Shown one piece after another: positions 1-64,000 of a DNA stretch of 64,000 nucleotides. The position numbers and the translations under genes were made by a program. Source of the stretch: a bacterium. GTDB taxonomy: Bacteria; Zhuqueibacterota; Zhuqueibacteria; Residuimicrobiales; Krinioviventaceae. The notes below the pieces were generated by a model. The model worked only from the letters and a program-made list of their open reading frames with translations. It was not told the DNA's origin and did not search any database. Every line of letters begins with the position of its first letter. Positions within the stretch are counted from its first letter, which is position 1. The stretch is taken from positions 1,024,001 through 1,088,000 of the forward strand of contig OY843751.1 of NCBI GenBank assembly GCA_963693055.1, given 5' to 3'.

Positions 1-771
1 TCCCATCTTTGCAAGTTCGGATTTTATGAAATTTTTACCCCCACTAAAGGAGTTGATCCTGATTGGGTATATTACATAAACCAATAGCAGATACGAAAGA
101 AAAACACCAATGATGACCAGGGGCACGCCAACAATCATCCATTTGACAAAATCCATTTGGAAACCATAGGTTTCATTTAAAAAAGCTGCCATTAATGCGT
201 TGGGAGGAGTGCCGATCAATGTACCCAGGCCGCCTATACTGGCAGAATATGCAATACTTAGTAACAGAACAACTGAAAAGTTTCCCAAATCTTTATCGTT
301 ATTGCTGCTTTTGGCTACCTCAACAATTGACAGCGCAATAGGCAGCATCATCATGGCGGTTGCGGTATTACTGACCCACATGCTCAGAAACGCTGTAGCT
401 ATCATGAACCCTGCAATAATGGAGCGGGGTTTCATACCAATGCTGCGGATGATTTCAAGAGCCATGCGTTTATGAAGATGCCAGCGTTGAATACCCAGTG
501 CTACTACGAATCCGCCCATAAATAGAAAAATCAAAGGATTTGCATAGGGTGCCGCTGCAGGCTTGATTGCTGCAATACCGGTAATGGGAAACAAGACCAG
601 GGGTATCAGTGCTGTTGCAGCAATGGGGATTGCTTCTGTGATCCACCAGACTGCCATCAGGCAACCGATTGCAGCAGTGTACCATGCTTCAGATGATAAA
701 TTATGAGGTGCGGGAAATATTAAAAATAGCAGAAACAGAGTTGGGCCTAGAAACAATCCGGTTTTCTTCAT
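1..771 (-). CDS. DASS/SLC13-family anion:sodium symporter (3' end beyond window)
   Basis: Not in the ORF track because it is truncated. Manual translation from ATG 771 gives MKKTGLFLGPTLF...WWITEAIPIAATAL...FLSMWVSNTATAMMMLPIA...YSASIGGLGTLIGTPPNA, the hallmark SNT and GTPPN motifs of DASS transporters. Confidence 0.9.
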   Translation of the reverse strand, partial: MKKTGLFLGPTLFLLFLIFPAPHNLSSEAWYTAAIGCLMAVWWITEAIPIAATALIPLVLFPITGIAAIKPAAAPYANPLIFLFMGGFVVALGIQRWHLHKRMALEIIRSIGMKPRSIIAGFMIATAFLSMWVSNTATAMMMLPIALSIVEVAKSSNNDKDLGNFSVVLLLSIAYSASIGGLGTLIGTPPNALMAAFLNETYGFQMDFVKWMIVGVPLVIIGVFLSYLLLVYVIYPIRINSFSGGKNFIKSELAKMG

Positions 772-960
772 AAATTTTCCTATGTGTGAACTGAAAATGT
801 TTGGCCCTGATCATTACAAGCATCAGGACCATTCGGAAATTATGCGCCAGCTTGGTACTGGTATTATTAATATCGGATAATTTTTGAAATTGTCAAGTGT
901 TGATCCGAAAAAAAAGAGTTTTATGATAAAAATGATAATAATTAAAGAGAATATATAAAA

Positions 961-991
961 AAAGCCCCTGTTTTTTTATTACAGGGGCTTT
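961..991 (-). terminator. Intrinsic terminator hairpin after 1000..2973
   Basis: AAAGCCCCTGT...ACAGGGGCTTT stem preceded by an A-run (U-tract on the minus strand). Confidence 0.75.
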
Positions 992-999
992 ATAAAGAT

Positions 1000-2973
1000 T
1001 TATTTTACTAACAGAATTTTCTGCATTTGAATGTGATTACCGGCATTCATTATGATAAAATATGTACCGGTTGAGCAAAGTTGTTCGTTCATATCACTGC
1101 CATCCCATAAAAGATTAAATATACCTGCTGCTTGTTTCTGGTCAACAAGTGTATTGACTACACGTCCCAGGATATCTGTGATATACAGATTAACATTTGT
1201 ATCTTTAGCTAGCTGATAGGAAATCTGTGTGGTTGGGTTAAATGGATTGGGATACGCTTTCATCAGTAACGTAGTTGTGGGGACAGGAGTACTGCAAAGC
1301 GCTGTTTCAGCCAGAAATGTAACATTGCCATTTATATCTACATCTGAAAGCCGGTAGCGATAGTTGATTCCTCCTTTGACAGTATTATCTGTAAAAGAGT
1401 ATTCACTCTGGTTTGTCGTACTTCCCGCACCTAATAGTTGGTAATTTATATTATAATTTGCAATCACCTGCCACTTCAATTCCCCCGGATTTTCCATTGC
1501 CGCACGTTCGAGAATAAAACCAAGGTTATCGGTTTCACTTTGTGTAGTCCATGTCAAGATAACAGCACCCGTTACTGGTTCTGCATTCATAGAGGTCAGT
1601 TCTACAGGTAGTGAAGTATCTCTGGCGTTTTCATACGCACCCATGTCTGGCGGGGTACCGCGATCATTATCTTCAATATCTTTGGTCGGTGCGCCTGTTG
1701 CGGTCCCGGTACCAATACAGGGGCTTGTATCATCCAAATGATATCCGTTGGTAAATATCGGATCATCATTTATGTTACCGGTTCCGGTATATGCTCCTGA
1801 CGCGGATTGGATATCGCTATAGTTTACTACCAGCGTGCCGGTATTGTTAATTGAATCATCTTCTCCCCAGAGAATGCAGTTATTGATGTTCATGGTTGCC
1901 GAACCCAGGTTGCCAAGTTCTTTATGACTTTCTGGTGAGGTAACAGAAAAGGTACAGTTGGTCAGATTGACGATTCCTGCATTGTTGAAAATTGTATCAT
2001 AAGTTCCGCTATTATTTGTGTTGTCATACATGAGACAATTTGTGCAGGTTACCGTCCCTGTATTGTTATAAAAAGCGCCTCCGTTTGCGGCATTATCGGT
2101 AAATTTACTGTTACTGCAGGCAATAGTACCATCATCGTTATAAAAAGCACCACCATCATAAGCTGTATTGTTATTTGAAAACGTACATGCAGTAATTGTA
2201 TGGGTTCCGGTATGAGAACCGCTTTCAGTATAGTAGGAAATTCCGCCACCAAGAAATGCACCATTATTGTCTTCAAAAGAGCTGTTTGAGATTGTTGTAC
2301 TGCCACCATCAACTGCAATTGCCCCACAGACGGTGAGACAAGAATTACCGCTAAAAGTACAATAGTTAAAGATAGCAGAACTTGAGATATTATAAACCGC
2401 ACCGCCGTTGTTACCATAATTCCCTGTAAAAATGCAATTATTGATTGTAGGGCTGGAGCTCTGATTAAGCATTGCACCACCGGCTTTATTAGTTTCTGTA
2501 CTGTTTGCATATCCGTTGGTGAGGGTGAATCCATCCAGTACGGCAGTAGATGTTTGTGCGGAGGTGTTGGCAACAATGTGATAAGCGTTGTTTGCAGTAG
2601 TAACACTTTGATCAAGGTCGCCATCGAGTGTTGTTATATAACTTGAAAAATCTCTCTGGCTAAGCAGAGTTTCTGTGGCATTGAATCCACCATAAACGGA
2701 CACGCCATCTTTGAGCTCAAACGCGCTGGTAGGATCGTTATCAATTTGTCCTGTACCGTCATCAGGATAATAGGTTCCCTCTGCTACCCAAATTTCAGCC
2801 CCGCTACTCGCTGCTGCCAAGGCATCTTGTAAATAGTTGTAGGCATTCAGCCATGAAGTTCCGTTATTACTACCGGATGCATCAGTGTCAACATAGATTA
2901 CTTCTGCTGCTTGGGTTACAGATAAAATCGTAAATAGAAAAAGGACCGTAATGAGACTTTTTTTTAAATGCAT
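1000..2973 (-). CDS. Secreted right-handed beta-helix (pectin-lyase-like / PMP-repeat) protein with C-terminal FlgD-Ig/T9SS-type sorting domain
   Basis: Signal peptide; GTSWxNAYxxLQDAL N-terminal motif; repeated GGA(M/V/F)xN and FxxN motifs; PDMGAYE; LPVEL linker; AYPNPFNP...GTYFI C-terminal domain. Confidence 0.85.
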   Translation of the reverse strand: MHLKKSLITVLFLFTILSVTQAAEVIYVDTDASGSNNGTSWLNAYNYLQDALAAASSGAEIWVAEGTYYPDDGTGQIDNDPTSAFELKDGVSVYGGFNATETLLSQRDFSSYITTLDGDLDQSVTTANNAYHIVANTSAQTSTAVLDGFTLTNGYANSTETNKAGGAMLNQSSSPTINNCIFTGNYGNNGGAVYNISSSAIFNYCTFSGNSCLTVCGAIAVDGGSTTISNSSFEDNNGAFLGGGISYYTESGSHTGTHTITACTFSNNNTAYDGGAFYNDDGTIACSNSKFTDNAANGGAFYNNTGTVTCTNCLMYDNTNNSGTYDTIFNNAGIVNLTNCTFSVTSPESHKELGNLGSATMNINNCILWGEDDSINNTGTLVVNYSDIQSASGAYTGTGNINDDPIFTNGYHLDDTSPCIGTGTATGAPTKDIEDNDRGTPPDMGAYENARDTSLPVELTSMNAEPVTGAVILTWTTQSETDNLGFILERAAMENPGELKWQVIANYNINYQLLGAGSTTNQSEYSFTDNTVKGGINYRYRLSDVDINGNVTFLAETALCSTPVPTTTLLMKAYPNPFNPTTQISYQLAKDTNVNLYITDILGRVVNTLVDQKQAAGIFNLLWDGSDMNEQLCSTGTYFIIMNAGNHIQMQKILLVK

Positions 2974-3075
2974 GGTGCCCCTCTCGTTTGATGTTTGTTA
3001 CTACTAGAATGATTTTATGGAAATATGTTGATAGTACCCGGCAAAAAATATAAATAATTTCTTGAATTTCAAAGC

Positions 3076-3120
3076 TTTAATTCGGGTTCTGCATAAATTT
3101 ATCAGAACCCGAATTAAAAA
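3076..3120 (-). terminator. Intrinsic terminator hairpin after the GlpT-like gene
   Basis: TTTAATTCGGGTTCTG...CAGAACCCGAATTAAA long stem. Confidence 0.75.
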
Positions 3121-3126
3121 GTTGTA

Positions 3127-4455
3127 TTAAGCCCTGGGTTTAATCTTCCAGGTGAATGCCAGCAGAATGATAGACATGAGAGTGCAGCCCAGAATGCAGA
3201 AAATGATCACATCCCAGCCGGTGGTTGTACCATAGACTCTCCTGAAATAATCGGCAATCCAGCCAAAACCTTTTGCCTGGGCGGTTCTGCCCATATAACC
3301 AAAGAGACCTATGAATCCCGCAGCAGTACCAACCGCTTTTTTAGATGTAAGATCCAAACCTGAAACCCCTAACAGCATTACGGGCGGGTAGACAAAAAAT
3401 CCGATAATGGCAAGGAATGTCATGTCTAGCCAGAGATGACCGGGAGGATTAAGATAAATACCGGTAAACGCGGCGAAAATAGGGATCATGCATAGCAGGC
3501 TTAGCATACCTCGTCGTCCACCCATTTTATCGGATAGCCAGCCGGAGATCAGAGTAGAAGGAATACCACCAAACTCAATGATCAGGATCGCCAGACCGCC
3601 ACTGGAAAGCGTAGCATTTTTAACTTCGCGCAAGTATAGTGGCCCCCAATCCAGCATGCTGTATCTGACAATGTATACAAAAAAGTTTGCTATTGCAAAA
3701 ATCCAGAGGTATTTATTTTTAAGAATGTTTTCAACAAAGAGTTCCCGGGTGGTGAGCTCTTTTTCAAAAGTCTGACCCGATTCAGGAAAATCGTTTTTGT
3801 ATTCTTCAATGGGAGGCAGCCCAACGGATTGAGGTGTGTCTTTTAATCTTGTAAAAAGATATATAGAGCCAACTAAGGCGATAGTACCGGGAAAGTAAAA
3901 AGCCGCCTGCCAGCCAAAGTGAGATGCAGCAAAGGCTGCAAGAATACCGGCAATACCACCCCCGATATTATGCGCAACATTCCAGATGGCAAATACAGAG
4001 CCTCTTTCTTTTAGGCTGAACCAATGCCCAATGGAACGACCGCAAGGAGGCCATCCCATACCTTGCACAAACCCGTTAAGTGACCATAATAATAAATGAA
4101 CCGGATAACTGGCAATACCTCCAAACATGAAATTGATTAGAGCTGTTAATAGTAACCCAAATGCCATAAACGCCCTGGGATTGCTACGGTCTGATAATGA
4201 ACCCATTAAAAATTTTCCAAGTCCATAGCAGATCGCTGTTAAAGCTAGGATATTGCCAATCATATCATGGTTATAGGCAAGCGCTCCTTCAATATCTTTG
4301 GCAACAACCGAAAGGTTATTGCGGACCAAATAAAATGTAGCATAGCCTAAAAAGGTTGCTTCAAGTGTACTCCATCTATACTTTTTGTAAAGATGGTCAG
4401 TTTTTGTTGCATCAACTCGGTCAATATGTGTTGCGGGTTTGAACAGCGATCTCAA
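3127..4455 (-). CDS. glpT: MFS organophosphate:Pi antiporter (GlpT/PgtP family)
   Basis: GYATFYLVRNN, YGLGKFLMGSLSDRSNPR, QGMGWPPCGR, WNVAHNIGGG and GTAAGFIGLFGY are GlpT/PgtP-type motifs; the substrate (G3P or phosphoglycerate) cannot be resolved. Confidence 0.8.
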   Translation of the reverse strand: MRSLFKPATHIDRVDATKTDHLYKKYRWSTLEATFLGYATFYLVRNNLSVVAKDIEGALAYNHDMIGNILALTAICYGLGKFLMGSLSDRSNPRAFMAFGLLLTALINFMFGGIASYPVHLLLWSLNGFVQGMGWPPCGRSIGHWFSLKERGSVFAIWNVAHNIGGGIAGILAAFAASHFGWQAAFYFPGTIALVGSIYLFTRLKDTPQSVGLPPIEEYKNDFPESGQTFEKELTTRELFVENILKNKYLWIFAIANFFVYIVRYSMLDWGPLYLREVKNATLSSGGLAILIIEFGGIPSTLISGWLSDKMGGRRGMLSLLCMIPIFAAFTGIYLNPPGHLWLDMTFLAIIGFFVYPPVMLLGVSGLDLTSKKAVGTAAGFIGLFGYMGRTAQAKGFGWIADYFRRVYGTTTGWDVIIFCILGCTLMSIILLAFTWKIKPRA

Positions 4456-4471
4456 AGGTTACCTCCTCAAT

Positions 4472-7400
4472 CTAGGGCCTTAAGAATAATAAAATATCTA
4501 TATTGTTTTTTAAACCAAAATGGGACTCGTAATTTAATTCTCCATCAAGTTCGAATGTATGTTCAGGAATTGAATCTGATAGTGAGAGTTCAATCTGTTT
4601 TTTTTCATTTGGTTTTATATCGTCTATTGTAAAATTATCCGCTATTCCTTTGAATGTTATTACAGGATTACGCAAGGTGAATGCTCTTTTGTTTTGTATT
4701 TTTAACACGACTTTATGACCTTTATATGAAATCGGTTTTACAACAGCGTCAGCGTGAAATTGTTTAAACGCGTCAGCCATGGGTTGCCTGATCTCAAATC
4801 TTGAGTTGATGTCAATCAAACCCGGATGATGTTCTGGTACGTCGGTCAGTTTGTAAAATGTGCCACCTGCCATACCCTTGTCTAATCCCCATTGGGCCAT
4901 GCCCCAAATGGCGTCAAGCCCTGTTAACTCGTCCGGTCCCCAAAAACTGTTATATTCGGTATAAATGACCGGCAAGTTGTGTTCAAAGCCCAGGTTTATA
5001 CTCGTCTCTATTATGGGTTGTCTATCGGTGGATTTCTGAAACAATCCAAAATAGTAATTAATACCCATAATATCTTGTCCTCGCCAGTTATCCTGACCGT
5101 AGAGATTGGCATAATTAACTGGACGATTATATGGATCATAAATTTTGTATACAGGATAAGTTGTCAGAAGGAATTCATCCAGGTTACTATGTATTTCATT
5201 GCATGAATTCCAAAACAAAACACCGGCATTCTCCTTGTATGCATTTATGAATTGGCGGCTCACTTCCTGTACACCTGCTAGTGGAGAACCATTGTACCGT
5301 GCAAATATTTCTTCTGATGACGCACATGAGAAATCAGCCAGGGCCATCCAGCACATGTTTTGTTCAAATGCCAAATCAACCAGCCAGGTGTTGGGATGGT
5401 CACCGCGTAATGTGTTGAATCCACATGCTTTGAGAATCTCCATTGCTTTTTTAGAGAGTTCCCGGCTCGATCCCCATAATCCATGAACATTAACACCCTT
5501 CATAATAAAAGGTTCGCCATTGACCAGGATTTCGGTTTCCCGTGTTTCAACTACAGTAGATATTATTCGTTTATCATAATGAACGGGGCCGTTATTCGTC
5601 TTTAATTCAAAATGCAGATCATAATATCCCCAGTTGGGGGCAGGTTCAAGTGTTGTTTGGGCTTTACCGGAAAGTGTGGTTTGGACTAGTTCTTTTTTAT
5701 TACTTGTAACGGTGATTTCTGTTGTTTTAATTTTTGTTTTACCTGCTAAAAGATTGATGTCTATTGGGGTGGTAAATGTTGAACCCGATTTTTCAACATG
5801 GTTGTGTCGTTTAACAAGTATTTCCATCTTGTTTGGCAATGCGATCGTTTCTTCTTTTTCTGTCATAGTCAGGACAGTACCATCTTTGATGATACGTACC
5901 CTGGAAATCAGTTTGCCATACTGGTGGATATTATAATCCAGGTTGATTTGGTTTTTCCCCGGTTTTAATGATATTCCCGGAAAGCTTGAAAATACCGTAT
6001 TGCCAATCTCTGTTTGAACATCGAAAGCACAAATTGCATCAAGCGTTTTCTCACCATAATGGGTAACGTCTATGGTACAGTGTGTTTGGTTTGTATTTTT
6101 ATCCCACTCGGTTACCAGGGCATTGATCTCGATTGGCCGCGCAGTTATATAAATCGGACACAGGGTATATAACCTGCCTACATTAAAATAGTCAATGGAT
6201 TCAGGATTGTTTAAAAGTACCCATTGAAATGACCCTTTTTTAGTTGTGTCTCGAACAGTAACGGTAAGGTAATGCTTGCCTGTAAATATTTTTGGCATAT
6301 TGATTGCCGCCGTAGCATCCAATGGTGTTTGCAGGGGAATTGAAAATGTTATGTCTTGCACATGAGTACCGGGTTTCCATGTTGAGGTGGCAGGGGTAGG
6401 ATTAACAACCTCAGTTTGCAGTATCTGTCCATATTCATTGCAAATGTGATACATGAACTGTAAATCTTGATTGATGGCAGAGCCTGTTACATTCCATGGT
6501 ACAGATAGTGTATAGTCTTTACCCATTACAAAGGATGTACTAGAGAGGGAAACATCTCCAAATTGAAGGTTATAGGTGCCGTCATGCTGTTGTCCATGAA
6601 ATAAATTGTCAGCAGTATTAATAAGCTGTTCTGCATTGTTTACTGCTTGAAAAGAAAGTTTTTGCTCTCCCTGTTCAAGGCGCTCTTTTGCTAAATTGAG
6701 CAGAGAAAGCGCGCTGGAGAATGCAGTCTTTTTCTTGAGAACTTGAGGGTCTTTGGAATTCGCACTTGAAGAGTTAAGAAACGATTCCATTTGTGTGGAC
6801 AATTTTTCGATTTTGGCTTCCAGTTCTTTATTTGACCGGTATTCGAAGACCCGTTCATCAGAACCAAGCTGGTTTTCGTCAGAATCGGTTAATTCAATAC
6901 GCAGGGAATAGCTGCCTTCATCCCTGATTTGTAATGGAGATTGGGCCAAAATTTCGTTCAATGGGAGTGTGAATGACCCGGAAGGAATATTTTGAGATGT
7001 TTTGAATTTTTGGGTTTTATTGTTATGTTTGAGTGAAATTGATAATTCGCAGTTTTGTACTGCTTTTTTAAAATTGGTATATAGATTAAATTCGGGGAGC
7101 GATTTGTTTAAAATAATGTGTTTAGGAGTGGATAAATAGACTGTAGGTGGGGTTATGGTTATATCTTTATCCGATGATATAAAATGTGCAATCCTGGCAT
7201 AACCTGACCAGCATCTAACTCCATATCGGCCTTGCAGACTGTTGTCGCTTTTTGCCTGGATGACCCATTCTTGAGGTTCTTGTTCAGTAACAGACCAGAA
7301 CTTGCAGTAAATATTTTCTCCATCCAGTTTTACTTTTTGCCAGAACCAGCCGGTTGGATTCCATTTGGTGTCAAAGGTCAATCCTTTTCCCGCGGCCAGA

Positions 7401-7843
7401 TCAAAGGTATAATCATCTATTGAGGCATCTCGGTAACGCAAACTGGTACCCGAGTCTTCGTCCTGTTCAATCCAGTATTGCGGACGTCTTTCTTTGGTAT
7501 TGTGATAATATTCAACGTCCTGGGGGAAATCTGCTCTAAACATTACTATCCCGTCCGCATCTCTTTCAGTTGGAAGCGGGTCCTTCCACAGTACCTGTAT
7601 ATATCCATCTGCCATCTGTTGAGATTTGGCAAACAGTATAATATTTTTACCTTTAAATTCAATAACCTGTTTCCCGTAACCCGGCGGGACTGATGGGTCA
7701 TCAATGATTTCTGCCTGACCATCACCGGCCATATCCAGGACTTGCCAATCATCTAATGATTCACAGTTTGATTCAAATTCTGCGTATACAAAGGATGAAT
7801 AGAAAAAAAATAGAATAATTAATACATATCGGTTCTTGAGCAT
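4472..7843 (-). CDS. Large secreted protein with C-terminal GH2-like (clan GH-A) TIM barrel
   Basis: Signal peptide; ILVNGEPFIMKGVNVH; GFNTLR; WNSCNE (acid/base); VIYTEY (nucleophile); long N-terminal beta-rich region of unknown function. Confidence 0.7.
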   Translation of the reverse strand: MLKNRYVLIILFFFYSSFVYAEFESNCESLDDWQVLDMAGDGQAEIIDDPSVPPGYGKQVIEFKGKNIILFAKSQQMADGYIQVLWKDPLPTERDADGIVMFRADFPQDVEYYHNTKERRPQYWIEQDEDSGTSLRYRDASIDDYTFDLAAGKGLTFDTKWNPTGWFWQKVKLDGENIYCKFWSVTEQEPQEWVIQAKSDNSLQGRYGVRCWSGYARIAHFISSDKDITITPPTVYLSTPKHIILNKSLPEFNLYTNFKKAVQNCELSISLKHNNKTQKFKTSQNIPSGSFTLPLNEILAQSPLQIRDEGSYSLRIELTDSDENQLGSDERVFEYRSNKELEAKIEKLSTQMESFLNSSSANSKDPQVLKKKTAFSSALSLLNLAKERLEQGEQKLSFQAVNNAEQLINTADNLFHGQQHDGTYNLQFGDVSLSSTSFVMGKDYTLSVPWNVTGSAINQDLQFMYHICNEYGQILQTEVVNPTPATSTWKPGTHVQDITFSIPLQTPLDATAAINMPKIFTGKHYLTVTVRDTTKKGSFQWVLLNNPESIDYFNVGRLYTLCPIYITARPIEINALVTEWDKNTNQTHCTIDVTHYGEKTLDAICAFDVQTEIGNTVFSSFPGISLKPGKNQINLDYNIHQYGKLISRVRIIKDGTVLTMTEKEETIALPNKMEILVKRHNHVEKSGSTFTTPIDINLLAGKTKIKTTEITVTSNKKELVQTTLSGKAQTTLEPAPNWGYYDLHFELKTNNGPVHYDKRIISTVVETRETEILVNGEPFIMKGVNVHGLWGSSRELSKKAMEILKACGFNTLRGDHPNTWLVDLAFEQNMCWMALADFSCASSEEIFARYNGSPLAGVQEVSRQFINAYKENAGVLFWNSCNEIHSNLDEFLLTTYPVYKIYDPYNRPVNYANLYGQDNWRGQDIMGINYYFGLFQKSTDRQPIIETSINLGFEHNLPVIYTEYNSFWGPDELTGLDAIWGMAQWGLDKGMAGGTFYKLTDVPEHHPGLIDINSRFEIRQPMADAFKQFHADAVVKPISYKGHKVVLKIQNKRAFTLRNPVITFKGIADNFTIDDIKPNEKKQIELSLSDSIPEHTFELDGELNYESHFGLKNNIDILLFLRP

Positions 7844-8073
7844 GGGTTACCTCGAGCTGAATGTGTGCGTTTTGTAGATTGTTTAAGAGTTTTTTATATA
7901 GGTATGTACAAATATTTAATGATAAAAAAGGATTCTCGAAAATCCTTGCCAAAAAATATAAACAGTTTCGTTTCATATAATATGAAAATATATGAATTAT
8001 ACAAGTAAAACAACGTAATTCTTGAATAGAAGTGGGGTGAGGACTGGTTTGAGACTTTTCAATTTTTTATTTC

Positions 8074-8095
8074 AGGGCCGGTTAGCACCGGCCCT
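8074..8095 (-). terminator. Terminator hairpin after 8105..10243
   Basis: AGGGCCGGT-TAGC-ACCGGCCCT. Confidence 0.6.
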
Positions 8096-8104
8096 TTGGA
8101 TGCT

Positions 8105-10243
8105 TTATTTGATCATAACCATTTTTTTTGAATATGTGTGGAATGCGGTTTGGGTTTTGATTTTTACCTGATAAAAGTAAACGCCCGAACTCGATACTAT
8201 TCCGTTTTCGGTTGTTCCATTCCAGGTATATTGGTGATACCCGGCATTCAACTGTGAATTATTCAAACAGTTTATTTTTCTTCCATTGATGTCATAAATG
8301 TTTATTTCAACAGTTGCTTTTTCGGCCAGTTGAAAGGAGATACGAGTTTGCGCGTTAAAAGGATTGGGGTAATTCTGGTTGAGGACAAATTCTGTAGGAA
8401 CAGGATTGGATTTTTCCTCAACAGGAAGCGTTAGGTCCTTTTCATAAACAGTGAAAATTCCAAATTCATCCCGGATAATGAGTTCTTCCGTACCATTATT
8501 ATAGAAATCATAAAATGTGGGGACATATTCTCCATAATAATCAATATTAACAAAGGCATCATTCCAACGGGCCCAGGCGGGGGATTGGGCATTGCCAATG
8601 TTTTCAAAGGCATACAATGAATCCGTAGCACTGTATTTAACGACCATATCAAAATCGCCATCCTGGTTCAGATCGCTGAATGTAGAATAGTTGAAAACGG
8701 TGTCCGGTAGACCCTGTTTCCAATCAGGCCTTAATTTCCAGATAGAATCCGGTTCTTGTGTGTTTTCATAAAAATGATACGCGCTGGGATAATTGTAATT
8801 ATTTACTCCAATATCCATAACTGTTTTTTCGCGAAAAATAAAATCAAGGTCACCATCGTTATCCAGATCATAAAAGTTAATGTCCAGAAACAGGGTACTG
8901 TCAAACTGGCTAAATATCATATCTTTCAGACTGGTTTTGCTGATCCATTCGCCGCTCAGATCCGGTTTCGAGTTTTCATAAACATTTGTATAGCTGTAAT
9001 ACATGTAATGGTGTGAGTAAATGAATTCAGGCAGATCATTATTGTCAAAATCTGTCAACTGGTCTTTGTAAGAGTCTCCTTCCGTATAAGTGGTAAACTC
9101 TGTTTCTGAGGGAGTGTGTTTGTAGAATAAGCAGTTCATCAGCGTATCTGGTGTGAGGCGAACGGGTTTTAGTCCAAATTCTATCCAACCTCTATAGCCA
9201 TTGACAAATAGAAAAGATGGAAAGCGATTATTCAATTGAAATGGATAAATTCTTGAGAATGGTAAAGCAGGTAAAGAATTCAATACATAATAATGGGGAT
9301 CAAAGGGCTGCTCTTCATTACCAGTAGCTAAATAAATACGACAAACCCGTTTTCTGTCTATAACAGATAAATCCTGTTTTCCATCTTTATTGTAATCATA
9401 AGGGAAAATGGAATTGATGGTATCATTGATCTCAATATTTGGTAAATCTTGTTCATTTGAAAAGTTGAATTCGTTTGAATCCTGTCTGCCATAAAATAAT
9501 TTAATTTTGTAAATACCTTCTGTGATACTGATAATCAGCATATCAACCAGACTGTCGTTGTTTACATGCATCATGGTTGGAGAGATGTATTCATAGCTCA
9601 ATGTGTTTTTTGTAGCATTTTGTAAAACGGTCGAGTCTTTTTCCCAAGCAGGTTCGCTTGCATTACCAATATTTCTAAAAAAAGATAAATTTAGTACTCC
9701 AAGTCCTATATAGCTATTATTCACTAGCAAGTCTAGATCTCCATCGGAATCTATATCAAAAAATGACGGATTGTCTGGTGTATACGCAGCTATTTCAAAA
9801 TTAACATCTTTGAATGTATCCGGATTAAGGGTTAAGGTTAGTGTGCTGTCAATTTCCCAGTCATATAGCTCTGTGGCATCTCTGATGATTATATTCGGAT
9901 TTCCATCTGCATCAATATCCTGGATGGTAAAGCCCATATTGCCTATGCAGCCTTCAATTCTTGTTTCATAAACTTTATCGGGTAGATAATATGGGGGAGT
10001 TTCTGTGTCTTGTCCCAGAAATATTTGTAATTTTCGCCAGGTCCAATCTTTATGTTTCCCCAAAATTGCAAAATCTGTTATACCATCCTTATTAAAATCA
10101 CAAGGTGCCATAGCATTAACGAAAATATCTAACCCCGATGGATTCAACGGGCGGGTGTCAGCCATCCAGTGGATGGGTACAGCAAAAAGATTGAAATTCA
10201 GGATTAAAATAAAGATTTGAAAAAAATGTTTTGAATTAATCAT
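8105..10243 (-). CDS. FG-GAP/VCBS-repeat secreted protein with C-terminal sorting domain
   Basis: Repeated DxNxDGxxD motifs (DFNKDGITD, DIDSDGDLD, DLDNDGDLD, DLNQDGDFD); QNYPNPFN...SGVYFY C-terminus; start placed at MINSK after a GGGGGAAG RBS. Confidence 0.85.
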   Translation of the reverse strand: MINSKHFFQIFILILNFNLFAVPIHWMADTRPLNPSGLDIFVNAMAPCDFNKDGITDFAILGKHKDWTWRKLQIFLGQDTETPPYYLPDKVYETRIEGCIGNMGFTIQDIDADGNPNIIIRDATELYDWEIDSTLTLTLNPDTFKDVNFEIAAYTPDNPSFFDIDSDGDLDLLVNNSYIGLGVLNLSFFRNIGNASEPAWEKDSTVLQNATKNTLSYEYISPTMMHVNNDSLVDMLIISITEGIYKIKLFYGRQDSNEFNFSNEQDLPNIEINDTINSIFPYDYNKDGKQDLSVIDRKRVCRIYLATGNEEQPFDPHYYVLNSLPALPFSRIYPFQLNNRFPSFLFVNGYRGWIEFGLKPVRLTPDTLMNCLFYKHTPSETEFTTYTEGDSYKDQLTDFDNNDLPEFIYSHHYMYYSYTNVYENSKPDLSGEWISKTSLKDMIFSQFDSTLFLDINFYDLDNDGDLDFIFREKTVMDIGVNNYNYPSAYHFYENTQEPDSIWKLRPDWKQGLPDTVFNYSTFSDLNQDGDFDMVVKYSATDSLYAFENIGNAQSPAWARWNDAFVNIDYYGEYVPTFYDFYNNGTEELIIRDEFGIFTVYEKDLTLPVEEKSNPVPTEFVLNQNYPNPFNAQTRISFQLAEKATVEINIYDINGRKINCLNNSQLNAGYHQYTWNGTTENGIVSSSGVYFYQVKIKTQTAFHTYSKKMVMIK

Positions 10244-10329
10244 GATACTTCCCCCTATCAAAATTAAAAAATTGTAGTTATTTATAGTTAATAATATTTG
10301 TAAATAAAGTCAATGCTTTTTTTATAAAA

Positions 10330-10704
10330 TTATATCATACCAGCCCGCATCACATCCAAACGGATTTTGGCATCTACATCTTTTTTAATTATAGGAGCCA
10401 GGTTAGCGCAGGGGGAATCCTTGCAAAACGCACAAGACGACATTCCCCGGTCTTTTGCGCAATTGCGGATCTTGCAGTCTTTGCAGGGGGTGAACAGTAC
10501 ACCTGAATCACTCATGCATCCCAAACAGTCGGTTATGTCCTCCAGTGTATATTTTGTGTTATAGAGATTATTGGTAATGTTGACAATCTCTTGCCGCATT
10601 TTTTGTTTTTTTTGTGGATCGGGTTCAAGTGTTGCCATATAAATAGGGCAGCCTTTGCACATTAATCCGCAATAAGAAAACTCGGATTGATATGATGTTG
10701 ACAT
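10330..10704 (-). CDS. DUF3795-like small Cys-rich metal-binding protein
   Basis: YCGLMCKGC...CLGC...CKDCKIRNC...CAFCKDSPC pattern. Confidence 0.8.
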   Translation of the reverse strand: MSTSYQSEFSYCGLMCKGCPIYMATLEPDPQKKQKMRQEIVNITNNLYNTKYTLEDITDCLGCMSDSGVLFTPCKDCKIRNCAKDRGMSSCAFCKDSPCANLAPIIKKDVDAKIRLDVMRAGMI

Positions 10705-10861
10705 GATTCATACCTGTTGTTGATGATTAAAGCCGGGTTGAATCTATATTGTATTAAACATTTGAGGTGGAAGATCTATTCAGGAATTTCTTGATTATGT
10801 AAAGCCGGGTTGTTAGGTACTCGTTTTGTGGACTTGGCCTTGGAATGATGATTAAAAAAAA

Positions 10862-10888
10862 CGGTCCCGAGATAAAATTCCGGGACCG
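10862..10888 (-). terminator. Terminator hairpin after the cytochrome operon
   Basis: CGGTCCCG...CGGGACCG preceded by an A-run. Confidence 0.7.
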
Positions 10889-10897
10889 ATAATCAAC

Positions 10898-12202
10898 TTA
10901 AAGCTCCAACCCCAGAATATATTCTGCAATTTCTGTCAACTGGGCGTCTCCTAAATGTGCCATAGACGGCATAATAGGGCCACCGCGTTTGACCTGTGGA
11001 TTCTTGGCCCATAATACTATTTGTTGTGGATTATCTGGATATAATCCGGCAATTTCTTTAAGAGATGGACCCACCATTACCGTAGCCGGTGCATGGCACA
11101 CGCCACAATTTCTTGCAAACGCGGCTTCAGCACCGGTAGCTTTGGGTGCTTTACTGATGCCCATGCGCTCGCGTCCTCTGGCCGCTTCGGCTTGCCAATA
11201 GAGCAGCTCAGTTTTTTCTGCAACCATTTTACGATGTGGATCAACAGCACGTTCACGATAATAGTGACGTCCAAATGCCATCATGGTTACGGTACAGGTA
11301 AGCAAAATAATGATGAGCCAGAAACGTCCATTTGAAAATTCACGTTGGCTGCGGAGTTCGTTCCATACATACAACATGAACAAAATTGCACCGGTAATTC
11401 CTAAACCGATAAAGAGGTATACGGTAAGATCAAGACCATGCACAGGCAGGGTCAGTAATAATAATGGTCCTACAATAAACTGCATAGAGGTAACCATGAA
11501 TGCAATTTTGTAAAAAAGTCGTTTTACTTCTGAACGGGTAAAACCCGGCAGTTTTTCTTCGTGTGGATATTTTTTGCGTCCAAACCAGCCTGCACCAAAC
11601 AAAGCGGTTACTGCAATGGCTGCAAGAACAAAGTGCATATAACGGGGGATTACGTTTTGCAATAGAACAGCAGAGATAAATCCTTTAACCTCCAGCCAGC
11701 GGGTGGGAAAAAGCATAAGGTTCACATTGGCCAGAAAAATAAGAGGAATGACCATAAATAACGCCAGTGCCACACCTGCTATTGTAAGGTGAATGAGTTT
11801 GTTGTCTGCAAGTTTGTCCCAGGTATATTTATGCAGATAGGTCAGTAAAAATGCTACCGAAACTGCAGGAATAATCATTACCCAGGCAATACCGGTAAGA
11901 GAGGTGGAAGCGTAAAAATAAGTTGTATATGCCAGATTGATTGCCAACAGGGGTGCAACGCCCAACACCACAGCCAGACTTTTATTAACCGTTACTGTTT
12001 TGGAAATTTCTCGAGCCAGATGATCATATCTTTTATTTGATATTCCCATGATTTCAAAGATAAACGAGAGTGCCACACCACCAAACATAAAGTTTACAAA
12101 CAGAATGTGCAGCATGAACAGAAAAACCAGTAAAATTTTTAATGTACCTTCCGGTAAGGGAAGTTGTAATTGTATATCATGAGGTACAGGTATAGAATCC
12201 AT
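10898..12202 (-). CDS. Multi-TM cytochrome bd-superfamily partner subunit with C-terminal c-type cytochrome
   Basis: About 9 TM helices, LHILFVN, RYMH; C-terminal CGVCH with downstream PIMPSM axial Met. Confidence 0.75.
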   Translation of the reverse strand: MDSIPVPHDIQLQLPLPEGTLKILLVFLFMLHILFVNFMFGGVALSFIFEIMGISNKRYDHLAREISKTVTVNKSLAVVLGVAPLLAINLAYTTYFYASTSLTGIAWVMIIPAVSVAFLLTYLHKYTWDKLADNKLIHLTIAGVALALFMVIPLIFLANVNLMLFPTRWLEVKGFISAVLLQNVIPRYMHFVLAAIAVTALFGAGWFGRKKYPHEEKLPGFTRSEVKRLFYKIAFMVTSMQFIVGPLLLLTLPVHGLDLTVYLFIGLGITGAILFMLYVWNELRSQREFSNGRFWLIIILLTCTVTMMAFGRHYYRERAVDPHRKMVAEKTELLYWQAEAARGRERMGISKAPKATGAEAAFARNCGVCHAPATVMVGPSLKEIAGLYPDNPQQIVLWAKNPQVKRGGPIMPSMAHLGDAQLTEIAEYILGLEL

Positions 12203-12225
12203 ATCTTCCTCTATTGTTAAGGTCC

Positions 12226-13620
12226 TTAATTATCAATTCCTGCTGTTTGTGCACCTTCCATGCGAAAGGCCCGGTTTTGGTGAGCAATAATAAACTCACT
12301 CAACGCATTGCGTTCGGCATCGGTACCGGGATATGGAGGCATAAAGGGTCTCACATTGTGCATACCCGCTATAAAGTTAGAGATCTGTTCCGGCGTCCAG
12401 GGGGTATCCCCGGGGAACAGGTAACGAAATTTACCGGTTACACTGTTTAATCCGCTTACAGTATGGCAGCGACTGCACGTGAGCATAAATATGTCGCGAC
12501 CAGCTTCATAGTGGTTATCGGGAGTAATCTCTTTGGTTTTTACGAATGAAGCATGGGGGAGCACTCCATCTTCACTGTAAAGCGCATAATTGTCTTTTAG
12601 TAACCCGTTTGCGTACATATAATCTGCAATGACATAGGGCTTGCGCAGGAATTCTCTTGCACGTTCAAAGTAACCCAGTAAAGCAATGCCAATAATAAAA
12701 GGTATTATCATTACAAACCTGGGTACCCAGCGTGAACGGATAATGCCTGCTATTGCTACTATGGCTACTGTTACAACCATAGCCAGCAGTATAATGAGAA
12801 TTGTATGGTACCAATTTGCATAATTTTGAGTTGCAATGGCAATTGGGGCGTTTTCAGCCATATATGCAGGTATGCGCTGCCAATACCACCAAGCTGATGC
12901 AGCGGCAGGAACCAGCCATATCAAACTCCAGATGGAAAGATATCTAATAACCGTATAACGCACCGGTTGTTTTTTTACGAAAAAGGGTACCAGAAACATG
13001 AAAAACAATCCGCTGCTCATCATAGCAAAAGAGGTCCGAAAGGCTAACTGTGGAATGTATACCGGATTCAAAACCGCGGTTAGTAAGCTCGAAAATTCAG
13101 TCCATTCACGTACAAATGGCATCCATTGTCCGGGGGTCATCATAAATCCCAGCACTGCTGTAATAATGACCATGGTGAGCCAGGAGAATAGTGCCAGGAA
13201 AGCACCTATGCGGATATGTTTCTTTTTATTGGTTTTGGACATGGATTTCCAGCTCAGGAAATACCACATGATAAAGCAAACTTCTGCAACAAAGATGATC
13301 CATTCGGTAAACCATGCCCAAAAGAAAATCCGTAACAAGCTGCCTATGGCATCCGGATTTACCAGCGATGTGGTGAGCCAGATTCCCACACCGGTTAAAG
13401 CTCCAAATGTGGTTGTAATGATGAAAAATACAAAAGTGAATTTGTAAGCCAGTTCGTCCAGCCCGGCATCATTACGTTTATGGGCTATCCATTCCAGCAG
13501 AGTTACAAGGGGTACAGCACCTACAGCCATGGGGTGATTGATCATAACATGCACAATGGCTACAATCGCTACAAGCATGCGATTACCGATAAAGTCCAGA
13601 TGAAAGAGTGGAAAATCCAT
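12226..13620 (-). CDS. Cytochrome bd oxidase subunit I (CydA)-like protein fused to cytochrome c
   Basis: HVMINH in TM1; GALTGVGIW; WFTEWIIFVAE (CydA E99/E107 equivalents); EFLRKPYVI (CydA GRQPW equivalent); C-terminal CSRCH...PFMPP. Confidence 0.8.
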   Translation of the reverse strand: MDFPLFHLDFIGNRMLVAIVAIVHVMINHPMAVGAVPLVTLLEWIAHKRNDAGLDELAYKFTFVFFIITTTFGALTGVGIWLTTSLVNPDAIGSLLRIFFWAWFTEWIIFVAEVCFIMWYFLSWKSMSKTNKKKHIRIGAFLALFSWLTMVIITAVLGFMMTPGQWMPFVREWTEFSSLLTAVLNPVYIPQLAFRTSFAMMSSGLFFMFLVPFFVKKQPVRYTVIRYLSIWSLIWLVPAAASAWWYWQRIPAYMAENAPIAIATQNYANWYHTILIILLAMVVTVAIVAIAGIIRSRWVPRFVMIIPFIIGIALLGYFERAREFLRKPYVIADYMYANGLLKDNYALYSEDGVLPHASFVKTKEITPDNHYEAGRDIFMLTCSRCHTVSGLNSVTGKFRYLFPGDTPWTPEQISNFIAGMHNVRPFMPPYPGTDAERNALSEFIIAHQNRAFRMEGAQTAGIDN

Positions 13621-13628
13621 TCAAACTC

Positions 13629-14252
13629 CTATGCTTTCAGGGTTTTTAAGAATTTATTTGCAGATTTTTGAATAACCTTTTTTTTATGTTGAAGCAATGG
13701 CTCACATAAATCATAGAGCTCTTGATGTAATTCAGGATGATATCTGGCAACAGCTTCAAGTCCTGCTATTGCATGACCAGCATGTCTGCCATTCCAGGCA
13801 GTCAGTATCTTTTGTAATTCCGGCCAGACCTGAATCGCAGTTTCAGAACTGGTTGATGCATAAACGGAAAAAATATCTGCAGTATAGTCCCGCACAATGA
13901 TACTTTTATCATTTTTAAATATATTTAAAAGTTGGCCCAGATGTTTTTCAATAGGTTCAGGGATTTTATCAGCAATAAATGAAAGTGCATGAGCTGCTTC
14001 CCAACGAACACGGGTTGTTTTATTATCAAGACAATTGATTATAGAATTGCTATGGGGAATGATTAAATCGGGATTTGTTTCAGCTACCATTGTAAATACC
14101 TCGGCACAATCTCCTGATGTTTTGGATTGGGTTAATCCTTTTTCGACCTCAAACAATAAAGACGGTTTCGCCAAGCATTGCTCAGCGACGGACCGGTTCG
14201 ATTGCTGGGTTTTATCACCGGTTAACGATGATATCTGGTCTAAAAGGCCCAT
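13629..14252 (-). CDS. HEAT-repeat protein
   Basis: TRVRWEAAHAL and SIIVRDYTA helical repeats. Confidence 0.65.
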   Translation of the reverse strand: MGLLDQISSLTGDKTQQSNRSVAEQCLAKPSLLFEVEKGLTQSKTSGDCAEVFTMVAETNPDLIIPHSNSIINCLDNKTTRVRWEAAHALSFIADKIPEPIEKHLGQLLNIFKNDKSIIVRDYTADIFSVYASTSSETAIQVWPELQKILTAWNGRHAGHAIAGLEAVARYHPELHQELYDLCEPLLQHKKKVIQKSANKFLKTLKA

Positions 14253-14386
14253 ACTGCCCTGTTGTTTTGATGATTTTAAATGGTTTTATGCAATAATAAG
14301 AATCTATATCATAAGGCGCAAGTGAATTTCACAGTCATGTTAAAAGATGTAGTGGAGTTCTGTATGGATGTTGGGGGAAACAGGAT

Positions 14387-14422
14387 TACCTTCCAGGCTT
14401 TGATTTGAATTCCTGGAAGGTA
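14387..14422 (-). terminator. Hairpin after the YbaK gene
   Basis: TACCTTCCAGG...CCTGGAAGGTA. Confidence 0.55.
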
Positions 14423-14433
14423 GGAAGTTGATT

Positions 14434-14925
14434 CTAGTGGGATTTTTTCCGATTATATTTCCTGTGCATTGAGAAATTACCAATGTGCGGATTTGTGAGC
14501 TTTTTGAAATCTTGAAATTTCATTTTTATCAATTCTTTGTGATTGCATGCATTAAAATAGATTTCAGGGTCATTTGCCAAATCTTTGTCAACCCATACAG
14601 GAACATTGTAGAGGTTACCAAAGGGGGGCATTGCACCTACTTCACAATCCGGGAATTGAAACTTGAATTCCTCCTCTGATGCAAGTAGAACCTGATCTGC
14701 ACCGGTAATTTTTTTAAGATGTGAAAAATCAACCTTGTTCGATGCGGGTAAAACAGCCATTGCCATTTTACCATTAATGAGCACCATTACTGTTTTGGCC
14801 ATTTCCTTACCGGGAATATGGGCATAATGGGCAATTTCCTGAGAGGTGTATGCGGGAGAATGGGATAATGTAATATACTTTACATGGTGCTCATCCAAAT
14901 AATGTGTTAATTGGGATGAAGGCAT
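14434..14925 (-). CDS. YbaK/EbsC-family aminoacyl-tRNA deacylase
   Basis: AKTV motif; FPDCEVGAMPPFG; start moved to MPSSQ after an AAGGAG RBS. Confidence 0.85.
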   Translation of the reverse strand: MPSSQLTHYLDEHHVKYITLSHSPAYTSQEIAHYAHIPGKEMAKTVMVLINGKMAMAVLPASNKVDFSHLKKITGADQVLLASEEEFKFQFPDCEVGAMPPFGNLYNVPVWVDKDLANDPEIYFNACNHKELIKMKFQDFKKLTNPHIGNFSMHRKYNRKKSH

Positions 14926-15302
14926 AATATTCTCCTTTATTATATTAAAAATTGAATTGCTGATACACTTGGCAAATAATGGTGGAAATGCAATTAAAGA
15001 AAAGAATGCATCTAGCAATTGATTGTTTTTAATCTAGTCGTTCTTGAGGAATTCTGGTTCCGGAAATTCAAGTGTAAGAGATAGCAGATCTGTTTCTATC
15101 TAATAATAATTAATAATTGATATCATGTCAAGATAATAGTTGTGAAAAATATCTGGTAATCAGCTATATTGAAAAAGTGAATAATTTATGCAGGCAAAAC
15201 ATCAAATAATTATATGGAAATTACTAAATCGGCATTTGGAATATTGCAAAAAAATTACGTTATTAAAATGGAAAAAAATTACTTTATAAAGAGGAATTGC
15301 TA

Positions 15303-17390
15303 ATGAAAAAACTTTTGACAATCCTATTATTGGGAGTTATCATGACTTCATGTACACAACAAAAAAATCCATTTTTACAAACATGGAACACTCCTTTTGG
15401 AACACCACCATTTGATAAAATTCAGGAAAAACATTATATACCCGCTTATCTGGAGGGTATGAAGCAGCAAATGGAAGAAGTTGATGCCATTATTAACAAT
15501 TCTGAAGATCCTACCTTTGAAAATACACTTGAAGCCCTTGACAATAGTGGAAAATTGCTTAATAAGGTAGATAATGTTTTTAGTAATTTAAATTCATCTA
15601 CCACAAATGATGAGTTGCAAAAGATCGCCAAAGAGGTTTCACCATTATTATCAAAGCATTTTGATGATATCTCGATGAACGACAAGCTTTTTGCACGTAT
15701 CAAAGCTGTTTATGACAAACGTGACCAGCTCGAATTGGATACTGAACAGTTTAAACTTTTGGAAAAATCATACAAGGATGCGGTACGTGGTGGCGCGCTT
15801 TTGAATGATGAACAAAAAGACAAGTTGAGAGCAATAAATGCAGAGCTTTCCAAATTGTCTTTGCAGTTTGGTGAAAATGTTTTAAAAGAAAACAATGAAT
15901 TTAAGATGGTTCTTGATAAAAAAGAAGATTTGGCCGGATTACCGGCCAGTGTTATTGCAGCAGCTGAAGAAGCCGCAAAAGAACATGGTGAAGAAGGCAA
16001 GTGGGTGTTTACCCTGCACAAACCAAGTTTAATCCCTTTTTTACAGTTTTCCGACAAAAGAGAATATCGTGAAATTATGCTGAAAGGATATATTGAACGT
16101 GGTAACCATAATAATGAGTTGGATAATAAAGATATACTGAAAAAGATGGCTTCTTTGCGTGTAAAACGCGCCAATCTGCTTGGTTATGAAACACACGCAC
16201 ACTATATCCTTGAAAAAAATATGGCAAAAGAGCCAGAGAATGTTTACGAGTTGTTGTGGAAATTATGGAAACCCGCTTTGAATAAGGCAAAGGCTGAAGC
16301 ATATGATCTGCAAGCCATGATCAATAAAGAGGGTGGTGATTTTAAACTCGAACCCTGGGACTGGTGGTATTATGCAGAAAAGATCAAGAAAGAAAAGTAC
16401 GAGCTGAACGAAGAAGAACTGCGCCCTTATTTTCAGTTAGAGAATGTAAGAGACGGTGCGTTTGCAGTGGCAAACAAACTCTATGGAATAACCTTTACAG
16501 AGCTGCAGGATGTTAAGGTTTATCATCCGGATGTTAAAGTCTTTGAAGTCAAAGATGCGGATGGATCACATGTAGGTGTTTTATATACCGACTATTTCCC
16601 CAGAGCCAGTAAACGCGGTGGTGCATGGATGAGCAGTTTTCGCAAACAATCTAACAATGGTGAATATATCACTCCTTTAATCACCAATACCTGTAATTTT
16701 ACCAAACCCACTGCTGATACACCTTCATTGCTCAGCCTTGAAGAAGTATCTACATTATTTCACGAGTTTGGCCACGCATTGCATGGATTGCTATCTGATT
16801 GTAAGTACAATGAACTTTCCGGAACGTCAGTTTCCAGAGATTTTGTAGAGCTGCCATCACAAATTATGGAAAACTGGGCCAGTGAGCCAGAAGTAATGAA
16901 AAGTTTTGCCAAACATTACAAAACGGGCGAGACGATTCCCGATGATCTGTTGGCCAAAATTGAAAATGCGGGTAAATTTAATCAGGGCTTTGCTACAGTT
17001 GAATATTTAGCCGCATCCTTTTTAGATATGGATTGGCATACACTTGCTGAAACAAAAGAACATGATGTTGATTCCTTTGAAAATGCAAGCATGCAAACCA
17101 TTGGTTTGATACCGGAAATTGTTGTGCGTTACAAGAGCCCATATTTTAGACATATTTTTGCAGGAGGATATTCTTCAGGTTATTACAGCTATATCTGGGC
17201 AGAAGTATTGGATGCAGATGCTTTTCAAGCATTTAAGGAAAACGGTATTTTTGACCGAGAAACTGCAATGGCGTTTCGCAACAATGTGCTTGCAAAAGGT
17301 GGCAGTGAAGATCCTATGAAGTTATATGTAAAGTTTAGAGGTCAGGAACCGGATATAAAAGCCCTTTTGGAACGAAGGGGCCTCAATTAA
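15303..17390 (+). CDS. dcp: M3-family metallopeptidase (peptidyl-dipeptidase Dcp type), lipoprotein
   Basis: Lipobox MTSC; KRGGAWM; TLFHEFGHALH; DFVELPSQ; GGYSSGYYSYIWAE. Confidence 0.92.
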   Translation: MKKLLTILLLGVIMTSCTQQKNPFLQTWNTPFGTPPFDKIQEKHYIPAYLEGMKQQMEEVDAIINNSEDPTFENTLEALDNSGKLLNKVDNVFSNLNSSTTNDELQKIAKEVSPLLSKHFDDISMNDKLFARIKAVYDKRDQLELDTEQFKLLEKSYKDAVRGGALLNDEQKDKLRAINAELSKLSLQFGENVLKENNEFKMVLDKKEDLAGLPASVIAAAEEAAKEHGEEGKWVFTLHKPSLIPFLQFSDKREYREIMLKGYIERGNHNNELDNKDILKKMASLRVKRANLLGYETHAHYILEKNMAKEPENVYELLWKLWKPALNKAKAEAYDLQAMINKEGGDFKLEPWDWWYYAEKIKKEKYELNEEELRPYFQLENVRDGAFAVANKLYGITFTELQDVKVYHPDVKVFEVKDADGSHVGVLYTDYFPRASKRGGAWMSSFRKQSNNGEYITPLITNTCNFTKPTADTPSLLSLEEVSTLFHEFGHALHGLLSDCKYNELSGTSVSRDFVELPSQIMENWASEPEVMKSFAKHYKTGETIPDDLLAKIENAGKFNQGFATVEYLAASFLDMDWHTLAETKEHDVDSFENASMQTIGLIPEIVVRYKSPYFRHIFAGGYSSGYYSYIWAEVLDADAFQAFKENGIFDRETAMAFRNNVLAKGGSEDPMKLYVKFRGQEPDIKALLERRGLN

Positions 17391-17401
17391 ACAAGTTTTT
17401 G

Positions 17402-17435
17402 AAAAAGGTCGTCTCTAACGAGACGGCCTTTTTTT
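17402..17435 (+). terminator. Intrinsic terminator
   Basis: GGTCGTCTC-TAAC-GAGACGGCC followed by a T-run. Confidence 0.85.
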
Positions 17436-17561
17436 ATTTAACAATATACACTCCCCGGGAAAAATTTTATTATTATTGAAAAGTCTTGTTTAAAATCTAG
17501 TTTTTTTTAATTGTCAAGCAAAATAAGAACAATTTTTAGAATTCCTCTTGCATGTAATTAG

Positions 17562-17577
17562 TTGGCATAATTATTGT
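17562..17577 (+). promoter_or_regulatory. sigma54-like -24/-12 element upstream of MCP1
   Basis: TTGGCATAATTATTGT; same motif at 19781 before MCP2; the -12 box is TTGT rather than consensus TTGC. Confidence 0.5.
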
Positions 17578-17756
17578 CTTCTATTTAATAGCATGTTGAT
17601 ATTTACTTACATAATCAGAGTATAAGAACTATGTTATAAAAATCTATTGTTTGTCAAATTTTTGTTGAATATAAAATGTAAAAAAAATTCAAATTTCTTT
17701 TTTCATTAACTTTTTGTCAAGGGGGACGTAGTAAACTAAAGAAAGGATGTAATAAA

Positions 17757-19514
17757 ATGAAAATTCAAAAATTTGGAGTACTATTAAAACTTTTGATAGG
17801 AATTGTATCAATTATTGTTATAAACATAATTATGACACAGCACTTGAAACTCACTGATACGGGGAAAGTGAGTTATTCAATGGGGTATTATCTATTACTG
17901 ACTTTACAGATTTTAATTGCGGGTGTAACAATTTCTTTTATTGTATTTCAATTAAATAAAACGATTGGAATGCTTGACAAGTTGTTAATTGGTGATCTAG
18001 ATAATGATTTTAAATCAAGTACGAAAGATGAGTTTAGTCTTATAGCGCAATATTTGAATGATTTGCAGTTTAAATTGAAAGAAAAAATAATCTGGTATGA
18101 AAATATTCTTGATTCAATTCCATTTCCAATCTCTGTAACTGATATGAATATGAAATGGACTTTTATAAATAAACCTGTTGAAGATATGCTTAAAGTAAAA
18201 CGCGCCGATGTAATGGGGCAACAGTGTGAAAACTGGAATGCAAATATTTGTAAAACTGAAAATTGTGGAGTATTGCGTTTACGCAATGGTTTTAATGAAA
18301 CGTTTTTTAAACAGTTTGGGATGAATTTTAAAGTTGATTCTCAATATATACATGACTTAAAAGGAGAAAAAGTTGGACACATTGAAGTTGTACAGGATAT
18401 TACTTCCTTGTCAAGAATCTCTGAATACTTGAATTCTGAGGTAAGTTCATTGTCTGCTGATATACAACTCATGGCGCATGGTGATTTAACTGTTGAACCT
18501 GTTACAGGTGAGAGTGATGAATATACACATGATGCACGAAAGACGATGTTGCAATTGAATGATGCGTTAATACATACAATACGAAATATGGGTGAAAAGT
18601 TAGGCCAGGTTCAAGCTGCTTCAGACCAGGTAAGTAGTGGTGCTCAACAGATGGCCCAAGCCAGTCAATCTTTAGCTCAAGGTGCTTCAGAGCAGGCAAG
18701 TAATATTGAAGAGATAACAAGCAGTATGCAGGAAATGGGTGCTATGACAAATCAAAATACAGCAACTGCGAAAGAAGCTTTGATTTTATCTCGTGAATCT
18801 ATTAATACTGCTGAAAAATCTTCAGAAAGTATGCAAAAATTATCAGAAGCAATTCAAAAGATTAAGGAATCTTCTGATGAAACTTCAAAAATAATAAAGA
18901 CAATTGACGAAATTGCATTTCAAACCAATTTGTTAGCGCTAAACGCCGCGGTAGAAGCAGCTCGTGCGGGTGAAGCCGGTAAAGGTTTTGCGGTTGTTGC
19001 TGAAGAAGTTAGAAATCTTGCTATGCGTAGTGCTGAAGCAGCCCGTGAAACATCTTTGATGATTGAGACAGCTATTAACAATTCTGATAATGGTGTTTCT
19101 TTAAATACAGAGGTGACTGAATCACTTCAGGAAATGATCAGTCAGGTAAATAAAATTGAAGAGCTTGTAGAAGAGATTTCCTCTGCTAGTAACCAGCAAA
19201 AAGAAGGAATTGATCAGGTAAGCGATGCAATGGAACAAATGAGTAATGTTATTCAACAAAACTCGGCTAATTCTGAAGAGACAGCTAGCGTTGCTGAAGA
19301 ACTTACAAGTCAGGCCCAAGTAATGAAAGAAATGGTGAGTGAATTTAAAATTAAATCAACTCTATCTGCCTCCAAAACAGTAAAATCTCAATCTTTTAGC
19401 AATAATACCAGGATAGCCAAAAGAGAGCAGGGTAATCAACAAAATGAAAAATCAATATCGTCACCTGAACAGTTAATTCCATTTGAAGATGATGATGTTT
19501 TTAATGAATTTTAA
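17757..19514 (+). CDS. Methyl-accepting chemotaxis protein (2 TM, HAMP, Cys-containing PAS, signalling domain, C-terminal pentapeptide VFNEF)
   Basis: [40 protein letters not shown]; PAS N-cap [13 protein letters not shown]. Confidence 0.95.
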
Positions 19515-19607
19515 AAAATTATAAATCAAGGAACCATAAAAGAAAATATCAGAGAATCTGATTCAGTTTTTATCTCTATTTTAAAATATGGTGTTTTGAT
19601 TGTTTCA

Positions 19608-19638
19608 ACAGGCCGTTTCTTTTGAGACGGCCTGTTTT
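19608..19638 (+). terminator. Intrinsic terminator
   Basis: ACAGGCCGTTTC...GAGACGGCCTGT followed by Ts. Confidence 0.8.
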
Positions 19639-19780
19639 GTTTTTTTAAAGTAATCTTTTTTTCCTGCCTCTGGGGAATTTTATTCAAAGTCTTGTATCGT
19701 TCTGTAGAAAAAATATATACACAAATTTTTCAAATCCCTTAAAAACAACTTGTTAGTTGAAAGCTTACTTTTGTCTTGTA

Positions 19781-19796
19781 TTGGCATAATAGTTGT
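19781..19796 (+). promoter_or_regulatory. sigma54-like -24/-12 element upstream of MCP2
   Basis: TTGGCATAATAGTTGT, 14/16 identical to the motif at 17562. Confidence 0.5.
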
Positions 19797-19972
19797 TATT
19801 AGTTGCCATTAAGTACTGTAATACAATCTTGCCAAATTTGAGATTTTAAAGATTTTTATGTCTTGCAATTTAAAATCTTGACTGCAGTAAAAAAATATGA
19901 TAATACAAAAAAAATATTTTGATTTTTGGAAATCAAAGATTTAACGCTATTGTGCAGAAGGGACATTTCAAA

Positions 19973-21736
19973 ATGAAACTACAAAAGAGTGGGGTCCTAT
20001 TACGGCTTGGAGCAGGGTTTATATCCATCATCGTTATTAATTTTTTTATGATTCAGCAATTAAAACTCACAGATGCCGGAGAGCTAGAGCTTTCATTGGG
20101 TTTTTATTTGTTATTAGCTTTGCAGGTTTTAATTGCAGGCATTGTTTTGTTTTCAATTGTTAAACCATTACATAAAACGATTTCCATGCTGGATACACTT
20201 TTAACAGGTGATCTTGATGATAATTTTAAAACCAGTAGTAAAGATGAGTTTGGTTTAATTACTCAATATATAAATGATCTTCAGGAAAAAATTAAAGAAC
20301 GTATTGTTTGGTATCAGAATATTCTCGATGCCTTACCTTTCCCGGTATCTGTGACTGATATGAATATGAAGTGGACATTCATAAATAAAGCTGTTGAAGA
20401 CATGATCAATCAGAAACGCGAACAGGTGTTGGGTAAAAACTGCAATAACTGGAACACAGCTGTCTGTAAAACAGAGAATTGTCCCTTGCATCGTTTAAAA
20501 AATGGTGAAAATCAAACACTATTAGAATTGTATGGATTTAACTTTAGTGCAGAAGCTGCATACGTGCATGATCCCGCGGGCAAGACAATTGGGATGATGG
20601 AAGTTTTGATTGATGTTACAAAGTCAACACGCATTAATAATTATCTTGATAATGAAATACATACCTTGTCTGAAGATTTAATACGCATGTCGCAGGGAGA
20701 TTTAACAGTTGAACCTGTAACAGAAGATGGTGACGAGTATACCCAAAAAACCCGTGAAGCAATATTAAAATTGAACAATTCATTGACTCAGACCATCCGT
20801 AATATGGCAGAAAAACTTGAACAGGTAAAAGCAGCTTCAGATCAGGTTAGCAGTGGTGCACATCAGATGGCACAGGCAAGCCAATCATTGGCACAGGGTG
20901 CTTCTGAACAGGCCAGTAACATTGAAGAGGTTTCAAGTAGTATGCAGGAAATGAGTGCAATGACTAGTCAGAATACTGCAACTGCTAAAGCGGCACTGGA
21001 CTTGTCGCGCGAGTCACGAAATACTGCCGAAAAATCGTCATCCAGTATGGAAAAACTATCAGAAGCGATTCAAAGGATAAAATCATCTTCGGATGAAACT
21101 TTTAAAATTATAAAAACCATTGATGAAATTGCATTCCAAACCAATCTGTTGGCGTTGAACGCTGCTGTAGAAGCGGCCCGTGCTGGTGAAGCAGGTAAAG
21201 GATTTGCCGTTGTTGCAGAAGAAGTAAGAAATCTTGCCATGAGAAGTGCGGATGCTGCCCGTGAAACATCCGATATGATAGAAGCAGCTATCAACAACTC
21301 GGATGATGGAGTTAAATTGAATTTAGAGGTTACCGAGTCTTTGCAGGAGATGATAAGTCAGGTCAATAAAATTGAAGAACTGGTAGATGAAATTGCATCG
21401 GCAAGTGATCAACAAAAAGACGGCATTGATCAGGTAAGCAATGCAATGGAACAAATGAGTAATGTTACACAACAGAACTCGGCAAATTCTGAAGAGACCG
21501 CCAGTGTTGCTGAAGAGCTGACAAGTCAGGCTGAGGTTATGAAAGAGATGGTTTCAGAATTTAAAATAAATTTAAGCCAATCTATGTCTGCATCTGTCAA
21601 GCCCCAAACATCTAACGGAAACGGAAAACATAGCTTTGATGTACCTCGGGTAGCAATACGAGAACAAAAAGCCAAGTCAGAAAAATCACCAGAACAGTTG
21701 ATTCCATTTGATGAAGATGCTTTTGATGGATTTTAG
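19973..21736 (+). CDS. Methyl-accepting chemotaxis protein, tandem paralog of MCP1 (pentapeptide AFDGF)
   Basis: Same architecture and signalling motif; start placed at MKLQK by homology with MKIQK of MCP1. Confidence 0.95.
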
Positions 21737-21758
21737 GGATAACAAGAGGTAAATAATT

Positions 21759-21792
21759 GGGGCTATTTCAATTTCTGAAATAGCCCCTTTTT
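21759..21792. terminator. Hairpin terminator between convergent genes
   Basis: GGGGCTATTTCA-ATTTC-TGAAATAGCCCC followed by Ts. Confidence 0.85.
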
Positions 21793-24579
21793 TTATTTAT
21801 TTTTTTCTGCTCTGATCTTGTCTTCTTTGATGCTGTTTTCAAGCATGTCGGCAGGATGATCCAGTATTGGGGAATCTGCAACGGCTTTCCAATTGAAATT
21901 TTCATCAAAGGGATCGAGTGCTTTTTGCGGATCAAATATACGCGTGTCCGGCGAAAGAGCGTTATAAGGGGTAAAATCAGGTTCGTTTGTAAAAAAATCT
22001 GACATGTCTGATGCTCCTGCATCGTATTGGTTCAAGTAGGGAAGCCCTAAAATATGCCAGAATGTTTTAAAGATGCTGCCAAAACTGTAATGTACATGGC
22101 TAACATAATTCTTTTTGACCCAGGGAGAAATCACCATTAACACGCTCCGGTGTGCGTCAATATGATCAACACCGCCCTGTGAATCATCTTCAGTAATGAC
22201 GATTGCCATATTTTTCCAATAGGGAGTATGAGACAAAAATTCAATCATACGGCCAACGGCCAGATCGTTATCTACCATATAGCTTTCTCTAAAGGGGTAG
22301 CCATCTTTGGGGCGTTCACCGGAACCATGATCATTGGGAACCATGATCGTAATTACTGACGGCATGGTCTTTCCTTCACCCATCCAGCGATCATTGAATT
22401 CTTTGAGAAACATGTCGATACGGAACTGATCCGGAATACCCGTGTTGTAGGTGGCATAAATCTTTGATGATTTGTCATAGATTGGTGCCGGAACCGGATA
22501 GTTGACAACATAACGAACGCCGGTATATTTGAAAACATTCTCGCCATAAGAGGGAGCAAGCTCAAGCCCGAATCCAAAATTAAAGAAATCGATCTTGTTT
22601 CGCTCCAGATGGTCCCAAATTGAACCCGCTTCGTTATAATCTTCAGGATAGATTGCACCGGTTGCGCCAACAAACGCAAGGTTGCCGGGAGCAGCAGAGC
22701 CTTCGCGCATTCTTCTGCCGCCGCCATAACTTGCAGATACACTGGTCTCGACCCACTCGTTGGGGTAGGTATTGACCAGCCAGCGATGACCATCAGCCGA
22801 GTGATCGGAATCGCAATAGAAATTATCTGAAATTGCAAAACGCTTTGCCAGTTCAAGGTGGTTACGCATTACGGTTGCATTTTCTACTGATCTTTTTTTA
22901 TCATCACTTTTAAAGCTAACACCGGCTCCATAACGGGCAAGTGAGGGTTCACCATTTCCATTTTCAACCTGTCCAAAGACTTCGTCATACGTTCGGTTTT
23001 CTTTGGATACAAATACAATATGTTTGATGGGTGACTCTTTTTGTCCGGGAAAGAGGGGAATGGGGTTGTCACCACGGTTTTGAACCGCTTTTTCTGTAAC
23101 TTGCTCAAAGTTGAAATTGTTCTCTATAACCTTTTGTGTGAGCGATTTTAATTCACCATCAGCGGGAATGTCCATTACTGTTACGGTACCTTTCATTAAT
23201 CTGCCTATGTTACTACCTTCAGGACCGGGATCAAACGCGGGGCCGCCATTAGGACCGCTGCCAAAACCTTTTGCATTGGCAACAATGAGCTTTTTACCAT
23301 CTTTGCTTACTCTGATTTTTGAGGGAAACCAACCTGCGGGAATGTGCCCCAACAGTTCCATCTTTTCAATATCCAGTACACCAATTGCATTAACACCAGA
23401 TTCTGCAACATATAGCCGTTTTCTGTCAGGTGACAATGCCAGACCAAAGGGGATTACTCCCCTGAGCTGTCCCAGACGTTTGTCTACAGATAAAAAGATG
23501 TTTTGTACAACCGTATCTTGTTGGGTATCGATAACGGAAATACAATCGTTATTGCCGTTGCTTACAAATATATATTGATCCGTTGCAACAACCGAATTTG
23601 GGCTTGCTCCGCCAACTGCGGGAAAATCTTCAACCATTTCACCCACGAGAATACCTGTTTTTATTTTTGCAGTAACCTTTGGGGGTACCTGTTCAAGATC
23701 CACTTTCCAAACAGAAAAGGATTCAGGAACATTCGGGTCACCCAAGCCAGGTACTTTAACCGAGTCTGTATCAATACCCTCTTTAGCTTCTTTAGTATTG
23801 TAACCAAATGGTGGGTAATGCAGAGCTGTGCCTTGCATATTTTTCGGGTCAACGCTGCTGATATATTTATATTCAAACATACCTACATTGGCTACCCATG
23901 CATGTTTTCCATCGGGAGACAGGGTAATGCCAAAAGGATACCGACCTGTGGGAACGTTGTATTTAATTTCTTGGGTTTGTGTATCAATGACCAACAACCG
24001 GAAATTGATTTGATCTACCGCATAGAGTGTAGAACCATCATGGCTCAAAACCATATCGCCAATATAGCCGTGAGTAAAGTCAACAACATTATCTTTGTAA
24101 CCGCATTCAATCTGTCCTTTAGATTCACCGGTTGTCACGTCGAACATAAAAATACGGTTTTCCTGGCCACCTGCAACATATACAGTTTTGTTATCCGGGG
24201 TGATTGCAAGCCCCATGAATACAGCGGCCAGGGTGCCGTCGTCATTTTCAACACCGGGAGGAACTTGTTGAATGTCCGGTTCATCACTGGTTACATTTCG
24301 TAATAGTGTTATGGAAAAGGGACGCGTACCTGAGTTGGCTGTAACGGCAACACTTCCATCAGGACTAAGCGTTAATCCATACGGATGCGGAGCAACCGTA
24401 TAGGTTTTACCCAAAGGGGTGACGATTCGACCATTGGGTATAATGGTCTCACCTAGTTTGTTGATTTGGGTGATCTTTTTTTCTGCGGGTGCCGAGACCG
24501 TCCATTTTTTGTTATTTTGTGATCCACATGACATTGTGAAAAACGCTGCAAGAAACAGTAGTAAAACGATTTTTTTCAT
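21793..24579 (-). CDS. YncE/YVTN beta-propeller + phosphoesterase (alkaline-phosphatase superfamily) lipoprotein
   Basis: Lipobox TMSC; PxGxxLSPDG propeller repeats; IKHIVFVSKENRTYD, SDNFY, SADGHRW and EDDSQGGVDH motifs. Confidence 0.88.
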   Translation of the reverse strand: MKKIVLLLFLAAFFTMSCGSQNNKKWTVSAPAEKKITQINKLGETIIPNGRIVTPLGKTYTVAPHPYGLTLSPDGSVAVTANSGTRPFSITLLRNVTSDEPDIQQVPPGVENDDGTLAAVFMGLAITPDNKTVYVAGGQENRIFMFDVTTGESKGQIECGYKDNVVDFTHGYIGDMVLSHDGSTLYAVDQINFRLLVIDTQTQEIKYNVPTGRYPFGITLSPDGKHAWVANVGMFEYKYISSVDPKNMQGTALHYPPFGYNTKEAKEGIDTDSVKVPGLGDPNVPESFSVWKVDLEQVPPKVTAKIKTGILVGEMVEDFPAVGGASPNSVVATDQYIFVSNGNNDCISVIDTQQDTVVQNIFLSVDKRLGQLRGVIPFGLALSPDRKRLYVAESGVNAIGVLDIEKMELLGHIPAGWFPSKIRVSKDGKKLIVANAKGFGSGPNGGPAFDPGPEGSNIGRLMKGTVTVMDIPADGELKSLTQKVIENNFNFEQVTEKAVQNRGDNPIPLFPGQKESPIKHIVFVSKENRTYDEVFGQVENGNGEPSLARYGAGVSFKSDDKKRSVENATVMRNHLELAKRFAISDNFYCDSDHSADGHRWLVNTYPNEWVETSVSASYGGGRRMREGSAAPGNLAFVGATGAIYPEDYNEAGSIWDHLERNKIDFFNFGFGLELAPSYGENVFKYTGVRYVVNYPVPAPIYDKSSKIYATYNTGIPDQFRIDMFLKEFNDRWMGEGKTMPSVITIMVPNDHGSGERPKDGYPFRESYMVDNDLAVGRMIEFLSHTPYWKNMAIVITEDDSQGGVDHIDAHRSVLMVISPWVKKNYVSHVHYSFGSIFKTFWHILGLPYLNQYDAGASDMSDFFTNEPDFTPYNALSPDTRIFDPQKALDPFDENFNWKAVADSPILDHPADMLENSIKEDKIRAEKNK

Positions 24580-24822
24580 AATTCCTCCATATTTGCCAAT
24601 ACAGTAACATTCTGTAATGTAAAACAATTTCCAATAACAAGTTCTGTTTAAATTTAATGAATTTTATTTTTTACTTGATTTTTAACACTTTTTTCATTTT
24701 TATAAAGATAGGGGTTTTGTTGATCCAAATATTAACAAAATCAACCAACCGCAGCACCGGCATTACAATTATAATTAATCATTAATGTTGTAGGAATGCA
24801 GTAGAGTCTATGGAGGGCTTTT

Positions 24823-26094
24823 ATGAGACTTAAAGCAGTATTCTTATTGGGGGTATGGTTATGTTTTACCTGCCCGGTGTTTTCTCAATTATCAGAATGT
24901 CGTATTGATTTCAATACCGCAGGTGATGGAACGAATGTCTATGGCGGCAACACCTGGAATTTGAAAACCCACGTTGTAAAATCTGGTTTGGCTTTGACCA
25001 ATATTGATGGGAGTTCAGCCGGAGGAGCCAGCATTAGATTGGATGCGTACTATAATGATGCGTTGCCCAACGGAAACTGGAGCTTGGGAAATGTAGGTTG
25101 GATATATTCTACTACGGGTGTAGGGGCCGACCAATTGTTTTATACAGGTGCAGCAGATGTTACGACTTTTATCTATTTGGAAAACCTTACCGAAGGTTAT
25201 TATCGTGTAGATCTGGTTGTAAGTTATTCTTATACAGGCACCTATTATAGCAGTGATTATCAGATCGGCAGCAATTATGGTGTTGTACGAGAACCAGGTG
25301 GAGACATTGTTAGTGGTATGACCGGTCAGGGATTTAATCCCAATGTGGGATATAATGATGGCAGGTATGTGTCGTGGTCTGATATCGTTCCGGATGATGG
25401 AGCAATCTCTGTACAAATATCCGGCAGTAACCATAACATGATCAATGCATTGCGAATTGTTTACATGGGAGATTTATCTTTACCTGTTGATCTTTCCATG
25501 ATGCAGGCAAATTGGAAGGATGGAAAACTTTTAGTAGAATGGAGCACTGCAAGTGAACAAGATAACCTGGGATTTGAAATACATCGTTCCTGTTCTGAGA
25601 TGGGCGAGTTTGAAAGGATTGCCAGTTATTTGGATCGTTCCGAATTGAAGAGTAAAGGTAATTCTACAACGATCAGTCAATATGCATATACAGATCTTGA
25701 TGCCAATTTTGATGACAACTATTGGTACAAAATTGTTGATGTGGATATTGCCGGTAATCGCACGGAACATGGACCATTCAAAGTTCAAGCAGAGGGAGAG
25801 CAAGCAAAGCATCTTGACCGGTTTGAGCTTTATCCGTGTTATCCTAATCCTTTTAATCCGGTGACACGAATCGATTTTGATCTGCCTGGTGATCAATATA
25901 CGCAAATTACAATTTACAATGTATTGGGAAAACCCGTATGTGAATTGGTAAACAGTCAATTACCGGCCGGTAGACATTCAGTTACATGGGACGCCAAAGA
26001 TTCAAAAGGAAATGAATTAGCCGGAGGTGTGTATTTTGTTCATGTTTCAAGTGGTTCATTCAACAAAGTGACAAAAATTATATACTTGAAATAA
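24823..26094 (+). CDS. Secreted protein with LPVDL linker, Ig-like domain and C-terminal sorting domain
   Basis: Signal peptide; WSTASEQDNLGFEI; CYPNPFNP...GGVYFV; the N-terminal domain is unassigned. Confidence 0.8.
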   Translation: MRLKAVFLLGVWLCFTCPVFSQLSECRIDFNTAGDGTNVYGGNTWNLKTHVVKSGLALTNIDGSSAGGASIRLDAYYNDALPNGNWSLGNVGWIYSTTGVGADQLFYTGAADVTTFIYLENLTEGYYRVDLVVSYSYTGTYYSSDYQIGSNYGVVREPGGDIVSGMTGQGFNPNVGYNDGRYVSWSDIVPDDGAISVQISGSNHNMINALRIVYMGDLSLPVDLSMMQANWKDGKLLVEWSTASEQDNLGFEIHRSCSEMGEFERIASYLDRSELKSKGNSTTISQYAYTDLDANFDDNYWYKIVDVDIAGNRTEHGPFKVQAEGEQAKHLDRFELYPCYPNPFNPVTRIDFDLPGDQYTQITIYNVLGKPVCELVNSQLPAGRHSVTWDAKDSKGNELAGGVYFVHVSSGSFNKVTKIIYLK

Positions 26095-26159
26095 CATCTG
26101 TTGCATTTTAATGGATTAGTCATTATTTTCATCCTTGTACCAATATATGGAGCTAAAGA

Positions 26160-26477
26160 ATGGCCTGGTTTTTTCTTTTTATTGCCGGTGTGATGGAGAT
26201 TACCTGGGTGTTGGGGATGAAGTTTTCAGAGGGTTTTAGCAGACTCTGGCCAAGTATAATGACAGTTATTGCAATGACTTTTAGTATGTATTTTTTATCT
26301 CGTGCTATCAAGGTAATTCCCATTGGGACCGGTTACGCGGTTTGGACCGGAATTGGGGCAGCAGGCACTGCGATTATTGGTATGCTGTATTTTGACGAGT
26401 CCCGATCTTTTTTGCGAATGATTTGCATTGTTTGCATTGTATTTGGAACTGTAGGGCTCAAAGTGTTTTCAAAATAG
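26160..26477 (+). CDS. sugE: SMR-family efflux transporter (SugE/Gdx-like)
   Basis: 105 aa, 4 TM; MAWxxLxIAGxxE; IPIGTGYAVWTGIGAAG. Confidence 0.85.
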   Translation: MAWFFLFIAGVMEITWVLGMKFSEGFSRLWPSIMTVIAMTFSMYFLSRAIKVIPIGTGYAVWTGIGAAGTAIIGMLYFDESRSFLRMICIVCIVFGTVGLKVFSK

Positions 26478-26486
26478 GCTGATATA

Positions 26487-26966
26487 ATGGAATTGTTGCA
26501 AAATGGTTTTGTATATCTTGTACCAATACTGCTGCCTAACCTGATTTGGCTTTTTTTATCAAACCATGATGAAATTGGTGAGGTTAAGAAAAGTTTAAAG
26601 ACAGTTTACAAGAATTTGTCAATTCTTGAGAATATTGGGCGCATTGGGATCTTTATTATACCCTTGTTTGGCAGTGTTTTAATTGATCAATATTACCCCT
26701 ATTTTGTAATAATGCTTTTTATTGGATTATTTGTTTATTATGCCGGCTGGGTACGGTATTTTATAAATGACCGAAAACCAGAATATTTATATTGTTCTTT
26801 ATGGAATTTGCCTTATCCTCTGGCTGTAGCCCCTGTTTTTTATTTTATGCTATTGTCATTATTAATTCTTTCAATACCTATGCTTCTTTTTTCAATAGTG
26901 TTTGGGATTGCTCATGTATTGAAAAGCAGGATAGATTATAATATACTGATGGATCAAAAAGAATAA
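26487..26966 (+). CDS. Hypothetical membrane protein
   Basis: 4-5 hydrophobic segments; operonic spacing with both neighbours. Confidence 0.7.
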   Translation: MELLQNGFVYLVPILLPNLIWLFLSNHDEIGEVKKSLKTVYKNLSILENIGRIGIFIIPLFGSVLIDQYYPYFVIMLFIGLFVYYAGWVRYFINDRKPEYLYCSLWNLPYPLAVAPVFYFMLLSLLILSIPMLLFSIVFGIAHVLKSRIDYNILMDQKE

Positions 26967-26985
26967 AAAAAGTCAGGATGTAGTT

Positions 26986-28245
26986 ATGAATTCTCGTGAT
27001 CGTATCCAATGTACTCTGGGCCATAAAGAACCGGATATTCTACCTGTTGATTTTGGTGGCGGGCCTGTAACAGGTATTGCTGTTCAGGTTGTGTATCAGC
27101 TTCGGCAGAGATTGGGTTTAGACAAGCCGGGTACTCATGTCAAAGTAATTGAACCTTATCAAATGCTGGGTGAAATAAAACCGGATTTGCAGGATGCATT
27201 AGGATTGGATGTGGTTTCTGTGAATAACAATGGAACCATGTTTGGATTTGATCTGGTTGATTGGAAGGAATGGACTACTCCTGATGGTACACCCGTACTT
27301 GTACCCGGATTGTTTAATACAAATAAAGATAACAATGGTGATATACTACAATATCCCAAAGGTAATGCCCAATTGCAGCCTTGTGCAAAAATGCCCAAAA
27401 GTAGTTATTTCTTTGATGCTATTGATCGCCAGCAACCCATTAATGAAGAAATGCTGGACCCTAAAGACAATCTGGAAGATTTTGAGCTATTAAAACAAAC
27501 GGAAATCGATCATTATCGGTTAGAAACTGATCGATTGTTCACGGAAACGCATAGAGCTATTTACAGCACTTTGCCCGGAGTAAGCTTTGGTGATGTTGCG
27601 CTGGTTCCCGGATTATTTCTGGAAAATCCCAGAGGTGTGCGCAGTGTTGAAGAGTGGTATATGAGTTCGCTAACTCGTCCCGATTATATCAAGGCTGTTT
27701 ATGAACAGCAGGCCGAGATTGCTTTGCAGAATTTGAAAACTTTGTATGAAACAGTAGGTGATAAAATATCTGTTATACAGATTAACGGTACCGATTTTGG
27801 AACTCAGAACGGTCCTTTTTGCTCCAAAGAACAATATCGTGATCTCTATTTACCCTATCAGAAAAAGCTTAACGATTGGATCCACGCAAATACCCCATGG
27901 AAAACATTTATTCATAGCTGCGGGGGAATTTATCCCTTGTTGGATGAAATTGCAGAAGCAGGATTTGATATCTTGAATCCCGTACAGAGTACTGCCAAAG
28001 ATATGGAACTGCCACGTTTGAAAAAAGAATATGGAGATACCTTTGTATTCTGGGGTGGTGGCGTAGACACACAGAATATTTTTCCTTTTGGTACACCTGA
28101 GCAGGTTAAAGAGGATGTTAAACAACGAATAGAAATTTTGGGTGATGGCGGTGGATTTGTTTTCAGTACCATACATAATATTGTAGCCAATGCCCCCATT
28201 GACAATGTTTTGGCCATGTTTGAAGTAATTAAAGATTATCGATAA
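26986..28245 (+). CDS. Uroporphyrinogen decarboxylase / MtaA-CmuA methyltransferase superfamily protein
   Basis: MNSRDRI...HKEPD; DFGTQNG; IHSCG; GFDILNPVQ; FWGGGVDTQ; GGFVFSTIHNI. Confidence 0.85.
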   Translation: MNSRDRIQCTLGHKEPDILPVDFGGGPVTGIAVQVVYQLRQRLGLDKPGTHVKVIEPYQMLGEIKPDLQDALGLDVVSVNNNGTMFGFDLVDWKEWTTPDGTPVLVPGLFNTNKDNNGDILQYPKGNAQLQPCAKMPKSSYFFDAIDRQQPINEEMLDPKDNLEDFELLKQTEIDHYRLETDRLFTETHRAIYSTLPGVSFGDVALVPGLFLENPRGVRSVEEWYMSSLTRPDYIKAVYEQQAEIALQNLKTLYETVGDKISVIQINGTDFGTQNGPFCSKEQYRDLYLPYQKKLNDWIHANTPWKTFIHSCGGIYPLLDEIAEAGFDILNPVQSTAKDMELPRLKKEYGDTFVFWGGGVDTQNIFPFGTPEQVKEDVKQRIEILGDGGGFVFSTIHNIVANAPIDNVLAMFEVIKDYR

Positions 28246-28418
28246 AAAAAATTATTGATAAGTGATATTAATACAATACATTTTGAAAGATAATTTATAT
28301 ATCTGATAATAGCAAAACTTTGTTTGAACTGATGATTTATATCTCAGTAATTAAAGTTTTTTAGTTTGTGATATGCATGTGGATTATACAATAGTTCATA
28401 ATCTTGCACCTTGAACTA

Positions 28419-29168
28419 TTAAAATTTGGAAAATCCGAGGCTAAAATTAAAATAAATATTATTGATGTTTGTATTTTCAATATAATTAAAATTTTCATCA
28501 TTAATATAGATTTTTGAAGCATCAACTCCAAAACCAACACATGCAAACAAATAGGATTTTCTAAATAGAAAATAATTTATTTCAAGAGCAAGTCCATATC
28601 CAGAAACATCAATTGCCTTGTTATAATTTTTAATCAATGTTACAAACTCTTTGTCTTGCCCTATAAAATTTGTCAGATTATTTTTCAAATATGAGACACG
28701 ATTCAGTTCCCCGAAAATAACCTTTGGTGATGTTGATATAGAGAATTTCAATTTTTTGATATGAAACCATCGGGAAATAATGGGGCCAATATTATTTAAA
28801 TAAAGTATTCCCTCTGGTGAACCATATTCCTCGTAATAATCATCTTTGATTCGTTGATTTACAGATCTGTATTGATAATTGAGACCTACAGAGTATTGTG
28901 TTGTTAGTTGATAATTTAGAGCTAAATTAAAATAATCTGTATAATAATGATATTCGAATGGCTTTGTGCTTGAATCGCTTTGGGATACAAAATGAATATT
29001 GAAAATGTTGACAAATTGTTCTTCTTCTGTTGTGATTTTGCTACTATGAGTTCCAATTCCAAAATTTGTTGTAAGCCAAAATGTTTTGTTTTTAGGAAAA
29101 CTTTCAGCTTTTAAATTTGCAGAAATGGTAATAATGAGTAGAAAACTGAATAATAATTTACAATTCAT
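28419..29168 (-). CDS. Hypothetical exported protein, possibly a small outer-membrane beta-barrel
   Basis: Signal peptide, alternating aromatic beta-strands, C-terminal Phe; very AT-rich. Confidence 0.55.
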   Translation of the reverse strand: MNCKLLFSFLLIITISANLKAESFPKNKTFWLTTNFGIGTHSSKITTEEEQFVNIFNIHFVSQSDSSTKPFEYHYYTDYFNLALNYQLTTQYSVGLNYQYRSVNQRIKDDYYEEYGSPEGILYLNNIGPIISRWFHIKKLKFSISTSPKVIFGELNRVSYLKNNLTNFIGQDKEFVTLIKNYNKAIDVSGYGLALEINYFLFRKSYLFACVGFGVDASKIYINDENFNYIENTNINNIYFNFSLGFSKF

Positions 29169-29348
29169 AGCGCCCCCTGTTTTTTAAGATCACTCTTTGT
29201 TAAATATATAGATGATTAAATAATATTTCAAGTTTAAAATAGTGATAAAAGATTTAAACATCGTGTCAAAGATCCCTATCGTACAACTCTAACACGATTA
29301 ACTTGAAGTAAATAAATATAATTGTTTTATATCTAACTTTTTTAGTGC

Positions 29349-30164
29349 TTACCCCAATGCAACATCCAGGGTCATCATGACTGCAAAGCCCAGCATGGCT
29401 CCAATGGTTGCTACGTCGCTGTGCTTGTCGAGTTGGGATTCTGGGATGAGTTCTTCAACCACAACATAGATCATTGCTCCTGCCGCAAATGCTAACGCAT
29501 AAGGAAGAATGGGGCGCATCTGCAAAACTGCCCAGGCACCCAGCACACCTGCTATGGGTTCGACTGTGCCTGAAAGCTGCCCGTACCAGAAACTTTTTCG
29601 CCTGCTTAATCCTTCTCTTCGCAGAGGTACAGATACCGCTGCACCTTCAGGAAAGTTTTGAATGCCAATACCAATTGCCAGTGCAACTGCTGCTGCAGTT
29701 GTAGCTGATGGAAGACCCGCAGCTGCTGCTCCAAATGCGACACCCACCGCTAAACCTTCGGGGAAATTATGAATGGTTATTGCTAAAACGAGTAAAATGC
29801 TCCGTTTCCATGTGGTTTGGGGCCCTTCCGCTTCGTCGGTTGGAAAACCTGGATGGAGGTGGGGTAACAATCTGTCAATCAACCACAAAAATGCTCCACC
29901 TCCCAAGAATCCAACTGTCGCGGGAATCCATGCGGGAATTGTCATTTGATTTTCAGCCATTTCTATTGCCGGCGCCAATAGTGACCAATAACTTGCGGCT
30001 ATCATAACACCTGCAGCAAAACCCAGCATGCCATTTAAAACATTATGTTTCACAGATTTGAAAAAGAATACCATTGCGGCACCTAATGCAGTAACAAACC
30101 ATGTGAAAAGTGTGCCGATCAGTGCTTGCATAACAGGGGGTTGCTGTGATATGAAATCAATCAT
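29349..30164 (-). CDS. ZIP-family metal transporter (GufA/ZupT type)
   Basis: [11 protein letters not shown]; LPHLH; [11 protein letters not shown]; IQNFPEG; [17 protein letters not shown]; start placed at MIDFI after GGAG. Confidence 0.92.
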
Positions 30165-30222
30165 TGTATTGTCTCCAAGGATGTTAAGAATATGTAACAG
30201 TATATAAAATGTGAATCTAATA

Positions 30223-30240
30223 TCCAACTTAAAAGTTGGA
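30223..30240. promoter_or_regulatory. Palindrome in the divergent ZIP / glutaredoxin intergenic region, candidate operator
   Basis: TCCAACTT-AA-AAGTTGGA, a perfect 8-bp inverted repeat. Confidence 0.4.
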
Positions 30241-30353
30241 ATTATTATTCCATAAGATTCAGTTAATATGATGTAAAATTATTTTTTTTTGCATCCAACC
30301 CCAATATCCTGCATCTAAATTATAAACACTAGAGAAACAGCAGGAGAAAAAGA

Positions 30354-30932
30354 ATGCTAAAAGCGATTGAAAATGTTGAACAATACCAGCAGGTTGCTGA
30401 TAAAGAGAATTTTTATATTCTGGCCTTTTATTCAGATGCTTCTGAAAAAAGCAAACTGGCAATAAATGTACTTGATGATTTAAAGAATGACAATAGCGAC
30501 ACTCCGTTTTATTCAGTTAACGCTTCAACAGTCAAAGATATTCATCCCAAACTGGGTGTGAACAGTGTGCCTACGGTGCTGGCTGTTAAAGACGGTAAGG
30601 TTGTTAAAAACATTCAGGGATTGCAAAACCGCAATCATTACGAGATGCTGTTATATGATGCACCCGTGAAAAAAGATGGTACCGGAAAGGTCCGTCATTC
30701 TGTAACAGTTTATAGTACCCCCACGTGTTCCTGGTGTAACCGATTAAAACAGCATTTACGTCAGCACAGGGTCATGTTTCGGGATGTTGATGTCTCAAGA
30801 GACCAGCATGCCGCTCAGGAGTTGATGCGACGTACCGGACAAACCGGTGTACCGCAAACAGATATAGACGGTCAAATTATTGTAGGATTTGATCAAACCC
30901 GAATTGATTCATTATTGGGATTAGCGAAATAA
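30354..30932 (+). CDS. Thioredoxin-like domain (no CxxC) fused to NrdH/YruB-type glutaredoxin
   Basis: N-domain GVNSVPT but no Cys; C-domain VYSTPTCSWC...GQTGVPQ...IIVGFD. Confidence 0.85.
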   Translation: MLKAIENVEQYQQVADKENFYILAFYSDASEKSKLAINVLDDLKNDNSDTPFYSVNASTVKDIHPKLGVNSVPTVLAVKDGKVVKNIQGLQNRNHYEMLLYDAPVKKDGTGKVRHSVTVYSTPTCSWCNRLKQHLRQHRVMFRDVDVSRDQHAAQELMRRTGQTGVPQTDIDGQIIVGFDQTRIDSLLGLAK

Positions 30933-30961
30933 TATAAAAATTGATATGGAGGAAATGTAAC

Positions 30962-31246
30962 ATGCAAAATATTCAACCCGTAAACGGCAATGTATTGATA
31001 GCATTTGAAGACAGCTCGGAAGAAACAACCACCGGTGGAATTATAATTCCGGATACTGTTAAAGAAAAACCCAGCGAAGGCGTGATTGCTGGTATAGCTG
31101 CCGATGCTTCGGAACAGATTGCTGTGGGTGATCGTGTTATTTATAAAGCATATTCCGGGACTGAAGTCTCTTATGAAGGCAAAGACTATTTGATTGTTCC
31201 GGTGGGTGATATCCTTGCCAAATATGTAGAGGTAGATGCTATTTAA
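30962..31246 (+). CDS. groES: Co-chaperonin GroES (Cpn10) paralog
   Basis: IQPVNGNVLI; ETTTGGIIIPDTVKEKP; VGDRVIY..YSGTEV; DILA; start ATG after GGAGG. Confidence 0.9.
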   Translation: MQNIQPVNGNVLIAFEDSSEETTTGGIIIPDTVKEKPSEGVIAGIAADASEQIAVGDRVIYKAYSGTEVSYEGKDYLIVPVGDILAKYVEVDAI

Positions 31247-31279
31247 CTCTAAATACCAAGATTAGAGTTGTTGTGAATG

Positions 31280-31314
31280 AAAAACCGGATTGTTTAACTT
31301 TCCGGTTTTTTTTT
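31280..31314 (+). terminator. Intrinsic terminator after groES
   Basis: AAAAACCGGA...TCCGGTTTTT followed by further Ts. Confidence 0.75.
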
Positions 31315-31440
31315 ATTGGGTATTGATTGATACTGTATGGGCTGCCTAAAAAAATAATTGTTCAGATAATTCCATTGAATATTATTAAATGTTGTTTTAT
31401 TTTACAAGATATCTGACCAACTAAAAGTGAGGTCCTCCCC

Positions 31441-32538
31441 ATGAAAAATGAAACAACCCGTCGGCAATTTTGTAAATCGGCCCTCGCGGCTACTCCTTTA
31501 GTAATGCTGAGTAACGCTTCCGCACAATCTCAACCAACCGGACTGTCAAAAAAACTGGGTATCGCATTGGTGGGATTGGGTTATTATAGTAAAGATTTAT
31601 TGGCCCCTGCCTTGCAAATGACGAAAAATTGTTATCTCGCCGGAATTGTTTCTTTCCCGATGGATGATCAACAATACTGGATTGATAAATACAATATTCC
31701 CCGTAAAAATATCTATGCGCATACTGATTTTGATGCTATTGCTGATAATCCCGATATTGATATCATTTATGTGGTTCTGCCAAACTCGATGCATCACGAG
31801 TATACCATTCGTGCCGCAAAAGCCGGCAAACATGTGATTTGTGAAAAGCCCATGGCACTTACGGTTAAAGAATGTCAGGAAATGATTGATGCTTGTAATG
31901 ATAATCACGTAAGATTGTCCATTGGGTATCGTTTGCATTACGAGCCATATACGCAAGAGGTGATGAGGTATGGTCGGGATAAAGTTTTTGGTGCTATTAA
32001 ATATGTGCATGCATCGGCTGGATATCGTAACAGGTCAAAGAAATCCCATTGGAAACTGCAAAAAGCTTATGGAGGCGGGGCATTGATGGATATGGGGGTA
32101 TACTGCATACAAGGCGCAAGATATACAATTCAGGAAGAGCCTGTTAGTGTTACCGCGCAGCAATTTACCTTTGATCCTGAACGTTATGATGAAGTGGATG
32201 AAATGGTGACCATGCAATTTGAATTCCCTGGAGGTGCAGTTGCAAATTTAACCACAACATTTGCAGCCAGTACAAATACGCTTTACGCGGCCGCTGAAAA
32301 AAAATGGTTCAGCATGAATCCTTTCTCGCTCTATAATGGATTAACCTTGCGTACACAGGATGGCCCGGTAAATCTGCCGGATATTAATCAGCAAGCCGCG
32401 CAAATGGATGATGTGGCCTGGAGTATCGCAAAAAAACTGCCAATGCGGGTACCCGGTAAAGAGGGATTACAAGACATCAAGATTGTCACCGCTGTTAAAA
32501 AAGCAATTAAAACCGGGAATAAAGTTGAAATATTGTAG
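31441..32538 (+). CDS. Tat-exported Gfo/Idh/MocA oxidoreductase (glucose-fructose oxidoreductase-like)
   Basis: TRRQFCK twin-arginine signal; VGLGYY; GKHVICEKPMA; GGGALMDMGVY. Confidence 0.92.
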   Translation: MKNETTRRQFCKSALAATPLVMLSNASAQSQPTGLSKKLGIALVGLGYYSKDLLAPALQMTKNCYLAGIVSFPMDDQQYWIDKYNIPRKNIYAHTDFDAIADNPDIDIIYVVLPNSMHHEYTIRAAKAGKHVICEKPMALTVKECQEMIDACNDNHVRLSIGYRLHYEPYTQEVMRYGRDKVFGAIKYVHASAGYRNRSKKSHWKLQKAYGGGALMDMGVYCIQGARYTIQEEPVSVTAQQFTFDPERYDEVDEMVTMQFEFPGGAVANLTTTFAASTNTLYAAAEKKWFSMNPFSLYNGLTLRTQDGPVNLPDINQQAAQMDDVAWSIAKKLPMRVPGKEGLQDIKIVTAVKKAIKTGNKVEIL

Positions 32539-32573
32539 CTTTACTATTATTGATTAATCGAACAGGAGTTTGC

Positions 32574-34388
32574 ATGTCGGAACATATTATGATCAGTCTG
32601 TCAAGTGTCATTATTCTGGGTATTGGCGCGCAATGGCTGGCATGGCGTTTAAAATTACCTTCAATATTATTTTTGCTCTTATTCGGCTTTATTGCTGGTC
32701 CTATTACCGGGTTTCTGAATCCCGATGAATTGATGGGAGAGCTTTTACTGCCGGTAGTTTCAATTTCGGTTGCAGTGATTTTGTTTGAAGGGGGCCTGAC
32801 ATTAAAACTCAACGAGTTGAAAGAGATTGGTCGACAGGTCATGACGCTTATTTTTGTGGGCGTTTTGGTTACCTGGGCAATTGCCGCTGTTTCCGCGCAT
32901 TATATTTTGCATTTGAACTGGAATATTTCATTATTACTGGGATCTATTCTGGTTGTTACTGGCCCTACGGTTATTGGGCCTTTGCTGCGTCATATCCGCC
33001 CAACCCAAAAAGTAGGTAAAATATTAAAGTGGGAAGGTATTGTTATTGATCCCATTGGGGCTTTGCTTGCTGTACTGGTTTTTGAAGGTATATTGATTGG
33101 TGAAATGGGCAAGGCCGGCACGGTTGTCATGTTGAGCATTGGTAAAACTATAGTTTTTGGCAGTCTGATTGGCTTACTGGCGGCCGGATTGTTGGTCTTG
33201 TTTTTTAGACGGTTTTGGATACCCGATTTTTTGCAGGAGACTGTGACCTTGATGATGGTTGTAGCAGCGTTTGTGGCGTCTAATATGGTTCAGAAAGAAT
33301 CGGGATTATTTGCGGTTACCTTGATGGGCATAGCGCTTGATAATCAGAAATATGTTACGGTGAAACATATTGTAGAGTTTAAAGAAAATCTTAGAATCCT
33401 GGTAATCTCGGCCTTGTTCATATTGCTGGCAGCACGATTGAATTTGCAAGATTTTAAAGCTTGTAGTTATACCAGCTATATCTTTTTGGCGGTTATTGTT
33501 TTTATTGCTAGGCCGGTTTCGGTATTTTTGTCAACCATCAATTCCGGTTTGAATATTCGTGAAAAACTGTTCCTGTCGTGGATGGCCCCACGTGGAATTG
33601 TTGCTGCTGCCGTGGCTTCTATCTTTGCCCTGGAACTGACACATATTCATTTTCCACAGGCTGAATTTTTGGTGCCCATTACCTTTATGGTTATTGTGGG
33701 TACTGTAAGTATTTATGGGTTATCATCTTCTACGGTTGCCAGGCTGCTTGGGGTGTCGCAGCAAAATCCGCAAGGAGTGTTGTTTATTGGAGCGCACCAT
33801 TGGGCCAGGGCATTGGCTAAAATTTTACAGGAATATAATTTCCGGGTGGCCCTGGTTGATACAAACCGTTTTAATGTGAAAACCGCGAGAATGGAAGGTT
33901 TAAAAGTCTATCATGGTAATGTAATGTCTGAACATATTTTAGATGAAATGGAGCTGGAAGGGATTGGACGGATGGTTGCACTGACTTCAAATACCGAAGC
34001 GAATTCCATGGCTGCTATTCATTTTTCCGAATTATTTGACAAGGAAGAGTTGTATCAACTACCACCAGCACCGGAAACCAAGACGGATATTAATTCGTCC
34101 AAACATTTGCGTGGTAGATATTTATTTTCCAAAGATGCTTTTTACAATGCACTTAACACGCTATATATTAAAGGCTCTGTGATCAAGGCTACAAAGTTGA
34201 CCAAAGAATTTGATTTGCAAAATTTTTACAATTTATATCAGAACAAGGTCATTCCCTTGTTTTTGATAGTAGATGATAGACTTCGGGTGTTTACTGTTGA
34301 TACTGTGTTAGAGCCCAAACCAGACCAAATAATAATCGCCATGGTAGACCAAACTGTATTGCCATCCAACGCCAAGATGAAAGCTTGA
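32574..34388 (+). CDS. CPA1 cation:proton antiporter with C-terminal RCK/TrkA-N domain
   Basis: ILFEGGL; TGPTVI; EGIVIDPIG; APRGIVAAA; IGAH Rossmann-like domain. Confidence 0.9.
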   Translation: MSEHIMISLSSVIILGIGAQWLAWRLKLPSILFLLLFGFIAGPITGFLNPDELMGELLLPVVSISVAVILFEGGLTLKLNELKEIGRQVMTLIFVGVLVTWAIAAVSAHYILHLNWNISLLLGSILVVTGPTVIGPLLRHIRPTQKVGKILKWEGIVIDPIGALLAVLVFEGILIGEMGKAGTVVMLSIGKTIVFGSLIGLLAAGLLVLFFRRFWIPDFLQETVTLMMVVAAFVASNMVQKESGLFAVTLMGIALDNQKYVTVKHIVEFKENLRILVISALFILLAARLNLQDFKACSYTSYIFLAVIVFIARPVSVFLSTINSGLNIREKLFLSWMAPRGIVAAAVASIFALELTHIHFPQAEFLVPITFMVIVGTVSIYGLSSSTVARLLGVSQQNPQGVLFIGAHHWARALAKILQEYNFRVALVDTNRFNVKTARMEGLKVYHGNVMSEHILDEMELEGIGRMVALTSNTEANSMAAIHFSELFDKEELYQLPPAPETKTDINSSKHLRGRYLFSKDAFYNALNTLYIKGSVIKATKLTKEFDLQNFYNLYQNKVIPLFLIVDDRLRVFTVDTVLEPKPDQIIIAMVDQTVLPSNAKMKA

Positions 34389-34413
34389 CAATAATAAAAA
34401 TAATATTTATTTT
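34385..34413 (+). promoter_or_regulatory. sigma70-type promoter for the DUF1080 gene
   Basis: TTGACA-17 nt-TATTTT. Confidence 0.5.
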
Positions 34414-34478
34414 TTAAACTAGTGAACTCATCAGATCGATAGATGTGTGTCTGTCGAAATTAACTCAGGAGAAGAAAA

Positions 34479-35240
34479 ATGAAATTTCGCAGTTTTACTT
34501 TTGTAGTATTGGCACTACTTTTCATCTCTGTTACTTTTGTAGCAGCGCAAGAACAAGAACTCCCTGATCCCAAATTGACCGAAGTATGGGAACCGGTTCC
34601 CCCAATTGTTACACCTGGTGAAGGTACAGCTGCCCCATCAGATGCGATTGTTTTGTTTGATGGTACGGATTTTTCCAATTGGAAACATGCAGATGGAAAA
34701 CCTGTAAAATGGTTTCTGAATAAAGACCAAGGTTGCATGACCGTTGTTAAAAAGACCGGAACAATTGAAACAAAACAAGAATTTGGTGATATTCAACTTC
34801 ATATCGAATGGCGTACCCCTGCAATTCCTGTTGGTCGTGGACAGGGACGTGGCAATAGCGGCGTTTTCTTTCAAAAACGGTACGAGCTGCAAGTGCTGGA
34901 TTCATATCTGAACCAGACCTATTCAAATGGTCAGGCTGGTAGTATTTACAAGCAATCTATTCCATTGGTTAATGCCAGCAAAGGTCCCGGCGAATGGCAA
35001 ACTTATGATGCAATCTTTATTGCACCCCGTTTTAACGATGATGGCTCTTTAAAATCTCCGGGTTATATTACTGTATTGCATAATGGTGTATTGATTCAGA
35101 ACCATTTTGAAATTCAGGGTCCTACAGAATATCGTGGAAAACCGGAATATAAAGCACATCCCCTTAAACAAGGGATTATGCTGCAAGATCATGGGAATCC
35201 TACAAGTTTTAGAAATATCTGGGTAAGAGAATTGGATTAA
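34479..35240 (+). CDS. DUF1080 (3-keto-disaccharide hydrolase/lyase family) secreted protein
   Basis: PSDAIVLFDG; GNSGVF; YELQVLDS; GEWQTYD; LQDHGNP.SFRNIW. Confidence 0.9.
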   Translation: MKFRSFTFVVLALLFISVTFVAAQEQELPDPKLTEVWEPVPPIVTPGEGTAAPSDAIVLFDGTDFSNWKHADGKPVKWFLNKDQGCMTVVKKTGTIETKQEFGDIQLHIEWRTPAIPVGRGQGRGNSGVFFQKRYELQVLDSYLNQTYSNGQAGSIYKQSIPLVNASKGPGEWQTYDAIFIAPRFNDDGSLKSPGYITVLHNGVLIQNHFEIQGPTEYRGKPEYKAHPLKQGIMLQDHGNPTSFRNIWVRELD

Positions 35241-35248
35241 GATTTTTT

Positions 35249-35284
35249 TACAGGCCATCAAGCTTTTGGTGGCCTGTATTTTTG
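35249..35284 (+). terminator. Intrinsic terminator
   Basis: TACAGGCCATCAA...TTGGTGGCCTGTA followed by Ts. Confidence 0.8.
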
Positions 35285-35398
35285 TGGGGCTGTTATGTAA
35301 ATTATTGTACAGATTGTAATTGTTAAGCCGATAATATTTTTCAATTCTTTATTGCAATAATTTAAATTTTTCCATAGTATATTAATATTTATTTCCAG

Positions 35399-35534
35399 TT
35401 TGTTGATGTATATCCAGTATCAAGGAAATTATACCACTTAATGGAACGCCACTAATGTTGCAACGGGACAATATTATTTCCGCTTGACAACTGAAAACTA
35501 TTGTGCTATTCGCAAATGTACATTGTTGAAATAG
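35399..35534 (+). pseudogene. Relic of the 3' end of a C-terminal-sorting-domain gene
   Basis: Manual translation FVDVY/(+1 nt)/QYQGNYTT*WNATNVATGQYYFRLTTENYCAIRKCTLLK* resembles the sorting-domain C-termini in this window (e.g. INAKNLPSGVYFYKLETENATDIKKCLLLK); internal stop, frameshift, no start. Confidence 0.7.
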
Positions 35535-35623
35535 AATGTTTTTGGCGATAAATATGTTATATTAATAATATTGATTATTGAAATTATCCCGGATGAATTT
35601 AGGGATAATGATAAGGAGCGCTA

Positions 35624-36490
35624 GTGGATTTAAAAACGACGTTGTTCAGATATCGGTTATTGATTATCACTGTTTTGGGATTTTTTGTGCTGATTCTTGT
35701 ATCGATGCTGAACGAAATTCTGGATTTACCACACCTGCTTTTCAATCAGCCCGCAACGCCAATCAACAAGACCGAGTTTTTGTTAGAAACTTTTATGCTG
35801 CTATGCTTTGGATTTGTTATTAATGTCAGTGTTTTTATCTATTCTTATCGATATAATCGTTCCAAAGTTATGCTTATGCGGTCATTGGAAGAAAAGGAAT
35901 TTCTGCTCAAAGAGATCCATCACCGTGTCAAGAATAATCTGGCTCTGATTACCAGCATTATTAACCTGCAGGAACGATCTGTTGATGATGAGCAATTTAA
36001 AAATATTTTGCAGGACCTGAAAAGCAGAATAACTTCCATAACACTCATTCATAAAAAATTATATACATCCGATGATTTGAATACAACCCATGCTGAAACC
36101 TATTTCCGCGAACTGCTTGAAGAAGTAACACAGATATCTGACAAATCGATTGATATTCAAATGGATTTTGATGATATCCGCATCGATCAGAAAACGCTTA
36201 TTCCTTTGGCTATTGTAACTAGCGAGTTGGTGACCAATGCCATTAAATATGCCTTCCCGGATGAAACCCATCCGCAGATTCGCATGACTTTAAAAAATAG
36301 AAAAGAAAACCTTTTATTCAGCCTGGGGAACAATGGCGCTGGATTGCCGGAGGATTTTTCAATAGAAAATTATTCTTCATTGGGGCTAACACTGGTGAGG
36401 CTGCTGACCAGCCAGATTAATGGGGATTTGGAGATTGTTACTGAACCACACACTGAATTTAGGATAAGGTTCCCGGTGGATGGGGAGTGA
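35624..36490 (+). CDS. Membrane sensor histidine kinase, HisKA_2 type
   Basis: 2 TM; LLKEIHHRVKNNL H-box; ELVTNAIKYAF N-box; NNGAGLP and SSLGLTLV G-boxes. Confidence 0.9.
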   Translation: MDLKTTLFRYRLLIITVLGFFVLILVSMLNEILDLPHLLFNQPATPINKTEFLLETFMLLCFGFVINVSVFIYSYRYNRSKVMLMRSLEEKEFLLKEIHHRVKNNLALITSIINLQERSVDDEQFKNILQDLKSRITSITLIHKKLYTSDDLNTTHAETYFRELLEEVTQISDKSIDIQMDFDDIRIDQKTLIPLAIVTSELVTNAIKYAFPDETHPQIRMTLKNRKENLLFSLGNNGAGLPEDFSIENYSSLGLTLVRLLTSQINGDLEIVTEPHTEFRIRFPVDGE

Positions 36491-36531
36491 AATTTTAATA
36501 TTTAATCAAAGAAAAGTTTTGACGTAACAAG

Positions 36532-37603
36532 CCAGGGGCAAATAAAAAGGGATGGTTATGATGAAAACCTATATTTTTCGCAAGAGCATAATATTATTCG
36601 CAATTGCTGTATCTCCACTGTTTAACTGTTTTAATCATCAGGACCATCAGGTGACCAGGCCCGAGGTCCCCCGTTATGTGCTGACAGGTACAACAATTGA
36701 TTATACCACCGGACTGCCTTTGGCCAATGTCCCCTTGAAAATAACGGCAGGTATGTTGGTATATGATGTTCGGTTTAACAGCCAAACTCTGCAATCTGAC
36801 AGCAGCGGTTTTTTTTCAATTTCTCCGGTATATCCCGGTAATTATACATTGTACGCGCAAAAAAATGGCTGCTGGTTACAAGGCAGTAAGCTGGAGATAC
36901 AACATGAAGACCGTGATTTTGTATGTAAAGTACCAAATGTAGTTTATGGTCGTTTACATTCATCAAAATTATTTATTGATGATAAAACATTCCCAAATGC
37001 AAATGATTTTTATCGTAGCTTTACTATAAGCAGTTTAACTGGTATTTTCCCAATAAAGTTTTTAGAATATGATCTAAGCTGGTCATATTATTTTGCAAAT
37101 GTAACACTAAAAAACGGCTTGAATACATATTTGTCACATTTTAAGTCTGAAATACCATTAAAGGGAATATATCAATTGGCTATAGGTGGCGGGTATTGCT
37201 GGGGTTGTAAAAAACCGGATTCAATATTGGTGTTTGATCAATGGCAATATACGTTTTTGAATAAATATTCAACAGGTGTTTTTATTAAAGATATTGCCTA
37301 TAACGTGAATGATAAAAATTTATATGCCTGTACTGACTCTTTACTGTACCAGGTAGATGTGAAAACATACGCTATGAATGAAATAGCGGCATTACCCATA
37401 ACCGGTACAATCGCCATGACATGGAATGATAATTATCTTTATCTTTTGCAAGGCACGGAGGACCTTGTCTATAAACTTGACAATCGATTGCGAATCGTTG
37501 ATATTTTTGCCATAGTCGATCAGACAGACAACTTTCAATACACCCAATTGTATGATATGAATTTTGATGGATATAATAATTTGTGGATATCGGTTGAGGG
37601 GTA
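36532..37603 (+). repeat. Direct repeat copy 1 (~1.07 kb) of 38171..39240
   Basis: Starts CCAGGGGCAAATAAAAAGGGATGG and ends GTTGAGGGGTA in both copies; near-identical except ~36941-37199. Confidence 0.95.
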
Positions 37604-37604
37604 A
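36552..37604 (+). CDS. Exported protein A1, probable lipoprotein: carboxypeptidase-regulatory-like beta-sandwich plus probable beta-propeller
   Basis: Signal ending in an atypical lipobox LFNC; LTGTTIDYTTGLPLANV...SDSSGFFSI...PGNYTLYA; C-terminal repeats DIAYN, IAMTWND and DMNFDGYNNLWIS suggest propeller blades (inferred). Confidence 0.75.
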   Translation: MVMMKTYIFRKSIILFAIAVSPLFNCFNHQDHQVTRPEVPRYVLTGTTIDYTTGLPLANVPLKITAGMLVYDVRFNSQTLQSDSSGFFSISPVYPGNYTLYAQKNGCWLQGSKLEIQHEDRDFVCKVPNVVYGRLHSSKLFIDDKTFPNANDFYRSFTISSLTGIFPIKFLEYDLSWSYYFANVTLKNGLNTYLSHFKSEIPLKGIYQLAIGGGYCWGCKKPDSILVFDQWQYTFLNKYSTGVFIKDIAYNVNDKNLYACTDSLLYQVDVKTYAMNEIAALPITGTIAMTWNDNYLYLLQGTEDLVYKLDNRLRIVDIFAIVDQTDNFQYTQLYDMNFDGYNNLWISVEG

Positions 37605-37780
37605 ACTTTATTCAAGTTTACGTTAATTAACTAGTCCGTTATATACGAACTGTTACTTTTCTCTATACTAAATTCAGAATCAAATTTTTGGATGAAAGGT
37701 GATATATTTTCATACAGATTCAATTTCATGTAAAAAGTTTTTATAAAAGATACTTGACTATTGTTTTTTTTTATTTTTTC

Positions 37781-37795
37781 TTGCCCTTGGATCGG
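37781..37795 (+). repeat. 5' arm of the long-range inverted repeat around peptide P1 (pairs with 38166..38180)
   Basis: TTGCCCTTGGATCGG / CTGATCCAGGGGCAA: 15 bp including 2 G-U pairs. Confidence 0.85.
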
Positions 37796-37816
37796 GCGAA
37801 AAATAAGGGGTTAAAA

Positions 37817-38118
37817 ATGAAAAAAATTAAAGTTCTTGGGATTTTTCTTTTATTTTCAGTAATTGTTTTTGGTGGCTTTCAGATTATTAATGTTTCACCT
37901 GCCTATGCTCTAGATAATCCATTTTGTGGTACTGGAATTTATGTCAGAGTGTAATCTATGATGTAGAATGTCAATCTTGTTGGTGCGAACAACTTGGTGG
38001 TGGTCATAGATATTGTTGGGTTTGTCAGTGTTATATTGAGGAAATCGAGTATACTTATATTTCACAGGAGTTAACTTGTGATTATGAGGAGCAATGGCAT
38101 CCCTGCTATGGTTATTAA
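37817..38118 (+). pseudogene. Secreted 10-Cys peptide P1, split by a 1-nt frameshift near 37928-37933
   Basis: Frame 0: MKKIKVLGIFLLFSVIVFGGFQIINVSPAYA-LDNPFCG. The -1 frame continues (Y)WNLCQSVIYDVECQSCWC...CWVCQC...C...CYGY*. The joined product is homologous to P2/P3. Confidence 0.85.
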
Positions 38119-38170
38119 TTGTTAAAACTTAAATAGTCTAAACATACACTGTACAATAGTTTGATCTGAT

Positions 38171-39240
38171 CCAGGGGCAAATAAAAAAGGGATGGTTATG
38201 ATGAAAACCTATATTTTTCGCAAGAGCATAATATTATTCGCAATTGCTGTATCTCCACTGTTTAACTGTTTTAATCATCAGGACCATCAGGTGACCAGGC
38301 CCGAGGTCCCCCGTTATGTGCTGACAGGTACAACAATTGATTATACCACCGGACTGCCTTTGGCCAATGTCCCCTTGAAAATAACGGCAGGTATGTTGGT
38401 ATATGATGTTCGGTTTAACAGTCAAATCCTGCAATCTGACAGCAGCGGTTTTTTTTCAATTTCTCCGGTATATCCCGGTAATTATACATTGTACGCGCAA
38501 AAAAATGAGTGCTGGTTACAAGGTACCAGGTTAGAAATACAACATAATGACCGTGATTTTGTATGCAAAGTACCAAATGTGATTAATGCAAATCTACATC
38601 CAAGTCAAATTTATACAGGTTCTCATTTGTACCCTAATGCAAATGGATTTTATCGTTGTTTTACAATTACAAGTTTAACAGGTGTAATCCCAGTAAAGTT
38701 GATTAGTGCTGATAAAATTTCATATTATTTTGGTAAGGTTACATTAAAGAACGGCTTTGGAAAATATTCATCATTACATGAAACCAATTCTTCATTACAA
38801 AATATATATCAACTTGCACTTGGTGATGAAAAGTTTTGGGGTTGTAAAAAACCGGATTCAATATTGGTGTTTGATCAATGGCAATATACATTTTTAAACA
38901 AATATTCGACAAATGTTTTTATTAAAGATATTGCCTATAACGTGAATGATAAAAATTTATATGCCTGTACTGACTCTTTACTGTACCAGGTAGATGTAAA
39001 AACATACGCTATGAATGAAATAGCGGCATTACCCATAACCGGTACAATCGCCATGACATGGAATGATAATTATCTTTATCTTTTGCAAGGCACGGAGGAC
39101 CTTGTCTATAAACTTGACAATCGATTGCAAATCGTTGATATTTTTGCCATAGTCGATCAGACAGACAACTTTCAATACACCCAATTGTATGATATGAATT
39201 TTGATGGTTATAATAATTTGTGGATATCGGTTGAGGGGTA
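38171..39240 (+). repeat. Direct repeat copy 2 of 36532..37603
   Basis: Same ends as copy 1; divergent block ~38581-38836. Confidence 0.95.
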
Positions 39241-39241
39241 G
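38192..39241 (+). CDS. Exported protein A2, paralog of A1 with divergent central segment
   Basis: N-terminal ~130 aa and C-terminal ~133 aa nearly identical to A1. Confidence 0.8.
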   Translation: MVMMKTYIFRKSIILFAIAVSPLFNCFNHQDHQVTRPEVPRYVLTGTTIDYTTGLPLANVPLKITAGMLVYDVRFNSQILQSDSSGFFSISPVYPGNYTLYAQKNECWLQGTRLEIQHNDRDFVCKVPNVINANLHPSQIYTGSHLYPNANGFYRCFTITSLTGVIPVKLISADKISYYFGKVTLKNGFGKYSSLHETNSSLQNIYQLALGDEKFWGCKKPDSILVFDQWQYTFLNKYSTNVFIKDIAYNVNDKNLYACTDSLLYQVDVKTYAMNEIAALPITGTIAMTWNDNYLYLLQGTEDLVYKLDNRLQIVDIFAIVDQTDNFQYTQLYDMNFDGYNNLWISVEG

Positions 39242-39312
39242 ATATAAATTTCTTACATTTTTTTAAATTCTTGTATTATTAATTGAAATTTGCTAAAAAT
39301 ATTAAAAATATC

Positions 39313-39401
39313 TTGACTTTTACGATAATATTTGCTAATTAAATATCAATCCTTGGGTCGTACAAAACTAAAATTTCAAATAAAATCTTAGGGGATTTAT
39401 T
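39313..39401 (+). promoter_or_regulatory. Duplicated promoter/5'-UTR of P2 (near-identical to 39885..39973 of P3), containing the 5' arm 39347..39359
   Basis: TTGACT -35-like hexamer with a non-consensus AT-rich -10 region; CAATCCTTGGGTC arm; AGGGGA RBS. Confidence 0.65.
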
Positions 39402-39704
39402 ATGAAAAAGATGAAAACTATTAGTCTGGTTCTATTAGTAGCTGTAGTTGTCTTTGGTGGGATTCATATAGTTAATATTGAAAGTGCAAACGCCAGGCCT
39501 GGTTGTCCAGTAGAGAATATGTGCCCTAGCTGGTCATATTGTAAGTCATGTTGGTGTTCTAGTGATGGTTTTACAAGTACCTGGATATGCGAATGTCAAA
39601 AGGCATCTGATTTAGACCATTTCTTTCAAGTAGCAGAAATTGTTCCAGAGTGTGATGAGGGGCCTTGCTATTACGATTGTCCTGAACCTCCAGGTGATGA
39701 TTAA
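39402..39704 (+). CDS. Secreted 10-Cys peptide P2
   Basis: 31-aa Sec-type signal (..VFGG..ANA); acidic mature region C-x5-C-x5-C-x2-C-W-C-x10-C-x-C-x18-C-x4-C-x3-C. Confidence 0.9.
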   Translation: MKKMKTISLVLLVAVVVFGGIHIVNIESANARPGCPVENMCPSWSYCKSCWCSSDGFTSTWICECQKASDLDHFFQVAEIVPECDEGPCYYDCPEPPGDD

Positions 39705-39722
39705 AAATAAATAAAATTTGAT

Positions 39723-39735
39723 GACCCAAGGATTG
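39723..39735 (+). repeat. 3' arm of the long-range inverted repeat around P2
   Basis: GACCCAAGGATTG is the perfect complement of CAATCCTTGGGTC at 39347..39359. Confidence 0.9.
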
Positions 39736-39973
39736 TATTTGTAAAACGGTAAAAATGGATTTATTTTTTAGTTAAGATTTCAAGTTGTTGCTCTCTTGTT
39801 TGGAAAAAGTTTGAAGATAGGTTAATATATTTAAATTTAAAAATAATTTTTTATAATATTTTTTTCGAACAAAAATAAAACATCTTGACTTTTGCGATAA
39901 TAATTGCTAATAAGATATCAATTCTTGGGTCGTACAAAACTAAAATTTCAAATAAAATCTTAGGGGATTTATT

Positions 39974-40273
39974 ATGAAAAAGATGAAAACTATTAGTCTT
40001 GTTCTATTAGTAGCTGTAGTTGTCTTTGGTGGGATTAATATAGTAAATGTTCAAAATGCAGATGCAAGTATTGGCTGTCCAGTAGATAATCTTTGTCCTA
40101 GTTGGGCACATTGTAATAAATGTTGGTGCTCAGATGATAGTGGTGGTGGTGCCAGTACATGGATCTGTGAATGTGAAAGTTTAAAATCTGGTAATAAATA
40201 TCCTGTCGCTGAAATTGAACCGGTATGTAATGAAGGGCCGTGTTATTGGACTTGCCCTGAACCTCCAGGTTGA
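39974..40273 (+). CDS. Secreted 10-Cys peptide P3 (paralog of P2)
   Basis: First 21 aa identical to P2; same 10-Cys scaffold; ends CPEPPG. Confidence 0.9.
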   Translation: MKKMKTISLVLLVAVVVFGGINIVNVQNADASIGCPVDNLCPSWAHCNKCWCSDDSGGGASTWICECESLKSGNKYPVAEIEPVCNEGPCYWTCPEPPG

Positions 40274-40298
40274 TGATTTAATATAAATAATATTTGAT

Positions 40299-40310
40299 GA
40301 CCCAAGGATT
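40299..40310 (+). repeat. 3' arm of the long-range inverted repeat around P3
   Basis: GACCCAAGGATT pairs with AATTCTTGGGTC at 39920..39931 (one U-G pair); followed by a T-run. Confidence 0.9.
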
Positions 40311-40347
40311 TTATTTTTTTGACAAAATTTTTTAAATTGGAGTGGGA

Positions 40348-40917
40348 ATGAAGAAAATTAATTTTACCAATTTATTGTTTATAATAATTTTTGTTTTAAT
40401 GTCATTTGAAGTTATATACCTCAGTGTACAAAATAAAAAGTTAACGAACCAATTGAACAAGCGAGTTTATGCTACTGAAAGCAAACCCGATTTGCCTGTT
40501 GGCACCCAGTTACCAGATTTGTCATTTACTTTACAAAATCAGGATAGAATTGATTTGTCAGCGCATAATGATAAATACTTTTTTGTGTTTTTCTCAACCC
40601 ACTGTCAAGCTTGTGTACAGGATGCTGATACATGGGAAAATATGAATGAGTTGAATACCAAGAATCAAGTGAAAATGATAGGGATCTGTAAAGGTGATCC
40701 TGATGTAGTAAAAGAATTTATGGCACTGCACAAGCTAAACTTTCCTGTTGTTCCTGATCCTGAAAATGAAATTGTTAATCAATTTGGAATAAAATCATTC
40801 CCCAGCAAATGTCTGGTTGATGAAAATAATAAAGTTGTCTTCTATTCCAGAGGATCCTCAGGGAAAAGAGATTTAGAGCAATTAAAAAAGATTGTACCTG
40901 AATTACAGGCAGGTTAA
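40348..40917 (+). CDS. Membrane-anchored TlpA/AhpC-TSA-like thioredoxin-fold protein
   Basis: N-terminal TM; GTQLPDL; FFSTHCQAC; FGIKSFP cis-Pro loop. Confidence 0.88.
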   Translation: MKKINFTNLLFIIIFVLMSFEVIYLSVQNKKLTNQLNKRVYATESKPDLPVGTQLPDLSFTLQNQDRIDLSAHNDKYFFVFFSTHCQACVQDADTWENMNELNTKNQVKMIGICKGDPDVVKEFMALHKLNFPVVPDPENEIVNQFGIKSFPSKCLVDENNKVVFYSRGSSGKRDLEQLKKIVPELQAG

Positions 40918-40920
40918 GAT

Positions 40921-41550
40921 ATGAAGAAGATAGCGATGAATGCTTTGTTGGTTATTGTATTGCTCGCGGTTGGTATTCACTTTGTTATACAAATCAATAA
41001 CAACAATAACGTTTTGGCTGAAATTGATGATTCGCTCAAGCCCTTGTCATATCAGCAGCAAGTTGATTACATGAAACAGGTTTTTGCTCAGGCGGACTCG
41101 TTTCGTTATATTAAATTCAGGGACCAGTTTTTTTATCATGTCTTTCAGGATACGGTCCCGGTTGGGTATGCTAAAATTATCGACAAGGACCTTGCCTGTT
41201 CTACCTGTCGTGATGTGAGATATTTATGCGCCCTGGACAGTGCCTTGTGTGTTAAAGAGGTTATACTTATCAGTGAATTGGACCAGAAACGTATCTATGA
41301 CAAAATACTCCATTTAGAAGATGGTGTAAACCGAGTGGTTGGGAAAAAAGTTTTTAATATTGTGAATTTGTCTGATTTTGTTTCTCAATTCATCAGCACA
41401 TTACCAAGTGATAAAATTTTTAACAAGGATGCGGAGATTGATGTAATCAGTGGTGCCACCAAGACCAGTCACAGTATGTATGAGGGCATTAGAGAGTTTT
41501 TAGATGAAGCGGCTTATTACTCCAGGCAATATCATGCGCAAAATTTGTGA
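40921..41550 (+). CDS. Membrane-anchored protein with CxxC and FMN-binding (flavinylation) motif
   Basis: N-terminal TM; ACSTCRD; DVISGATKTS matches the D-x-x-[ST]-G-A-[ST] ApbE target motif. Confidence 0.7.
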   Translation: MKKIAMNALLVIVLLAVGIHFVIQINNNNNVLAEIDDSLKPLSYQQQVDYMKQVFAQADSFRYIKFRDQFFYHVFQDTVPVGYAKIIDKDLACSTCRDVRYLCALDSALCVKEVILISELDQKRIYDKILHLEDGVNRVVGKKVFNIVNLSDFVSQFISTLPSDKIFNKDAEIDVISGATKTSHSMYEGIREFLDEAAYYSRQYHAQNL

Positions 41551-41577
41551 TTTTTTATTCCTTTTTAAAAAGATGTT

Positions 41578-41610
41578 TTTGCCTGGCACAACCTGCCAGT
41601 GTCAGGCAAA
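41578..41610 (+). terminator. Hairpin closing the peptide cluster
   Basis: TTTGCCTGGCAC...GTGTCAGGCAAA. Confidence 0.6.
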
Positions 41611-41828
41611 CAGATGTAATTTTTATATAATAAATTATGCATGGATAAATAAAATGTTTGCTTTTGTGCTATAATTATTGTATAATTTCAAAATTGATCC
41701 CAAAGTAAAAATTTTGCAATTTTTTTATACAGTGTGTTTTTGACACAGGGTTTGGTGTGTCTACATGTGCCGGGAAAAGTGTGTTTATCTAATTATTCTT
41801 ATTAACTCATAATTCGAGAGGGTGTATT

Positions 41829-42776
41829 ATGCGTAATTGTTTCATTTCATGTCTGTTACTAGTATTACTTTCAAGTGTAGTTTTTGGCAATGAACAGAAA
41901 TTTGTAGATGATGTAGAGCAGTTTGTAGCACAATTGAATTCCCAGGAACAAGCATTTGAGAAACGCAGTATTCAAACTCAAATGAATATAATTAATGAAC
42001 GTCGAGTTCCTTATGCAATGATCTATGAGCAGACAGGATTGTTTACCTGGCAGCTGTTTTCAAATTGTTTTTTTGATTCTGATGTTGATACAACTACTAC
42101 AGTAAACGTGAATATTGATTACAGACCCACAACTGATCAATTTACTGTAATACCCGCTTATTTTACTTTTACTTCAGAACGTCCCTATGATTCATTGGAT
42201 GATTTTAAAGCTTTTATGATTACAGTCTTTCAGAGTGTAGGGTCCGCTCATTCGGTTTTAATTGATGAAGCCAATAGCAGATATGGATTTACAGGCCATC
42301 ATTATTGCCAGTCATTTTATTCCGGTACAACAAAATTGGTTCTTGATTGTTATTTTGTATATGTTAATGATGTTGCCTGTGCATTTTATTATATGACAGG
42401 TGACTCGTTTTATGACAATGCCTTGTATCAACTCTTTTTTGAATTGATTCTTGATGTGGTTGAATTTCAACAACCAAGTGCAATCAATAACGAATCCTTG
42501 AAAAAACCGGTGAATTTTGACATGTCTCAAAATTACCCGAATCCTTTTAACGCTTGTACCCGGATCCAATACTCTGTCAATGAGCCTACTGATGTAAAAA
42601 TTGAGATTTTTGATGTCAATGGTAGATTAGTACAGACTCTGGTAGACAAGTTTCATTCCCAGGGACAATATGACATTAGCTTTGATGCAAACGATTTGGC
42701 CAGTGGAGTTTATATTTACAGAATTTCTGATATGAACCATGCTTCCCGTGCACATCGGATGATCTTGGTAAAATAA
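41829..42776 (+). CDS. Secreted protein with C-terminal sorting domain
   Basis: Signal peptide; QNYPNPFN...LASGVYIY; N-domain unassigned. Confidence 0.8.
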   Translation: MRNCFISCLLLVLLSSVVFGNEQKFVDDVEQFVAQLNSQEQAFEKRSIQTQMNIINERRVPYAMIYEQTGLFTWQLFSNCFFDSDVDTTTTVNVNIDYRPTTDQFTVIPAYFTFTSERPYDSLDDFKAFMITVFQSVGSAHSVLIDEANSRYGFTGHHYCQSFYSGTTKLVLDCYFVYVNDVACAFYYMTGDSFYDNALYQLFFELILDVVEFQQPSAINNESLKKPVNFDMSQNYPNPFNACTRIQYSVNEPTDVKIEIFDVNGRLVQTLVDKFHSQGQYDISFDANDLASGVYIYRISDMNHASRAHRMILVK

Positions 42777-42789
42777 ATGTGAAATTCAA

Positions 42790-42824
42790 CGTGTCGGAGA
42801 TTAGCTTTACCGATCTCCGACACG
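42790..42824. terminator. Hairpin between convergent genes
   Basis: CGTGTCGGAGAT...ATCTCCGACACG. Confidence 0.8.
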
Positions 42825-42835
42825 ATTATTTTTTA

Positions 42836-44311
42836 TTATCTGGACAATATCTTTTTCTGGTTGGCGGGACGCGGCATGAAAAAGTCGTATTGACCAATAC
42901 CGCATTCCTGAATCATCTCAATGCAATATTCCAGGCGTTTTAATTCTTCCGCATTACGATTGTTGGTGCCCATGGCGAATTTACATCCTGCTGCTTTTGC
43001 TTTTTTAATGAATGTTGCGCTGGGTACGCAGTAGCGGTCATTGATCTCTATGGCAACGTCGTTTTCCAATGCGGCTTTAATCACTTTATCCATGCGGGCA
43101 TCGGTCCACAGTTCATCATAGCGATCACGGATGATCTCGGGCAGTACCGTGGAATTGACATATATGTCGATAGGCTCATGCAATACACCGACTATTTTTT
43201 CCACATACAAGTCCATCCATTTTTGCACATCATCAATTTCTACCTCTTCATTTTTCCAGATGTGGATGCGCTTGCCGCGGTGATCGGTAAAGGTCATGGC
43301 GTCTGAAAAGACATAATCGAATTTGGCAATGGCTTTTTTACTAAACAATTCCATCCACTCGCGGCCTTCGGCCTGCATGCCCAGATACACCGGTTTGTCT
43401 TTCATAGATTCGATGAATTCATAGATACCTTCATCTGTATTGATGGGGAAATCGAGTCCGCAGTTGGGTGCAATACCGTACATGATACCATCACGCATAG
43501 ATTGAGCCAGCGCCATATCCAGGGTAAGGTCTTCTTTTAAATGAACGTGAAAGTCGATAACCGGATAGTTGTCGTGGTTCATGTTGAGGAGTGTGGTGTA
43601 GGTTTCGTCCACAACTGGGGTGACAATTTCACCGGGATCCGCATCGTCCGGTAGTGGTTTGACCATAATGTTTTTATACATGGCTGTGCTGTTGGGATCG
43701 TGACATTGGAACGCGAATGTACCGCTGGAAAGCACGCGACCGGGTTCACTGGGGCGAACCGGATGTTCAGGCTCTACATAGTCTGATACCAGCATATCAT
43801 TGATCCATACCTGAATACGTGGAACAACCACTTTGATACGCATGGTGAACCACTCATCATCATCAATAAACTGTTTAAAAGTATTGCGTACCGCATAGAT
43901 ACTGCCGGTTTTTTTGTATTCGTACCAGGTACCGTCAGCACTGGGCTTTTGTGAATTGTTGACCTGTATCTCATAACCGTGATCAGGCCAGCCATCCTGC
44001 TGATATTTAGAATGCACATAGATACCGGAATTGGAATTGGCGCGGGCCATCACATCGGCCTTGAATTCAAAGTTTTTGAAATTATGTTCCATGACCGGGC
44101 CATCATAAAAGAGATGCGCGCGTGTACCGTTGCATACAATGGCGCCGTTTTCGATTCGGGCCGATTCACTGTTTTCACTTATTTTCCAACCATCAAAAGA
44201 TTCTCCGTCAAACAGGGGAATCCAGTTTTTAGCATCAGGATCACCGCATCCGGAGAAAAAGACCAGGAACGATACTGACAACAAGAGGGGGAGGAGCATC
44301 CGGTATTTCAT
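42836..44311 (-). CDS. DUF1080 domain fused to PHP-like domain, lipoprotein
   Basis: Lipobox FSGC; WIPLFDG..FDGW, NSGIY, YEIQVNN, FAFQCHD; C-domain DFHVH...VAIEIN...FAMGTNN. Confidence 0.82.
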   Translation of the reverse strand: MKYRMLLPLLLSVSFLVFFSGCGDPDAKNWIPLFDGESFDGWKISENSESARIENGAIVCNGTRAHLFYDGPVMEHNFKNFEFKADVMARANSNSGIYVHSKYQQDGWPDHGYEIQVNNSQKPSADGTWYEYKKTGSIYAVRNTFKQFIDDDEWFTMRIKVVVPRIQVWINDMLVSDYVEPEHPVRPSEPGRVLSSGTFAFQCHDPNSTAMYKNIMVKPLPDDADPGEIVTPVVDETYTTLLNMNHDNYPVIDFHVHLKEDLTLDMALAQSMRDGIMYGIAPNCGLDFPINTDEGIYEFIESMKDKPVYLGMQAEGREWMELFSKKAIAKFDYVFSDAMTFTDHRGKRIHIWKNEEVEIDDVQKWMDLYVEKIVGVLHEPIDIYVNSTVLPEIIRDRYDELWTDARMDKVIKAALENDVAIEINDRYCVPSATFIKKAKAAGCKFAMGTNNRNAEELKRLEYCIEMIQECGIGQYDFFMPRPANQKKILSR

Positions 44312-44330
44312 GTTACATTCCTTTCTGTAA

Positions 44331-45275
44331 TTATGAATTGATTAATACCAGCTTGCCGGCAACATGACCAGTCTCAAGCAATGTATGAGCATTGTTTGCG
44401 TTTTGCAAGGTGAATTCTTTTTCTCTATGGATATTAATTCTTTTATCTTCGAACAAGCTTCTAAAAATGTGCAGATCTTTTGCATTGGGAGTGACAACCA
44501 TGCCGACCGCTTTGCGCCCCAATTCTTTTGCTTTGATAGTAACCGCTTGTGTGGATATGGTAGGGAGACAAACCAATAAGCCATTTGGGGCCAGGCATTC
44601 AAGTGAGCGAAAACCGGTTTCTCCGCCAACAGCGTCTATGATCAAATCCATTTCTTTAGCGATCTCGGTAAAATCCTCTTTTATATAATCGATACACCGA
44701 TCAACACCTAGTGAATAAAGCAATTCGTGGTGATTGGCAGATGCGGTTGCGGTTACATGAGCATTTTGAGCTTTGGCAAACTGTACGGCAAGATGCCCAA
44801 CGCCGCCGGCGGCTGCGTGTATTAGCACATTTTGTCCGGATTGTAAATGTCCTGTGTTGTGCAGGGCCTGCCATGCAGTTAATCCTGCCAGGGGAACACC
44901 GGCAGCCTCAGACCATGATATTGTAGAGGGCTTTATAGCAATTTCATTGGGATACACTATAGCATAATCCGCATATGCACCGGCACGGTTCAGAGCAATC
45001 ATGCCGTAAACCTCATCACCCGGTTTGAATTGGGAAATGGAATCTCCGCACTGCTCTACAGTTCCTGCCAGGTCGTATCCCGGTGTCCAGGGTAGGTGGT
45101 CTTTGATCTTTTGCGCTATGAATCCCAGTCCCTTACGGGTTTTCCAGTCGATGGGATTAATACCCGCGGCATGGACTTGCACCAAAATCTGATCGTGATT
45201 GATTTGTGGTTTTTCTACCTCCTGGTATACTAGAACAGATGGGGGGCCGAATGCTGTAATTTGAACGGCTTTCAT
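44331..45275 (-). CDS. NADP-dependent MDR-family oxidoreductase (quinone reductase-like)
   Basis: AAGINPIDWK; GYDLAG; PLAGLTAWQAL; IHAAAGGVG. Confidence 0.92.
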   Translation of the reverse strand: MKAVQITAFGPPSVLVYQEVEKPQINHDQILVQVHAAGINPIDWKTRKGLGFIAQKIKDHLPWTPGYDLAGTVEQCGDSISQFKPGDEVYGMIALNRAGAYADYAIVYPNEIAIKPSTISWSEAAGVPLAGLTAWQALHNTGHLQSGQNVLIHAAAGGVGHLAVQFAKAQNAHVTATASANHHELLYSLGVDRCIDYIKEDFTEIAKEMDLIIDAVGGETGFRSLECLAPNGLLVCLPTISTQAVTIKAKELGRKAVGMVVTPNAKDLHIFRSLFEDKRINIHREKEFTLQNANNAHTLLETGHVAGKLVLINS

Positions 45276-45282
45276 TTTTTCC

Positions 45283-47430
45283 TTATTTTAATAGCAAACA
45301 TTTTTTTATATCAGTGGCATTCTCTGTTTCGAGTTTGTAAAAATAAACGCCGCTGGGAAGATTTTTTGCGTTAATGGTTAATTTGTGATTTCCCGTGGAT
45401 TGTACTCCGCTGTATAATTTTTGTACCAGTTGTCCGTTTGTGTTGTACAAAGAAATCGAAATAAACTGTTTTTGTAGCAAGTCATATTCAATAACCGTTT
45501 CTGGATTAAAGGGATTAGGATAGTTTTGTTTTAATAGAAATTCCATGGGAACTGGTTCCGAAGGATTTTCTGAAATGGCAGTTGTTGGATCATATTTTAT
45601 AAACCAAAGACCGGTTTCCCTATTGAGAATACCAATTAAGTCATCCTGAATGGCTAATTTTCTTGCTTCATCATTATTATCAAAAGAGCCTGTTGATTCC
45701 AGGTTGTTACTATCATTCAAGTCAAAAATGTTTAATGCGATTGATGTACTTGCAGTATAAAGTGAATTGTTTAATATCTCCATTTCAAAAATATAGTTTC
45801 TATAGCTGACAGCATGAGATTCAGTTATTGCTGCAGGATTTGTTATATCAATATATCGGACATAGCGTGAATAATCATAAGTGATTATATAATTTTCAAA
45901 AAAAGTGAGTGCCGATATACGATTGGGGGTTGTAAATGAATCCACTTTAACCGGGTTCAAATAATCTGACAGGTCAAACAGGTATAACCCGTTAGATCCT
46001 TCAAGCGTTGCAAGATATGGAACAGAATATTCGAATCCATCTATACTATTGTTTGTGCTAAAGGAACTGATCTCAACAAGTGATGTGGGATCAGAAATGT
46101 CGATGATACGAATATATCTGTCATTTGTTGCCACTATGATTTTGTCATTTTCTACATGTAAATATTCGCAAGAGTAGGATGAATCCAGTTTTCCTATAAC
46201 CTGTGGATTTTGTTTGTTTGATGTGTTCAGTATATATAAACCGGCATAAGACATGGCAATATATACCGTGTCATTTTTTACTTCAAGATCCGTTGCGTAA
46301 CAATGGTCCTGGCGCCAGGTAGATAATAATTGAGGATCTGACGGATTTGTTATATCGATAATTCGTAAACCATGATGTGAATTGGCAATATATGCGTAAT
46401 TGCCTTCTATTTCAATTTCCTGTAATCTGCCACCCGGTTCAATTATAGAGGGTGTCATAGAACCCATTTCAGCGTCCGGATCGAATTCGAACAGATACAC
46501 ATCGCCACCATTGTCTGCTATAATTACTTTTTCAGATGTAGCAGTTACAAAAAATGTGTTATCTGGTGTATAGTAATAATTTACCATTTCACAATTATGG
46601 GGATCAGAGATATCCCATATATCCAGCCCGTTTGAGCTGGCGACGATAGATATAAAATTGTCATGAATAAACATTTCATGTACTACGCTGCCGGTATACA
46701 TTGTATCAATAATAACAGGATTTTCAATGTCTGTTATATCATAAACGAATACATTGCCACCGCAGCCCGTATATAGAAAATTATCTTTAACATCAACAGC
46801 ATTATTTTTCCCATCAAGTGGAATATTGATCACCTCAAACATATTGGCAGGATCTGCAATATTGTATATAGTTGTTCCATCATTATAACCGGTTGTAAAA
46901 CAATAATCACCAGCTATATGAAAATCCTGGCAATAATGTGCATCTAATACCGAGATCAAGGTGGGCTCACTTTTATTACTAATATCCAGAGCTGTTATGT
47001 CGTTTGTAATGAGAAAAACAACATTGTCTTTAACACAAAGGTCTTGCACTTCATAGGTTTCATCGTTTCCCGGATATCTGGAGATTTCTGTTGGATTCAC
47101 CGGATCTGAAACATCAATAATGATCAGACCCTCTTTATAATTTCCAATGAATGCGGTCTGGTCCTGAACTTGAATGGCATTAATGATTCCTTTTGTTACT
47201 ACCTCGGAAATCAAAACCGGATTCTGTACGTCTGATATTTCATAAATCTGCAGGGTTCTTCCGTTTGCCATGAACAATGTATCGCCAGTTGCATAAACTG
47301 CTTCGCACAAACCATATGGCCATTCACCTAATAATGTACAATTTAAATTATCCTGTGGATTTGCGGAAACAGGTGCCCAAAAGCTTGAAAGAATTATAAA
47401 GAGGAGAATATAGTAAACATAATGTTTCAT
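45283..47430 (-). CDS. LVIVD-repeat secreted protein with C-terminal sorting domain
   Basis: Repeated GLxI(I/W)D(V/I)SDP motifs; QNYPNPFNP...SGVYFY. Confidence 0.88.
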   Translation of the reverse strand: MKHYVYYILLFIILSSFWAPVSANPQDNLNCTLLGEWPYGLCEAVYATGDTLFMANGRTLQIYEISDVQNPVLISEVVTKGIINAIQVQDQTAFIGNYKEGLIIIDVSDPVNPTEISRYPGNDETYEVQDLCVKDNVVFLITNDITALDISNKSEPTLISVLDAHYCQDFHIAGDYCFTTGYNDGTTIYNIADPANMFEVINIPLDGKNNAVDVKDNFLYTGCGGNVFVYDITDIENPVIIDTMYTGSVVHEMFIHDNFISIVASSNGLDIWDISDPHNCEMVNYYYTPDNTFFVTATSEKVIIADNGGDVYLFEFDPDAEMGSMTPSIIEPGGRLQEIEIEGNYAYIANSHHGLRIIDITNPSDPQLLSTWRQDHCYATDLEVKNDTVYIAMSYAGLYILNTSNKQNPQVIGKLDSSYSCEYLHVENDKIIVATNDRYIRIIDISDPTSLVEISSFSTNNSIDGFEYSVPYLATLEGSNGLYLFDLSDYLNPVKVDSFTTPNRISALTFFENYIITYDYSRYVRYIDITNPAAITESHAVSYRNYIFEMEILNNSLYTASTSIALNIFDLNDSNNLESTGSFDNNDEARKLAIQDDLIGILNRETGLWFIKYDPTTAISENPSEPVPMEFLLKQNYPNPFNPETVIEYDLLQKQFISISLYNTNGQLVQKLYSGVQSTGNHKLTINAKNLPSGVYFYKLETENATDIKKCLLLK

Positions 47431-47503
47431 AATTGACCCCTTTTATTTGTTTGATAATACAGTATTAATACAATATACATATTACTGGTGCAGAGTCAAG
47501 AAA

Positions 47504-47534
47504 AAACTGATCTAAATACAATTTAGATCAGTTT
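47504..47534 (-). terminator. Terminator after the GH16 gene
   Basis: AAACTGATCTAAAT-ACA-ATTTAGATCAGTTT. Confidence 0.7.
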
Positions 47535-47566
47535 GAATTGTATGATACTAAAAGCGGTATTAGGGG

Positions 47567-48355
47567 TTATTTGTCTTGTTGATAGACTCTTACATAATCT
47601 ATATAATATTTTTGTGGAAAAATTGAATCGTCAATACCTTCACGTCCGCCCCAGGCACCGCCAATAGCAAGATTAAGCAACAGATATTGAGGTTTGTCAA
47701 ACGGCCAGGTTTTCCAGTCTCCTTTTCTATCATTCTCATAGGTGAACAGGGTATCATCATCCACAAAGAATACCAGCTTTTCAGGCGTCCATTCGAGTGC
47801 ATACGTGTAAAATTGATCATAAGGAGTGGTATATTCTTTACGGTTGCCCTTGCCAGTGCCAATTGTATGATTATTGGTCTTGGTATGAACATTGGCGTGG
47901 ATATTTTCGGGGGCATAGCCCACGTTTTCCATGATATCGATCTCACCGCAACTTGGCCAGCCGACATATGTAAGGTTTGTGCCCAGCATCCATATGGCAG
48001 GCCAGGTTCCTTTACCGGTGGGGAGTTTGGCCCTGATCTCGAACCGTCCATAGGTCCATGATTGAGTATAGCGGGTGTTGATACTTGCCGAGGTGTATTC
48101 CATATCTTTGAACGGCTCTTTATGGGCTTCAATTACAAGAAATCCATCCTCAACCCTTGCGTTTTTCAGACGGTGCTTGGTATAGTATTGTTTTTCCTGG
48201 TTGCGAACATATCCTGATTCATAATTCCACTTTGCGGGATCAGGCAGCCCTTTATAATCAAATTCATCACTCCAGACGAGCTTCCAATCTTGAGCAAAGG
48301 AGGGGAGTATTGAACAAAATAATAAAAAGACCATGGAATATTTAACAATTTTCAT
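47567..48355 (-). CDS. Glycoside hydrolase family 16 (laminarinase-like)
   Basis: WKLVWSDEF; GTWPAIWMLG; WPSCGEIDIME catalytic motif; YIDYVRVYQ. Confidence 0.95.
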   Translation of the reverse strand: MKIVKYSMVFLLFCSILPSFAQDWKLVWSDEFDYKGLPDPAKWNYESGYVRNQEKQYYTKHRLKNARVEDGFLVIEAHKEPFKDMEYTSASINTRYTQSWTYGRFEIRAKLPTGKGTWPAIWMLGTNLTYVGWPSCGEIDIMENVGYAPENIHANVHTKTNNHTIGTGKGNRKEYTTPYDQFYTYALEWTPEKLVFFVDDDTLFTYENDRKGDWKTWPFDKPQYLLLNLAIGGAWGGREGIDDSIFPQKYYIDYVRVYQQDK

Positions 48356-48943
48356 CTAAACTCCTCTGAATTTGGGTAGAATGTTTTGTTCAATATAAAA
48401 GACAACTTTATCCTTTGTAGGGAAAAAAAGATAGACAAAGATAAAAAAGAAGATAGAAGGTAAAAGTAGAAACCAATAAATATTCACTTTCCGCATTAAA
48501 TCCGCAAATACACCCGTCAAAAAGCTGGTTATACCTAATAATGCTATACCTTCGAGTATAGCTAATTTGAAAATCAAGAGTGTGCGATATTGAATAAGCA
48601 GGATATCAACAGGATTTTCTATTCTGTTTCCTTGTGTATCTCTGTAACCTTGTTTGTGGATTTTGGCTATTCTACCGGGTGAAAGAAAGATTTTATGAAT
48701 AGAAAATACAAGCGGAAAACCTATTATCATTAGCGCAAATACCATAATTAGGAAAATATTCAGCACTTTATAATCTGCGCCGCCTGTTCCGCTGTTGCTG
48801 CCAAAGTAATTTAGATACATGGTAGAAACTAAAAGAATGAGTACACCCATTAGCATAGATATATTGATTATTCTCATCTGCCGGATTTCAACGTCCGAGA
48901 TTTTCTGTTCAAGCTGAATTGTAGATATGTTTGTGAAATCCAT
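48356..48943 (-). CDS. Hypothetical membrane protein (4 TM)
   Basis: Four hydrophobic segments; abuts the GH16 gene. Confidence 0.7.
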   Translation of the reverse strand: MDFTNISTIQLEQKISDVEIRQMRIINISMLMGVLILLVSTMYLNYFGSNSGTGGADYKVLNIFLIMVFALMIIGFPLVFSIHKIFLSPGRIAKIHKQGYRDTQGNRIENPVDILLIQYRTLLIFKLAILEGIALLGITSFLTGVFADLMRKVNIYWFLLLPSIFFFIFVYLFFPTKDKVVFYIEQNILPKFRGV

Positions 48944-48969
48944 TTAGACCCCTCTAATAATGAATAATG

Positions 48970-48993
48970 GGGGCTGTTTTTTTTAACAGCCCC
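48970..48993 (-). terminator. Hairpin after the sugar porter gene
   Basis: GGGGCTGTT...AACAGCCCC. Confidence 0.6.
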
Positions 48994-49006
48994 TGAATTG
49001 TTAAAT

Positions 49007-50344
49007 TTAAACGATCCCCAGTTCTTTTTGGATTTGTTCAAGCGATTTGCCTTTGGTCTCGGGCAGCCATTTCCAGACCATAAAGAATTGCAATATCATC
49101 ATCAAGCTGAAAAAGATAAAGGCACCACCACCGCCAATGCCCGGCAGGTTGGCAATGATCGGAAAGGTCCAGGATACCAGGGCAGCTCCTACCCAGTGGG
49201 TAAAACTTCCCAATGCCTGACCTTTAGCGCGCACCATATTGGGGAAAATTTCGGCCAGAAATACCCAGATAACCGCACCCTGTGAGAATGCGAAAAAGGC
49301 AATGTAACCAATCAAATAAACCAGGACCGCGTATCCGTTAAAGGATTCGAGAATGAATGCACGTCCTACCATGCCCATAAAGAAGGTAAGACCAACGGAT
49401 CCAATCAAAAGCAGGGTTTTGCGCCCAAATTTGTCTATTACAGTCATGGCAATAATTGTAAAAATTAAATTGGTTGCACCTACTGCAACGGTTTGAAGCA
49501 ATGCTGTGTCAGATGCCAGACCCGTCATTTCAAAAATGCGTGGCGCATAATACATGATCACGTTAATACCGGAAAGCTGGTTAAAAGCCGCAACCATAAT
49601 GGCTAACAGAATAGGTTTTTTAAATTTGGGTGAAAATAGTTTTTCCTTGGCACTAGAGAGTTCAATCTTTAATGATGCTTCAATTTCATTTAATTCCTGT
49701 TCTACATTATCTTCACCGATTTTGAGTAAAATCGCTTTTGCTTCTTCACGTCTACCTTGTTTCATGAGCCAGCGTGGGCTGAAAGGAATAAAAAATAATA
49801 GAATGAAAAACAATATAGCCGGCAGGGTTTCCACTCCCAGCATCCAACGCCAGGAATCGGTTTGTATTGTACCGGCAATAAGAAAATTTGAGAAATAGGC
49901 AACCAGAATACCAATAACAATATTAAATTGACTTACAGCTACCAGTCGTCCGCGTAACCGTGCAGGAGAGATTTCTGCAATATACATGGGCGCCATAACA
50001 GAAGAGCCACCAACAGCCAAACCACCAATAAAGCGAAAGAATAGCAGCGAAAACCAGTCCCATGCAAAAGCACATCCCATTGCTGAAACCGCATACAAGA
50101 CAGCAAGAATAACCAGTACCCGTTTACGACCGTAAGCATCACCCGGCTTGCCCACAAGAATTGAACCAATAATGGTACCAATCAAAGCAACGGCGACTGT
50201 AAAACCCAACCAAAATTCATTTAGATTGAACACAGTCTCCAGGGCGCTGGTAGTGCCTGAAATAACTGCAGTATCAAATCCGAATAAAAAACCCCCTAAT
50301 GCTGCAACAACAGTACATCCTATCACAAACATTTTGCTTTTCAT
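49007..50344 (-). CDS. Sugar porter MFS transporter (XylE/AraE-like)
   Basis: GGFLFGFDTAVISG; YIAEISPA..RG; QLSGINVIMYY; DKFGRK; PETKGKSLE. Confidence 0.95.
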   Translation of the reverse strand: MKSKMFVIGCTVVAALGGFLFGFDTAVISGTTSALETVFNLNEFWLGFTVAVALIGTIIGSILVGKPGDAYGRKRVLVILAVLYAVSAMGCAFAWDWFSLLFFRFIGGLAVGGSSVMAPMYIAEISPARLRGRLVAVSQFNIVIGILVAYFSNFLIAGTIQTDSWRWMLGVETLPAILFFILLFFIPFSPRWLMKQGRREEAKAILLKIGEDNVEQELNEIEASLKIELSSAKEKLFSPKFKKPILLAIMVAAFNQLSGINVIMYYAPRIFEMTGLASDTALLQTVAVGATNLIFTIIAMTVIDKFGRKTLLLIGSVGLTFFMGMVGRAFILESFNGYAVLVYLIGYIAFFAFSQGAVIWVFLAEIFPNMVRAKGQALGSFTHWVGAALVSWTFPIIANLPGIGGGGAFIFFSLMMILQFFMVWKWLPETKGKSLEQIQKELGIV

Positions 50345-50583
50345 TTTCTTCCTCTTTTTCCAATGTGATTGATATGTACTGAATTTAATAATATTTATTT
50401 ACTATGCAATATTTTATAATATTTAAGCTTTTTTATTTATAACAAATTATAGTATATTTCTTAATCTGTAGTCAGGATAAGCATGTGTCAAGATTACCGG
50501 GGCAACATATCTGGGAATGTAGATTTTGATAAAGGTATTTTTTTGATTAATAATTAAATGTAATCGTTATGCTGGAGATATAA

Positions 50584-52926
50584 ATGCGCAATATTTTGAT
50601 TGTGCTCCTGGTGTTGTTTTTGATAGCTCAAAGTATGGGCCAAACCGCAGGAACGGTCAGCGGATTTGTTTATGATGATGATACTGGAGAGGCTTTAATT
50701 GGGGCCAATGTATTTATTAAAGATTCTCGTATTGGATCAACTACCAATACCATGGGATTTTTTTCAGTCCCTAAAATACCGGTAGGGCAATATCAACTTG
50801 TATGCCAGTATATGGGGTACACGGCAGAGCAGCAAAAATTAGTTATAAAACCCAATGGTAAAGCGGAATTGATTTTCAGGCTTGCTCCAACTACTATTTA
50901 TACTGAAACAGTTTCTGTGGTGGCAGATTCGGTAAGAGCCAGTGTGAAATTATATCGCCAGCCAATTTCCAAAATTACCATGTCGCCCCGTGAAATTCAA
51001 CATATCCCTCAGGTGGTTGAAACAGATTTGTTACGGTCATTGCAAACCATGCCGGGAATTGCATCGGTTTCGGATTTTTCATCAGAACTTTATGTGCGCG
51101 GCGGAACACCGGACCAGAATTTATATTTAATCGATGGCACAGATGTTTACAATCCTGAGCATTTGTTTGGTTTGTTTTCTACCTTCAATACCGATGCAAT
51201 TAAAAACGTTGAACTATCAAAAGGAGGTTTTGGTGCCGAGTATGGTGGACGTTTGTCATCTGTGTTGGATGTTACCAACCTTGACGGAAACCGCCGTGAA
51301 TATACAGGAAAAACCAGCATTAGTATCCTGTCTGCTAAAACAACAATGCAGGTCCCGCTGGGCAAATATGGCGCGTTATCTGGCTCTATCCGCAGAACGT
51401 ATTTCGATAAAACCATTGCCAAACTGGATGCGTTTAAAGATGAGAATATTCCAGATTACTATTTTTACGATGGTCATCTCAAGGCGTATCTGGATCTGGG
51501 TACTCATGACAAACTGACGCTGAGTACTTATAAAGGTCAGGATAATATGGATTTTGTGTTTGATAAAGATAATCCCAACTCTCAATCCATGATGTATAAA
51601 TGGGGAAATACAACTGCAAGCGTAAGGTGGACCCATATTTTTTCATCTCAATTGTTTGGGAATTTCTGGTTCACCAGTAGCAGCTTTGACTCGGGTTTTG
51701 AGTTGGGTGATGATATGAATGAAACCAATACCATTGATGACCGAACATTAAAAGGGGACCTGGAGTATTTTTATTCCGGTAGATTGAGCTTTAAATTGGG
51801 TTATGAATATAAAGATCTATCCGGTAAATTTGTCTCAAAATTCCCCGGTAACGAAGTTGACATTCAACAAGAACCAATCCATTTTGCAGCCTATTGGCAG
51901 GCTGAATGGAAGCCAACTCCGCTCATGGAAGTTCAGCTCGGGTACCGTTATAATTCTTCATATAATAAAGTCACCAGACATGATCATGATCCCCGGGTTA
52001 GTTTCAAGTATCGTTTAAGTGAAACGTTAAATCTGAAAGCCGCTGCCGGGCGGTATCATCAATACCTGTTTCGCGTTCCACGGGTGTTTATAGCGGATAT
52101 ATGGTCGGTATCTGACGAGTATTATGATGATGCCAAATCGAACCATTATATATTGGGACTGCAAAAAGAGGTGGCTGGAAATTACGAGTTTGAAGTTGAA
52201 AGTTATTACAAAGATTACGTAAATCTCTATATCTTTGATCCTTTTTTCTGGGTGGAAACGCAGCATGATCAGTATAATTATAAAGGTGAGCCCTTGTACA
52301 CAAATACCAAAGATATGTATGATGTGGGTACCGGTCGTGCTTTTGGTTTGGAAATGATTTTGCGCAAAAATAGTGGACCGGTAACCGGGTGGATCGCATA
52401 TACTTTGGGTCGGGTTGAAAACACAGTTACGGATTTGAATGGTGGTAATGAATATGTGCCACGTCATGACCGTACACATACATTAAATATGGTCAGCACA
52501 ATGGATGTTAAGAATGCCATTCTGGCGTTTAGGGGATTACCGGTAAAAGATGGTAAGGCAAAGTGGCGTTTGGGCTTTGGATTCGTTTATGCAACCGGTC
52601 AACCTATAACAACAACCAGTTCGGTGTATGTTACCAATCAGCTCCCCGACCAGAATGTGTATTTGGGATACAATTTATATCCTACCAGTCGTAATAATTT
52701 CAGGTTACCGCCATATATACGTTTGGATCTGAGTTTGACCTATTCGCGCAAATTCAAGCATATTACCTTTGAGCCGTATCTGCAGGTTTTTAATGCTTTG
52801 AACCGGAGGAATGTCTGGTTTATTCGATATGAAGACGAGATTAACAATGGCATGATCATGCAGAATGTTGATACACAGGGTATGTTACCTGTATTGCCAT
52901 CAATTGGTTTTAATCTGCTATTCTGA
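50584..52926 (+). CDS. TonB-dependent receptor with N-terminal carboxypeptidase-regulatory-like domain
   Basis: TGEALIGANV; LQTMPGI; YVRGGTPDQN; KGGFGAEYGGRLSSV plug; RLPPYIRLDLS; C-terminal Phe. Confidence 0.92.
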   Translation: MRNILIVLLVLFLIAQSMGQTAGTVSGFVYDDDTGEALIGANVFIKDSRIGSTTNTMGFFSVPKIPVGQYQLVCQYMGYTAEQQKLVIKPNGKAELIFRLAPTTIYTETVSVVADSVRASVKLYRQPISKITMSPREIQHIPQVVETDLLRSLQTMPGIASVSDFSSELYVRGGTPDQNLYLIDGTDVYNPEHLFGLFSTFNTDAIKNVELSKGGFGAEYGGRLSSVLDVTNLDGNRREYTGKTSISILSAKTTMQVPLGKYGALSGSIRRTYFDKTIAKLDAFKDENIPDYYFYDGHLKAYLDLGTHDKLTLSTYKGQDNMDFVFDKDNPNSQSMMYKWGNTTASVRWTHIFSSQLFGNFWFTSSSFDSGFELGDDMNETNTIDDRTLKGDLEYFYSGRLSFKLGYEYKDLSGKFVSKFPGNEVDIQQEPIHFAAYWQAEWKPTPLMEVQLGYRYNSSYNKVTRHDHDPRVSFKYRLSETLNLKAAAGRYHQYLFRVPRVFIADIWSVSDEYYDDAKSNHYILGLQKEVAGNYEFEVESYYKDYVNLYIFDPFFWVETQHDQYNYKGEPLYTNTKDMYDVGTGRAFGLEMILRKNSGPVTGWIAYTLGRVENTVTDLNGGNEYVPRHDRTHTLNMVSTMDVKNAILAFRGLPVKDGKAKWRLGFGFVYATGQPITTTSSVYVTNQLPDQNVYLGYNLYPTSRNNFRLPPYIRLDLSLTYSRKFKHITFEPYLQVFNALNRRNVWFIRYEDEINNGMIMQNVDTQGMLPVLPSIGFNLLF

Positions 52927-52942
52927 TTTTGAGGAGATCATT

Positions 52943-53860
52943 GTGAAATATATTATTTTAAATATTCTTTTGTTATTTATACTATTGTCCGCTTGCGGCA
53001 AAGTTTCTGTGGATGTAGATGAATCCACATATGAACCCAAAATTGTGGTTGAGGGATATATCTATCCCGGACAGGTGCCTGCAAAGATTATTCTAACCCG
53101 GAATCATCCCCTGAATACGGAAATTGATTTGGGGGAATTTTACATTACGGATGCTGATGTGTCCATTACGGATATGAAAAGTGACGAAACTTTTTATTTG
53201 GAATATGACGCGTTTTCTTTTTCGTACAAATACAAGGGTAACGATTTTGTGATTGACTATGATCATTCTTATAGAATCAATTTAAAAGCAACAATTGATG
53301 GTAAAGAATTGACAGCATCTTGTGTTACAATCACACCTGCGGATGGTTTTAATATAATTTCTGACGAGTCCTTGCTGGGTACACAAAAATATACAACAGC
53401 CGTAGAGAAGGGTACAAAATTCAAATTAAAATTCAAACGTTCGCCCACCATTGATTCTTATATAACTTCAATTGTTGCGCTTGATGCATCGTTTAATAGT
53501 TTTATTGAAGATAATATTATGGGCTTGTCACGTTCGGATTTTGCAGATACAACAGATTCAGACGAGTTGAGATACTATAACTATATCAAAAATCAGTCTC
53601 AATGGACACAAACGCGTTTGGGTGAAGGAGATGATTTATCTGCAATGGATATTGAATGGTACTCTACCTGGTTTTATGGCACTTATCGGGTAATTATGTA
53701 TTGCGCAGATAAGAATATGACAGATTATTATCTTACGCACAGCCAGATCCAGGAAGTGGATGGTAATCTATTGGAGCCCAAGTTCCATTTTGAGGGAGAT
53801 GCCATTGGGGTGTTTGGTTCTGCAGTGACGGATACGGTGTATTTTGTGATTATAGATTAG
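52943..53860 (+). CDS. DUF4249-like lipoprotein partner of the TonB-dependent receptor
   Basis: GTG start after GAGGAG; lipobox LSAC; PKIVVEGYI; AIGVFG C-terminal motif. Confidence 0.78.
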   Translation: MKYIILNILLLFILLSACGKVSVDVDESTYEPKIVVEGYIYPGQVPAKIILTRNHPLNTEIDLGEFYITDADVSITDMKSDETFYLEYDAFSFSYKYKGNDFVIDYDHSYRINLKATIDGKELTASCVTITPADGFNIISDESLLGTQKYTTAVEKGTKFKLKFKRSPTIDSYITSIVALDASFNSFIEDNIMGLSRSDFADTTDSDELRYYNYIKNQSQWTQTRLGEGDDLSAMDIEWYSTWFYGTYRVIMYCADKNMTDYYLTHSQIQEVDGNLLEPKFHFEGDAIGVFGSAVTDTVYFVIID

Positions 53861-53862
53861 GT

Positions 53863-53894
53863 ATTATGCCGGAGGAATTTTCCTCCGGCATAAT
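53863..53894. terminator. Hairpin between convergent genes
   Basis: ATTATGCCGGAGGAA-TT-TTCCTCCGGCATAAT. Confidence 0.8.
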
Positions 53895-53901
53895 TTGTGA
53901 T

Positions 53902-55854
53902 TTACGGGGTTATCTTGATCACACAGCCACCGCCGGGTGCGAGATGGATATTGAGCTTGTCGTTGGCTGTTACCTGTTTTTTATCTACGATATAATCTTC
54001 GGCAAATCGGTCTGCGTTAATACCGTCTTTGTATATTGTTGCCATAAAACTGCCGGATGTGAGAAATGACAGGTCAACGGTTATGTCACGGGGTGTCCAG
54101 TCTGTCATGGCACCCACATACCAGGTATTACTGCAGCGGCGGGCAACAATTATATAGTCTTCTATTCTAGCGTCTAGTACTTTGGTTTCATCCCATTCAA
54201 CCGGTACGTTTGCAATCAAATCCATTATGTTTGCGGGTTCACTTTCGTAATTTGATGGAGAATCACACAGCATTTGCAACGGACTTTCATAAACTACATA
54301 CATGGCCAGTTGATGTGCACGTGTTCCCTGTGACATTGGACGTTCAAATACCGGGTTAAAATTGTTCTTGTTTGCATTGCGCATGGCCCCTGGGGTAAAA
54401 TCAATGGGACCTGCCAGCATTCGGGTAAAGGGAATCAATACTTGCTTGTCCGGTGTTTCATCCTTTGACCACTTGTTATATTCGTTTCCACGAACACCTT
54501 CACGTGTCATCAAATTGGGATATTCTCTTCTCAAACCGGTAGGTTTGTATGCTCCGTGAAAATCTACCAGAAGATGATGTTCGGCAGCTTTTTTTACAAT
54601 CTTTTTATACCAGTTTACTATTTTTTGATCGTCACGGTCCATAAAATCAATTTTAACACCTGCAATACCCCAATCTTCAAACTGGGCAAAGGCGTCATCT
54701 AATTGATTTTCAACAGTCACCCATACGCACCATAACAATATTTTTACGTCTTTTTCTTTGGCATAATCTATTAATACCGGCATATTTACTTTGGGATTGG
54801 TATGTAATAGGTCTTCGGTACCAGACCAGCCTTCATCGAAAAGAACATATTCTAAACCATATTGGGCTGCAAAATCTATATAGGCTTTATATGTATCTGT
54901 ATTCAAACCGGATTGAAAATCGACATTGTAGAGGTTTGAGGCGTTCCACCATTCCCAAACGACTTTGCCGGATTGGATCCAGGATGTGTCTTTGATCTGA
55001 TTGGTTTTAGCAAGACGATAGACCATATCGCTTTCGATAAATGTGCCATCGTTTTCGGAAATTACCATAACACGCCAGGGGAAAAAGCGACTACCCTTTG
55101 TTTCGGCAATGTAATCTGCAGACTCTGATACGATGATCTTGCGGTCACGTACTTGTTTTTCTTTTAACGCAACCTTGGGAAAAGTACTTACCAGAGTAGC
55201 TGAATGATCGTTGGTGCCTTTGAGATAAAGTCCTGCGTAATCATCAAGATCCGCTTCAGTAATAACAAGTTTAACACCATTTCCTTTTTTTACTAATATG
55301 GGTAGGTAACTCATCTGTGAATCAATTACAGAGTTTACTGCAACAAAATGATGCAATTCTTCATACGAGGTATGAAAACTCTCTACAAAACTGTAGAAAC
55401 AAGAGTCTGCTTCATCAAGACGATATTCTACATGTTCATTTTTGACTTTAATTTTGCCGGGAATGGATGAGAAAAAGCGGTATGCCGCTCCATCATTATA
55501 TGCTCTAAATTCAAGACCAAAGCTGCTATTAAAAGTAAGAGTTAATTTGTTATAATGATCTGTAATTGTTGAGCGTTTTATTTTCACTATAGGTTTGATT
55601 GTGTTATTGATGCTGTTTTTGCGCGAGTTTCTAATAGTTGGATTTTCTCCCAGTATGGTACCGTCTGTCAAGGTCATGTCTATACGTGAGGGAGAGATTA
55701 CGGTTTTGTTGTTTAATGTAACATCATATTTTATATCTTTTTTAACATTAACCGTGATTTCCAGATTCTCGTCAGGAGACTGGATTTTGAACTCCTGTGC
55801 AAATCCATTAAAACAGAATAATATGACTAGTATCCCAATTAACCTTGTTTTCAT
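53902..55854 (-). CDS. Glycoside hydrolase family 97
   Basis: RAYNDGAAYRF; GKVVWEWW; FDEGW; GVKIDF; DFHG; TREGVRGNE; AGPIDFTPG; LQMLCDSP. Confidence 0.95.
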   Translation of the reverse strand: MKTRLIGILVILFCFNGFAQEFKIQSPDENLEITVNVKKDIKYDVTLNNKTVISPSRIDMTLTDGTILGENPTIRNSRKNSINNTIKPIVKIKRSTITDHYNKLTLTFNSSFGLEFRAYNDGAAYRFFSSIPGKIKVKNEHVEYRLDEADSCFYSFVESFHTSYEELHHFVAVNSVIDSQMSYLPILVKKGNGVKLVITEADLDDYAGLYLKGTNDHSATLVSTFPKVALKEKQVRDRKIIVSESADYIAETKGSRFFPWRVMVISENDGTFIESDMVYRLAKTNQIKDTSWIQSGKVVWEWWNASNLYNVDFQSGLNTDTYKAYIDFAAQYGLEYVLFDEGWSGTEDLLHTNPKVNMPVLIDYAKEKDVKILLWCVWVTVENQLDDAFAQFEDWGIAGVKIDFMDRDDQKIVNWYKKIVKKAAEHHLLVDFHGAYKPTGLRREYPNLMTREGVRGNEYNKWSKDETPDKQVLIPFTRMLAGPIDFTPGAMRNANKNNFNPVFERPMSQGTRAHQLAMYVVYESPLQMLCDSPSNYESEPANIMDLIANVPVEWDETKVLDARIEDYIIVARRCSNTWYVGAMTDWTPRDITVDLSFLTSGSFMATIYKDGINADRFAEDYIVDKKQVTANDKLNIHLAPGGGCVIKITP

Positions 55855-55933
55855 CGGTTCCTCCAAATTTATTAAAAAAAGATAGAAAGATTCGTTGAAA
55901 AAAGCAAGGATAGTGTTTTTGTATGTATAACAA

Positions 55934-55963
55934 AAAGCCCGGTATATTTGATTACCGGGCTTT
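55934..55963 (-). terminator. Terminator after the small lipoprotein gene
   Basis: AAAGCCCGGTA...TACCGGGCTTT. Confidence 0.75.
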
Positions 55964-55989
55964 GATTTAATTAAATTGATTTTAATTGA

Positions 55990-56394
55990 TCAAAGATCTA
56001 TTGGAATAGAATCCAGGAAGGCTATATCATATTTGCCATTTGCGCCTTGCCATAATAACCAGTATGTTACTTGAATACTTTTAGCTTCTTTATGCTTTTC
56101 CAATAACTCTGAATATGACAATATTAAGCATTCACCGCTTTGAATGCCTTTTCCGCAAGTTTCCGGGGTAGAACAGGGTGTAAATTCTATCATTTGTAGG
56201 TAAGTTGTAAAATGTATAGCATAATACATGGTATAACTGGTTTGGTTGTTCAATGTCAGCGTATGGTTAATAGAATCCGCGGATATTGTAAAATCCTGTG
56301 ATGTCATATTATTTGGATCCAATGGCTGCTTTTCTGTTGTGCAGGAAAACAATACTACAGCCATTGTAATGATTGATACAAGATAATATTTCAT
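55990..56394 (-). CDS. Hypothetical lipoprotein
   Basis: AGGAG RBS; lipobox LFSC. Confidence 0.7.
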   Translation of the reverse strand: MKYYLVSIITMAVVLFSCTTEKQPLDPNNMTSQDFTISADSINHTLTLNNQTSYTMYYAIHFTTYLQMIEFTPCSTPETCGKGIQSGECLILSYSELLEKHKEAKSIQVTYWLLWQGANGKYDIAFLDSIPIDL

Positions 56395-56465
56395 AACATC
56401 CTCCTATGGAGAATGGATTAAACTGCATTGGATGATGCCATTAATATTATAGAACAAAATTAAAA

Positions 56466-58001
56466 CTATTGATGTTCCTTGTTTGTTGAAATTCGTTTGA
56501 TAACCAGTTTGTCATATGCAAGAATCAGTAATGCAGATACTAGAGCCAGTACAGTGAATATGATCCACATGATGTCAGGGCGCTGCATGTCTCTTGCGAA
56601 TTTTGCGTACAACTGTCCTGAAAGGATTCCACCAAAAAGATTTCCTAGTGCAACACACCAATAAAAGTAACCCATATAGAGCGCAACTTTATTAGGTGGG
56701 GCAATGGACCCGGTATACTCTTTAGATTTGGGACTGGCCATCATTTCGCCAAATGAAAAGATGAAAATACCCCAAACAACCACCCATCCCATATGGCTAA
56801 ACGTAAGCACTGAAAAGCTTGCAACCGTTATGAGCACACCCCAGAATATTGTGGTAAAGGGCTTGAGACGGGTAACCAGGTATGAAATCAGCAATTGAAA
56901 AAAGATGATGGCACCAGCATTGATGTTGATAATATATTCAGGATTCATTTGTCCGCTTACTGCCATGGAATTGCGGAATGACTCTATAGCGCCTCCCAGA
57001 CCTACAATCGTCATGAATGCTGTGGATGTGTTCATCAAATCTGTTGTATCTACAAAATCCCGAATATAAAGCGGAAGCGTGTAAAAGATCTGATTAAAAG
57101 ACGTCCAGAAACCAGACATGAGCAACAGAAACAGACCAAACCGCCAGTCACCCAGTTTCATGGGACTGGTCAGCCAATTTTTATTTTGGCTGGAAGCGTT
57201 TTTGAGAATTATATCATATATGATATTGACTCCTGTCCACACAGCCAGTATGATTATGATGTCATACCAGGAAATAAATCCACTGGCAGTATATTTTGAT
57301 CCCAGAACCAGAACGAATAATAATACAAACACAAACAGGAAGAATCTTCCATTACCTAAAACTTTAACCATGTCTGTTAGTACTTTTTTCAGGTTGCGTT
57401 TCTCGGCAGAAGTGCTTTCAGTTGTGGGCTCTTTGTATAACAATAATACCAGCAGAATATTAAAGGCAATCCATCCCGCGGACGCGACAAAAACCCATTT
57501 CCAGGCAATGCCTCTAACAATTCCGGCAACAATGGGGCCTACAAAGCCACCGATATTCACCATCATGTAAAATATTCCAAAGCCCATAGACGCGGTTTTG
57601 GGATTGGTAGTTTTTGATACGGTACCAATGATAACCGGTTTGAACATGGCTGCACCCAGGGCTACAGTCATATAGACCAGAAAAAAGGCAGGGAAGGATT
57701 TTGCCTGTCCCAGAAAAAAGTAGGCAGGAGTAAGTACGAGAAATGCAGAAAACAGCATTTTTTTAAATCCGTATCGGTCGGCAAGCGCACCGGTAACAAC
57801 GGGAAAAAGATAGAGGAAAAAAGTAACAACGCCCTGTAAAACACCACGGTCTTCGTCTGTAAATCCCAAGCCACCTTCACTTACCGCTCCGGTAATATAT
57901 AAAGAAGATACTGCAAAAAATCCATACCATGCCATGCGTTCAAATATTTCCATTACATTGGCGATCCAAAATGTTTGTGGGAAATCTTTAAGTTTAGCCA
58001 T
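56466..58001 (-). CDS. POT/PTR-like MFS peptide transporter
   Basis: EIFERMAWYG (ExxER motif); GALADRYG; FYMMVNIGG; GEMMASP. Confidence 0.88.
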   Translation of the reverse strand: MAKLKDFPQTFWIANVMEIFERMAWYGFFAVSSLYITGAVSEGGLGFTDEDRGVLQGVVTFFLYLFPVVTGALADRYGFKKMLFSAFLVLTPAYFFLGQAKSFPAFFLVYMTVALGAAMFKPVIIGTVSKTTNPKTASMGFGIFYMMVNIGGFVGPIVAGIVRGIAWKWVFVASAGWIAFNILLVLLLYKEPTTESTSAEKRNLKKVLTDMVKVLGNGRFFLFVFVLLFVLVLGSKYTASGFISWYDIIIILAVWTGVNIIYDIILKNASSQNKNWLTSPMKLGDWRFGLFLLLMSGFWTSFNQIFYTLPLYIRDFVDTTDLMNTSTAFMTIVGLGGAIESFRNSMAVSGQMNPEYIININAGAIIFFQLLISYLVTRLKPFTTIFWGVLITVASFSVLTFSHMGWVVVWGIFIFSFGEMMASPKSKEYTGSIAPPNKVALYMGYFYWCVALGNLFGGILSGQLYAKFARDMQRPDIMWIIFTVLALVSALLILAYDKLVIKRISTNKEHQ

Positions 58002-58141
58002 TTCTTTTCCTGCTTAATTGTGGTCAGTATTTTTCAAGGCCTAGTATACTAAATACCTGTTTGAATATCAAGTCAAATAAAGGATTGAATAAAAAGTTGC
58101 GAAATGTGTATATTCATATAGAAAAATTATAGAGGGAATTT

Positions 58142-58890
58142 ATGTTGAAAAGATTGGGCCTTTTGTTAGTATTATTGGGTACTTTTGCTGCATGTACCAG
58201 AAAAAAAAGAATGCTGAAACCTGGGCCGAGCTGCCTCAGCAGCAGTGGCCTGCTATTGCTTTGACAAGTGATTTTGTGATTGATGGAAAACAATATGTAG
58301 CTAAAGGCAGTGGGTTTTTGATAGATACCGGCAAAGATACACTGGCCGTGACCTGCAAACACTGGTTTTTGTTTTTTCAGGGTGCACATGGCTTACGCAA
58401 TATTGATTTTGATGGCAAATTGGAATCCTGGGAAATGTATCCTAAAAATCAGCCAGAAAAACGGATTGTTTTAGGAGAACCTATCAATACGGACCCGAAT
58501 GAAAAGGTATTAAGTAATGAGATTATGAATTACGACTGGTTATTGTTTAAAATTAAAGAAAAAAATCCGGATATTTATCCATTGAAAATTCGTTTTGGCA
58601 AGGTTGACAAGGGAGAAGATTTGTATTCAATTGGTTGGACAAATGATCAGGATCCCATACTTCAACCTGTGAGACATTGGATTATGTACAAAACTTTTGG
58701 TTTTCGGCACTTGATTGATATTCAGGGCAGTAAAGAGTTGGCGGGGCTCAGTGGTGCACCGGTAATTGATGGAAACGGGTATGTAATTGGGATAAACGGA
58801 GGAGGTTCCGGTGAAAAAGCCTGGATATGTACAACAGAGTATTTAAAGACTGTATTGGAAAAATATGGTTATTTATCAGTTGACATGTAA
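58142..58890 (+). CDS. Trypsin-like serine protease lipoprotein, interrupted by a -1 frameshift at an A8 tract (58201-58208)
   Basis: Frame 0 from ATG 58142 (GAGGGA RBS) gives MLKRLGLLLVLLGTFAAC and stops at 58264. The -1 frame carries GSGFLI, TCKH, YDW and GLSGAPV catalytic motifs. Confidence 0.8.
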
Positions 58891-58908
58891 CATTATTTTT
58901 TATATAAT
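58880..58908 (+). promoter_or_regulatory. Perfect-consensus sigma70 promoter upstream of the M1 aminopeptidase gene
   Basis: TTGACA-17 nt-TATAAT. Confidence 0.75.
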
Positions 58909-59055
58909 GAATAACTCCCCCCGGCGCAGAGAATGAAATTCCTTGTTTAAAAATGTTTTATTTGGCTGCAATGATTTTGTGTCTGATTTTTGTTATTGTA
59001 GTTACAAGTGAAACTGTTTAGTTTAAGTTGTGTTTAATTTAAATAGGTGATTGCT

Positions 59056-62000
59056 ATGAAATTAAATATAGTATTCTTGCTAATAGGATTTATGATTGCT
59101 TTTGTTTTTGCCGGGCCTGAATTTGATACCGGGGTGCATGAAAAACTGGCCAAGGCAAAAGAACAACGTGTTCGTAACATGTTGAGACAAGAGCAAGCGC
59201 TCCCGGATGTTGAAACTGTTCATGCAATTGATATTGTGCATTATGATCTGCAGCTTGATTTTGATATCAATGCCAAGGTTTTGTATGGTAAAGTTGGTGT
59301 TACAGCATTGGTAAATGTAGACGCTATCTCCATGATGGGCTTGAACATGTGGGATGGATTGGTTGTAGATTCTATTGTTGTGAGTGAAACACAACAACTT
59401 TTAAATTATTCAATCAAAGGTGCGTTTGACATGCTTATGATCAGCCTGGATCGTGAATATCGTGCGGGTGAGTATATTCAATTTCAGGTTGTTTATCATG
59501 GGAAACCTCAAAATTCAGGATACAGGGCTTTTGATTTTTCCGGTAACGGTAACAGTACAAATATCTGGTCTTTGAGTGAGCCTTTTGGCGCTAGAAGCTG
59601 GTGGCCATGTAGAGATACACCTTCAGATAAAGCAGATTCCGTTGATATTCATTTGACTGTACCCAACAATATGATTGCAGTATCAAATGGAACGCTCCGT
59701 TCAGCGGAGAACCACGGCGAGAAAACTACCTGGTGGTGGCATGAGCAATATCCTATAACAACTTATCTAGTTTCAGTTGCAATCCATGAATATGAAATCC
59801 ATTATGATAACTATATTTATAATGATGGTGCCGATACCATGGCTATTGAATTTTATAACTATCCGGGCAATTACCAGGCGCAAAAAAAAGATCTGGATAA
59901 AGTCAAACACATGATAGAATTCCTGTCTGATATATATGGCCAATACCCGTTTATCAAAGAAAAATATGGTCACGCGGATTATGGCGGGGGAGGAGCAATG
60001 GAACACCAAACCTGCTCTTCTTTTAGTTTTTGGGGTGAGGAAGTATTTGTGCATGAACTTGCGCATCAATGGTGCGGAGATCTGATTACTTGTGATTCCT
60101 GGGAGCACATTTGGCTGAACGAAGGATTTGCAACCTATAGTGAAGCTTTATGGTATGAACATGCATATACTAATGTTACTGCAAGCAAATACCAAATGAG
60201 AACGGTTGGCGCAGTGGGGGAAGGTACCGTAATAGTTGAAGATCCCTTGAACGATCGTATTTTTGATGCAGGATTGTCATACAACAAGGGATCATGGATT
60301 TTGCATATGCTGCGTCATGTTGTAGGGGACAGTTCATTTTTTAATATCATGAAATACTATTTTGGAGAGTCAGAGTATAGATTTAATTCCGCTACAACAG
60401 AGCAGTTTAGAGACCTATGTGAACAGATTTCCGGAATGGACTTGGATACATTTTTTCATCAATGGATATATGAACCGGGAAGACCTGTTTATCAGGTGTT
60501 TTGGGATTGGGAGCCGTTGCCGGACGAAACATATCGAGTGTTTGGATTTTTAAAACAGGTGCAGACTTTGGGGCCTGTTTTTGAAATGCCAATTGATATA
60601 ACCATTTTACAACCAACGCTGGATACATTGATTACGATACAGAATAATATCTCTGAGCAACCTTTTGAATTTATTGTTCAGGATGTTCCGCTGGGGGTTA
60701 TTGTTGATAAAGATAACTGGATCCTCAAGGAGGTAGAGTATCTCTCTCGGCCTGACATAAAAATAGATTCAATAGTCGTTACAGAATCTTTGGGCAATCA
60801 AAATGGTGTGCCTGAAGCGGGTGAACAAATTTATATGCAAATTCAGATTGAGAATTTGAATCGGCGTTTAAAATCAGTCGACTTTTTACTCTCATCAGAT
60901 GAAGAATCTGTAGAAATTCTGGAAAATACCTGGCAGGTGAGTGATTGGATCAAAGGTGATATCATGGGTAATGACCCTCTTGAAATTAAAATGAATATTA
61001 CAGATAAAGCTTATCCGCATCTTGTTAAATTTAAAATGCAACTTTTAACAGATGGGGATTTTGAATTAAATTATTATTTTTATTTTCCTATAGGAATTGA
61101 ACCTTTATTATATGTTGATGACAGCAATTCTTTAGAGTCTCAGCTTTATTTTGAAACTTTATTGAAAAGATACAATATTTTCTATGAAAAATGGGAAACA
61201 GCATTGCAAGGTCCGCCGGAATTAGACGACAAGCTTATGGTTATCTGGTCTACCGGAAATGAGACTGATAGTACGTTTACAACTAGGGAGCAAGGTGTAA
61301 TTCGCGAATACCTTGATAAAGGTGGCAGAATGTTGATATGTGGTCAACATATAGGTTTTGATCTGGTTGAAAACGGAACCGTAGAGGATTCTCTGTTTTA
61401 TTCCAATATTCTCAATGCCGAATACGCGGGACGTGAAACAGATTTTAGATATCTTTACGGCATTGGGAATACGCTATTTGAAAACAGTGTATTGCTAAGC
61501 TTATTGCAGGACAAGAGTAATTATAATTTCAGTGATTACCCGGAAATAATTGTTCCAATGCATACGGAAGATCGATTGTTTAAATATAACAATACAGCCA
61601 ATACATCCGGGATATATTTTCATAATGAAATAAATGATTCAAAGCTGATATATCTTTCATTTGGTCTTGAGGGTATTTCCACATTATATGATCCAAATGC
61701 AATGCAGAAATTTGTAAATGGTACCTTGATGTGGTTTATGGATTCATCCAAACCTGTAACGTTTTTAACAGAAGAGAAGGAAAATCTATTGGATTATAAA
61801 TTGGGTGATAATTATCCCAATCCCTTTAATCCTGAAACAATAATCTCTTTTACGCTTTCCAGAACAGAACAGGTAACGCTTGAAATATTTGACATTACCG
61901 GTCGCAAAGTCACAACACTATATAATAAAGTTGCTGCACCTGGTGAATATTCTGTTAACTGGACGGGTAAAGATATGAATGGAACACAGATGCCCAGTGG

Positions 62001-62067
62001 TACGTATTTCTACCGACTTGAGAGCAAATCGTTTAGTGAAACGAAAAAATTATTGCTGTTACGGTAA
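59056..62067 (+). CDS. M1-family aminopeptidase with C-terminal extension and sorting domain
   Basis: ARSWWPC; GGAMEH; HELAHQW-x-WLNEGFATY; YNKGSW; NYPNPFNP...SGTYFY. Confidence 0.93.
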   Translation: MKLNIVFLLIGFMIAFVFAGPEFDTGVHEKLAKAKEQRVRNMLRQEQALPDVETVHAIDIVHYDLQLDFDINAKVLYGKVGVTALVNVDAISMMGLNMWDGLVVDSIVVSETQQLLNYSIKGAFDMLMISLDREYRAGEYIQFQVVYHGKPQNSGYRAFDFSGNGNSTNIWSLSEPFGARSWWPCRDTPSDKADSVDIHLTVPNNMIAVSNGTLRSAENHGEKTTWWWHEQYPITTYLVSVAIHEYEIHYDNYIYNDGADTMAIEFYNYPGNYQAQKKDLDKVKHMIEFLSDIYGQYPFIKEKYGHADYGGGGAMEHQTCSSFSFWGEEVFVHELAHQWCGDLITCDSWEHIWLNEGFATYSEALWYEHAYTNVTASKYQMRTVGAVGEGTVIVEDPLNDRIFDAGLSYNKGSWILHMLRHVVGDSSFFNIMKYYFGESEYRFNSATTEQFRDLCEQISGMDLDTFFHQWIYEPGRPVYQVFWDWEPLPDETYRVFGFLKQVQTLGPVFEMPIDITILQPTLDTLITIQNNISEQPFEFIVQDVPLGVIVDKDNWILKEVEYLSRPDIKIDSIVVTESLGNQNGVPEAGEQIYMQIQIENLNRRLKSVDFLLSSDEESVEILENTWQVSDWIKGDIMGNDPLEIKMNITDKAYPHLVKFKMQLLTDGDFELNYYFYFPIGIEPLLYVDDSNSLESQLYFETLLKRYNIFYEKWETALQGPPELDDKLMVIWSTGNETDSTFTTREQGVIREYLDKGGRMLICGQHIGFDLVENGTVEDSLFYSNILNAEYAGRETDFRYLYGIGNTLFENSVLLSLLQDKSNYNFSDYPEIIVPMHTEDRLFKYNNTANTSGIYFHNEINDSKLIYLSFGLEGISTLYDPNAMQKFVNGTLMWFMDSSKPVTFLTEEKENLLDYKLGDNYPNPFNPETIISFTLSRTEQVTLEIFDITGRKVTTLYNKVAAPGEYSVNWTGKDMNGTQMPSGTYFYRLESKSFSETKKLLLLR

Positions 62068-62147
62068 GCAGTTTATCAGGCACAATTCTTTGGTTAGAAA
62101 CAGGTAGTCCGATTTTTCTTGCAATTTTGTATTAATATAATTAATAT

Positions 62148-62570
62148 ATGAAGTTAAACTTGTTTTGGGTGAACATTAAAAATAAGGGGAATGTTATGTT
62201 TTTATATGGTCTGGTACCCGGTTTATTTGCAGGTTTAGTATGGGTATGGTATTCAAGTAAATATGAACTGTATCCGGAAAATAAATTAAGCCAGTTTGAT
62301 AGAAAAGTTTTGTCCATTCTTGGCTTTGGTGCATTGTTGTTGATAGCGGGGCCCATAAGTATATATTTTTATTCTCTACGGTATGTAGGCTCGGGTAATT
62401 CTGCTTTTTGGGACCATTTATTTGTTTTAGGAGTTCCAATAATTATTTTAAATTTGATGAATTTAAAAAACATTAACAGGAATAAATTGATTCAATTTAT
62501 GTTTTCAGGACTAATTGTTTTAATATTTGGATTTGTTACACCTTTGATGTTTACGATACAGAACCACTGA
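62148..62570 (+). CDS. Hypothetical membrane protein (start may be 62196)
   Basis: Four hydrophobic segments; AT-rich. Confidence 0.6.
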   Translation: MKLNLFWVNIKNKGNVMFLYGLVPGLFAGLVWVWYSSKYELYPENKLSQFDRKVLSILGFGALLLIAGPISIYFYSLRYVGSGNSAFWDHLFVLGVPIIILNLMNLKNINRNKLIQFMFSGLIVLIFGFVTPLMFTIQNH

Positions 62571-62585
62571 TTGGAGTAAAAAAAA

Positions 62586-64000
62586 TTGTTACGGCGTTGG
62601 GATGCGGTTATTGTTGTTATATTGACTATGGTATTTACAGTATTGTACGCAAGTACTCCTGCTGAAGATTATGATAAAGTGCAATCAAGACTGGCACAGG
62701 GATGGAACACCTGGAACACGCACAGTTTATTGTCGCATGTGTTATTACCCCATGGTTTGGCCGTAAATATTGGTCTGAAATATTCCGGGGTTGAAGGTGA
62801 CTCTTTTTTGAATTCTCCCCTTGTTGAACAAGAAAAAGAAAATGCAGTTATTCAATTCGGTCCGCATGCCTGGGACGGCAGCTATACTGAATTGATTGTA
62901 ACATGGCAGGGTGCACGTATCAAGGTACAAAGCGCGGTAGAAAATCGTGATTGGTACATATTGCTTTCCCCCGAGATAAAAGCTGACAGACCATTGATTG
63001 CTTACGCAGAGGCAGGTATGCTGTGGAACTTTTCAGGATCAGTGGCATTTGCAGGAGATCATGTTGAAGCGGTTTTTCCTGATTCTTTGGTAAATATTTA
63101 TGCATCTGGACAATTACTCGTTGATGCGGGTTTACCGGTTTTGTCTCCATATTTGGCAATCCGTTTGGATAATGCTGTTGGTTTCTGTACCGGTGCACAA
63201 AAAAGTATATCTGAAATACAATCTGTGATTAACCAGAAAAAAATGGATCTTGATGCCGCTGCGCAAAAGTTTGGAAATTCATCAGATGCGTATCTTGCAA
63301 TGCAAAGCGTTGTAGCCTGGAATACCATTTATGACGCGGGTAAAAAAAGGGTTATTACTACTCCTGATCGGCTTCAAAACAAGATCAATGGTGGTTGGGC
63401 ATTGAATGCTACGGATATTTTTTATTCAGCTTTAATGACATTACCGGATTATAAAGATCTGGCCTTGGCAAATATTGTTGAAATATTGCGTGAAAATACC
63501 GAATTGGGATTTGTACCCGCAACCGTGTGTGCTAATGGTAAAACCACCCTGGACCGCTCTGCATTACCGCTTGGGTCGACTGCTGTATTGAAATATTTTA
63601 AAAAATATAAAGAAAAGTGGCTTTTGGAACTGGTCTTTCAAGAGCTTTTGACCTGGAACCGTTGGTGGGATATTTACAGGAATTATGACGGACTGCTAAG
63701 TTGGGGTTCTAATCCTTATTCGGACCCCTTTAATGACCCTGCCAGAGGTAATTTGCGGGCTGCAATTTTAGAATCGGGTACAGTTAACTCTCCCATGTAT
63801 GATCTTGTTCCTTTTAACGATAAAACACAATTGATGGAATTGTGGGATGTGGGTTTAAACAGTCTATATGTAATGGATTGTAAAGCGTTGGCGGAAATTG
63901 CAGTAACATTAGGCAAGACTTCTGAAGAGCGTGAGCTCCGTATGCGTGGTGAACAATATGCTGATAATATTGAAAGATTATGGGATGATAAAGCCGGATT
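62586..64000 (+). CDS. GH63/MGH1/trehalase-like (alpha/alpha)6 glycoside-hydrolase homolog (3' end beyond window)
   Basis: Not in the ORF track because it is truncated. Manual translation from TTG 62586 (GGAG RBS): signal peptide, LAQGWNTWN..LLSHVLLP, AWNTIYD, DRSALP, WNRWW...DGLLSWGS, ESGTVNSPMYD, DVGLNSLY. Confidence 0.8.
   Translation, partial: MLRRWDAVIVVILTMVFTVLYASTPAEDYDKVQSRLAQGWNTWNTHSLLSHVLLPHGLAVNIGLKYSGVEGDSFLNSPLVEQEKENAVIQFGPHAWDGSYTELIVTWQGARIKVQSAVENRDWYILLSPEIKADRPLIAYAEAGMLWNFSGSVAFAGDHVEAVFPDSLVNIYASGQLLVDAGLPVLSPYLAIRLDNAVGFCTGAQKSISEIQSVINQKKMDLDAAAQKFGNSSDAYLAMQSVVAWNTIYDAGKKRVITTPDRLQNKINGGWALNATDIFYSALMTLPDYKDLALANIVEILRENTELGFVPATVCANGKTTLDRSALPLGSTAVLKYFKKYKEKWLLELVFQELLTWNRWWDIYRNYDGLLSWGSNPYSDPFNDPARGNLRAAILESGTVNSPMYDLVPFNDKTQLMELWDVGLNSLYVMDCKALAEIAVTLGKTSEERELRMRGEQYADNIERLWDDKAG

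Follow-up and report, generated by a model that had tools for sequence, protein, structure and literature searches.

The window analysed here is a stretch of 64,000 nucleotides of bacterial DNA, in which seven co-oriented genes in the order A1-P1-A2-P2-P3-TlpA-like-FMN/CxxC span positions 36552-41550. All of them lie on the plus strand, and the gene calls bore out the layout described in a first-pass annotation of the same DNA. The cluster is flanked by a histidine kinase gene and a gene whose product bears a secretion-system C-terminal domain. As that annotation had noted for the cluster, a scan of the cluster genes and of flanking genes revealed neither a RiPP maturase nor a peptidase-ABC exporter, and the MauB heavy chain and the MauG di-haem peroxidase were absent among the flanking genes that were scanned. 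The TlpA-like gene starts 74 nt past P3, and the FMN/CxxC gene 3 nt past the TlpA-like gene. Since the Cys scaffold of the P genes occurred at only three places (P1-P3) when all six frames of the 6.5-Mb genome were scanned, and since the order P-TlpA-FMN was kept in a second species (sister genome G001), the cluster does not appear to be a product of chance. This conservation also supports the central proposal of the annotation: a family of secreted mini-proteins with disulfides, not described before, to which an extracytoplasmic redox pair is linked.

Mini-proteins and the helices that enclose their genes

P2 (39402-39704) and P3 (39974-40273) encode intact precursors of 100 and 99 amino acids. 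Each carries a hydrophobic, Sec-type leader of 31 residues ending in AxA, followed by 10 Cys with the spacing 5,5,2,1,10-12,1,17-18,4,3. ORF calls, a frame scan and contigs together placed the third gene, P1, at 37817-38118 and indicated that it is frameshifted: the frame that opens with ATG at 37817 reaches a stop at 37954 after 45 amino acids and a single Cys, and the nine remaining Cys sit in a different frame that ends at 38118. The region 37574-38213 was recovered as one 640-nt contig per run from three runs, with 0 differing letters and 0 gaps relative to the assembly, so the break is present in the DNA of that sample; the three runs come from one study and one sample, from which the assembly itself may derive, and hence do not amount to independent support. 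P1 is of the same subtype as P5 in the sister genome. A shared leader and exactly 10 Cys in P1-P3 had been claimed from the first reading, and the Cys count held for P2 and P3 but not for P1, which is not a 10-Cys reading frame. Since P5 has 8 Cys, "exactly 10" is not a rule of the family either; the counts in the intact genes P2-P5 (10, 10, 10 and 8) are all even.

The mature peptides are acidic, with net charges of -10, -6, -7 and -6 for P2-P5. The predicted structure of P3 has a three-stranded beta-sheet core, and this predicted fold had no match in the PDB. P2, P3, P4 and P5 matched no Pfam or NCBIfam model, and for P2 and P3 no Pfam family appeared at E 0.1. Judged by sequence and predicted structure, P may thus be a new small disulfide scaffold. 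Homologues in wider genomes, where the first-pass annotation had proposed to look, were not found in the searches made: the family was confined to one genus, with 5 genes in 2 genomes. This restriction suggests one lineage's variant of a wider kit rather than a free-standing, widespread system.

A covarying helix between the 5'- and 3'-UTR surrounds each of the five P genes, a feature that is new here. For P1 the 5' arm (37781-37796) forms 16 bp with the 3' arm at 38165-38180, which lies just upstream of the ribosome-binding region of A2. The arms of P2 (39347-39361 and 39721-39735) form 15 bp with pair probabilities of ~1.0, and those of P3 (39920-39933 and 40297-40310, the latter between P3 and the TlpA-like gene) form 14 bp. 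Among 1500 background genes, 0, 0, 3, 3 and 16 reached the helix score of the respective P gene. Eight register positions of the helix have changed on both sides; the arms differ between subtypes and yet still pair, the internal departures being G-U pairs, one of which is kept in 5 of 5 genes. A TTGACT box, putatively a -35 element by its sequence, precedes P1 (37754-37759, upstream of the 5' arm), P2 (at 39313, within a putative promoter and arm region of 39313-39361), P3 (at 39885, within a like region of 39885-39933) and P4, and TTGATT stands before P5. Judged by eye, the background genes that scored highest for flanking repeats look like transposase genes.

Propeller lipoproteins and the sister genome

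A1 (36552-37604) encodes a predicted lipoprotein with an N-terminal carboxypeptidase-regulatory-like beta-sandwich and a C-terminal beta-propeller. Its Cys26 belongs to a lipoprotein Cys that follows the hydrophobic leader and is invariant in 31 of 31 A-family sequences. A2 (38192-39241) is its paralogue by sequence comparison and is 85% identical, with ends at ~99% and a divergent middle block (residues ~106-217 of A1) that is also variable across the whole A family. Rather than simply variable partners, as first described, the two are near-identical copies apart from this one block. The stretch before A1 (36535-36551), which comprises a copied end of the P1 3' helix arm and a ribosome-binding region, is nearly identical to the stretch before A2, and the breakpoint of the A1 duplication falls within the P1 3' arm. 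This copied stretch probably marks a duplication or conversion inside the A-P-A block.

The two genomes hold 19 A copies, of which 4 are beside a P gene and 15 are not. Elsewhere A genes follow TonB-dependent receptors (PF00593 in 7 of 11 hand-picked neighbours); no such receptor was found adjoining A at this locus, given the two flanking genes named above. Since A is multi-copy and often placed by TonB-dependent receptors, a cognate pairing of P with A is unproven. The annotation had cast the A proteins as cognate binding or immunity proteins, and with 4 of 19 copies beside P and an orthologous sister site without A, this stands as a possibility and not as a finding.

At that orthologous site, G001 carries P4-TlpA-FMN. 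A separate A-P-A locus in the same genome carries P5 and has no redox genes there, so the A-P-A arrangement occurs twice. At the site in G000 that is orthologous to the P5 locus, P5 is missing and the A genes are retained; the empty site does not end at the helix arms. Identity between the genomes was 47% for mature P and 52% for the TlpA-like protein, against 87-97% for the leader, 99% for promoter DNA, 90% for the FMN protein and 95-96% for the flanks. The A gene upstream of P5 was 69% identical between genomes, compared with 89-95% for four other A pairs, and its divergence was greatest in the block that separates A1 from A2. The gene to the left of the P5 locus was only 72% identical; the upstream A co-varies, and the next gene does likewise. 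P, TlpA and A vary as recombined blocks with dN/dS < 1 (~0.3-0.4) and no sign of positive selection. A diversifying P family had been proposed, and variation between alleles is indeed observed, but in the form of swapped old alleles rather than through positive selection. The low identity of the TlpA-like protein could itself stem from riding along in a recombination tract.

The TlpA-like protein and its probable partner of RnfG fold

The membrane-anchored, thioredoxin-fold TlpA/ResA/MauD-like protein (40348-40917) carries CQAC at 40603-40614 and matched Pfam AhpC-TSA/Redoxin with E 1e-15; its best NCBIfam match was the reductase ResA, below cut-off. Outside the genus, 15 loci of its clade were collected, and 13 of them include a gene for a secreted Cys-rich protein, which is small (<100 aa) at 9 loci and larger at 4; the remaining 2 lack both kinds. 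These secreted neighbours are unrelated to P and recur in many families of the phylum. By a uniform test within ±1.5 kb, a Cys-rich neighbour was present at 8 of 13 clade loci, against none of 15 generic TlpA loci with lower scores. The training alignment included nine of the 15 clade loci; among the four first seen after the profile search, three had a Cys-rich neighbour and one did not. MauE adjoins 6 of the 15 loci by Pfam and a DUF5128 propeller 5 of the 15, with a sixth locus bearing propellers under the cut-off. The MauD model was matched weakly, by two TlpA relatives. The resemblance to mau that the first reading had called loose is therefore better than it supposed, since the closest relatives of the TlpA-like protein have MauE and secreted Cys-rich clients beside them. 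A redox module dedicated to P had also been suggested: the conserved P-TlpA-FMN order and a TlpA that diverged with the mature peptide (52% versus 90-96% for its neighbours) speak for it, but the TlpA-FMN pair was seen together solely in this genus.

The last gene (40921-41550) encodes a membrane-anchored protein with one N-terminal membrane helix, CSTC (41197-41208) and SGAT (41449-41460, at aa 177), a motif of the flavinylation type [S/T]GA[S/T]. Pfam FMN_bind scored 20.5 bits, just below the cut-off of 22; its homologue P0010 scored 26.6 bits. Compared with RnfG, hhalign gave 93% and E 3e-7 (3.3e-7) over 131 columns, with CSTC aligned on the invariant GY loop. In the predicted structure CSTC sits in the connection of two strands and the last helix begins at SGAT; the predicted secondary structure matches RnfG. 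The CxxC, a third Cys and GAT were invariant in 5 of 5 homologues. The flavins of RnfG and NqrC carry one electron, and disulfide exchange takes two. A strand-linking loop of this kind is one of three that hold FMN (PMC9588780), and the ETPGLG motif is invariant in the flavin pocket of NqrC and RnfG (PMC4348036). This motif was absent from the FMN protein in the RnfG alignment, which leaves flavin binding uncertain.

Two further FMN-CxxC loci are surrounded by propeller genes, with no TlpA in the DNA examined. Elsewhere the genome encodes two ApbE proteins, RnfG, DsbD and, at position 542433 beside a rhodanese gene, MauE; DsbB and VKOR had no match in the genome. The TlpA-like protein could thus be served in trans by MauE or DsbD, or could be a reductase or isomerase.

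Proposed mechanism, alternatives and known systems

The explanation that we favour, at somewhat better than even confidence, is that the locus is a Mau-like disulfide-folding kit, with the FMN protein likely a flavin oxidase and the acidic mini-proteins likely ligands. As part of this whole, and with the same mild preference, the A-P1-A block would have been inserted later, bringing a second P subtype together with surface propeller lipoproteins. P would leave the cytoplasm via Sec and lose its leader by cleavage at AxA, whereupon the TlpA-like protein would insert and shuffle four to five disulfides. Its CxxC would be re-oxidised by that of the FMN protein, from which electrons would pass to ApbE-attached FMN and on to a membrane acceptor; the FMN protein likely stands in for the MauE oxidase of related thioredoxin loci. 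Transcription of each P gene likely starts from a promoter of its own, and closure of the mRNA by the helix likely makes the peptide message more stable than that of the downstream genes, a testable way of setting peptide-to-enzyme ratios. At the cell surface, the folded mini-proteins would most likely serve as ligands that bind specifically, be it as a signal, a tag or an inhibitor. The A lipoproteins may bind the P1 subtype via their swappable block, which is the weakest step of the proposal. In a bolder version, which we regard as rather doubtful, the last gene would represent a new class of extracytoplasmic disulfide oxidase with an RnfG fold, a covalent FMN and a CxxC set against the flavin, folding five-disulfide mini-proteins from self-closing mRNAs that propeller lipoproteins read allele-specifically through the swappable block, forming a private system of signals or tags. 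If so, the FMN protein would follow the logic of Ero1/Erv in a prokaryote and add a fourth route to those through DsbB, VKOR and MauE.

The pair may instead work in the reducing direction, the flavoprotein taking electrons from the membrane (the Rnf/Nqr pool or DsbD) and keeping TlpA reduced, so as to isomerise mis-paired disulfides or to keep P Cys free for metal uptake via A and TonB-dependent receptors. The ResA match, the DsbD and RnfG genes, the acidic peptides and the receptor-following A relatives fit this idea, as does the finding that flavinylated proteins accompany DsbD, thioredoxin-like proteins and small proteins with Cys, frequently in connection with iron uptake (PMC8238504). We nevertheless consider it unlikely, because this TlpA clade is also paired with MauE, which acted as an oxidase in E. 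coli tests, because the four intact P genes all have an even number of Cys, which together with a predicted beta-sheet core fits structural disulfides, and because hypervariable loops are unexpected in a metal carrier.

If P were an antibacterial toxin and the adjacent A its immunity protein, loss of P with A kept would leave orphan immunity. The doubled A-P-A arrangement, the broken P1, the missing P5 beside retained A genes and the A upstream of P5, most different in the block separating A1 from A2, agree with this. Yet the TlpA-linked subtype P2-P4 stands without A in G001, 15 of 19 A copies lack P, the usual context of the A family is a TonB-dependent receptor, the variable block varies family-wide, and with the left gene at 72% a swapped tract explains the P5 locus equally well. 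P is moreover acidic, not cationic, with dN/dS < 1, and we hold a toxin-immunity system to be quite unlikely. It is more improbable that the P cassettes are mobile units which landed by A arrays and redox genes with no functional tie, the inverted repeats being recombination ends. Such units would account for P being present or absent at orthologous sites, for the duplication break inside the P1 3' arm and for the transposase-like look of the best background scorers, but not for the Cys-rich link of the TlpA clade across the phylum, for arms that differ and keep pairing through G-U departures as RNA pairing predicts, or for an empty site that ignores the arms.

Compared with known systems, the favoured folding kit shares single elements with several. 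Bacteroidota NVEALA peptide / 6-bladed propeller loci place small secreted Cys peptides beside propeller lipoproteins. Both elements are found here, and the P5 leader ends in a similar motif, whereas the leader here is short (31 aa), the propeller family is different and P2 and P3 have no Pfam match. Class II bacteriocins and disulfide microcins with immunity genes combine a conserved leader with a variable core and undergo gene gain and loss, as here, possibly also with an adjacent partner. Here, however, there is no double-glycine leader or peptidase-ABC exporter, the core is acidic with five presumed disulfides, and the partner is a 350-aa multi-copy lipoprotein.

The known membrane partners that form disulfides in bacteria are DsbB, VKOR and, recently, MauE. 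The mauE-mauD-mauA segment has, as here, a small exported client with many disulfides, a linked membrane-anchored thioredoxin-fold CxxC protein (MauD-like there, the CQAC TlpA/ResA-like protein here) and a membrane redox partner. P is unrelated to MauA, having no family match, a Sec-type leader and variable paralogues, and in place of MauE, which the cluster lacks, the partner is the RnfG-fold CxxC protein. MauE replaces DsbB in E. coli, and the same preprint states that there are still gaps (bioRxiv 10.64898/2026.03.05.709764). RnfG, NqrC and other ApbE-flavinylated FMN_bind proteins (PF04205) resemble our protein in having one N-terminal membrane helix, a homologous sheet and an SGAT motif where the C-terminal helix begins, and the genome encodes ApbE; our protein differs in that a CxxC takes the position of the GY loop and ETPGLG is missing, and its gene lies outside any rnf/nqr operon, next to TlpA and P. 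The DsbD/DUF3570/thioredoxin/DUF4266 clusters have another flavin domain and apbE within the cluster, unlike this one (PMC8238504). The peptide, TlpA, MauE and DUF5128 (6-bladed propeller) cassettes of this phylum have the same TlpA clade, a secreted Cys-rich mini-protein and a propeller neighbour. Here FMN-CxxC replaces MauE, the A family replaces DUF5128, for which neither G000 nor G001 gave a match, and the peptide family is distinct. Secreted mini-proteins with many disulfides and their own folding kit thus recur across an uncultured phylum, and a flavin-carrier fold with CxxC in its flavin-holding loop, placed where relatives carry MauE, is a testable candidate for another route.

Gene content of the locus and the P mini-proteins

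The first-pass annotation described seven co-oriented genes, and gene calls in the window confirmed all seven: the propeller lipoprotein gene A1 (36552-37604), the Cys-rich mini-protein gene P1 (37817-38118, frameshifted), A2 (38192-39241), P2 (39402-39704), P3 (39974-40273), the thioredoxin-fold gene TlpA (40348-40917) and the FMN-CxxC gene (40921-41550). The genome containing the window (G000) is a single 6.5-Mb contig, and its secretion-system C-terminal domains hint at a KSB1-like lineage of the FCB group. The expected co-occurrence of P, A and redox genes was borne out in part. At the orthologous site of a sister species in the same genus (G001), immediately downstream of the same histidine kinase, P4-TlpA-FMN was kept but A was absent, and a second G001 site carried A-P5-A without redox genes, where G000 had A-A without P. 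These differences indicate that the window consists of a conserved P-TlpA-FMN module joined to an inserted A1-P1-A2 block. The region past the secretion-tail protein gains and loses genes; a 269-aa gene that follows this protein in G001 (L016:12716-13525) is missing in the window at ~42800.

The annotation assigned 10 Cys to each of P1-P3, which is correct for P2 and P3 but not for P1, whose reading frame ends after 45 aa with 9 Cys falling in a different frame. Contigs from three runs, all of one sample, matched 37574-38213 with zero differences, which means that the population sampled carries a broken P1. No RNA run was among the sequencing runs listed. An assembly error was considered and found to be unsupported, the run contigs of this one sample carrying the same letters.

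The Cys scaffold pattern occurred at only three places in the whole G000 genome, namely P1-P3. Convincing P matches were restricted to G000 and G001 in a search of 61 related genomes, and the P profile run against all 167 genomes of the phylum returned the same two genomes plus two weak matches (E about 1e-3), one of which contains a stop. A 5.8-billion-protein search gave back the four input proteins alone, with no wider relatives among its 123 candidates. Among 1.84 billion representatives, the only proteins retrieved were P4, P5 and a 1256-aa repeat protein that is unrelated. The top ESM Atlas score of 0.77 was a lead only, and neither Pfam nor NCBIfam held a family match. Such searches detect short, variable Cys proteins poorly and may overlook distant relatives; as far as they reach, P is a new peptide family, confined to one genus.

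The predicted structure of P3 (mean pLDDT 64) showed a core built of a three-stranded beta-sheet, its strand blocks reaching pLDDT 83-85, and a fold search of this model against the PDB gave no match at E 0.001. Mature P is acidic, with a net charge of -6 to -10. Two subtypes could be distinguished: P2, P3 and P4 have promoter and leader in common and lie upstream of TlpA, and P1 and P5 resemble each other in leader style and 5' context and lie between two A genes. Between G000 and G001, identity was 47% for mature P and 52% for TlpA, versus 87-99% for the leader, promoter, FMN gene and flanks. The mature peptides have thus diverged, as the label "diversifying" had implied, but dN/dS was <1 in every segment and no positive selection was found. 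The variation in P, TlpA and A probably represents old alleles exchanged by recombination.

Complementary arms around the P genes

Complementary arms of 11-16 bp, which the first-pass annotation had not noted, enclosed all five P genes, one in the 5' UTR and the other past the stop. Among 1500 other genes, the helix scores of P1, P2, P3, P4 and P5 were matched by 0, 0, 3, 3 and 16, and A1, A2, TlpA and FMN had unremarkable scores. This background was built on an ungapped score and superseded one built on duplex energy, whose tolerance of many bulges made it uninformative. With the arms in register on a common CTTGG core, 8 positions were altered on both sides, three positions carried single G-U substitutions, and one G-U was retained in 5/5 P genes; since the five genes fall into three arm types, the independent covariation events are few. 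Every 5' arm was preceded by a TTGA(C/T)T box, which suggests a transcript start close to the arm. A promoter/terminator scan of the window did not exceed chance (33 vs 25.6 +- 4.6) and its output did not contain the TTGACT boxes, so we infer the P promoters from conservation only. Rfam gave 0 matches within the window. When 11 unrelated client genes were scored for arms, two had perfect 12-bp arms, one stood at 24 and 8 were at background. The two with perfect arms, whose sequences differ, are the Cys-rich peptide genes L095:551-763 and L135:3431-3691 of the wider kit. From the arms of the P genes we infer a putative mRNA-closing helix that would stabilise or release the peptide message.

The redox proteins and their relatives

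TlpA is membrane-anchored with the active site CQAC, and its nearest relatives form a clade set off by a score gap from generic TlpAs. At the 15 clade loci outside the genus, we found a secreted Cys-rich gene of <100 aa in 9, a larger Cys-rich secreted protein in 4 and neither in 2, with MauE in 6/15 and a DUF5128 propeller that passes the Pfam cut-off in 5/15; nine of these 15 loci belonged to the training alignment, selected after their neighbours had been seen. Among loci first examined after training, 3/4 were positive for a Cys-rich neighbour. Client peptides at the other clade loci had no obvious sequence in common with P and no family above cut-off, pointing to a general kit with lineage-specific clients. 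DUF5128 had no match in G000 or G001 and the sole MauE of G000 lies outside the cluster, so both usual helpers appear to be replaced in this genus. That MauE gene (G000:C1:541945-542849) is coupled to a rhodanese-domain gene.

At L099:796-2439, L134:7635-8621 and L086:24-1325, the gene downstream of same-clade TlpA encodes a larger secreted protein that is Cys-rich in its N-terminal part, the first two bearing a secretion-system C-terminal sorting domain. A MauE-TlpA-peptide cassette in genome G149 (L096:7028-8342) encodes a TlpA with a single active-site Cys and an 8-Cys peptide whose leader and CWC motif are loosely P-like. Genome G048 (L135:464-7991) carries repeated peptide-propeller units interspersed with DNA repeats; its two Cys-rich peptides differ from one another, and each stands behind its own propeller. 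In G000 itself, three tandem paralogous lipoprotein-like ORFs (C1:2496521-2497931; 148-149 aa, 7-10 Cys) have an N-C-C motif in common.

The FMN-CxxC protein has 5 homologues in total, with CxxC, third Cys and GAT invariant. When its profile was compared with that of nine RnfG sequences, the two aligned over 131 columns at 93% probability; the CSTC motif sits at the invariant GY loop of RnfG, and ETPGLG is missing. In the predicted model, strands 79-89 and 99-106 bracket CSTC, and the last helix begins at SGAT. PMC9588780 describes FMN in RnfG as held by three loops, a strand-linking loop among them, and PMC4348036 shows ETPGLG lining the flavin pocket. The FMN-CxxC protein is an RnfG-fold derivative, not RnfG. 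Sections of PMC8238504 give the ApbE motif and describe flavin/thioredoxin hybrids other than this one.

The G000 genome encodes two ApbE and one DsbD, and DsbB and VKOR had no match in it. Given this redox content, the position of the gene and the ability of MauE to replace DsbB, as shown in a preprint (bioRxiv 10.64898/2026.03.05.709764), the FMN protein is a candidate re-oxidant of TlpA. Against this role, the gene has propellers around it in two other FMN-CxxC contexts, and TlpA was seen in neither. One homologue, in genome G128 (L029:10966-17896), is last in an array, preceded by four propellers and a Cys peptide that lacks a leader. The same array holds a 62-aa ORF without a family match, which looks like the opening segment of a disrupted radical-SAM gene. 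The other context is a 3.4-kb contig on which FMN-CxxC is flanked by two propellers. In a search reaching beyond this phylum, a scan of the genome collection found FMN-CxxC in G001 and G128 only, and metagenome scans returned 0 contigs for the profile query and one for the P0009 query. Homologue P0010 was 48% identical.

The propeller lipoproteins and a proposed working of the locus

A has a lipoprotein-type Cys invariant in 31/31 aligned copies, and an N-terminal carboxypeptidase-regulatory-like sandwich. Its C-terminal region matches solved propellers, YncE among them, and Atlas leads concur. Matches were present in 11/167 genomes. Among 11 A neighbours chosen by eye, 7 were TonB-dependent receptor barrels, so the usual role of A looks like that of a receptor-linked surface binding protein. 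Three A paralogues stand in tandem downstream of a large receptor-like gene at G000:C1:209189-212301, the last with stops inside the match. The P-adjacent copies form a genus-only subclade that also includes one copy without P (fork drawn open). A1 and A2 have about 99% identity at either end, their divergence lying in a single block, codons 106-217 (pN 0.285, pS 0.539). Upstream of P5, A shows 69% identity to its orthologue, versus 89-95% for four other A pairs, and diverges most in this same block. Such a pattern would be expected of a P-linked specificity block, but the block is variable throughout the A family and the next gene leftward is also only 72% identical, so a swapped tract accounts for the pattern equally well. 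Complex prediction for mature P5 with the downstream A of G001 scored 0.00, with no bearing either way, and the pair modelled may be the wrong one, since it is the upstream A that seems to co-vary.

We lean towards a scheme in which P would be exported via Sec and folded by TlpA, TlpA would be re-oxidised through its CxxC-flavin partner, and the folded acidic mini-protein would serve as a binding ligand that A may read; this is the most likely account, by a modest preference. A reductive or metal-carrying relay through the same redox proteins is unlikely. We give still less weight to a toxin-immunity system; A numbers 10 copies in G000 and 9 in G001, P adjoins 4 of these 19, and no further P-like genes were seen beside A in 30 A loci. 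Chance neighbourhood is the least probable explanation, and in a uniform 1.5 kb neighbourhood test 8/13 clade loci were positive versus 0/15 generic TlpA loci.

The earlier view that the locus matches no recognised named system agrees with our search of the open-access literature, which found no description of this P/A/TlpA/FMN system. RnfG shares its fold with the FMN-CxxC protein, which differs in lacking ETPGLG and in having CSTC in place of the GY loop. The likeness to Mau seen earlier survives as one of working, not of membership: the locus resembles mauE-mauD-mauA in how it would operate, but its client is not MauA and its cluster is without MauE.

Follow-up and report, generated by a model that had tools for sequence, protein, structure and literature searches.

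The divergence-peak signature in duplicated genes is reportedly treated by Teshima and Innan (2008), whom Fawcett and Innan (2011) cite for it. According to the accessible part of the latter paper (PMC3924837), a peak of divergence under interlocus conversion is proposed to mark a target of selection, and conversion halts once substitutions or indels disrupt pairing. In the cases presented there (opsins, Drosophila genes and yeast duplicates, with orthologues), little-diverged flanks accompany a local peak; the same holds for the tandem genes A1 and A2 described here, for which no orthologue was found and which are known from sequence alone. A second comparison is offered by the tandem lipoprotein cluster lpl of Staphylococcus aureus (accessible part of Tsuru and Kobayashi 2008, PMC2568036): there, tandem lipoprotein paralogues recombine homologously at conserved stretches, and the evolving unit extends across two genes, as is likely for A1/A2. 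However, variation in lpl lies at the ends, around a conserved centre, whereas A1/A2 have constant ends and a variable centre; the folds are unrelated, and a peptide gene between the copies is present only at A1/A2.

As far as the available text of PMC10404256 goes, propeller lipoproteins of the BtuG type serve as lids of Bacteroides TonB-dependent transporters. The A1/A2 family weakly resembles BtuG1 (8blw) in sequence and in fold, and a TonB-dependent-receptor-like barrel lies beside the propeller lipoprotein at 10 of 30 family loci, as it does for BtuG. BtuG, however, is a larger propeller and binds B12, and the A1/A2 locus has no adjoining barrel. Finally, ApbE-flavinylated FMN_bind proteins occur with thioredoxin-like extracytosolic relays (PMC8238504, accessible part); the module downstream of A1/A2 resembles them in its SGAT motif and its thioredoxin-like neighbour, but that part of the paper describes no FMN_bind protein that bears a CxxC and lies next to 10-Cys peptides, the arrangement suggested here, and the term 'CxxC' does not occur in its main text.

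The A1/A2 locus and its protein family

The window is a stretch of 64,000 nucleotides from the present genome (G000), which consists of one 6.5-Mb contig without N; G001 denotes a sister species. The features of the locus are collected in Table 1.

Table 1. Positions of genes, segments and stem arms at the A1/A2 locus, numbered within the window.
Feature	Position	Strand	Remarks
Upstream tract common to A1 and A2	36532-36551	+	ribosome-binding region
A1	36552-37604	+	350 aa; predicted lipoprotein, lipobox-like Cys26; prealbumin/CarboxypepD_reg-like domain (about aa 42-127) and predicted five-bladed beta-propeller
A1 5' shoulder	36867-36938	+	20/24 aa identical, pS 0.49
A1 divergent block, aa 130-216	36939-37199	+	GC3 0.20; first propeller strand, extra hairpin, blade 1, start of blade 2 (predicted secondary structure)
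pep1 stem, 5' arm	37781-37796	+	long-range stem
pep1	37817-38118	+	signal-peptide Cys-rich peptide gene, frameshifted
pep1 stem, 3' arm	38165-38180	+	11 nt before A2 start codon
A2	38192-39241	+	349 aa; A1 paralogue
A2 divergent block, aa 130-215	38579-38836	+	GC3 0.14
pep2 stem arms	39347-39361 and 39721-39735		
pep2	39402-39704	+	100-aa signal-peptide protein, 10 Cys, acidic
pep3 stem arms	39920-39933 and 40297-40310		
pep3	39974-40273	+	99 aa; pep2 paralogue (66% identical)
Redoxin	40342-40917	+	membrane-anchored, TlpA/ResA-like, CxxC; 52% identical to G001 counterpart
CxxC protein	40921-41550	+	weak FMN_bind match (SGAT motif)

A1 and A2 are members of an as yet unnamed lipoprotein family of KSB1, of which the present genome has 11 copies. 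They are predicted to be membrane-anchored substrates of signal peptidase II, with a basic N-terminus, a hydrophobic stretch read from the sequence and a conserved Cys, Cys26, that is invariant in 43/43 aligned sequences. Both the lipoprotein family and the peptide family are without a Pfam or NCBIfam model, and the lineage is uncultured: NCBIfam gave no match for A1, A2 or four peptides, Pfam gave none for the peptides, and none of 34 family members matches PF17170 (the DUF5128 six-bladed propellers of peptide loci). A literature search of listed titles and opening lines of abstracts, outside subscription journals, found no paper on the lipoprotein family or the peptide-redoxin module. No orthologue of A1/A2 was found; apart from the G001 and G004 loci, pattern scans gave no close relative other than P0003 (48%, solitary, no peptide). 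The commonest neighbours of the family are the barrel mentioned above and secreted proteases, and secreted-tail proteins adjoin at 5/30 loci.

A sequence search of solved structures returned only weak propeller and prealbumin-fold matches. The structure model (pLDDT 92.7, pTM 0.88) has five-bladed propellers as its best fold matches (top Z 17.9, rmsd 3.3, 198 residues aligned), namely bacterial glutaminyl cyclase (3mbr and 3nok) and YjiK of E. coli (3qqz), with Z 16.9-17.9 and rmsd 3.2-3.5 over about 200 residues at a sequence identity of 9-13%. Unlike these proteins, the A1/A2 family carries an extra N-terminal prealbumin-like domain and a lipobox. The family is probably no type II glutaminyl cyclase: the fold agrees (Z 17.9 to 3mbr), but the cyclase family is absent from the Pfam matches of 34 members at E <= 0.1, and the seven columns invariant among 43 family sequences all lie N-terminal of the propeller. 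The divergent block is predicted by the model to be blade 1 and its surroundings, in agreement with the first-pass annotation, which had placed it at the start of a putative propeller.

Flanks and divergent block of the pair

Over their full length, A1 and A2 are 84.6% identical, and comparison by segments on a codon alignment reveals how unevenly the differences are spread. The outer flanks (aa 1-105 and aa 246-350) differ at 3/315 nt each, and the block (aa 130-216) differs at 100/258 nt, with 40/87 columns identical (46%) and a one-codon gap; near-identical ends around a divergent block of about 86 residues had been proposed from the first reading, and its manual count (39/86, about 45%) is closely reproduced. 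The adjoining segments are intermediate, with 12/72 nt differences and a pS of 0.49 at aa 106-129 and 6/87 nt and a pS of 0.25 at aa 217-245, against a pS of 0.03 outside these shoulders and the block. The borders, described as fairly sharp, are so in the protein, where 231/238 residues of the flanks are identical (about 97%), but not in the DNA, where they have synonymous shoulders. The tract common to both genes begins 20-21 nt upstream of the ATG and ends at the stop codon.

The flanks have a dS of 0.03, far below the 0.21-0.59 found for six neighbouring genes between G000 and G001, and the dS of the block is 0.99 (95% 0.59-1.91), which supports the suggested recombination or gene conversion: the flanks appear to have been homogenised recently around a divergence that is old. 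In a tree built on 14 of 34 rows, the block of A1 and that of A2 form a sister pair (support 93/91) separated by 1.15 changes per site; the corresponding values for the flanks are 0.05 and 0.014. Another pair of the present genome, B, is homogenised locally too, with 97% nucleotide identity over codons 21-40 in paralogues that are about 50% identical; a four-sequence test gave a signal only in codons 21-60, with 5 genome-grouped versus 7 locus-grouped sites.

The block has a dN of 0.46 and a dN/dS of 0.46 (95% 0.24-0.82), and the A1 and A2 frames are intact; the dN/dS check that had been recommended thus came out below 1 and gave no sign of positive selection on the block. Radical changes affect 5/22 core-like and 29/65 surface-like positions by a burial proxy (p = 0.08). 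In five orthologue pairs (C, B2, D, T1 and T2), the block is 86-99% identical, like the flanks, whereas in paralogues it is the least similar part, with identities for N domain, block and C part of 95/63/88% (T3/T4) and 76/43/68% (G014 gene 2 versus gene 4). Conservation between orthologues but not between paralogues is as expected of a specificity module; the proposal that the block is a specificity region is supported indirectly in this respect, but not by the substitution rates.

The explanation that we favour, with a little more confidence than doubt, is that A1 and A2 are duplicates of one binding protein, predicted to be membrane-anchored and non-catalytic, in which the framework has recombined and one propeller blade, probably a ligand-recognition surface, persists in two old forms. 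Recent homologous recombination has probably overwritten the common framework; exchange tracts would start in the conserved flanks and come to a halt at the gene ends for lack of further homology, and tracts entering the block would be purged. Purging inside the block would leave the cell displaying two specificities on one scaffold, and the ligand would be a peptide or protein.

Alternative explanations and the neighbouring peptides

The pair may also have arisen by another route, which we consider possible, though clearly less probable: two ancient alleles of one locus, maintained in the population with flanks at strain-level divergence, were put in tandem by a single recombination that also brought pep1. 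This differs from the favoured explanation in route, not in function. It would fit the orthologous B1 position, where the block is the least similar part between G000 and G001 (83/50/72% for N domain, block and C part), the absence of the entire A1-pep1-A2 stretch from the syntenic G001 locus, and the GC3 of the blocks (0.14-0.20, versus 0.35-0.44 in the outer flanks); however, the common tract ends at the gene ends and not in flanking DNA.

Some propeller copies in the present genus adjoin secreted Cys-rich peptides. The peptide family occurs in 2/167 genomes at three loci. A genome-wide scan for small Cys-rich secreted ORFs recovered, besides pep2 and pep3, a single heavy-metal-binding-like ORF, which is unrelated, and a 33-nt match in G001 (C2) does not represent a peptide gene. 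With net charges of -6 to -10, the peptides are acidic, and their leaders are constant (dS 0-0.17), with cores strongly diverged and mostly near saturation. Leader similarity barely groups pep1 with the G001 peptide pepB (17/31 versus 15-16/31 for others), too weakly for the two peptide types that had been considered. In pep1, the leader frame ends at a stop at 37954 and the Cys-rich part lies in another frame up to 38118; contigs of 3/3 runs match the window there, which rules out a nanopore-type error. The 5' and 3' arms in the peptide UTRs form a covarying stem, which rests on covariation and arm-duplex energy rather than on global stability, since folding of the whole pep1 region gave z = -1.6. 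The first 10 nt of the A1 upstream tract equal the distal part of the pep1 3' arm and have no partner arm upstream, leaving an orphan partial arm. A promoter scan remained at chance level (38 found, 32.4 +/- 5.6 expected). The pep2 model (pLDDT 69) is a three-stranded sheet for which Foldseek found no match at E <= 0.001 (VIA, best Z 4.5). The FMN_bind score of the CxxC protein, 20.5 bits, is under the Pfam cut-off of 22.

These peptides raise the tentative idea, compatible with the favoured explanation, that each propeller binds one secreted disulfide-rich peptide via its variable blade; peptide and downstream propeller would travel as a cassette, and the redoxin and the flavin/CxxC protein would fold the peptide. 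The order propeller-peptide-propeller occurs at two non-orthologous loci, A1-pep1-A2 and B1'-pepB-B2' of G001, even though the identity between A and B proteins is no more than 36-41%; two of the three loci of this rare peptide family are beside propellers; and the leaders are constant and the cores diverged. The redoxin is 52% identical between G000 and G001, against 90-95% for its neighbours. The pep1 3' arm lies directly before A2, with part of an arm kept at A1, and in G128 a homologue of the FMN/CxxC protein lies amid propeller genes matching DUF5128 (PF17170), with a small Cys-containing ORF. On the other hand, 28/30 family loci lack a peptide, the dip in the block recurs in peptide-free arrays, and B2 is 97% identical between G001, where it has a peptide, and G000, where it has none. 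Moreover, pep1 is frameshifted between intact A1 and A2 genes, a pep2-like peptide occurs at the syntenic position of G001 with no propeller beside it and in a genome without A1/A2, the weak pep1-pepB similarity adds little, and both loci with the three-gene order may stem from a single association. The suggestion in the first-pass annotation that the block is matched to the neighbouring peptide is thus supported only in part: the recurrent gene order, the peptide architecture and the covarying stem are in favour; the rarity of peptides, the peptide-free arrays and the broken pep1 are against.

It is rather unlikely that the block reflects no selection at all, being a fast-evolving region that has drifted too far apart for strand exchange (61% nt identity, one indel), so that only the flanks are still convertible. 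A region below the recombination threshold would give an identical picture: across the family, the block belongs to the regions of lowest conservation (0.12-0.31 as mean pairwise identity in steps of 10 residues), and blades 3-4 are equally low (0.14-0.37). A dN/dS below 1 would fit as well, as would synonymous shoulders left by tracts stalling at a divergence barrier, in line with the halting of conversion by disrupted pairing (PMC3924837, accessible part). Against this, the block is kept as well as the flanks in 5/5 same-type orthologue pairs, independent arrays (T3/T4, G014, B1) have their minimum in the same segment, and the C-terminal blades, equally variable in the family, are homogenised in A1/A2.

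A polymorphic toxin/immunity system, with the peptides as bacteriocins and A1/A2 as immunity proteins orphaned once pep1 broke, is improbable. Features reminiscent of bacteriocin loci are the constant leader ahead of a variable core, the dedicated oxidoreductase for disulfides and the turnover of cassettes, and the propeller genes stayed intact after peptide loss. However, typical membrane-active bacteriocins are not strongly acidic, and the charge of the peptides weakens this version of peptide matching; G001 carries an intact pep2-like peptide without A1/A2 as cognate immunity genes, the peptides match neither Pfam nor NCBIfam, and most family members adjoin barrel and proteases.

The collapsed repeat that had been raised as an objection to the pair is contradicted by read-derived contigs from three runs of one sample, which is possibly the source sample, so that the runs are not independent. 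The A1 middle (36838-37229) and the A2 middle (38478-38866) are found on separate contigs without differences in 3/3 runs, with depths of 8.2 and 9.3 in run X2 against 8.9 in unique DNA, indicating single copies; the flanks of both copies are merged, with a depth about 1.4-2.3 times that of unique DNA (5' flank in X2, 18.1). A 640-nt contig (37574-38213) at single-copy depth runs from the end of one copy into the beginning of the following one. One loose contig end behind 36976 has no match in the genome or the comparison loci. It is thus extremely improbable that a single gene with two strain alleles was assembled as a tandem pair, even though no contig spans the whole pair and the assignment of middles to copies is not given by these runs.

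Meaning of the pair and the peptide module

The evolutionary pattern of constant flanks and a divergent middle is already known; the protein and peptide families are new material. More broadly, and rather speculatively, the locus may belong to a genus-restricted polymorphic ligand-receptor system in KSB1, in which acidic peptides with 8-10 Cys are read by five-bladed propeller lipoproteins. The peptides, with constant leader and promoter, would lie within the covarying 5'/3' UTR stem and be folded by the co-varying redoxin and the flavin/CxxC protein; the propeller lipoproteins would have been co-opted from a transporter-accessory family; and peptide core, redoxin and blade 1 would each be exchanged as cassettes through constant flanks. 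If true, this would provide strain-specific channels of signalling or recognition. The favoured explanation requires no one-to-one pairing of propeller and peptide. A1 and A2 amount to a natural domain swap, in which flanks that are about 97% identical carry one exchanged blade, so that one binding experiment is enough to ask whether specificity depends on blade 1. Should the peptides turn out to be the ligands, the locus would represent a polymorphic system of peptide recognition that is so far undescribed and has disulfide machinery of its own.

Origin of the A1/A2 mosaic

The tandem predicted propeller lipoproteins A1 and A2 are 84.6% identical, and their differences are concentrated in one middle block (40 of 87 alignment columns identical). 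The first-pass annotation had described near-identical ends around a divergent middle; region-wise nucleotide counts (table) bear this out and add synonymous shoulders on both sides of the block. The tract common to both genes runs from 20-21 nt 5' of the start codon (ATG) to the stop codon. A second tandem pair in the window is 72-74% identical, at a spacing of 2216 nt.

The genome of the window (G000) is one contig of 6,535,007 nt. In contigs derived from the reads of three runs (one sample, possibly the source sample), the two middles lie on separate contigs of single-copy depth. The flanks of the two copies are merged there at roughly twice that depth, and one gene end is linked to one gene start by a unique spacer contig. 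This graph is the one expected of two real copies; the contigs leave the assignment of each middle to A1 or A2 unfixed.

Between G000 and its sister species G001, dS is 0.21-0.59 in six neighbouring genes; between A1 and A2 it is 0.03 in the outer flanks and 0.99 in the block (95% interval 0.59-1.91, touching the top of the neighbour range). Judged by these rates, the flanks were made identical after the species split, and the blocks likely predate it. The two blocks are sisters in trees (support 93/91; 14 of 34 aligned rows used), so neither derives from another known paralogue type. Block dN/dS is 0.46 (0.24-0.82), above the values implied for most other pairs, yet below 1. The syntenic site in G001 lacks the entire stretch from A1 through pep1, the peptide gene between the copies, to A2, and searches for an orthologue of A1 or A2 found none. 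Conversion between the copies would fit these data, as would capture of two old alleles that were brought together, which differs in route only and overlaps the other explanations. We lean, by a modest degree, towards paralogues evened out by recombination around a divergent blade that is old and probably functional. The S. aureus lpl cluster (PMC2568036) works in a similar way, with reversed geometry.

Locations of features and nucleotide differences between A1 and A2
Feature	Location	A1/A2 differences (nt)
A1	window 36552-37604	
A2	window 38192-39241	
N-terminal end	aa 1-105	3/315
Left shoulder	aa 106-129	12/72
Block	aa 130-216	100/258
Right shoulder	aa 217-245	6/87
C-terminal end	aa 246-350	3/315
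pep1	window 37817-38118	
pep1 stem arms	window 37781-37796/38165-38180	
pep2 stem arms	window 39347-39361/39721-39735	
pep3 stem arms	window 39920-39933/40297-40310	
G001 pep2-like peptide stem arms	L055 8654-8667/9018-9031	
pepB stem arms (G001)	L031 9378-9388/9703-9713	
Redoxin	window 40342-40917	
Redoxin, G001	L055 9078-9662	
Alternative read-contig joins	window 39364, 39936	
Second tandem pair	window 17876-18736, 20092-20952	
B pair	G000:C1:1715769-1717969	
B pair, G001	L031 8130-10778	
Broken array gene	G000:C1:209186-210184	
Propeller array, genome G128	L106 2966-10592	
KSB1 module	L036 5322-13075; also L035, L033, L034, L040, L110	

Predicted fold and the block as a specificity region

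An AlphaFold2 model (34 sequences, pLDDT 92.7) predicts a beta-sandwich at the N-terminus, followed by a propeller. For this propeller the best structural matches (Z 16.9-17.9) are to five-bladed glutaminyl cyclases and to YjiK. The predicted fold is like that of glutaminyl cyclase; by sequence the family is not one. Pfam returns for A1/A2 sub-threshold CarboxypepD_reg/prealbumin matches alone (aa 44-111), and an NCBIfam search gave no match. Every invariant family column lies within the lipobox or the N-terminal domain, which argues for a binding scaffold more than an enzyme. By predicted strands, the block takes in the propeller's first strand, an additional hairpin missing from shorter relatives, blade 1 and the first part of blade 2. 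G000 and G001 have 11 members each, and the family profile matches 19 of 167 genomes from the phylum (11 full-length or near full-length, 8 partial only); many of the 124 matches at E <= 0.001 in the 50% library cover the N-terminal domain only. Of 10 related proteins looked up, one carries a source name, 'candidate division KSB1 bacterium'.

In five G000/G001 orthologue pairs the block is 86-99% identical, similar to its own flanks, and more distant same-type pairs show the same behaviour (70/70/70 and 93/81/80% identity in N domain/block/C part). Different-type pairs do dip: the family members T3/T4 (95/63/88), genes 2 and 4 of genome G014 (76/43/68) and B1 with its G001 counterpart B1' (83/50/72); G014 genes 3 and 4 (80/76/89) and 1 and 2 (87/78/84) dip little. 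Conservation within types and divergence between them are as would be expected of a specificity module, and a local peak of divergence between converting copies has been published as a sign of selection (PMC3924837). Against the specificity role proposed for the block stand the later blades, about equally variable across the family, and the statement in the same paper that divergence itself stops conversion.

Peptide genes beside the propellers

The block had also been proposed to match the neighbouring peptide. That the propellers bind cognate peptides is doubtful, though a real contender. Two of three peptide loci are arranged propeller-peptide-propeller, with propellers only 36-41% alike between loci; the peptide family was found in G000 and G001 only (plus two marginal matches in other genomes, E about 0.001), and its leaders are constant and its cores diverged. 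Redoxin identity between the species is 52% (dS 1.2; neighbours 90-95%), and peptide core and redoxin appear to have been exchanged together. In G128, DUF5128 propeller genes surround a homologue of the FMN/CxxC protein, and a small Cys-containing ORF lies upstream. However, the block pattern needs no peptides, since only 2 of 30 family loci adjoin one; B2, a further family member, is unchanged with or without an adjoining peptide; the G001 pep2-like gene has no propeller alongside; and pep1 is frameshifted just past the leader, in the window and in contigs of all three runs, with A1 and A2 intact. A toxin/immunity pair is very improbable: the peptides are acidic, and acidic peptides are ill-suited as membrane-active bacteriocins.

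At the B pair, the intervening peptide is present in G001 only; in G000, B1 and B2 have been homogenised at their 5' ends, and B2 dS between the species is unusually low (0.04-0.13), suggesting recent exchange. Some read contigs join a peptide 5' region to different upstream DNA, which was not found in the G000 genome or the compared loci and possibly belongs to an additional peptide gene carried by a different strain or species in the sample. The G128 array consists of six-bladed/NHL propeller genes around the FMN/CxxC-like homologue; a short ORF there, with no Pfam hit, resembles the beginning of a radical-SAM maturase.

Each of the five peptide genes lies between 5' and 3' UTR arms that are complementary to one another, include G-U pairs and carry compensatory changes; the arms are candidates for a long-range stem in the mRNA. 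Pairing holds in 55 of 55 cells, both sides have changed at 4 of 11 positions, and the duplexes are equalled by 0, 0, 5, 16 and 8 of 300 shuffles, for five related genes (three closely) whose arms were chosen by a motif drawn from the same genes. The pep1 3' arm extends into the upstream tract common to A2 and A1, and A1 retains only its distal 10 nt, without a partner; the shared upstream sequence therefore likely arose in a peptide-then-propeller unit.

Neighbourhoods across the family

Among the 30 loci, some on contigs ending close to the gene, 10 adjoin one conserved TonB-dependent-receptor-like barrel, with an M6 protease beside it at several, and 5 adjoin secretion-tail proteins (rough pattern search), S8 and C10 proteases among them. 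The third gene of a barrel-linked array in G000 is broken (3 stops in the match); the corresponding array in G001 has four intact genes. A search of titles and abstracts in the open literature found no paper on the propeller family or the peptide-redoxin module. At barrel loci, family members perhaps work in the manner of BtuG-type lids (PMC10404256). A conserved KSB1 module combines a secretion-tail protease of type M6 or S8, a TonB-dependent-receptor-like barrel of ~830 aa (identity between genera 60-93%) and one to five propeller lipoproteins, and is a candidate peptide-uptake locus.

What the first reader, a model, noticed from the sequence alone, without database searches (positions are those of the whole stretch)
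37781..40320. Each peptide gene is enclosed by a covarying long-range 5'UTR-3'UTR RNA helix
Seen: P2 has CAATCCTTGGGTC (39347-59) / GACCCAAGGATTG (39723-35), perfect, extending inward through G-U, U-A, a bulge and CAAA/UUUG. P3 has AATTCTTGGGTC (39920-31) / GACCCAAGGATT (40299-310), where the single change is C-G to U-G. P1 has TTGCCCTTGGATCGG (37781-95) / CTGATCCAGGGGCAA (38166-80) with two G-U pairs. Between P1 and P2 the arms differ by compensatory changes (AAT/ATT to TGC/GCA; G-C to A-U). In P2/P3 the 5' arm begins ~35 nt after a TTGACT hexamer, about where a TSS is expected. Inference: selection on single-strand (most likely RNA) pairing that loops out ~370 nt including the RBS and CDS. 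Possible roles: end protection of an abundant mRNA, an RNase III site that excises the peptide message from the operon, a terminator with a gene-sized loop (the P3 arm is followed by a U-run), or control like the 5'-3' pairing of type I toxin mRNAs (hok, aapA).
Basis: partly seen in the sequence, partly recalled or inferred. Interest (0 to 1): 0.88.

Follow-up and report, generated by a model that had tools for sequence, protein, structure and literature searches.

The report
RNA clamp around secreted-peptide genes
Each gene of a small family of secreted cysteine-rich peptides sits between two short complementary sequences that stay complementary as their letters change, so they likely pair in the messenger RNA and likely protect the peptide message from decay, a new variant of a rare but known kind of bacterial mRNA control.

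Summary
Confirmed. All three arm pairs lie where stated and fold with probability about 1; they rank 1st, 3rd and 7th of 1234 genes for a flank-to-flank helix. The family has 5 copies, 3 here and 2 in one same-genus genome, and all 5 have the helix: 70 of 75 cells pair, 8 of 15 positions change on both sides, one G-U is invariant. Sense-strand G-U bias points to RNA. The helix does not cover the ribosome-binding site, so the type I toxin model fails; a U-run is strong in only 1 of 5 copies; the E. coli RNase III consensus fits poorly. Best reading (0.5): a paired-termini clamp starting at the predicted +1 that stabilises the peptide message over the downstream genes. Closest known: B. subtilis hbs 5'/3'-UTR pairing. 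P1 is frameshifted. No RNA data were available; only three independent lineages support covariation. The scan noted similar gene-enclosing helices on other DNA.

The parts
37781..37796 (+). P1 5' arm
   Evidence: pairs with 38165-38180, probability 0.87-1.0 over 15 pairs
37817..38118 (+). P1 peptide gene, frameshifted near 37931; read with X at the break it is 100 aa with 10 Cys
   Evidence: two ORF pieces, both match P2/P3; X read-through; a unitig with no difference spans it in 3 of 3 runs of one sample
38165..38180 (+). P1 3' arm
38192..39241 (+). 349-aa exported protein gene directly after the P1 3' arm (paralogue at 36552-37604)
   Evidence: only weak Pfam hits below cut-off
39313..39341 (+). 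predicted P2 promoter, TTGACT-17-TAATTA with TG before the -10; predicted +1 at about 39347-39348
   Evidence: genome uses TTGAC[AT]-17-TAnnnT (100 of 297 intergenic hits); this -10 lacks the last T
39347..39366 (+). P2 5' arm with bulged extension
39402..39704 (+). P2 gene: 100 aa, signal-peptide-like N-terminus, 10 Cys; Shine-Dalgarno AGGGG at 39390-39394
   Evidence: no Pfam, NCBIfam or PDB match
39717..39735 (+). P2 3' arm
39885..39913 (+). predicted P3 promoter, TTGACT-17-TAATAA
39920..39938 (+). P3 5' arm with bulged extension
39974..40273 (+). P3 gene: 99 aa, signal-peptide-like N-terminus, 10 Cys
40293..40320 (+). P3 3' arm (40293-40310) and U-rich tail
40342..40917 (+). membrane-anchored ResA/TlpA-like thioredoxin with CxxC; no promoter of its own found
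   Evidence: PF00578 1e-15, PF08534 2e-15; ResA NF002854 below cut-off
40921..41550 (+). FMN_bind-like protein with CxxC
   Evidence: PF04205 E 8e-4, below cut-off
36532..36541 (+). orphan outer half of the P1 3' arm, in front of the first 350-aa paralogue; no 5' partner nearby

Best explanation
Two complementary arms flank every copy of the peptide gene and covary; they likely pair in the mRNA as a 14-19 bp end-to-end clamp that likely shields the peptide message from decay, so that it would outlast and outnumber the message for the downstream genes. Shown: the arms, their covariation, the sense-strand G-U bias, and that both arms lie outside the ribosome-binding site and the reading frame. 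Inferred: transcription starts at the 5' arm (P2, P3 and the G001 orthologue; plausible for the second G001 copy; not for P1); the paired 5' end resists 5'-end-dependent attack by RNase E/G or RNase Y; the read-through transcript is cut in the AU-rich DNA-encoded stretch behind the helix, or ends there leakily, and PNPase trims back to the helix, leaving a stable 330-390 nt single-gene RNA. The clamp would thus replace the local terminator hairpin that these genes lack and set a high ratio of secreted peptide to its thioredoxin/flavoprotein or partner protein.
For: 5 of 5 copies in 2 genomes have the helix; 70 of 75 cells pair, 8 of 15 positions show two-sided changes, matched arms pair at 42 of 45 cells against 30-35 for the five swaps among three lineages; cross-lineage duplexes lose 6-21 kcal/mol. 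RNAalifold finds the helix unprompted. All 4 internal departures from Watson-Crick are G-U on the sense strand, one of them in all 5 copies, and the sense duplex is more stable in 5 of 5. The G001 orthologue keeps 81% of the 3' arm inside a block only 45-55% identical. The arm starts 35 nt after TTGACT in 3 of 5 copies in a genome with sigma70-like promoters. No local terminator follows P1-P3. RNase E/G, RNase Y and PNPase genes are present, RNase J not over cut-off. Precedent: hbs 14-bp 5'/3'-UTR pairing protects both ends (PMC5737220 section 16); engineered paired termini raise RNA 2- to 24-fold, give 3' ends at the helix and are RNase III independent (PMC1635301 sections 13 and 15).
Against: No transcript ends or half-lives were measured. 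Only three independent lineages (P1; P2/P3/G001 orthologue; second G001 copy), too few for a formal covariation test; the 4:0 G-U bias alone has p about 0.06, and one terminal C-A mismatch exists. The P2/P3 -10 lacks its last T (13 of 113 TA-starting boxes), and P1 has no fitting -10. The engineered termini are 21-57 bp, longer than these. 0 of 13 Cys-rich signal-like ORFs near distant thioredoxin homologues have such a helix, so it is no general need of such peptides. The invariant CUUGG core and invariant G-U may mean recognition by a protein, which plain end protection does not require.
Confidence: 0.5

Rival explanations
1. The helix is an RNase III processing stalk: a double cut releases the peptide message from the operon transcript and gives the downstream genes a new 5' end.
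For: RNase III gene present over cut-off. B. subtilis RNase III cuts 10-36 bp duplexes whose sites lie up to 505 nt apart, with U-G enriched in the distal box (PMC11780869 section 24). Invariant core and invariant G-U suggest recognition. The duplication of the 350-aa gene begins in mid-arm.
Against: The E. coli proximal/distal box consensus (PMC1540722 passages) fits at most 3 of 6 positions in any register, though natural sites often fit poorly (PMC5371410 passages). A likeness to this genome's 16S stalk lies in the part that the two other readable relatives do not keep, and the 23S stalk shows none. With the arm at +1 a cut would remove only about 10 nt from the 5' end.
Confidence: 0.2
2. 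The helix acts as a leaky intrinsic terminator with a gene-sized loop.
For: P3 has 8 U in the first 10 nt after the helix; no local terminator; the authors of PMC1635301 favoured premature termination at paired termini (section 15).
Against: The other four copies have 1, 5, 6 and 6 U of 10, including the G001 orthologue of P3. A 350-nt loop must close within a short polymerase pause (general knowledge).
Confidence: 0.1
3. The helix controls translation: either a closed loop that brings the stop codon next to the start for ribosome reuse, or mutual masking of anti-Shine-Dalgarno-like letters so that only full-length RNA is well translated.
For: Both arms stop just outside the ribosome's reach: 18-40 nt before the start codon, 16-47 nt after the stop. 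In the +30 nt nascent fold of P2 and the G001 orthologue the 5' arm pairs with the Shine-Dalgarno. Distant anti-SD pairing works in vivo (PMC12697547 abstract).
Against: SD opening energy changes by at most 0.3 kcal/mol in 4 of 5 copies when the 3' arm is added, 1.5 in the fifth. The spacing is also what any helix compatible with translation needs.
Confidence: 0.1
4. The arms are DNA-level inverted repeats (invertible segment, ends of a mobile cassette, or paired protein-binding half-sites).
For: The copies sit at different loci and in different numbers in the two genomes; leader and core have different histories.
Against: All 5 copies keep the same orientation to their promoter; internal mismatches are all sense-strand G-U; the flanks of the arms show no evident target duplication (read); the orthologous site lacking the gene is a reshuffled paralogue junction, not a clean empty site; a DNA site would keep its letters rather than swap pairs.
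Confidence: 0.05

Closest known systems
Bacillus subtilis hbs mRNA 5'/3'-UTR long-range interaction (Braun, Durand, Condon 2017, PMC5737220)
   Same: About 14 bp between the two UTRs of one small gene, enclosing RBS and CDS without covering the SD; protective role shown there.
   Different: hbs has 5' hairpins before the arm and a terminator after it; here the arm is at the predicted +1, no terminator hairpin follows, downstream genes are in the same unit, and the helix is kept across a paralogous family.
Engineered paired-termini RNAs in E. coli (Nakashima et al. 2006, PMC1635301; author names recalled)
   Same: Inverted repeats close a large loop, protect both ends and define the 3' end.
   Different: Synthetic, 21-57 bp, enclosing antisense RNA rather than a translated gene.
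Long-range intramolecular RNase III substrates of B. subtilis mRNAs (PMC11780869) and rRNA leader-trailer stalks
   Same: Duplex length and loop size fall in the reported range.
   Different: No cut shown; poor fit to the E. coli consensus; no conserved likeness to this lineage's rRNA stalks.
S. aureus icaR (PMC3868564) and type I toxin mRNAs hok, aapA (PMC6733600)
   Same: 5'-3' pairing within one mRNA.
   Different: There the 3' part pairs with the SD and blocks translation; here the SD is outside the helix, the product is a signal-peptide-bearing 10-Cys protein, and no antisense RNA unit was found.

Membership tests
5'UTR-3'UTR long-range interaction of bacterial mRNAs (hbs type) | complementary arms in both UTRs of one gene, about 14 bp or more | tested here: met
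5'UTR-3'UTR long-range interaction of bacterial mRNAs (hbs type) | pairing kept by compensatory change | tested here: met
   8 of 15 positions, three lineages
5'UTR-3'UTR long-range interaction of bacterial mRNAs (hbs type) | both arms on one transcript and effect on mRNA stability | not testable with these tools
   needs RNA end mapping and mutants
5'UTR-3'UTR long-range interaction of bacterial mRNAs (hbs type) | 3' arm just before an intrinsic terminator hairpin | tested here: not met
   no terminator after P1-P3; no common local hairpin in 5 copies
icaR / hok / aapA SD-occluding 5'-3' pairing | 3' element pairs with the Shine-Dalgarno region | tested here: not met
   SD 6-28 nt outside the helix; opening energy not raised
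type I toxin-antitoxin locus | short hydrophobic toxin with an antisense RNA | tested here: not met
   91-100 aa products with 8-10 Cys and signal-like N-terminus; no antisense promoter-terminator unit over the leaders in a consensus scan; no significant Rfam match
RNase III processing stalk | duplex of at least 10-11 bp and RNase III in the genome | tested here: met
RNase III processing stalk | proximal/distal box determinants | tested here: inconclusive
   best 3 of 6; natural sites often deviate
RNase III processing stalk | staggered double cut with 2-nt 3' overhang | not testable with these tools
   needs RNA
intrinsic terminator | U-tract directly after the stem | tested here: inconclusive
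   8 of 10 in P3; 1, 5, 6, 6 of 10 in the others
invertible DNA segment or TIR element | both orientations or a clean empty site | tested here: not met
   5 of 5 same orientation; no clean empty site; contigs cannot exclude rare forms
methylamine dehydrogenase light chain (MauA) for the peptide | match to PF02975 or to a solved structure | tested here: not met
   likeness of the W-x3-C spacing was recalled from memory; fold comparison not obtained

The most novel reading that the evidence does not exclude
The helix makes a natively closed-loop bacterial mRNA: it starts at the first nucleotide, joins the stop codon to the start codon just outside both ribosome footprints, and both protects the RNA and feeds terminating ribosomes back to the start, serving as a reusable expression frame (promoter, 5' arm, signal peptide ... 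3' arm) into which divergent disulfide-rich peptide cores are swapped.
Probability: 0.08. Interest if true: 0.85.

Novelty: new variant of a known kind. Interest (0 to 1): 0.48.

Why it matters
Few natural 5'UTR-3'UTR pairings are characterised in bacteria (the review PMC7821165 names RNAIII, icaR and hbs in the passages read). This one is short, covarying, leaves the RBS free, and sits between a peptide gene and its likely maturation genes, so it offers a clean test of whether an end-to-end clamp can replace a terminator hairpin in setting operon stoichiometry, and a natural template for stabilising short translated mRNAs. Its reach is narrow: one genus, five copies.

Tried and rejected
More homologues: single-protein and profile searches of 5.8 billion and 1.84 billion proteins returned only the family's own members; 1 of 60 relatives matched; a metagenome scan confirmed 0 of 595 pattern hits; ESM Atlas best score 0.77, no lead. 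Arm-to-arm patterns: 6 of 167 phylum genomes matched, a rate like the reversed control; the 4 outside the genus were within or across long ORFs or a repeated palindromic hairpin; 0 of 22 metagenome loci enclose a Cys-rich secreted ORF, one is an inverted satellite. Distant thioredoxin loci: 0 of 13 flagged ORFs beat 60 shuffles (lowest 4 of 60). A bulge-tolerant duplex scan was too noisy and was replaced by an ungapped one. Rfam: only 3 chance-level hits. 16S-stalk likeness rejected: of 8 loci examined only G000, G001, G004 and G014 gave a readable stalk, and the like part differs in the latter two. Sequencing runs: no RNA holder listed. Contigs of 3 runs (one sample, possibly the source) show no strand-changing joint, only two joints from the P2/P3 repeat; contigs drop rare variants, so this is weak. 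Peptide model pLDDT 61; no fold comparison could be obtained. MauA likeness not supported. Positive selection on the core not seen: pN 0.25-0.35 below pS 0.54-0.78. Eight literature searches showed no paper on this family; subscription papers are mostly not covered and no supplements were opened.

Full report
Observation. The six arms are at the coordinates given and have the stated letters. Folding each unit of about 420 nt gives the enclosing helix as the outermost stem with core pair probabilities of 0.97-1.0. To judge chance I scored the best ungapped helix between the 88 nt upstream and 80 nt downstream of 1234 ORFs of this 6.5-Mb genome (at most 400 aa, both flanks mostly non-coding; P1 added by hand). 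P1, P2 and P3 rank 1st, 3rd and 7th; 0.25% of 12,000 mismatched flank pairs reach -22 kcal/mol and none -28. The 2nd-ranked case is a palindromic repeat standing on both sides of its gene. Shuffling the 3' flank 2500 times never reached the observed value.

The enclosed genes. P2 and P3 encode 100 and 99 aa with a signal-peptide-like N-terminus and 10 Cys; they match no Pfam, NCBIfam or PDB sequence. P1 is a homologue broken by a one-base frameshift near 37931; with X at the break it reads 100 aa with 10 Cys, and a unitig without differences covers it in 3 of 3 runs of one sample, possibly the source sample. P3 is followed by a ResA/TlpA-like thioredoxin and an FMN_bind-like protein; P1 lies between two paralogous 350-aa exported-protein genes. 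The label KSB1-like for the organism comes from an earlier scan note, not from a test of mine.

Homologues. Only one of 60 relatives, the same-genus genome G001, has the family; a profile finds 3 copies in G000 and 2 in G001, and nothing else in two very large protein collections or a metagenome scan. Both G001 copies have the helix. One (L002) is the orthologue before the thioredoxin; the other (L004) lies between two paralogues of the 350-aa gene, like P1. Anchored on the shared CUUGG core, 70 of 75 cells pair; 8 of 15 positions change on both sides, one with three pair types; the 5 unpaired cells lie at or near the helix ends. Among the three independent lineages, matched arms pair at 42 of 45 cells, swapped arms at 30-35, and cross-lineage duplexes are much weaker. 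RNAalifold predicts the same helix from a plain alignment, although that alignment misplaces the P1 3' arm. The L002 3' arm is 81% identical to P2/P3 while the sequence on either side is 45-55% identical; it lies inside a block of several hundred bases that is strongly diverged between the genomes, whereas promoter, 5' UTR and signal are 90-99% identical. Synonymous divergence is 0.05-0.19 in the signal and 0.54-0.78 in the core, which suggests core cassettes exchanged behind a constant leader (inference).

RNA or DNA. All four internal departures from Watson-Crick pairing are G-U on the sense strand (one shared by all five copies), none A-C; one terminal C-A exists. The sense duplex is more stable in 5 of 5, by 0.5 to 9.4 kcal/mol. 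All copies have one orientation, and the G000 site orthologous to L004 is a reshuffled junction of paralogues, not a clean empty site. I put RNA-level pairing at about 0.9.

Anatomy. Intergenic TTGAC[AT] in this genome is followed by TAnnnT at spacer 17 in 100 of 297 cases. P2, P3 and L002 have TTGACT-17-TAAT(T/A)A, lacking the last T, with the arm starting 35 nt after the -35, where +1 is expected; L004 fits with spacer 15; P1 has no fitting -10. The helix ends 6-28 nt before the Shine-Dalgarno and 18-40 nt before the start codon, and begins 16-47 nt after the stop. Adding the 3' arm changes the SD opening energy by at most 0.3 kcal/mol in four copies and lowers it by 1.5 in L004: the helix does not silence translation. 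No terminator hairpin follows P1-P3. U content in the first 10 nt behind the helix is 1, 6, 8, 5, 6. The genome encodes RNase III, RNase E/G, RNase Y and PNPase, and no RNase J over cut-off. The E. coli RNase III box consensus fits at most 3 of 6 positions; a likeness to the 16S stalk is not in its conserved part and is absent from the 23S stalk.

Mechanism. The best-supported reading (0.5) is a paired-termini clamp that protects the 5' end and blocks 3' trimming, so that a stable single-gene peptide message accumulates over the downstream genes. The pairing and geometry are shown; start site, 3' end formation and the stability effect are inferred. Rivals: RNase III stalk 0.2, leaky long-range terminator 0.1, translational loop 0.1, DNA-level repeat 0.05. 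Against generality: none of 13 Cys-rich signal-like ORFs beside distant thioredoxin homologues has such a helix, and arm-to-arm pattern scans found no further member.

Known systems and what I read. hbs: abstract and section 16 of PMC5737220. icaR: abstract of PMC3868564. Paired termini: passages and sections 13 and 15 of PMC1635301. B. subtilis RNase III: passages and section 24 of PMC11780869. RNase III determinants: passages of PMC1540722 and PMC5371410. aapA/hok: passages of PMC6733600. Review: passages of PMC7821165. Long-range anti-SD: abstract of PMC12697547. No supplements were opened. The element works most like hbs and the engineered paired termini; it belongs to the broad class of 5'UTR-3'UTR interactions but differs from hbs in starting at the predicted +1, lacking a terminator and sitting inside a longer unit. 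The searches listed showed no description of this family. Earlier scan notes report similar gene-enclosing helices in other genomes; they gave me the hbs and icaR papers and are not counted as support.

Verdict. Real, under selection, most likely an RNA structure; function untested; new variant of a known kind; interest 0.48.

Noticed in passing
window 36532-36541: The duplication of the 350-aa gene begins in the middle of the P1 3' arm, leaving an orphan half arm with no 5' partner, and ends at the gene's stop codon.
   Followed up: partly
window 39974-40900 versus L005 8700-9660: Peptide core, 3' UTR and most of the thioredoxin form one strongly diverged block between the two genomes (thioredoxin 52% identical, neighbours about 90%), suggesting peptide and thioredoxin travel or evolve together.
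   Followed up: partly
window 36552-37604 and 38192-39241; nine or more paralogues in G000: Family of about 350-aa exported proteins with a variable middle region, flanking P1 and the L004 copy; could be receptor or immunity partners.
   Followed up: no
window 37760-37780; L004 1445-1466: Poly-T tracts fill the promoter spacer of P1 and the L004 copy; slippage could tune the promoter. No length variant seen in contigs.
   Followed up: partly
L026-L035 (G148, G100, G051, G048, G069, G128, G155): Unrelated-looking secreted Cys-rich peptides recur beside ResA-like thioredoxins, sometimes with DoxX/MauE-like, FMN_bind-like or about 400-aa genes, across the phylum; arrangement recalls the mau operon (recalled, not shown).
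   Followed up: partly
L012 (G128:C19:54000-62591): Run of four about 400-aa paralogous exported-protein genes with a small Cys-containing ORF upstream and the FMN_bind-like homologue behind.
   Followed up: no
G000:C1:372597-373133 and L042 1180-1570: Small genes bracketed by copies of a palindromic REP-like hairpin, which mimic an enclosing helix.
   Followed up: partly
G000:C1 about 4560600-4560950 (minus strand): The single rRNA operon is preceded by four tandem TTGAC-type promoter-like units.
   Followed up: no
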